The translations under genes were made by a program, and so were the position numbers. The notes below the pieces were generated by a model. It searched no databases and had not been told where the DNA came from. It saw only the letters and a list, made by a program, of their open reading frames with translations. From sequence record DRR723986_2974: a stretch of 20,000 nucleotides of DNA, one strand, 5' to 3'. Of this stretch, positions 1 through 20,000 are shown piece by piece (the first letter of the stretch is position 1; every line of letters begins with the position of its first letter).

Positions 1-21
1 GCCGTTCACCTTCAATCTCAT
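1..21 (-). CDS. Possible 5' end of a minus-strand gene (MRLKVNG...) running off the window edge
   Basis: ATG at 21-19 with a weak GAG upstream; same orientation as the late operon; only 7 codons visible. Confidence 0.25.
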
Positions 22-419
22 GCCGTACTCTTTGTATTAGTGGTGCTTCCGATGAAAACTTCGGGGATAACTCCACAAAAAGCGGCATCATTTTCTGTCG
101 CCTATGAAACTTGTCTGGAATTCCGCGACGGAATGCCCAAGTATAATTTCATCTGCTGACCCCAGCGAGGCACCACCCTGGCCGGTGACACCCCAAGCTC
201 AGGGACCCAGCAGCCCATGCCCTAAAGGACTGCGCCGCCCCCATCCGATGGTGGGCACATGCGGCTCAGCAACCTGGGAAGCCACATGGGACGTGCCTGA
301 AGCGATCACGTGCAGCCGAAGGCGCCCCGATGCTGCGATGAACAGCGGGTTATCTGTTTGATCGTCCGGTAGTCACAACCCTTTCAGGGCTGTGCCGGCA
401 CGGCTCGGAGGGCACTTAG

Positions 420-509
420 ATGCATAAGACCTTCGTTACCGTGGTGATCAAGATCAACTTGGCCGCTTGCCTCTTCGGAGTTGCAGCGATTTTGAAGATC
501 CTGGTCTAA
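420..509 (+). CDS. 29-aa hydrophobic peptide MHKTFVTVVIKINLAACLFGVAAILKILV (type I toxin-like candidate); not in the ORF track
   Basis: GGAGG at 407-411, ATG 420, TAA 507-509, one hydrophobic helix, upstream hairpin, terminator immediately after. Confidence 0.7.
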   Translation: MHKTFVTVVIKINLAACLFGVAAILKILV

Positions 510-550
510 AACAGGGGGGTGTTGGCAGAAGCCAGCACCCTTTCTTGTTT
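509..550 (+). terminator. Intrinsic terminator, possibly bidirectional
   Basis: Stem GGGTGTTGGC (517-526) / GCCAGCACCC (531-540), AGAA loop, followed by TTTCTTGTTT and preceded by AAAAC. Confidence 0.75.
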
Positions 551-649
551 CAGGACCATTCTGAACATTGGGGAAATCTTCATTCATGGGTTGCCTCTTT
601 TAGAGGCGCTTAAGAAACTTCATGGGTTCACATCTTGAAGGAACCCGAA

Positions 650-838
650 ATGCCTATGATCAAAGTCTCGAAGCCGGGCACCCCCCTAATACCGGTTTAC
701 ATAAACACCGACCACATCATCACAGTCGAACAGGACGGAAACGGAGCCCGAATAGTTACAACCTCGAACAACGAGACAAGGGTAGATGTGATTAGAGTTC
801 TTGAAAGCCAAGCTCAGGTCGTGAGCCTCATCGGATAG
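650..838 (+). CDS. Small protein resembling the FlbD/SwrD family (PF06289-like), copy 1
   Basis: GAAGGA RBS before ATG 650. MIKV...VYINTDHIITVE...RIVTT...VLESQAQVVSLI matches the MIxL..(Y/V)LN.D.I..IE..T.IT...V.ES..E(V/I) pattern. Confidence 0.65.
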   Translation: MPMIKVSKPGTPLIPVYINTDHIITVEQDGNGARIVTTSNNETRVDVIRVLESQAQVVSLIG

Positions 839-879
839 GCCTAGGGAACTTCTGAAGCTTGGCTGGCGTTTGAAGAACC

Positions 880-1467
880 ATGGGCGCAACAATGATCGAC
901 GCACTGCTCGCAAAACTTGCTGATTTCATCAAAACAGCGCCAGTCGTTGCGTTGCCGCTCAGTTGCGCCAGCGGTCTCGCTATCTTCCTCAAGTCTATCG
1001 ATGTCATCCCGGGGATCAACGAAGAGGCTCTGGCTTACCTCTGGCTGTTCATGATCTTCATGGGCGCGGTCGCCGTTTCCGGTCTTCTCTCCTACACAAA
1101 GCCTGCCTTCGCATACCTTTACAAGCGCTATCAACAGCGTTCGGCGAGAATGAAGTTTCGTCAGCGCTTCATCGAAGATATCCCGCGCTTGACAGAAAGG
1201 GAGCGGACGATCTTCGGCTACCTGCGAGAAAAGAACCAGAAAACGTTTCAGGCACAACAGGACGGAGGACATGCAACTGCCCTAATCGCCAAGCGCTACA
1301 TTCATCTCATTGGAGTGCCTGGCCAAGCTTGCGATGTCTTCCGGATTCCGTTCAGTGTCCAGGACGATGTGTGGGAGATCATCACATCACGCCCCGAAGA
1401 CTTTCCTTACAAGCCCATAATACAAGGTAAAACCGAGCTTCTGCCATGGGTGGACAGAGCATGGTGA
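880..1467 (+). CDS. Superinfection-exclusion protein B (SieB)-like membrane protein
   Basis: Two N-terminal hydrophobic segments, a basic linker, then IPRLTERERTIFGYL...ATALIAKRYI, typical of SieB-family morons. Start may be ATG 892. Confidence 0.6.
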   Translation: MGATMIDALLAKLADFIKTAPVVALPLSCASGLAIFLKSIDVIPGINEEALAYLWLFMIFMGAVAVSGLLSYTKPAFAYLYKRYQQRSARMKFRQRFIEDIPRLTERERTIFGYLREKNQKTFQAQQDGGHATALIAKRYIHLIGVPGQACDVFRIPFSVQDDVWEIITSRPEDFPYKPIIQGKTELLPWVDRAW

Positions 1468-1511
1468 TCTTGTTTCCAGCAATCACCACCTCGTCTTGCA
1501 CTGCCCTGAAC

Positions 1512-1877
1512 TCAAGAAATCCAATTGTCCGTGAGCCAAGTACGGCCTTTCTGCGTGATCTGAAGAGCTTTCCGTCCATGCTCGTCGACCGTAAGTTCCA
1601 GTAGTCCCGCAGCCACGATGCTTCCAGCGGCTTGAGGTGTCAGGGTGTGGTCGCAGCACAGAATGAACTGGTCCGCGCAGAATGGGAGGAACGGCTTCCA
1701 CTCCACTCCCCAGGGCAACCACCCAGTTGCCATCGCTGACATAATCGTCCGCAACTTCCCGCTCGGGCGTATCTCGATATCTTGCCTGGACGGATCTGTG
1801 GCCACTGCAAGGAACTTGTCCCAATTCACATCTGTTTCACTTTGGTATTTGCCGATCTGATCTGTCTGCGTACTCAT
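1512..1877 (-). CDS. Hypothetical protein with a winged-helix-like C-terminus
   Basis: GAGGT RBS; C-terminal AAGLLELT...ALQITQKGRTWL resembles a wHTH wing and final helix. Confidence 0.65.
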   Translation of the reverse strand: MSTQTDQIGKYQSETDVNWDKFLAVATDPSRQDIEIRPSGKLRTIMSAMATGWLPWGVEWKPFLPFCADQFILCCDHTLTPQAAGSIVAAGLLELTVDEHGRKALQITQKGRTWLTDNWIS

Positions 1878-2007
1878 TCAGACCTCATAGCCCCCCCAGC
1901 AGTTAAGGTAACGGGAAGAACACCGGGGAAAACACGATAAATGGCTGGCTTCTATTGATGGCGCTTCAGAAACTGCATTCTGCAGAGACCATTCAAGGAG
2001 ATATTAC

Positions 2008-2208
2008 TTGGCTTTCATAAACTTGACTGACCGCACCAGCAAGGAGCTGATTGTGCTCAACTCCGATCACATCATTGCCATTCAAGAATCCTTCGACCAA
2101 GTAACTCGAATTACGACCACTGCAAAGTTGGATAACGGAGCAAGCTGGGTCATCTCGGTCGATGAAACTGCTGCCGAAATTACTCCCCTCATTAACCTAG
2201 AAGACTAG
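2008..2208 (+). CDS. Small protein resembling the FlbD/SwrD family, copy 2
   Basis: AAGGAG 7 nt before the TTG start. MAFINLT...IVLNSDHIIAIQE...TRITTT...VDETAAEITPLI aligns with 650..838. Confidence 0.7.
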   Translation: MAFINLTDRTSKELIVLNSDHIIAIQESFDQVTRITTTAKLDNGASWVISVDETAAEITPLINLED

Positions 2209-2356
2209 TCAACCGAGGGTCATCGAAACCGTTTCGCTAGTATAATGCGCCTGCCCGTTACGGCGCTTCGCGTTCCTTTGGAGGCGATTGCGGCTTTTGC
2301 TCAAACAATCGGTCTCTACTCGGTTTTGCCAACACGAGGTGGCCGGGCTGGGTATT

Positions 2357-2433
2357 TGGTTGCAGGGACGGGATTTGAACCCGTGACCTTCGGATTATGA
2401 GTCCGACGCGCTACCGGACTGCGCTACCCTGCT
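2357..2433 (-). tRNA. tRNA with CAU anticodon, tRNA-Met, initiator-like
   Basis: AGCAGGG TA GCGC AGTCCGGTA GCGC G TCGGA CT CAT AA TCCGA AGGTC ACGGG TTCAAAT CCCGT CCCTGCA A CCA: full 77-nt cloverleaf, encoded CCA, unpaired 1:72. Confidence 0.95.
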
Positions 2434-2718
2434 AAATTCTCGGCCCGGCTTCATAGCAATCCGAGGAGCTACCTCGGACCCCATCCACCGGGCCTCTCTC
2501 GCTGAGTGTTCTCTATGCAGGCCTTCCACCTGCTAGGATGCCGGGAGGTCGCCAGAGACCGCTTCTTGTCGTCGGGGCCAGGCATCTTCCCCTTGGTATA
2601 GCGGCCGGTTGCCACGCCGGCGTTCTGCTTCGGATATTTCCTCTGCGGGCTGTGAGCCGGGACTGTTCAGGATCGGGTCACGTACCCCAGGACCCCAGCT
2701 CCTCGTGACCAGATGCGC

Positions 2719-3249
2719 TCAAGCTGCATTTGTCGCGATGTTACGGTTTTTTATAGCCTGATCAGGCCTGAACCGGGACACCAAACTTTCATCTGCCTCT
2801 GCTGGAAAACACTTTTCTTTACAGAGTTTTATGATCAAAAGTTCGATTGCCTTATTAAATCTTCGGTTCAAGGTCCTCCGATCAATCTTCATCGCCTTCG
2901 CGATATCGCTCGAAGAGACATCATAAACCCATCCCCAGACCTTCACGGCAAGAGCCTTTCTGGCGTCCTCATCCTTGATGCCGGCCATCCACTGCCAGGT
3001 CTCCTCCATGCGGCTTACAGCGGCGGCCGAGGGCCTGGGCTGGCGGGAGCGCAATGGATCATCTGTCCGGATACCTTTGATGAGCTGCTCCTTGACCACC
3101 TCCCAGCGTTCCTCAAGGCTGGTTTCCGTTTCCGGCCAGAACGTTGTCGTCGTGCTCGGGCGAACCCCACGTGCTGAGGTCTGTTTCATAACGATCTGGG
3201 CCTCGATGAGCCGATCAATGATAAGAGCCTCGAAGTGTCCAATGCTCAT
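2719..3249 (-). CDS. DUF6362-like putative late-gene transcription regulator, at the position of lambda Q
   Basis: IDRLIEA..., WPE, RPSAAAVSRMEETWQW motif and C-terminal HTH (SSSDIAKAMKIDRRTLNRRFNKAI). Last gene of the early operon, directly before the tRNA. Confidence 0.75.
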   Translation of the reverse strand: MSIGHFEALIIDRLIEAQIVMKQTSARGVRPSTTTTFWPETETSLEERWEVVKEQLIKGIRTDDPLRSRQPRPSAAAVSRMEETWQWMAGIKDEDARKALAVKVWGWVYDVSSSDIAKAMKIDRRTLNRRFNKAIELLIIKLCKEKCFPAEADESLVSRFRPDQAIKNRNIATNAA

Positions 3250-3494
3250 GATATTCCCAGCCCTCTTTCAATCGCCTGTTTTCTGATCTTGGCCCACATC
3301 ACGTCGTCCGCCCATCGGCCTCGTGGTGTATCGCCATGACGGCGGCGCAACTGTCGGCGCCTGAGTTTCAATTCCTTGTCGACCAGCTTGTAGTGGTCTC
3401 CACAGATCCATTCCGAATACCGTCTGACAGGATCGCCCTTGCGGTCTCCTCGGGTGCGAAGGCAATGTGGAACACAGCATGGGAGTCTGGTCAT
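3246..3494 (-). CDS. Hypothetical 82-aa basic protein with a putative Zn site (CCVPHC...CGDH)
   Basis: ATG 3494 overlaps the upstream stop (ATGA); its stop overlaps the next ATG. Confidence 0.8.
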   Translation of the reverse strand: MTRLPCCVPHCLRTRGDRKGDPVRRYSEWICGDHYKLVDKELKLRRRQLRRRHGDTPRGRWADDVMWAKIRKQAIERGLGIS

Positions 3495-3865
3495 TGAAGT
3501 GTCTCCAGCCATGCAAGGATGCAGTTGTCCGCTGCATAGGAGTTCAGTGATCCCTCGATCCGCTGACGTATCTCCTTGATTGCGTAGAACAGGGCGTCGT
3601 CGCGGGTTTCGGCGAAGTTGTTCCACTTCCCGCCGACACGATAGCCCCACCCAGAAGTGCCTCTGTTGGCCTCGGTAGACCACATCCAGAGTCCTGACGG
3701 ATGACGGTGAAGCTCTATCTCTGCCTGGTTCCACGCCATTCTCGGATGCGGAAGGGTCAGTACCTCGTCTACAGGTCCCTTGACCACGCTGTCCTCGAGA
3801 TCAAAGTCCGGTACCACTGGCGGAGCGCGCATCACATCGAAGATGGAAAGCTGGTCTGAGGTCAT
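3491..3865 (-). CDS. Hypothetical phage protein
   Basis: ATGA-coupled at both ends; GAAGG RBS; N-terminal QLSIFD resembles a beta-clamp-binding motif. Confidence 0.8.
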   Translation of the reverse strand: MTSDQLSIFDVMRAPPVVPDFDLEDSVVKGPVDEVLTLPHPRMAWNQAEIELHRHPSGLWMWSTEANRGTSGWGYRVGGKWNNFAETRDDALFYAIKEIRQRIEGSLNSYAADNCILAWLETLQ

Positions 3866-4121
3866 TTGCCTTCATCCTCGTTTGTCATGTCCTGCTCAAA
3901 GGTCAGGAACCGTTCACCGGTCTCGTTGAGGAGGAGGATGGCCTTGCGGATATCGCTCCTGATCTCGTTCGCGATGTGGGCGAGCTGGAAGGCCTCTGCG
4001 GTCCCTTCATAGGTCGTGAACCTGTGACCACAGGCGCGGCAGGCCCTGCGCCGGCGAACTCCTTCTTGACCGGGCGGCTGTCGGTCACATCCGTTGTGCC
4101 GCCGCATCGCTCACACTTCAT
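3862..4121 (-). pseudogene. NrdR N-terminal-like Zn-ribbon protein split by a 1-nt frameshift near 4066
   Basis: Frame A gives MKCERCGGTTDVTDSRPV; frame B gives EGVRRRRACRACGHRFTTYE.... Joined, they match the NrdR pattern CxxC...DSR...RRRRxCxxCxxRFTTxE. Start and stop are both ATGA-coupled to neighbours. Confidence 0.75.
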
Positions 4122-4585
4122 GCCACCATGTCCTCCTGATCTTCCGGGTCCATAACCGGTTCGAAGAGCTGCTGCATGTACCCAGCCATGAGCACACGCT
4201 TGTCAGGGGCTCTGCCGTCCTTGCCTGGGGCTCGGTTCGCAAGCTTCCTGAGATAGTCGAGATCGACGGCGTCCATGAGGTCACAGAACTCACCCAGCCT
4301 TTCTCGCCATGACGGGAAGCGACAGAACAGGTCGCTGATCGCGCCGATGATCGCTCGGGTCAGATAGCACCGGTTGTTTTCGCTTTGCGTCAGAGCGTAG
4401 AGGACCGCCCAGGCATGATCCCTGCCGTGCAGGTTGATCATCTTCTGGATCTGCACCACGGCATTGGTCCGCGCTGGTGAGGTCGGCGAAAATCGCATCG
4501 GCACGTTCGCGGGCAGACATTCGATCGCCAGCTCCGTGCAAAGTGCTCTGGCCTCCGTTGTGTCCTTGATCTTTTCTGCCGGCAT
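4118..4585 (-). CDS. Hypothetical phage protein
   Basis: AGGAAGGA upstream, 155 aa, stop coupled to the next ATG. Confidence 0.8.
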   Translation of the reverse strand: MPAEKIKDTTEARALCTELAIECLPANVPMRFSPTSPARTNAVVQIQKMINLHGRDHAWAVLYALTQSENNRCYLTRAIIGAISDLFCRFPSWRERLGEFCDLMDAVDLDYLRKLANRAPGKDGRAPDKRVLMAGYMQQLFEPVMDPEDQEDMVA

Positions 4586-4772
4586 TTCTCAATTCCTTCC
4601 TGAGTTGAGCGTTTTCTGCCTTCAGGGATTGGTTCTCCGCATGCAGCAAGCGTGTCCTGGCCCGCTCGTGCTGGAACTCGTCTTCAATGGTGGCTCCCGG
4701 CAGGGCGACCTTCTTCTGCCAGTGTGCGAGACGCTGAGTGGCCTCAAGTATGATTGCGACATGATCGGTCAT
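4290..4772 (-). CDS. Coiled-coil hypothetical protein; only about the first 65 aa look protein-like, the rest overlaps 4118..4585
   Basis: ATG overlaps the dnaB stop; heptad LHAENQSLKAENAQLRKEL. Confidence 0.55.
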   Translation of the reverse strand: MTDHVAIILEATQRLAHWQKKVALPGATIEDEFQHERARTRLLHAENQSLKAENAQLRKELRNAGRKDQGHNGGQSTLHGAGDRMSARERADAIFADLTSADQCRGADPEDDQPARQGSCLGGPLRSDAKRKQPVLSDPSDHRRDQRPVLSLPVMARKAG

Positions 4773-6133
4773 AGGAAGGTCTCCCCAACATCATCATCTG
4801 GATCAGCAAAACGGGTGCGCTCCGGTACCCAGAAAAGCTCTCCGCTCATCTCTCGGCCTCTGCGCCGCTTACCGGAGCGAACCCAGACCTTGCCGTCCCA
4901 TTTGTCGATTATCGCTTGGGAGTCTTTGCCGCCGTTTACCTCTGCCCGGATCGCGGGTTGGTGCATCAGGAGGACCCAAGAGGCGACTTCGCAGAGATCC
5001 CCACCACCGAAGAGATCGAACTTGCTGAAGGATTCCCCGGACTTGTCGGCATAAGTCTGCTTGACCTGCGCCAGCGCCATGATCGGGACGTCCAAGGCCT
5101 TCGCCATGTTGTCGAGCTTCGGAGCCGAAGCCATGACCTTGGCAGCTCCTTCCAGCGATCTCTTTTCCTCGGGGTCGACATGCTTGATCGTGTCGATGAT
5201 CACCAAGCCACAGGCACCTTGCCGGTGCTTGAAGGACTGAATCCGGCTTCTGATGCGCGAGATCCGCATGTCGTTGGTGTAGGTGACCTCGAACGGAACA
5301 CCCTTCAATCGCTCTTTCGCGTTGTAGAGAGCCTCCAGTTCACTGGGTTGGATCTCCCCTTTCTCCACCCGCGACGACGACACCGACGCCATACCGAGAA
5401 CTTCTCGGCCGGCGACATCCTCATGACGCATCTCGGCCTGGATCATCAGGACCGGAAGACGTTTCGCGAAGTGCATGCCGATCTGCATGGCGAGGGCCGA
5501 CTTGCCATGACCGGACGGGCCGCCAAGGATGCCGAGATCCCCGCGGTGGACCATGCCCATGATCTTGTCGAGTTCCTTCAGGCCCCAGTCGCTGCCCATG
5601 GGCTCGTTGCGCTGGTAAGTTTTCTCGACATCAGAGAAGAACCGACCTGCGGCCTCGTAGAGATCGATGGTGTCAGGTGCTCGATTGCTGGAGATCTTGT
5701 CGGTCAAGTTCTTGATTGCACGCAGGGCGATCTCCTCACCGGTCCCCTGCCCGTCGTTCAATTCCTTCTGTATCTCGCCGAGGGCTTCCCAGAGCTGCCG
5801 TTTCTGGGCTTCGTCGACGATGATGCTGGCGAGATCGTCCAACGAGATATCGGAACCAGCCATCCGCATGCAGGTTGTCAGGAACGTGGGGATCGACGGC
5901 ACCCCGAAGGTCATGGGATCGACCTTGATGCGTTCCCGTACTGCAGCAGGTGAAATCAGAGTTCCGGCCTTGACCAGATCAGCCATCGCCTGCCACGTCG
6001 CCCGGGTGAGCTGGTTGGTGAAAGCGTCTGGCGCGACCTGGGGGGCATATTCAACCGCAGACATCGGGCTTTGAAGGATCAGACCGATCCATTCCGCTTC
6101 ACGCTCCGGGATACCTTGGATTCCGATTGTCAT
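4769..6133 (-). CDS. dnaB: DnaB-like replicative helicase
   Basis: N-terminal EREAEWIGLIL...F...W domain, Walker A GGPSGHGKS, QAEM, Walker B LVIID, ALAQ, KRRRG. ATG 6133 overlaps the primase stop. Confidence 0.93.
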   Translation of the reverse strand: MTIGIQGIPEREAEWIGLILQSPMSAVEYAPQVAPDAFTNQLTRATWQAMADLVKAGTLISPAAVRERIKVDPMTFGVPSIPTFLTTCMRMAGSDISLDDLASIIVDEAQKRQLWEALGEIQKELNDGQGTGEEIALRAIKNLTDKISSNRAPDTIDLYEAAGRFFSDVEKTYQRNEPMGSDWGLKELDKIMGMVHRGDLGILGGPSGHGKSALAMQIGMHFAKRLPVLMIQAEMRHEDVAGREVLGMASVSSSRVEKGEIQPSELEALYNAKERLKGVPFEVTYTNDMRISRIRSRIQSFKHRQGACGLVIIDTIKHVDPEEKRSLEGAAKVMASAPKLDNMAKALDVPIMALAQVKQTYADKSGESFSKFDLFGGGDLCEVASWVLLMHQPAIRAEVNGGKDSQAIIDKWDGKVWVRSGKRRRGREMSGELFWVPERTRFADPDDDVGETFL

Positions 6134-7185
6134 GCAGCTATCTCCCCACCGACGCGCATGCCGCCGTCGTATGCAAGGTTCCATTGTTCGAGGTGATCGA
6201 GCCCGTCGTCGGGCTGGGGATCAATTGCGCAGGTCACGTGTTGGGCCCGCATCTTCTCCAGAAGGGTGTCGGCTGCCTTCTTGCCCGGAGGCGGTTGCCA
6301 GACACCGTTCTTGACCTGCCATTGATCGGGATCAGGGAAGATGAGGACCCGCTCGACACCGAATGGCGGCTGGAAGTTGACCATCCCAGAGGTCGCCATG
6401 GTCGGCCAGATCGGGATCTCCCGCCAGTTCAGGTTCCAGGCTCCGTAGCCGGTTTCGACACCTTCACAGGTCCCCACAGTATCTGTGGCAGGAAACAAGC
6501 GGATTGCCCCACCGGTCTCCATGCACGGACCGAGACCCTTTTTGACCTTTTTCCCGGTTTCATCCCGGTAATTGGTGCCATCCTTGTTGAGAAATATCCG
6601 CCAGACACCGACGGGGTTTCCATCTGGTCCGGTGACAAGGCAAACAACACAGGGGAGTTTCAGGTTCTTGGTGTAATAAGCTTGCGGGTGGAATCTAATC
6701 TGTACGGAGTGGAAACCATCCCAACCTTTCACCCGGTTCTTGAAGTATGTTTCTGCCAATGTCGCATTGGCAGGAACGGATGACTTCCAGAGGTCCATGG
6801 CAAGCTCCTCCCGAAAGACCTTACTTCTCCGGTCCTTCTCCTCGGCGTCCCTCTGACGCTGCCGATAGGCGCGCTTGTCCTCTTCGGACACCTCCAATTC
6901 GCCGCCGAGCGATTGAACAGCTTCCTGGAAGGTGTACCCCTTCACTTGCTGCAGAAATTCTATGACGTCGCCGCTGGCGCCGCAGCCGAAACACTTGAAT
7001 GTCTGCCGGTGATCATCGCATTTGAAAGACGGTGACTTCTCGCTATGGAACGGGCAGCAAGCCCAGAATTCCTGCTTTGAGGGTTTTGTCTTCTTGCGGT
7101 CCCACGTAACGAAGGCGCCGACCACGGTGGAAATCGAGTTTCGGTCCTTGAGCGTCTGGATTTGGGGATTAGTGAACTTTTTCAT
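6130..7185 (-). CDS. DNA primase (CHC2 zinc finger + TOPRIM)
   Basis: CPFHSEKSPSF...FKCFGCGASGDVIEF zinc-binding domain; CEGVETG and FPDPD TOPRIM motifs; GGAIRL. Confidence 0.93.
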   Translation of the reverse strand: MKKFTNPQIQTLKDRNSISTVVGAFVTWDRKKTKPSKQEFWACCPFHSEKSPSFKCDDHRQTFKCFGCGASGDVIEFLQQVKGYTFQEAVQSLGGELEVSEEDKRAYRQRQRDAEEKDRRSKVFREELAMDLWKSSVPANATLAETYFKNRVKGWDGFHSVQIRFHPQAYYTKNLKLPCVVCLVTGPDGNPVGVWRIFLNKDGTNYRDETGKKVKKGLGPCMETGGAIRLFPATDTVGTCEGVETGYGAWNLNWREIPIWPTMATSGMVNFQPPFGVERVLIFPDPDQWQVKNGVWQPPPGKKAADTLLEKMRAQHVTCAIDPQPDDGLDHLEQWNLAYDGGMRVGGEIAA

Positions 7186-8504
7186 CTATCCGCCTGTCGC
7201 TTGCCGCAAAACACGAGCTCTGGTTCTATGGTGCGGTAGTTGTTTTCTTTTTGGATGTTTATTTGATGCGCAAAACTGATGCGCCTTTGTCTGCAAACAC
7301 TAAGTCGACCTCCGTAGAGCGCAGCTCCCGCGCTGGAAGGGGGATTGTCTTGGTACTTGTCGGAGTTTTGTGCGGCGCCGTGTCTGTGAGCGTTCTGTTG
7401 AACACCGACTTCGGAATTCCTCGGCGGTCTCCGGAAGAGTGGGAGCTTATCTCCAATATCGCGCGCAATATTGGCCTCATTGTAATAGCTATTCCAGCGC
7501 TGGTTTTGGCTTGGAGCCGCACCCGTACTGCCACCCGACAAGCCGAAATCGCCAACAAGCAAGCCGAACTGTCCGAAAAAGGCTTGATCATCGATCGCTA
7601 CCAAAAGGGCGCGCAGATGCTGGAGAGCGAAGAGCTTTCTGTTCGCCTTGCGGGCATTTACGCATTGCGAGAGCTCGCAGTAAGTGACCCGGTCGAGACC
7701 CATATTCTCGTGCAGGAGCTTTTGTGCGATTTCATTCGGGAAAGGTCGAAATTGCGGGAACCAGACCTCTCTCGAGTAACGCGCTACCGTCCTACGCCTG
7801 CATTTGGCCCCTTCCCACCTGATTTGCATTGCGCTCGCGAAGTAATGACGAACTTGCGAATTGAAACTAATGAAGCGCGCCAAATCGAAAGTAGTCGCAA
7901 CTGGGTCCCCGATCTCCGCGGAGCAAACTTGTGTGAAGCAAATTTGAATAATTCTTTTCTTCGTGGCGCAAAGTTGTCGTATGCCAATCTGTCTAGAGCA
8001 TCCATCGATTTTGCGAAGCTCAGTGATGCGAAATTGTTTCGTGCAAACTTGTCTCGTGCAACTTTGCGCGGGGCAAAACTTACAAACGTAGATTTCTGGG
8101 GAGCGAAACTGACCGGCGCACTGCTTACCGCCGCTGACCTTAGCAATTCGAACCTGATGTACGCAGACTTGACTGACACTGATCTGAGTGAAGCGAACTT
8201 GACGGCTTCGAACCTGAGTGGTGCCAACGTGGTAACGGCAAAAGTTACTTCTACTGACACAACAGCTATTTGGGCTCTTGAATTTGAACCTGCTAAAAAG
8301 CTTCCGCCCGACTTTGCCGATACTATTGCCTACAGAAAACAGTATGAAATGTGGCCGGATTTCGTTGAACGCATCGTGTTTGAACACCCGGAGCTCCAGT
8401 GGTCTGAAGATTTCAAAAAGTTCGAAGAGCCTGAAACAATCTAACGTTTCAACAGGTCCTCTTGTTTGCCCGTCTCTCTGTGTGCAGTTGGCGTACACGC
8501 TCAT
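7182..8504 (-). other. 440-codon operon-strand ORF antisense to the pentapeptide moron, ATGA-coupled at both ends; product not protein-like
   Basis: ATG 8504-8502 overlaps the C5-MTase TGA; TGA 7184-7182 overlaps the primase ATG. Confidence 0.45.
7266..8444 (+). CDS. Membrane-anchored pentapeptide-repeat protein (moron)
   Basis: Two TM segments, DRYQKGAQMLES...VRLAGIYALRELA motif, many A(N/K/D)Lxx repeats; more AT-rich codon usage; opposite strand to the operon. Confidence 0.88.
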   Translation: MRKTDAPLSANTKSTSVERSSRAGRGIVLVLVGVLCGAVSVSVLLNTDFGIPRRSPEEWELISNIARNIGLIVIAIPALVLAWSRTRTATRQAEIANKQAELSEKGLIIDRYQKGAQMLESEELSVRLAGIYALRELAVSDPVETHILVQELLCDFIRERSKLREPDLSRVTRYRPTPAFGPFPPDLHCAREVMTNLRIETNEARQIESSRNWVPDLRGANLCEANLNNSFLRGAKLSYANLSRASIDFAKLSDAKLFRANLSRATLRGAKLTNVDFWGAKLTGALLTAADLSNSNLMYADLTDTDLSEANLTASNLSGANVVTAKVTSTDTTAIWALEFEPAKKLPPDFADTIAYRKQYEMWPDFVERIVFEHPELQWSEDFKKFEEPETI

Positions 8505-10627
8505 TCCGCCGCCTCCAGAACTTCAACTTTTGGGGCCGCGTCAGTCATAATTGCCCCAACACAAGCCTTCATTTTCGACACGGAAACGGCGTTCCCGATC
8601 TGCTTGATCTGCTCGGTCTTGGTGCCGGCGAATTCGTAGGCCTGTTCCTCGTCGGTGAAGCCCATGGCTGCTGCCAGTTCGTGAGGCTCCAGCATGCGGA
8701 ACAGGATGTCGTATTCCTCTGCAGGCTCGACGAGATCGACGTGACCGGTTGCGGCGATGGTGGGTGTCGGCTGATCAAGCCCGTGAACCCTTGGTGCCTG
8801 GCCCTTCCGTTCGCCATGCTGGGCGGTGATGAAAGCAAGTTCACCACGGTTGGCACCGGTAACAGTGGGAAGCGGATCTTCGACGCTTCCAACCCGATCC
8901 AGTCCTCCAGCGTGAGTGACAGGGAGTACGGCGGCGAACTCGCCACCTTTCGCCGTTGTCATGGTCGGTAAAGGGTCTGTCTCGATGTTGCGGGCCTGGG
9001 CCCCTCCGTTGGAGTTCGTAACCGGTACCACCATTCCGAACCGCCCCTTGGAGGTGACAGTAGGGAGCGGCTCCTCCTCGCTTGAACAGGTCTCTCCTGA
9101 GCCTGAGCCGTAGTAGGGAGAGATCAAGGCGTGAGACGAACCGTTGCCGCCGGTGGTCTGTGTGGGGATCGGCTCTTCGACAGGGCGTGGTGCCCCGCCT
9201 GAGGCTTGAGAGAGGACGAAGGGTTCGACGACTGCATGTCGTTCCTTCACCGTGATAGTCGACAGCGGCTCCTCAGGGCTATGGCACCATTCCGTGTTGC
9301 CGTAGTACGACATCACCAGAGCGTGCGATGCACCGGACCCATGGATGGCACCAAGTGGGTCCTCGACGCTGTTCGCTCTACGGCTATTCGGGTCCTTCTC
9401 TTTGGGATCGTTTCCATGGGCGACGGTAACCAGCATGGGACGTGCGCACCCTGGGTGATCGCTTGCCGCCGCTCCACCGGTCGTGATCGTCGGGAGAGGA
9501 TCTTCTGAGGACCGCGGTGCGCCACTGTTGTGCTGCGAAAGCACGATTGGCTCGGCCAACCAGACGCCGCCCTTGGTATCCAGTGTGGGGATGGGTTCGG
9601 TTGAGGCCGGTTTTGCCTGATTGCCCTTGCGCCCGTTCATGATGACAGGCTCGGCAACACCGATATGGCTGGCTTCTGAGGTCTGCGTCGGCAAAGGAGA
9701 ATCCGAATCCCGTGCCGTCGCCCCTTTCTTCATATTGACCACGACAGGCTGGGCGAGCCCGATATGCGTGCCGTTGGCCGCAATGGTCGGCAACGGGAGA
9801 TCCAGGCCACGCGCTGCCATGTGGTTGCGCAGGATCACCAGATAAGGCTCAGGCCATTTGAACTTCACCGCTCCGGCATAGATCCGAGCCATTGTCTTCG
9901 GGGCGAGATCCTTCTTCCGTCCAAAGATGGACTTCCCCTTGATGCCCCAGTCGATGATCTCCCGTGCCGGCCGCCAAGGCTTCTCGACAGCAAACATGTC
10001 CTTGTCGAGTTCTGCCGGTTTCCGGTGCGTCGGCATCGGCCAATGAACCTTCCGACCATCGGACCGCGCCATGAGGATGAAACGTTGCCGGGTGGTCGCA
10101 TCCCCGTAATCGGCTGCATTGAGCTTGCGCCATTCAGGTTCAAAACCGAGGCCACGGATGGTCTGGATCCAGGCATGGAAGTATTCGCCCTTGCGGGACT
10201 TCACCGGCTTGCCGGTCTGTGCGTTGACCGGTCCCCAGCTGATGAACTCCCAAACGTTCTCGATGATGATCCGCTTCACCCTGAGTTCGGTCAGCCAGGT
10301 GATGATGTGCCAGGGATCGGACCTTTGTTGATCGCTGGTCGGCTTGCCGCCCCGGGCAACAGAGTGGTGGGTGCAGGTCGGCGAGGCCATGAGGAGGTCG
10401 AGGTAACCCTCGGGGACAATGAGGTGCGGTCGCACCGTCGCGATGTCCTGCACGTAGTGCCTGGCCTCGGGGTGGTTCTTCTGATGGGTCTCAATTGCGG
10501 TCGGCCAATGATTGAGGCAGACCAGCTCCATTTCGAGGCCCATTTCCCTCAAGGCCCGCTGACAACCGGTTGAAGACCCCCCTGCCCCACAGAGCAGATC
10601 AGCGACAAGCATCTTGCGCTTCTTCAT
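8501..10627 (-). CDS. Orphan C5 DNA cytosine methyltransferase with a repeat-expanded variable region
   Basis: Motif I DLLCGAGG, IV SPTC, VI ENV, VIII RQR, IX RML...ELAAAMGF, X QIGNAV; AGAGGG RBS before ATG 10627. Confidence 0.93.
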   Translation of the reverse strand: MKKRKMLVADLLCGAGGSSTGCQRALREMGLEMELVCLNHWPTAIETHQKNHPEARHYVQDIATVRPHLIVPEGYLDLLMASPTCTHHSVARGGKPTSDQQRSDPWHIITWLTELRVKRIIIENVWEFISWGPVNAQTGKPVKSRKGEYFHAWIQTIRGLGFEPEWRKLNAADYGDATTRQRFILMARSDGRKVHWPMPTHRKPAELDKDMFAVEKPWRPAREIIDWGIKGKSIFGRKKDLAPKTMARIYAGAVKFKWPEPYLVILRNHMAARGLDLPLPTIAANGTHIGLAQPVVVNMKKGATARDSDSPLPTQTSEASHIGVAEPVIMNGRKGNQAKPASTEPIPTLDTKGGVWLAEPIVLSQHNSGAPRSSEDPLPTITTGGAAASDHPGCARPMLVTVAHGNDPKEKDPNSRRANSVEDPLGAIHGSGASHALVMSYYGNTEWCHSPEEPLSTITVKERHAVVEPFVLSQASGGAPRPVEEPIPTQTTGGNGSSHALISPYYGSGSGETCSSEEEPLPTVTSKGRFGMVVPVTNSNGGAQARNIETDPLPTMTTAKGGEFAAVLPVTHAGGLDRVGSVEDPLPTVTGANRGELAFITAQHGERKGQAPRVHGLDQPTPTIAATGHVDLVEPAEEYDILFRMLEPHELAAAMGFTDEEQAYEFAGTKTEQIKQIGNAVSVSKMKACVGAIMTDAAPKVEVLEAAE

Positions 10628-11592
10628 GCTGCTGCCCTCTTGCTGATGAAAAGGAAAGGCGGCAGGTTGTGGTTGGAACGGGGGGCAGTTGTGTGAAAAA
10701 TTCGTGGACTTTTGGGCTCGTTGCCCTCGTCGGCATACCAATCGCTGTCGTTATAGGATGGTCCGCCTACCTGCTTGTTAGAGGCGATCCGGATACGAAT
10801 TGCAGTGGTACTGCGATTTATTGTTATGCCTACACGTGGCAAACGTTGATCGCTGCAATTGTCGCGCTTTTGGGCGCCATTGCCACAGTCTGGCAGATAC
10901 GAAAGCAGATAGAACTCGAGGCACAGTATCGTAAGAGCGAACTGATCACCAAAACAATTTACGAGCTTAAGTGGTGCTCGGTCGCCCTGCGAAACATAGG
11001 CATCAATCGCAACAATCTTCAATTGCGCATTGATGCACTTGCCGCCGGGGTGCCCGCGGGACATCAACTCGAAGAAATCAGCATCGCTACACTTGATTTT
11101 CCAGACACAATCGACCCGGATGTGCACGGCTGGCTTCGACATGCCGTTGCTAGTCTTGAAAGCATAAACAACAATATTCGAACCTACAATGCAGCCATCG
11201 AATACGACGCCGATGAATTGGAGCAGTGGCAGGACGGAAATTTTGATATTGTCAATGGATTGAACGATCTTTGTGAAAGGATCAAAGATCATTTGATCTC
11301 TCCCCGAACCGACACACTGCGTAGCGCTGGCTGGTCCCAGAAAGGCATTGATGACCTGTTGCGTGCCGGACCTGCAGAGGAGGAATGAATACGTTCCGAC
11401 GCTGTCCTCGCTCCACTTCATCGGGTATCGCAGTCGCTCGTTTCTCAAGTCGACAAATTGTGAAGTAGTGATCGCCGGGTTATGGAATGCGCGGCAACAT
11501 TGATGACGCAATGTCTTTCGACTTTCTATTCTCGGTCCCAGCGCTTCGACTCTTCGGTGTTGCTTAATCACAAAAGCGTTTCGATTGATCAT
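10624..11592 (-). other. 322-codon operon-strand ORF antisense to the membrane-protein moron, ATGA-coupled at both ends
   Basis: ATG 11592-11590 overlaps the MT-A70 TGA; TGA 10626-10624 overlaps the C5-MTase ATG. Confidence 0.45.
10693..11388 (+). CDS. Hypothetical membrane protein (moron)
   Basis: GTG 10693; two TM segments including YTWQTLIAAIVALLGAIATVWQIRKQI, then a helical cytoplasmic domain; AT-richer codons. Confidence 0.75.
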   Translation: MKNSWTFGLVALVGIPIAVVIGWSAYLLVRGDPDTNCSGTAIYCYAYTWQTLIAAIVALLGAIATVWQIRKQIELEAQYRKSELITKTIYELKWCSVALRNIGINRNNLQLRIDALAAGVPAGHQLEEISIATLDFPDTIDPDVHGWLRHAVASLESINNNIRTYNAAIEYDADELEQWQDGNFDIVNGLNDLCERIKDHLISPRTDTLRSAGWSQKGIDDLLRAGPAEEE

Positions 11593-12182
11593 GCTGCCTC
11601 GAACTTCTCTGTTTCATTTCCCCAGACCGACCATTTCGGATCGGCAGGGCGTGAGCGGGCAAACAACTCCAGCACGTCAACCTCAGGGCCAACGTATTCC
11701 CGGACTCTGTCGCGGAAGATTTCAGGCTTGCGGGAGTGCTCCCGGCGATTGTCGATGATCAGGGCGGGAACAACGTTCTGGCGCATGGAGCGCCCCCGCT
11801 TCCCGATCAGACAGTATTCAAGGTTCTTCTGGGTGGTGAAGCCGGTGCCACGGGCGAAGTCCTGCTCAACCATGAACATCTTCGGCGCCTTCGGATTGAG
11901 CTTCACCCAATCGAAACCCATCCCCGATGGCTGGAACCCCCATGCCTTCATGATCGGGATGTGAGCCCCCAGAACCAGAAACGGGCCTGTGATCCACATA
12001 AAGAGCACGCAGTTATCTGCGACATGATCCTTGACCGGGAGAGCGGCGATATCTTCGAGGGACTGGCAGGGATAGTGTTTGATCGGGTTCCGACCTGGCT
12101 TGTTCTTGCTGTTCGATTTGAAGTGCCACGGCGGGTCGGCGCATATGCAGCCAAACTTTCCGTCGATGCCTGGGAGCCCCAT
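11589..12182 (-). CDS. MT-A70 family N6-adenine methyltransferase
   Basis: ADPPW, LFMW, WGF, WVK, EYCLIGKRG, EHSRKP, ELFAR, WGNE motifs; TGATG coupling with the upstream ORF. Confidence 0.93.
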   Translation of the reverse strand: MGLPGIDGKFGCICADPPWHFKSNSKNKPGRNPIKHYPCQSLEDIAALPVKDHVADNCVLFMWITGPFLVLGAHIPIMKAWGFQPSGMGFDWVKLNPKAPKMFMVEQDFARGTGFTTQKNLEYCLIGKRGRSMRQNVVPALIIDNRREHSRKPEIFRDRVREYVGPEVDVLELFARSRPADPKWSVWGNETEKFEAA

Positions 12183-12313
12183 CAATCGACCTCTCCGTTA
12201 TGTCCCTTACCAGCGCGCCAGAACGCACTAACCGTTGCGAGAACAGCCCAGAGTGAGAAGCCGGAGCCGATGGCGATCAGGAACTTGGCGAGAGCAGATA
12301 ATTCGCAACTCAT
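12182..12313 (-). CDS. 43-aa single-TM protein MSCELSALAKFLIAIGSGFSLWAVLATVSAFWRAGKGHNGEVD; not in the ORF track
   Basis: ATGA and TGATG coupling at its two ends; GGAG RBS. Confidence 0.7.
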   Translation of the reverse strand: MSCELSALAKFLIAIGSGFSLWAVLATVSAFWRAGKGHNGEVD

Positions 12314-12462
12314 CGGCTGATCTCCCCGCAAGAAGGCAGGACCCGGTTTTCGTGCTTGAAGACCGTGAGAACACCAGCCGGCGGCGTGGTGATGTGCTCG
12401 AACAGCATCACCGCCATCGCGAGTGACATGATGAAGCTGAAGGTGTTGCAGAGCTTGCCCAT
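12310..12462 (-). CDS. 50-aa hydrophobic protein MGKLCNTFSFIMSLAMAVMLFEH...; not in the ORF track
   Basis: GAGGAG RBS; stop overlaps the next ATG. Confidence 0.65.
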   Translation of the reverse strand: MGKLCNTFSFIMSLAMAVMLFEHITTPPAGVLTVFKHENRVLPSCGEISR

Positions 12463-12498
12463 GGGGCGGTCTCCTCAGTCGAAGAGGTTGCGAATAGG

Positions 12499-12894
12499 TC
12501 AGGCAGCGTCAGCCCTGTGACCGGGTGGCAGGTCTCGGATTTTCTGCTTGTCCTCGGTAGAGATCCGCCAGCCCTGGCCCCAGACCGTTTCGATGGTGAT
12601 GTCGTGGTCTTTGAGCTTCTGGCGGATCTTGAAAATGAAAATGTCGAGGATCTTGACCTCGGGCCATTCCTTGTCGTGACGGTCGTAATAGAGCGCCGTC
12701 ATGATGGAATCCTTGGTGGCGATGTCCCGCTTCATCAGGAACTCGATCAGTCTGTATTGGAGCTTTGTCAGGTGAACGGCCCGCCGAATGTTCAACGTCG
12801 GTTCGAAATGAAGATCCTTGAGCTGATCGATCTCGTCCTGCTGCCGCTGGATGATGGTCTGAAGCTCTTCGACCTGGACAGAGAGATCAGTCAT
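12499..12894 (-). CDS. Coiled coil + OmpR-type winged helix resembling the CtrA DNA-binding domain; no receiver domain
   Basis: HLTKLQYRLIEFL...ALY...PEVKILDIFIFKIRQKL...IETVWGQGW compared with CtrA HLTGKEYQMLELL...PELKIIDVFICKLRKKL...IETVWGRGY. Confidence 0.85.
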   Translation of the reverse strand: MTDLSVQVEELQTIIQRQQDEIDQLKDLHFEPTLNIRRAVHLTKLQYRLIEFLMKRDIATKDSIMTALYYDRHDKEWPEVKILDIFIFKIRQKLKDHDITIETVWGQGWRISTEDKQKIRDLPPGHRADAA

Positions 12895-13460
12895 GCCGCG
12901 ACGCCCGCGAACAAGGGACCGTCACTGGCTTGGATCCGCTCCTGCTTCAGTTCGATCTGAAGCCAGAAGGCAATCCCGGCGGCCTCGGCAGCATCCTTGG
13001 AGCTGGCCTCGATCCCGGTCTGGGTGCATATCCGAACCGCGGCGTCTTTCCAGTCCTCGCCCTGCGGTTTCTTGCCGATGAAGGTCTTCCGCCAGGTTCC
13101 CTGATGCACGACCCAGAACGGGATCGACAGAGCGGTGCAAACCTCCTGCCCTATGCCGTTGAGGACGTTCAGCCGGACGATTGTCTTCTGGTTGATCGCG
13201 TTCCGCTTTTCCTTCGCCCCGAAGAACTCCTTGGAGGTGTTCATTGTGGTCTCGGTGACGTTGGTCATCAGAGGCGCTTCAATCGCGACCTTCTCGATTT
13301 CGTTGTGAACCAAGAAGCCCCAGAGCCAGGACCGGAACTTGTGGTAGACCTGACCGTCATCAAGCTTCTTGCCGGGATGGAACTTGCCGGTGGTGTATTT
13401 CTGGCCCTCGGCGATGCACCAACCCGTTGTGGTGGCTACATCAAGTCCTGCGATCTTCAT
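12891..13460 (-). CDS. RuvC-like (RNase H fold) Holliday junction resolvase
   Basis: IAGLD..TTGW, AIEAP, WRK..IGK, KD, DAAEAAGIA; GAGGAG RBS. Confidence 0.8.
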   Translation of the reverse strand: MKIAGLDVATTTGWCIAEGQKYTTGKFHPGKKLDDGQVYHKFRSWLWGFLVHNEIEKVAIEAPLMTNVTETTMNTSKEFFGAKEKRNAINQKTIVRLNVLNGIGQEVCTALSIPFWVVHQGTWRKTFIGKKPQGEDWKDAAVRICTQTGIEASSKDAAEAAGIAFWLQIELKQERIQASDGPLFAGVAA

Positions 13461-13484
13461 GACAACTCCTCTGGGTTCGAGGGT

Positions 13485-13660
13485 GCTCGTCTCTCCGAGC
13501 CGTCACGCCTGCTGCCTACGGCGTCCGGCCACGCTTACCCTCGAAGCGGTAGAGGTGGGTTCCTCGGACATTTACAGAGACCGTCTGGTTACCCACGAAC
13601 GTCGTCCAGTCTCACTGCCTCAGCCCGGCCACCGCATTGCGGCTCCGGGCATGGAGGCGT
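13485..13660 (-). ncRNA. Candidate structured RNA in the intergenic gap of the early operon
   Basis: Stems 13617-13658, 13577-81/13609-13, 13523-27/13565-69, and GCTCG-GAGAGA-CGAGC at 13485-13500. Confidence 0.45.
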
Positions 13661-13680
13661 GTCGTCGAAAGGGATTGAGG

Positions 13681-14217
13681 TCAGGCAACCTCCTCCAGAT
13701 CGGACTGGTCCTCGTCCGTGTTGGCAGGATCGGCAGGCTTGCCTTCTTCCTTCTGGAATTCGGCCCGTGCCGCACAGCCGTCGTGGAAACCGCGAATCCA
13801 GGCCTGTCCGGCCTCGGTGCTGAGATCGTGCGGATTCTTGTCCTGGCCCTCGCCAATGACCCCGGTACCGAAGCCCTGCTCGTATGCGTTTTCGGTGATC
13901 GGCTGCGACTGCGGGGCGACCTCGAACATGTCGATCTGGCTGGCGCTAAGGGGTAGACCGAGAAGACGGAGGTAGCGGAACAGATGGGTGTACCGTTTGA
14001 TCGCTTCAGCGATCTCGCCCTTCTTCTTGATCTTCAGAGCTTCCTTGATCGCCCATTTGTCGAGACCGTTCGCCTCGGCCGATTCAAGGCGGGAGGTGAA
14101 GTCTCTATTGGAGGTATTCTTCCGTTTCTGGAGTTCCTCGACCTTGGAGAGCTGGAAGAGCACAAAGGCATCGTCCCGGCTGATATTATGTTTCGGGGAG
14201 TCGTTCCCTTTGCTCAT
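13681..14217 (-). CDS. GapR/DUF2312-like N-terminal domain fused to an Rmf/CrpP-like C-terminal domain
   Basis: KVEELQKRK...RLESAEANGLDKWAIKEALKIKK...YLRLLGL (GapR pattern) and AYEQGFGTGVIG...NPH...QAWIRGFHDG (RMF pattern). Confidence 0.7.
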   Translation of the reverse strand: MSKGNDSPKHNISRDDAFVLFQLSKVEELQKRKNTSNRDFTSRLESAEANGLDKWAIKEALKIKKKGEIAEAIKRYTHLFRYLRLLGLPLSASQIDMFEVAPQSQPITENAYEQGFGTGVIGEGQDKNPHDLSTEAGQAWIRGFHDGCAARAEFQKEEGKPADPANTDEDQSDLEEVA

Positions 14218-14741
14218 GCTGCTTCCTTTCTCAAAACGTGCTTCAAGCCACTGATAGCCTTCCGTTCACTGCGCGTGCCGTCCCCTTTGGAACGGTCCCG
14301 GTGATAGCTGCAGAACATCAGCCCAGGCGTTGCCGGCACCTTGTGACCGCAACAGGTCGGAAGACCGTCCTCGCCGTAGTCCTGATCGATCCAGCGGCAC
14401 TGGAATTGCTGAGTTTTGAGGAATGGGATCTTCAGGCTCTTCACCGGGGAAGGTTTCTCGACAGGCAGCGCAGCTACCGGAGCTGGCTTCGCGACCTTGT
14501 CGGACCTGCGAACGGTTGCCCGGGAACGGGGATTTGAGCGGGTCGCTGAAACTGTCGGCGCGGCCTTTACGCGGCTCTTGCGGACCTGGGCGGTTTCGCC
14601 ACGAGCCTCGCGGAGCCTCATCAGCTTTGCGCAAATCGCCGATCTAGAACGGCCCAGCTTCAACGCGATCTGACCAGCGGTCTTGCCTTCATCACGCATC
14701 CGCTCAAGGTCCTTGACCTCTTTGTCGGTCCACCCATTCAT
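14214..14741 (-). CDS. gcrA: GcrA-family cell-cycle regulator homolog
   Basis: WTDKEVKDL...EGKTAGQIALKLGRSRSAICAKLMRL N-domain, Ala/Pro linker, CRWI...CCG...FCSYH C-domain. Confidence 0.88.
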   Translation of the reverse strand: MNGWTDKEVKDLERMRDEGKTAGQIALKLGRSRSAICAKLMRLREARGETAQVRKSRVKAAPTVSATRSNPRSRATVRRSDKVAKPAPVAALPVEKPSPVKSLKIPFLKTQQFQCRWIDQDYGEDGLPTCCGHKVPATPGLMFCSYHRDRSKGDGTRSERKAISGLKHVLRKEAA

Positions 14742-15199
14742 GCCGAACGACCCCGCTGTTTGCAGGCCTGATCGAGCGCTTCCTCAAACTTGATGATCGT
14801 CGAGCGTGCCTGGCTCAGGTTCTTGCGGATGGACTTCTCTTCGGACTGGTCGACGACGCTATCCGCGATCGCCAGAGCGCAATCATGGGTGAGCTGTCCG
14901 ACATCGCCGGAAAGACGGATAATCGCATCGCGGAAGTCCTGGGTGCCGTCGCCTTCAATAACGGCAAGAGTGAACCCCCTTGCACTCGCGATGGCTTGAA
15001 GCATGATCGGGGTGCCGGCGAATTCATCAAGCCGCATAAGCCATGCCAAGGGGCGATCACGGGGATCATCCGGCATATTCTGGTTCTGGAGATTGTGGAG
15101 GGTAGCCTTCGCGCAGCCCATCCACTCGGCAGCAGCATCGTAACCGCCGCCTTTCTTGACGCATTCGGCAACCGCCCTTTTTGCTTGATCAATTCTCAT
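14738..15199 (-). CDS. Phage regulatory CII-like protein
   Basis: HTH (GGYDAAAEWMGCAKATLHN), LMRLDE..GTPIML, ALAD..VDQSE..I pattern; downstream of cro. GAGGA RBS before ATG 15199; alternative starts at 15247 and 15262. Confidence 0.72.
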   Translation of the reverse strand: MRIDQAKRAVAECVKKGGGYDAAAEWMGCAKATLHNLQNQNMPDDPRDRPLAWLMRLDEFAGTPIMLQAIASARGFTLAVIEGDGTQDFRDAIIRLSGDVGQLTHDCALAIADSVVDQSEEKSIRKNLSQARSTIIKFEEALDQACKQRGRSA

Positions 15200-15221
15200 C
15201 CCGAAAATTCCTCGAATTTGT

Positions 15222-15428
15222 TCAGATGACTGCGGCGACGGGTTCATGTTTCCTGTGGTCATGAAAACGCGCATCACCCACAATCTTCAGGTCTTCGACG
15301 GTGCAGGAGCACTGCCCGCAGACCACCCGCTCAAGTGGCTTCTGAAACCGCATCTCATCCTCGTCTGGGACAGAGACGCGGTGCCGGTCGCCGCACTGGC
15401 AAATGCCGATGATCGCGAGGTCGGATAT
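15222..15428 (-). CDS. 68-aa Cys-rich ORF (CQCG...CGQC) with an ATA codon where the start is expected
   Basis: GGGAG 7 nt before ATA TCC GAC CTC...; fills the cro-cII gap; GC3-rich codons. Confidence 0.5.
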   Translation of the reverse strand: MSDLAIIGICQCGDRHRVSVPDEDEMRFQKPLERVVCGQCSCTVEDLKIVGDARFHDHRKHEPVAAVI

Positions 15429-15442
15429 GATGAGGCTCCCGG

Positions 15443-15652
15443 TTAAGCGGCCTTTTGCTCGGCCTTCTCGAAGTCCTTCATCTTCGCGGTGATGCGATTG
15501 CGGACCTTGAGCCGGGGTTCCCTGCCTTCACGGAGCTGGAAGACAAAACGGGGGTCTCCCGCCATCTCCTTGCCGAAACGCGTCGGGGTCCAGCCTTCAT
15601 GGTCCTTGATGAAGGTCTCGATGGATTGCAGAAATGTTTGAATCTCGTTCAT
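15443..15652 (-). CDS. Cro-like regulator
   Basis: 69 aa, IETFI...TPTRFGKEMAGDPRFVFQLREGREPR; divergent from cI. Confidence 0.85.
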   Translation of the reverse strand: MNEIQTFLQSIETFIKDHEGWTPTRFGKEMAGDPRFVFQLREGREPRLKVRNRITAKMKDFEKAEQKAA

Positions 15653-15740
15653 GGCCTGACCTTAGTAGGACTATTACTATTGATCAAGCGGAAAATGCCT
15701 ATTTGCCTGACTATTGTCAACCGAGTAGTGATTTTCCTAT
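15653..15740. promoter_or_regulatory. OR-like switch: PR-like (minus) and PRM-like (plus) promoters with operators at 15665-80, 15687-702 and 15725-40
   Basis: Minus: TTGATC-N17-TAAGGT-N6-ATG(cro). Plus: TTGCCT-N17-TAGTGA-N7-ATG(cI). Operators GTAGGActatTACTAT, AGCGGAaaatGCCTAT, GTAGTGatttTCCTAT. Confidence 0.75.
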
Positions 15741-16395
15741 GGAAGATGACGCTGTAAGAAAACGCATCCGCGAGCTGATTTCCGAGAAGGGAACGGACAT
15801 GGCTACCGCCTCAAAGGTGATCGGCCGAAGCCATTCCTATATCCAGCAATTCCTTGAACGAGGCATCCCGCGAAAGCTCAAGGAAGGCGACCGCGCCAAG
15901 CTTGCAGAGTTCTTTGGCGTCGAAGAAACAGAGCTCGGTGGACCAGCTCGTAAATCAGAACCGAAAAAGGCCAGTTCCTCCGGGTTCAAGCTCGTTCCTG
16001 AATACGATGTTCACGTATCTGCCGGCGGTGGCGCCCTTGTTGCCGAAGAATCGGAGGTCAGCCGCTGGCCCTTCAATCCGGAATACCTCTCCAACTTCCT
16101 GGGCCTTGCTCGCGCAAACCTCGCAATCGTTGAGGTCCGCGGCGATTCCATGGAGCCGACGTTGATCTCTGGCGATCGGGTTCTCGTCAATATGTCTGAC
16201 CGTCAGATCAGCCAATCCGGCATTTTCGTGCTGTTCGATGGTGGCGGAACTGTCGTGAAGCGCGTCGACAAGCGTATTGGTGATGATGTGACTGTCACCC
16301 TGATTTCAGACAATCCGATCCATGACCGGTACCAGGTCGACATCGACGACATCAATGTGGTTGGCCGTGTGGTCTGGGTTGCGCGTAGACTTTGA
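15739..16395 (+). CDS. cI: CI-like repressor (HTH + S24 peptidase)
   Basis: N-terminal HTH (MATASKVIGRSHSYIQQFL), SAGGG cleavage region, VRGDSMEP catalytic Ser, VVKR catalytic Lys, VVGRVVW. Confidence 0.93.
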   Translation: MEDDAVRKRIRELISEKGTDMATASKVIGRSHSYIQQFLERGIPRKLKEGDRAKLAEFFGVEETELGGPARKSEPKKASSSGFKLVPEYDVHVSAGGGALVAEESEVSRWPFNPEYLSNFLGLARANLAIVEVRGDSMEPTLISGDRVLVNMSDRQISQSGIFVLFDGGGTVVKRVDKRIGDDVTVTLISDNPIHDRYQVDIDDINVVGRVVWVARRL

Positions 16396-16416
16396 TTTTT
16401 AAGGTGGTGGGGAGCT

Positions 16417-16752
16417 ATGTCTTTAGACACACAGCAATTTATGCTGATCGAGCAGCGCGTTACCAATGAAGCAAAATCAACCGGAGCCGCCTATTTGCTC
16501 TGGTTCTTCCTTGGAGGTCTGGGCGGCCATCGGTTTTATCTCGGCAGGGTCGTTTCCGGCATTCTTATGTTGTTGCTCTTCGTTTTTGGCTGGATCTTGC
16601 TACCGGTCGGAGTCGGGGTTTTCCTGCTGATCTTGGTCGGGCTCTGGGCGTTAGTTGATGCCTTCCTGATTCCAGGAATGATCCAGAGACACAAGAACCG
16701 GATCCGCACTGAGTTGACGAACCAAGCTTTGAAGCTCAACCAGCCCAGCTGA
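16417..16752 (+). CDS. TM2-domain membrane protein, probably co-expressed with cI
   Basis: KSTGAAYLLWFFLGGLGGHRFYLG...WALVDAFLIP; GGAG RBS. Confidence 0.9.
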   Translation: MSLDTQQFMLIEQRVTNEAKSTGAAYLLWFFLGGLGGHRFYLGRVVSGILMLLLFVFGWILLPVGVGVFLLILVGLWALVDAFLIPGMIQRHKNRIRTELTNQALKLNQPS

Positions 16753-17270
16753 CATGCTGAAGACAATAGGTCTCAAAAAAGATGGTCCTGAGGAGGACAC
16801 CTTCCCTGCCCCGGCGATCCCGAGACCAAGCATTCCTGAAACAGATATTCCCCGACACTCGTTTTGTTTTCCCGGACGCGTACCGGGCTGAGTCTTGATT
16901 CCTCCCGCTGGTCAGGCGGTTCAAACGGAACAATCAAAAAAAGATCCGCGCTAGCGGGCCTCCTCAAAGGTGTGTCGGTTATCCCGTGGACAGCAAATCC
17001 AAAAATCGGGCGGGCCATCAACCCCGTCTGCTTCGTCCAATGAGCCTGGCATTGGAACCGCAAGGATTTCATAAACCGGATGATCGGCGAAGGCGGGTCA
17101 AACCCAGATAAAAGACCGCCCTGCTTGCCCTTCTATACGCAACATATCGGCGGGAACCTCCGAGCAGACCCGAGATATTGCGGATTTCAGCGCCATAAGC
17201 AGGGTTTCCGCTTTCATCAGTATTTGTGATGTGTTAGGAAAAATCATCAAAATTTGTTAACTCTGCTTAC

Positions 17271-17304
17271 GCCCCGGTCGGATCATCCCTCCGGGGTTTT
17301 CTTT
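17271..17304 (+). terminator. Intrinsic terminator ahead of the PL-like promoter
   Basis: CCCCGG...CCGGGG stem followed by TTTTCTTT. Confidence 0.7.
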
Positions 17305-17321
17305 GGCCTGAGATTCATAGA

Positions 17322-17385
17322 ATAGGAAATTTACGCTCGTCAAACTATTTTTCCTATTGACTGATAGGAATAGTCCTCTTAAGTT
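17322..17385 (+). promoter_or_regulatory. PL-like promoter with operators at 17322-37, 17342-57 and 17364-79
   Basis: TTGACT-N17-TAAGTT (17357-17385). ATAGGAaattTACGCT, AAACTAttttTCCTAT, ATAGGAatagTCCTCT; the spacer is nearly identical to that of the cro promoter. Confidence 0.78.
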
Positions 17386-17411
17386 TTTTGACATCAACGG
17401 AGGGCATACCG

Positions 17412-17774
17412 ATGACGAGCAAACCGAACTTCAATCTGGATCGCTCCTTTTTCACAGTGATCTCCGCCCTTGAAAGTGGCGCGATATACCAACCGGAAAT
17501 CGATCCGGACTGGGACCGGGCAACGGTCCTGGAAATGGCAAAAGAAGGCCAGTTCGATACCGTTCTCCATATCATTGAACTCAATCCGGTCGAGGAAGAC
17601 TGCCGCGTTATCCCGGCAGAGCTGATCGATGACGAGCTCGAGGTCGAGCAGACCGTCAAGCGCTACTCTTCCTCCCGGTATCCCACCTTTCACCGTCCTC
17701 ACGAGGAGCACCGCATCGGCAACTTTGAAGCCGGTACCGGTTCCTTTGGTCCCTATCAAGGGAGGGCGGCATGA
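17412..17774 (+). CDS. Hypothetical acidic phage protein, first gene of the plus-strand early operon
   Basis: GGAGGG RBS; ATGA-coupled to the next ORF. Confidence 0.8.
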   Translation: MTSKPNFNLDRSFFTVISALESGAIYQPEIDPDWDRATVLEMAKEGQFDTVLHIIELNPVEEDCRVIPAELIDDELEVEQTVKRYSSSRYPTFHRPHEEHRIGNFEAGTGSFGPYQGRAA

Positions 17775-17923
17775 CGGATTATACGAAGTTACGCTTCAAT
17801 AGCTGGGAAGAAGCCAACATCGCGGCGCAACTAGCCGAGATGGATACAGGGAAGATTTTTCGCGTCAGAAAACCGAAATACCCCGGAGCGCCGTGGCGGG
17901 TTTATGAAGCGAGGTCCGTGTGA
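17771..17923 (+). CDS. 50-aa hypothetical MTDYTKLRFNSWEEANIAAQLAEMDTGKIFRVRK...; not in the ORF track
   Basis: GGAGGG RBS; ATGA and TGATG coupling. Confidence 0.75.
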   Translation: MTDYTKLRFNSWEEANIAAQLAEMDTGKIFRVRKPKYPGAPWRVYEARSV

Positions 17924-18237
17924 TGGCTTGGTGGAAAAGCGCCCAGTTCAACGATCCAATCGTTGCCGTTCGCGGCTTCGAGATCCCTGAGCAGATGGGT
18001 GGCGGCGAGATTGTCGAAGGACGCGTCTACCGTCTCCGCAGGGTCTTTCCTGACTGCTACTGCGCAGGCGATGTGCTTGTCCACTTGCAAGGGATCAGAA
18101 TGCTCCACCCGTTTGGCGGAATGGAGCCCGGTTTCGAGGTCGAATACTTCCGACCGGCGGATATCAACGATCTTCCAGATTGGCTCACCCGTCTTTTGAC
18201 GACGACGACGCCAATCAGGCTGGAGGGATTCCAATGA
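17923..18237 (+). CDS. Hypothetical phage protein
   Basis: GAGGT RBS; coupled at both ends. Confidence 0.75.
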   Translation: MAWWKSAQFNDPIVAVRGFEIPEQMGGGEIVEGRVYRLRRVFPDCYCAGDVLVHLQGIRMLHPFGGMEPGFEVEYFRPADINDLPDWLTRLLTTTTPIRLEGFQ

Positions 18238-18377
18238 ACGAGAACCCCTTCTCTTGGCAGGAACCAGAGCCTGTTCCGGATATCTGGCTCATCGCCCTGA
18301 AACGCGGATTCCAGTGCTGCGTGCTGCTGTTCTTCCTCAGCCTGGCTTGGGTCGGCTGGATCATGCTCCCCGGATAG
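18234..18377 (+). CDS. 47-aa single-TM protein
   Basis: GGAGGG RBS; ATGA overlap; CCVLLFFLSLAWVGWIML. Confidence 0.7.
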   Translation: MNENPFSWQEPEPVPDIWLIALKRGFQCCVLLFFLSLAWVGWIMLPG

Positions 18378-18384
18378 TAGTTCG

Positions 18385-18720
18385 AGTTGGAGGTGGAAGC
18401 TCATCCCCACCTCCACCCGCCCGGCAGGCGTTACGCCACGTGCTCCCACACCAGTGTCGCGAGCCTGCCGGGCCCCCTCTTCCAAACGGTCCAACGGCGA
18501 GGCCGGTAGGAGAAGAAGCCCCAGGCCCCGTGCTGCGAACTGGGATCGCCGGAAGTCCTCCTCAGGTTGAGCCGGGAGGTGAATGAGACGTAGCGGCGCG
18601 AGGTCAACAAAGGAGGAGGAAATGTAGCAGGACGGGCAGACATACGGCGGCCACTGATACGCACCAAAGCGCCGCCAGCCCCACCGAGAGCATCCGCGAG
18701 GTGCTTTCCGTTGGGCTTCA
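18385..18720 (+). ncRNA. Candidate multi-stem structured RNA
   Basis: Complementary segments TGGAGGTGG/CCACCTCCA, GCCCGGCAGGC/GCCTGCCGGGC, TGCTGC/GTAGCA, TCCTCCTC/GAGGAGGA, GTTGA/TCAAC, AGAGCATC/GGTGCTTT. Confidence 0.5.
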
Positions 18721-18734
18721 GGAAAGGACAGAGA

Positions 18735-19028
18735 ATGAAAACCTACTGGATGAAATTTACCGACGGATCGGACGGCAATTGTCAGGGGCAAAATGCCTAC
18801 GACGCGGTTCGTATCGCGGAGCATTTCACCGGCAAAACGGTAGACGTCGGAGAGCACAAATACTCGCCTGAAAAAAGCGAGAACGTGAAGTCTTTGCCTT
18901 ATCCGGCCGGCAAGACGATTTGGAAGTTCAACCACCCGATTTTTGGCGAAACCCCGTCGTTTTGTTTCGGCGGTGCGGAATGCCGTGGCCGTGGTTCCTG
19001 TCCCCGCTCCCTTTCTTGTTGCGACTAA
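18735..19028 (+). CDS. Hypothetical protein with a Cys-rich C-terminus
   Basis: AAGGA RBS; CFGGAECRGRGSCPRSLSCCD. Confidence 0.8.
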   Translation: MKTYWMKFTDGSDGNCQGQNAYDAVRIAEHFTGKTVDVGEHKYSPEKSENVKSLPYPAGKTIWKFNHPIFGETPSFCFGGAECRGRGSCPRSLSCCD

Positions 19029-19044
19029 CCCTCCCCCGCCAACT

Positions 19045-19076
19045 GGCCGGTGCCTCCTCCAAACCGGCCCCTTTTT
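19045..19076 (+). terminator. Hairpin with a CCTCCTCC (anti-SD, cuckoo-like) loop and T-tract
   Basis: GGCCGGT-GCCTCCTCCAA-ACCGGCC-CC-TTTTT. Confidence 0.6.
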
Positions 19077-19122
19077 CAAGCCCGTGCAGCGGGTTTCAGA
19101 AAGGAAATCAGGAGCCAGAACC

Positions 19123-19734
19123 ATGAAGATCATCGCAATGGTCAGGTTTAACAGAGAATGGGCGTACGTCTTTGATGAGCCCGTTGAGCTGAAATATCGG
19201 GAAGAAACCATCAATGGAAAGCGGTTCCTGATCGGACAGCATGGTCCATTCTATGACTTTCTCCAGTACGAAAAAGCTCAGGGACGGTTCAAGGCGTTTG
19301 CTGGTCGGGAAATGACAATCGTCATGGAAGACGGAAGCAAGCGGAAGATCAAGGATGATTGGTGGTCCTGCGGATCACCCATCGGTGAGCTAGTCCGCAT
19401 CACCTACAACATCAAGGAAGAGCTGAAGCGCTGCTACGTCTACTACGGCGCTTATGTGTGCGGTGATGCACTTGCGAAGCTGACCGAAGAATATGAGACG
19501 CGGACATCTGGCGTACACAAACACCCGGCGGGTGGCTGGCGCTACGATTACTACGATTTCGAAAAAATCATCAAATACGACGATACCCGGAAGGCTGCGA
19601 TCCGGCGGCAAATGAAGCTCGAACAAGCGAACCGGCATCTCGTCGAGAGCGTTAAGGCCTGGGCTGCAAGAGCCCGCGCTAAACCCCGTTTCCGCGTCCC
19701 AGCGATCAGCGTCAGGCGCGAGGTCGCAGCATGA
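19123..19734 (+). CDS. Hypothetical phage protein (203 aa)
   Basis: AGGAG RBS; stop coupled to the next ATG. Confidence 0.82.
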   Translation: MKIIAMVRFNREWAYVFDEPVELKYREETINGKRFLIGQHGPFYDFLQYEKAQGRFKAFAGREMTIVMEDGSKRKIKDDWWSCGSPIGELVRITYNIKEELKRCYVYYGAYVCGDALAKLTEEYETRTSGVHKHPAGGWRYDYYDFEKIIKYDDTRKAAIRRQMKLEQANRHLVESVKAWAARARAKPRFRVPAISVRREVAA

Positions 19735-19904
19735 ACAGGCAGCAGACTTATCGCGAGGCCCTGAGGGCGCTGAACGAGGCGGTCTATGCCGCGCTGAGAG
19801 CTGAAGACTCACCGAAGTCACGCGAGGACGCTGATCGGCAGTTCTTGCTCAACCTCGCAACGAAGACCGACCGGATGGTCGATGACATAGCGGAGCCAAT
19901 CTGA
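19731..19904 (+). CDS. 57-aa helical hypothetical MNRQQTYREALRALNEAVYAAL...
   Basis: GAGGT RBS; ATGA and TGATG coupling. Confidence 0.72.
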   Translation: MNRQQTYREALRALNEAVYAALRAEDSPKSREDADRQFLLNLATKTDRMVDDIAEPI

Positions 19905-20000
19905 TGACCGCATTTCGCCACACCAACGCTGACAGCCTTCGAGGCTTCGCCGCTCGCCGTCGGGCATTCGCCGAAGATCTTCGGGAGGAAATCATTGAAG
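19904..20000 (+). CDS. Partial hypothetical MTAFRHTNADSLRGFAARRRAFAEDLREEIIE...
   Basis: GGAG RBS; TGATG coupling; open to the window end. Confidence 0.6.
   Translation, partial: MTAFRHTNADSLRGFAARRRAFAEDLREEIIE

Follow-up and report, generated by a model that had tools for sequence, protein, structure and literature searches.

Stop-free open reading frames with stop-start overlaps at both ends span antisense accessory genes in a prophage replication operon

We analyzed a 20,000-nucleotide stretch of DNA (sequence record DRR723986_2974; referred to here as the window) in which two accessory genes lie antisense between genes of a replication operon, each spanned on the operon strand by a long stop-free open reading frame (ORF) that overlaps the operon gene on either side. 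ORFs of this kind recur in related loci, their stop depletion is specific to one frame, and the peptides they would encode are unconstrained. We consider it probable that they are relay, or bridge, ORFs whose peptide is irrelevant and whose openness is under selection, keeping ribosomes on the operon mRNA through coupling and protection against Rho. Translation of the bridges is inferred from sequence, as is the nature of the advantage that is selected.

RESULTS

Organization of the operon and its bridges

The features of the region are as follows.

4769..6184, minus strand: DnaB-like helicase, after the primase (Pfam DnaB_C, 9.2e-33)
6130..7185, minus strand: primase (CHC2 Zn-ribbon, DUF7146, Toprim), downstream of bridge 1 (Pfam primase Zn-ribbon, 1.8e-26)
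7182..7185, minus strand: ATGA junction, bridge 1 stop and primase start
7182..8504, minus strand: bridge (relay) ORF 1, 440 codons, with its ATG in the C5-MTase stop and its TGA in the primase start
7251..8444, plus strand: cargo 1, pentapeptide-repeat protein, start TTG at 7251 or ATG at 7266 (Pfam Pentapeptide, 1.4e-26)
8501..8504, minus strand: ATGA junction, C5-MTase stop and bridge 1 start, with GGAGG 9 to 13 nt upstream
8501..10627, minus strand: C5 cytosine DNA methyltransferase (C5-MTase), 708 aa, between both cargo slots (Pfam DNA_methylase, 1.2e-25)
10624..10627, minus strand: ATGA junction, bridge 2 stop and C5-MTase start
10624..11592, minus strand: bridge (relay) ORF 2, 322 codons, with its ATG in the MT-A70 stop and its TGA in the C5-MTase start
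10693..11388, plus strand: cargo 2, 231-aa protein, probable GTG start at 10693 as read from the sequence
11389..11592, minus strand: part of bridge 2 beyond cargo 2, 68 codons, without stops
11589..11592, minus strand: ATGA junction, MT-A70 stop and bridge 2 start, with GAGG upstream
11589..12185, minus strand: MT-A70 family methyltransferase, upstream of bridge 2 (Pfam MT-A70, 6.3e-26)

A sequence-only reading of the window had described minus-strand ORFs of 440 and 322 codons with four exact ATGA overlaps, sharing their codon register with the plus-strand genes. The ORF listing and the letters at the junctions bear out the former, and the bridges have the same coordinates modulo 3 as the plus-strand ORFs at 7251..8444 and 10570..11388; that two stop-free, coupled minus-strand ORFs span the antisense cargo is confirmed. 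Each bridge starts on the stop of the upstream gene and stops on the start of the downstream gene, as translationally coupled ORFs do, and Shine-Dalgarno-like GGAGG or GAGG motifs lie 8 to 13 nt before both starts, within the end of the upstream gene. Stops in operon-strand frames 0, +1, and +2 number 0, 8, and 21 across bridge 1 and 0, 14, and 12 across bridge 2. The non-cargo flanks within bridges 1 and 2 (42 and 90 codons) are entirely open as well, with probabilities of ~0.16 and ~0.02 given local composition.

We compared the window with loci related through the C5 methylase (54 genome, 79 metagenome, and 80 viral contigs). Four-nucleotide NTGA overlaps occur at 420 of 592 junctions in the genome loci plus the window, 348 of 515 in the metagenome loci, and 514 of 722 in the viral contigs; coupling is thus the default in these operons, at ~70% of junctions. 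In locus L028, MT-A70 overlaps the C5 methylase directly with no cargo in between, indicating that slot 2 of the window is an insertion. Runs X1 and X2 contain a prophage whose shared stretches are ~2 to 13 letters in 100 off the window and in which both slots hold other sequence, with break points (10639/11588 and 7166/8589) at or near the bridge ends; slot contents therefore appear to be swapped as cassettes between close relatives.

The two cargo genes

Cargo 1 matches Pfam PF00805 (92.1 bits against a cutoff of 20.2; E value of 1.4e-26) and seven PHROG families, has two N-terminal stretches that appear hydrophobic by eye, and has full-length homologs in six genomes. Cargo 2 has no family match in Pfam, PHROG, or PADLOC and a single homolog, P0001 (E value of 6.7e-30 with 39% identity; BLASTP, 1.9e-42); by eye, two apparent hydrophobic stretches precede a long polar domain. 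Judging from the sequence, its start is most likely the GTG at 10693 rather than the TTG at 10570. A few lines of evidence point to the plus strand as the coding strand in slot 2, namely, the one homolog, the stretches that look hydrophobic, and the Atlas results (recognition of 2444 and best hit of 0.96 for the cargo protein, versus 986 and 0.76 for bridge 2); the codon-usage score places the minus-strand ORF slightly ahead there (0.057 versus 0.028 per codon).

Both genes are accessory, lie between conserved phage genes, differ in relatives, and deviate in composition (G+C of 0.50 to 0.52 versus ~0.60 in the surroundings; 0.51 versus 0.56 to 0.60), as is characteristic of morons. A consensus scan for cargo promoters and terminators found nothing above chance (one promoter-like match versus 1.8 expected, and four terminator-like matches versus 5.5). 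PADLOC defense models returned no family for either window cargo protein; the cargo of locus L046 had a weak match to 'gop' (1.8e-5).

The bridges imply that the cargo genes lack TTA, CTA, and TCA codons, as had been claimed for both. This is so for cargo 1, which has none among 48 Leu and 31 Ser codons at a GC3 of 0.53. For cargo 2 the claim stands within 10693..11388 but not for the longer ORF version starting at 10570, whose sole TCA, at 10624-10626, is the stop codon of bridge 2. The two control genes named in the same reading do contain such codons (TTA 2, CTA 1, and TCA 1 in the TM2 gene; CTA 1 and TCA 1 in the SieB-like gene).

Codon and stop statistics

The depletion of these triplets is specific. 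In the two window genes pooled, A-ending codons account for 60 of 236 codons in the GCN, CCN, ACN, GGN, GTN, and CGN boxes but 0 of 71 in TCN plus CTN (Fisher p = 2.6e-8), and the same contrast across nine long embedded cargo genes is 251 of 1,304 versus 0 of 404 (p = 8e-33); in three homologs that are not embedded, the counts are 63 of 526 versus 16 of 199 (p = 0.14). A synonymous-codon null, proposed in the sequence-only reading as a possible refutation, instead yielded low probabilities of an open frame: 2.5e-3, 2.5e-4, and 6.5e-4 for the pentapeptide gene under three codon tables and 0.03 to 0.09 for the 2-TM gene (cargo 2). A baseline from 568 real operon genes in these loci, expressed as antisense stops per 100 codons, is 2.06 for genes with a GC3 below 0.6 and 1.28 for those at 0.6 to 0.7; it predicts 8.2 stops for cargo 1 and 4.8 for cargo 2 (GC3 of 0.52 to 0.53). 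Across 19 bridges totaling 5,694 codons there are no in-frame stops, compared to 163 and 248 in the remaining frames of the operon strand. When stop triplets are missing from a single frame, this can hardly be attributed to a reader other than the ribosome.

The earlier caveat that this register is often open by chance in GC-rich DNA was correct in that 7 to 53% of real genes at these loci have an open aligned antisense frame, depending on length (53% at 60 to 100 codons, 7% at at least 400, and 36 to 53% over the range of 60 to 150), but it does not account for cargo of 360 to 440 codons at a GC3 of 0.53 to 0.70. The window bridges are not as codon usage, length, and G+C would predict for chance shadow ORFs of GC-rich DNA.

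Homologs inside and outside coupled operons

Homologs of the pentapeptide gene were collected through similarity and not through openness, which makes them a control free of ascertainment. In each of loci L081 and L082, two tandem pentapeptide genes lie beneath a single ORF (808 and 933 codons, respectively). These four genes, antisense in other coupled operons, have no antisense stops despite a GC3 of 0.58 to 0.70 and 47 to 60 Leu and 24 to 31 Ser codons each (probability of openness of 1e-4 to 7e-3 per gene). Non-embedded homologs in L080, L083, L084, and L085 have 2, 10, 10, and 9, so that the comparison of TTA, CTA, and TCA use suggested previously gives 0 in antisense-embedded homologs and 2 to 10 outside such a setting. 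The L080 homolog, which is co-directional, is nearly open, with only two antisense stops. The loci of the embedded homologs also carry a DUF6161 gene spanned by an ORF of 527 codons and two further genes of ~377 codons, one of them pentapeptide-like, that share a spanning ORF of 1,045 codons.

The peptides of the bridges show no comparable constraint. Among embedded homologs, identity is 0.25 to 0.45 at four-fold sites and 0.15 to 0.28 in the antisense frame, neither of which exceeds the values for non-embedded or mixed pairs. With saturation at synonymous sites and no conservation of the bridge peptides, only openness appears to be selected. No family match was found in a Pfam search of the accepted bridges tested, both window bridges included, and 0 of 11 bridges matched in PHROG, where both window bridges were among those searched. 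The coding score of bridge 1 is ~0, bridge 2 has an Atlas recognition of 986 and a best hit of 0.76, and an exact look-up in the protein collection recovered 0 of 7 bridges, with the L046 cargo present. The bridges are long antisense ORFs, but they lack the purifying selection on, or conservation of, a protein of their own that defines an overlapping gene.

Recurrence in related loci

We identified ~35 bridge ORFs across the three collections, 20 of them over Pfam-verified antisense genes; bridges without Pfam-verified cargo were accepted by eye. In the comparison that had been proposed for these sites, different antisense cargo was found adjoining the C5 methylase in related prophages, again spanned by coupled ORFs. 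Bridged cargo types comprise DUF982 (L010, L054, L128, L157, L198, L216, and L248), HigBA (HigB plus an HTH antitoxin in L013), DUF6161, pentapeptide, and 2-TM genes. NTGA is found at both ends in 11 of 16 tabulated bridges, and tandem cargo genes beneath one bridge are always in the same register. Some junctions are looser: the L081 ORF at 7069..8652 starts 61 nt past the upstream gene, and the L054 ORF at 8015..8653 ends in CTGA. Single DUF982 or HigBA cases are weak, because the aligned antisense frame is open by chance in 36 to 53% of real genes of 60 to 150 codons; of 24 DUF982 copies at other sites in two genomes, 9 are open.

In a curated census anchored on the methylase in 130 distinct complete loci, 15 antisense neighbors were accepted as bridged and 5 were unbridged, the latter including one host ThuA gene and one ISL3 transposase. 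A fully automatic census with a crude gene caller, which missed both window bridges, found no enrichment (10 of 77 'islands' spanned versus 124 of 444 control genes). Unbridged antisense genes that may or may not lie inside an operon are the window's SieB-like gene (880..1467), a gene of ~140 aa before terminase in L001, L010, L016, and L033, and genes in L014 (5150-6469), L052 (4485-5159), L254, L258, and L272.

DISCUSSION

It is extremely unlikely that chance and history account for the bridges, with a GC-rich antisense frame that is often open, ATGA motifs that are relics of the initiation regions of flanking genes, and no selection. Short genes do have open aligned frames about half of the time, the crude census lacks enrichment, the window cases were chosen for being open, and the junction motifs could be supplied by the neighbors, as NTGA overlap is the default at ~70% of junctions. 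However, the stops expected in the window cargo are missing, the within-gene control on A-ending codons gives p = 2.6e-8, the similarity-found homologs in L081 and L082 have none where non-embedded ones mostly have 9 or 10, spacers and flanks likewise lack stops and keep the register, and two one-in-three frame conditions multiplied by openness predict a few percent where 15 of the neighbors at the methylase are bridged and 5 are not. It is also very improbable that the bridges are true antisense overlapping genes with functional products, as proposed for gene 10 of phage Fc02 opposite olg1/olg2. In favor of such products, translation of long antisense ORFs and selection on them have been reported (PMC8850804, PMC9927249), a lysogeny transcript of Fc02 fully overlaps early lytic operon gene 10, with exclusion ascribed to both (PMC9936078), and the bridge starts are preceded by Shine-Dalgarno-like motifs. 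The family searches and the protein look-up argue against them, as do the Atlas recognition of bridge 2, which is not protein-like next to that of its cargo, bridge peptides that, over homologous cargo, resemble one another no more than antisense frames do in homologs that are not embedded, and the saturation of cargo-synonymous sites. Furthermore, the bridges span unrelated cargo and therefore have only openness and coupling in common.

A rather unlikely alternative accepts that ribosomes must translate the operon RNA through the cargo but sees the reason in something other than Rho polarity or reinitiation; they might keep this RNA from pairing with cargo mRNA (RNase III), protect it from RNase E, or ease head-on conflicts of polymerases with cargo transcription. 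All sequence evidence for the relay reading fits these benefits equally and does not tell them apart, and the openness of the entire stretch, not merely of a short ORF ahead of the next gene, favors a need along the whole cargo. None of our findings speaks against this alternative. Rho termination of untranslated and antisense transcripts is established (PMC11551753, PMC5540618, PMC13323073). The exact stop-start overlaps downstream fit reinitiation coupling as at least part of the benefit.

The relay ORFs that we propose resemble several known systems, and we found no description of them in the literature searched. Overlapping stop-start (ATGA) sequences give translational coupling in bacterial and phage operons, and the window bridges have 4-nt overlaps at both ends like most junctions of their operons; the difference is that a bridge need not yield a protein itself and runs opposite another gene over 100 to 1,045 codons. 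In upstream or leader ORFs the act of translation matters and the peptide is free, as would be the case for the bridges, but leader ORFs are short and regulatory, whereas bridges reach 1,045 codons, are intergenic, and constrain the codon choice of the opposite-strand gene. Morons are prophage accessory genes expressed from their own signals; the cargo is likewise of lower G+C, variable among close relatives, and located between two conserved operon genes, but it is antisense with a spanning ORF, and its promoter and terminator signals are not above chance. Known remedies against Rho polarity are antiterminators (N, Q, and RfaH-type NusG paralogs) or purine bias, while the remedy here would be the recoding of a gene on the opposite strand. 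Antisense RNA of 0.3 to 3 kb without ribosomes inside an operon is a classic Rho substrate, and a stop-free frame would remove it. Antisense overlapping genes, or 'shadow ORFs', of Pseudomonas aeruginosa and EHEC, discussed as protein coding or as chance products (PMC8850804, PMC9927249, and bioRxiv 724807), are also long ORFs that lie antisense to, and codon-aligned with, a known gene, but the bridges differ from those accounts in being selected for openness without peptide conservation and in being defined by coupling to both neighbors. In Fc02, a transposable, temperate phage with a Pseudomonas host, lysogeny-transcript genes are fully antisense to gene 10, a member of the early lytic operon, for which exclusion activity is reported, and both strands are treated as functional genes; compared by description, the difference is that the idea of a relay frame is absent from the part of that report used here (PMC9936078).

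The selection for an open and coupled opposite frame that had been proposed for operon-embedded antisense accessory genes is supported by the other cargo, the homologs, and the codon nulls. Under the relay reading, the early/replication operon of the prophage would be read as a single chain of stop-start overlaps. Into this chain an accessory gene, in its own orientation and probably expressed during lysogeny, has been inserted antisense at a point between two genes of the operon. Ribosomes finishing at the TGA of the upstream gene would restart on the overlapping ATG, traverse the antisense of the cargo and its flanks, and stop where a TGA overlaps the start codon of the operon gene that follows. 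The cargo would have been purged of TTA, CTA, and TCA to permit their passage, with cargo genes and spacers sharing a single codon register. The benefit is likely the avoidance of any extended antisense RNA free of ribosomes; such a stretch would attract Rho-dependent termination or decay and, by breaking the termination-reinitiation coupling, cut off primase/DnaB and the methylase from the genes upstream.

Operon organization and the coding strand at its two slots

The early/replication operon of the prophage occupies the minus strand from about 15650 down to 2719. At two slots a plus-strand gene (cargo) lies antisense within it, spanned by an open operon-strand frame that we call a bridge, or relay ORF.

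15634..16395, plus strand: S24-peptidase repressor-like gene, transcribed divergently from the operon
11589..12185, minus strand: MT-A70 gene (Pfam)
10624..11592, minus strand: bridge 2, 322 codons, spanning cargo 2
10693..11388, plus strand: cargo 2 (slot 2), 231 aa, by eye two hydrophobic stretches and then a long polar domain
8501..10627, minus strand: C5 cytosine methylase, 708 aa (Pfam)
7182..8504, minus strand: bridge 1, 440 codons, spanning cargo 1
7251..8444, plus strand: cargo 1 (slot 1), pentapeptide-repeat protein (Pfam, 1.4e-26; seven PHROG families)
6130..7185, minus strand: primase (Pfam)
4769..6184, minus strand: DnaB-like helicase (Pfam)

The sequence-only reading had described the lengths of the bridges, their ends, and their codon alignment with the genes beneath them, and ORF listings and junction sequences bear it out: all four bridge ends are ATGA stop-start overlaps with the adjoining operon genes, and each bridge is codon-aligned with its plus-strand gene. 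Its description of cargo 2 also stands, with the start as the sole correction, which is probably the GTG at 10693.

Two further early-operon products, encoded at 13681-14217 and 14214-14741 on the minus strand, were recognized by Pfam, one through an RMF (ribosome modulation factor)-like stretch (1.4e-6) and the other as a GcrA-like cell-cycle regulator (1.2e-11); a GcrA-like gene also stands at the head of the bridge region in locus L081. The middle of the methylase (8501-10627, minus strand) resembles, by eye, a run of about 10 degenerate repeats of 35 to 45 residues, each with a motif like (E/D)(D/E)PLPT; Pfam matches are confined to the N-terminal catalytic part and a short stretch at the C terminus, and the length of the repeat region differs among homologs. 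A SieB-like gene at 880-1467 on the plus strand lies between minus-strand ORFs 686..913 and 1512..1877 with no spanning open frame, and a gap of ~800 bases separates it from the last coupled operon gene (2719).

At slot 1 the plus strand is the coding strand, as settled by the Pfam match of its predicted product, in which two N-terminal hydrophobic stretches are visible by eye. At slot 2 the plus-strand protein is protein-like in Atlas (recognition 2444, best match 0.96), looks membrane anchored by eye, and has a single homolog (P0001; 39% identity, E value 6.7e-30), while the minus-strand ORF is not protein-like in Atlas (recognition 986, best match 0.76). Cargo 2 had no family match in Pfam, PHROG, or PADLOC, and relaxed Pfam, PADLOC, and Atlas searches gave weak leads only, the Atlas clusters being those with a retron Ec48 effector or DUF4760 at 0.81. 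Neither bridge matched Pfam or PHROG, and an exact look-up of seven bridges in a protein collection returned none (0/7). Window genes, related loci, and homologs supplied the codon-usage references for the analysis. A codon-usage log-odds strand classifier, trained on the loci, was also tried; it was rejected as too weak for low-GC cargo, with a score ambiguous between strands at slot 2 and many false flags on real operon-strand genes (Dam in L142, DUF1376 in L152, PP-binding in L202 and L134, HNH in L204, DUF968 in L268 and L012, and HTH in L234).

Pentapeptide homologs inside and outside coupled operons

The strongest test is the comparison of homologs embedded antisense in a coupled operon with homologs that are not. 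When 132 genomes from one family were searched at the DNA level, blind to openness, full-length homologs of the pentapeptide gene (34 to 50% identity) were recovered in six. Those in loci L081 and L082 are set antisense within other coupled phage operons, with neighbors that include GcrA-like, HNH, NusG-like, and large terminase genes. An 808-codon ORF passes over two tandem homologs in L081 and a 933-codon ORF over two homologs in L082, and the loci also hold a 527-codon ORF over a DUF6161 gene and a 1045-codon ORF over a third pentapeptide-like gene together with another, 377-codon gene. All seven of these cargo genes lack TTA, CTA, and TCA, the codons that read as stops in the antisense frame, at a GC3 of 0.56 to 0.70. 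The non-embedded homologs, in contrast, have 2 (L080, co-directional) and 10, 10, and 9 (L083, L084, and L085, at strand switches) such codons, L083 and L084 being near-copies (86% identical); this is the difference expected from the earlier proposal that antisense cargo is selected to keep the opposite frame open.

Among embedded homologs, identity at four-fold sites is saturated (0.25 to 0.45) and identity of the antisense-frame translation is 0.15 to 0.28, neither being higher than in non-embedded or mixed pairs. The peptide is thus free to change, and nothing is kept beyond freedom from stops, a common register, and coupling at both ends. A tree of ten pentapeptide homologs is poorly resolved, does not separate embedded and non-embedded genes into clades, and gives no order of events. 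The two antisense stops of the L080 homolog (5885-7213, plus strand) are both CTA, with no TTA or TCA, and this gene, which clusters with an embedded homolog (support 92/96), might be a recent departure from an embedded position.

Downstream of the giant bridges, these operons also encode NusG-domain paralogs (L081 2414-3019 and L082 3787-4395, both minus strand; Pfam NusG, 5.9e-12 and 1.7e-9), and the one in L082 lies upstream of the large terminase gene. Carriage of such a paralog by these phages may be relevant to Rho and to the coupling of transcription with translation.

Stop depletion compared with chance

Since the aligned antisense frame can be closed solely by TTA, CTA, or TCA in the sense gene, chance openness can be weighed through codon choice. 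In the two window cargo genes pooled, A-ending codons make up 60/236 in the six other four-fold boxes versus 0/71 in TCN and CTN (Fisher P = 2.6e-8), and in nine long embedded genes they make up 251/1304 versus 0/404; the non-embedded homologs, as a control, are without depletion (63/526 versus 16/199, P = 0.14). A synonymous-codon null makes openness improbable, at 2.5e-4 to 2.5e-3 for the pentapeptide gene and 0.029 to 0.092 for the 2-TM gene (cargo 2), so that the shuffle by which the selection proposal could have failed instead speaks for it.

Probability of an open antisense frame under the synonymous-codon null
Codon-usage table; pentapeptide gene; 2-TM gene
16 window genes; 2.5e-3; 0.092
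5 low-GC window genes; 2.5e-4; 0.029
4 non-embedded homologs; 6.5e-4; 0.038

In a baseline set of 568 real operon-strand genes from related loci, those with GC3 below 0.6 have 2.06 antisense stops per 100 codons, a rate that would put 8.2 stops in cargo 1 and 4.8 in cargo 2. The non-cargo flanks within bridges 1 and 2 (42 and 90 codons) are open as well (P of ~0.16 and 0.02), and across 19 bridges (5694 codons) the bridge frame contains no stop, against 163 and 248 in the two remaining operon-strand frames. Openness of short GC-rich cargo, taken alone, is weak evidence; for DUF982 genes, 9/24 copies elsewhere in two genomes are open, as are 6/6 prophage copies among those listed.

Other cargo in related loci

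Anchoring on the C5 methylase, blind to bridges, we collected 54 genome loci, 79 metagenome loci, and 80 viral contigs. Operons in each of these sets are built as chains, with 4-nt overlaps at 420/592, 348/515, and 514/722 junctions, respectively. The slots adjoining the methylase were expected to carry different cargo under the same arrangement, and in many other loci they do hold antisense genes beneath coupled operon-strand ORFs; in L028, MT-A70 overlaps the methylase directly and a co-directional gene occupies the slot before the primase.

Bridged cargo with family support includes a HigB-like toxin (2.4e-15) and an HTH antitoxin under one 239-codon coupled ORF between methylase and primase (L013 8950-9579, minus strand), six DUF982 genes under four ORFs (L010 4596-9432, equal to G003:C17 ~241.5-246.3 kb), and DUF982 genes under two ORFs in L054; further such bridges occur in L128 (two), L157, L198 (two), L216 (two ORFs over three genes), and L248. 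Bridged cargo lacking a family, convincing as proteins by eye, occurs in L004, L016, L032, L046, L054 (6339..7001), L118 (two genes), L123, L139, L013 (6069..6998), L204 (two), L221, and L239 (two), and many of these proteins begin with two hydrophobic stretches by eye, as cargo 2 appears to. Where tandem cargo genes lie beneath one bridge, they share one register in every case, and both ends are NTGA overlaps in 11 of 16 tabulated bridges.

DUF982, a family whose function is unknown, is the antisense cargo met most often in these operons (L010, L054, L128, L198, L216, and L248); all six copies in the L010 prophage are antisense and beneath bridges, and genome-wide totals in the two hosts are 18 and 15 copies. 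An architecture of two hydrophobic stretches and a long polar domain, judged by eye, recurs next to the methylase, always antisense (window 10693-11388, L046 8890-9627, L054 6360-6950, L123 4198-4947, L139 1018-1587, L013 6087-6935, L204 5935-6759, L221 3213-3977, and L239 3303-3935). These 2-TM proteins form two loose similarity groups, with cargo 2 in neither; kinship of cargo 2 with the L046 cargo, which has a weak PADLOC "gop" match (1.8e-5), was dismissed because BLASTP found no similarity. Searches with tblastn found neither the window cargo nor the bridges in the three methylase-anchored sets, and the viral contigs held no close relatives of either cargo protein. In phage records the methylase part alone matched, in 4 records; in a Bradyrhizobium phage region all genes are co-directional.

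A census of methylase neighbors covered 130 distinct loci with a complete methylase.

Neighbors of the C5 methylase
Class; upstream; downstream
Co-directional; 89; 100
Possible-bridge flag; 20; 9
Gap or other; 11; 5
Antisense, unbridged; 2; 3
No flank; 8; 13

Curation of the flags by Pfam and by eye gave 15 accepted bridges, 12 rejected as real operon-strand genes, and 2 undecided, and the five unbridged antisense neighbors include one host ThuA gene and one ISL3 transposase. A bridge arising by chance would need open cargo (0.07 to 0.5 by length) and would also have to satisfy two frame conditions, independent of each other and each with a one-in-three chance, which brings the probability to no more than a few percent. 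An automatic count of antisense islands, based on a crude gene caller, gave no enrichment (10/77 spanned in the discovery set, 7/39 in the metagenome set, and 1/9 in a third set; controls, 124/444, 75/260, and 1/10), and it is uninformative because host regions, operon borders, and shadow ORFs were counted as islands and both window bridges were missed. Unbridged antisense genes do exist: the SieB-like gene is one, and a gene of ~140 aa that precedes the terminase in four loci is another. The latter (~134 to 142 aa, no Pfam family, minus strand; L001 11801-12220, L010 13513-13932, L016 11855-12283, and L033 11813-12217) separates the end of the early chain from genes that, judging by position, may serve packaging.

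A close relative of the window prophage is present in contigs of two coded sequencing runs, X1 and X2, with shared stretches differing at ~2 to 13 letters per 100. There, 1362 other letters replace window positions 10639..11588 and 954 replace 7166..8589, so that both slots have been exchanged at or near the bridge ends. Methylase positions 8716-8838 are also missing or replaced in this relative.

Discussion

Shine-Dalgarno-like motifs precede the bridge starts, and together with the frame-specific lack of stops and the interlocked starts and stops, these sequence features point to ribosomes reading the operon RNA right across the cargo. We lean toward the view that temperate phages with stop-start chains keep inter-gene DNA translatable, with recoded antisense accessory genes and peptide-irrelevant relay ORFs that travel with their cargo as cassettes. 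The early operon would be an unbroken chain of stop-start overlaps, and since DNA between two operon genes would have to remain translatable, antisense accessory genes would be recoded synonymously and held in register. A relay ORF, in some cases longer than 1000 codons and with an irrelevant peptide, would take ribosomes across the cargo, and cargo and relay ORF would move jointly between conserved junctions. Two gains are likely: the operon would carry no long ribosome-free antisense RNA, and termination-reinitiation would continue unbroken down to the replication genes. Long ribosome-free antisense RNA is a known Rho substrate (PMC11551753, PMC5540618, and PMC13323073). A scan of the cargo for promoters and terminators found none above chance.

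Translational coupling, anti-polarity, and translated non-genic ORFs are known components; frames open merely to pass ribosomes over antisense genes would be the new element. In phage Fc02, a lysogeny transcript runs across one of the genes in the early lytic operon, and the authors interpret each strand as carrying functional genes (PMC9936078). A full-text literature search, which turned up work on antisense overlapping genes, Rho, and Fc02, found no description of frames kept open merely for ribosome passage.

If true, this view would define a class of ORF selected for openness alone and a new kind of synonymous-site selection, in which translation of one strand constrains codon choice on the other. 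It would also imply a systematic trap for gene callers, where pipelines call either bridge or cargo and get both wrong; ORFs of great length annotated as "hypothetical" in alphaproteobacterial prophages may be relay frames, and engineering of such phages would have to respect the frame. Further, it would provide a direct, testable link between operon architecture (unbroken coupling, no ribosome-free RNA) and where and how prophages carry lysogeny, defense, and toxin-antitoxin genes, and a natural system for measuring how much ribosome-free RNA an operon tolerates. Finally, relay frames would constitute a standing pool of translated non-genic sequence, in which it could be asked whether such frames yield new proteins.
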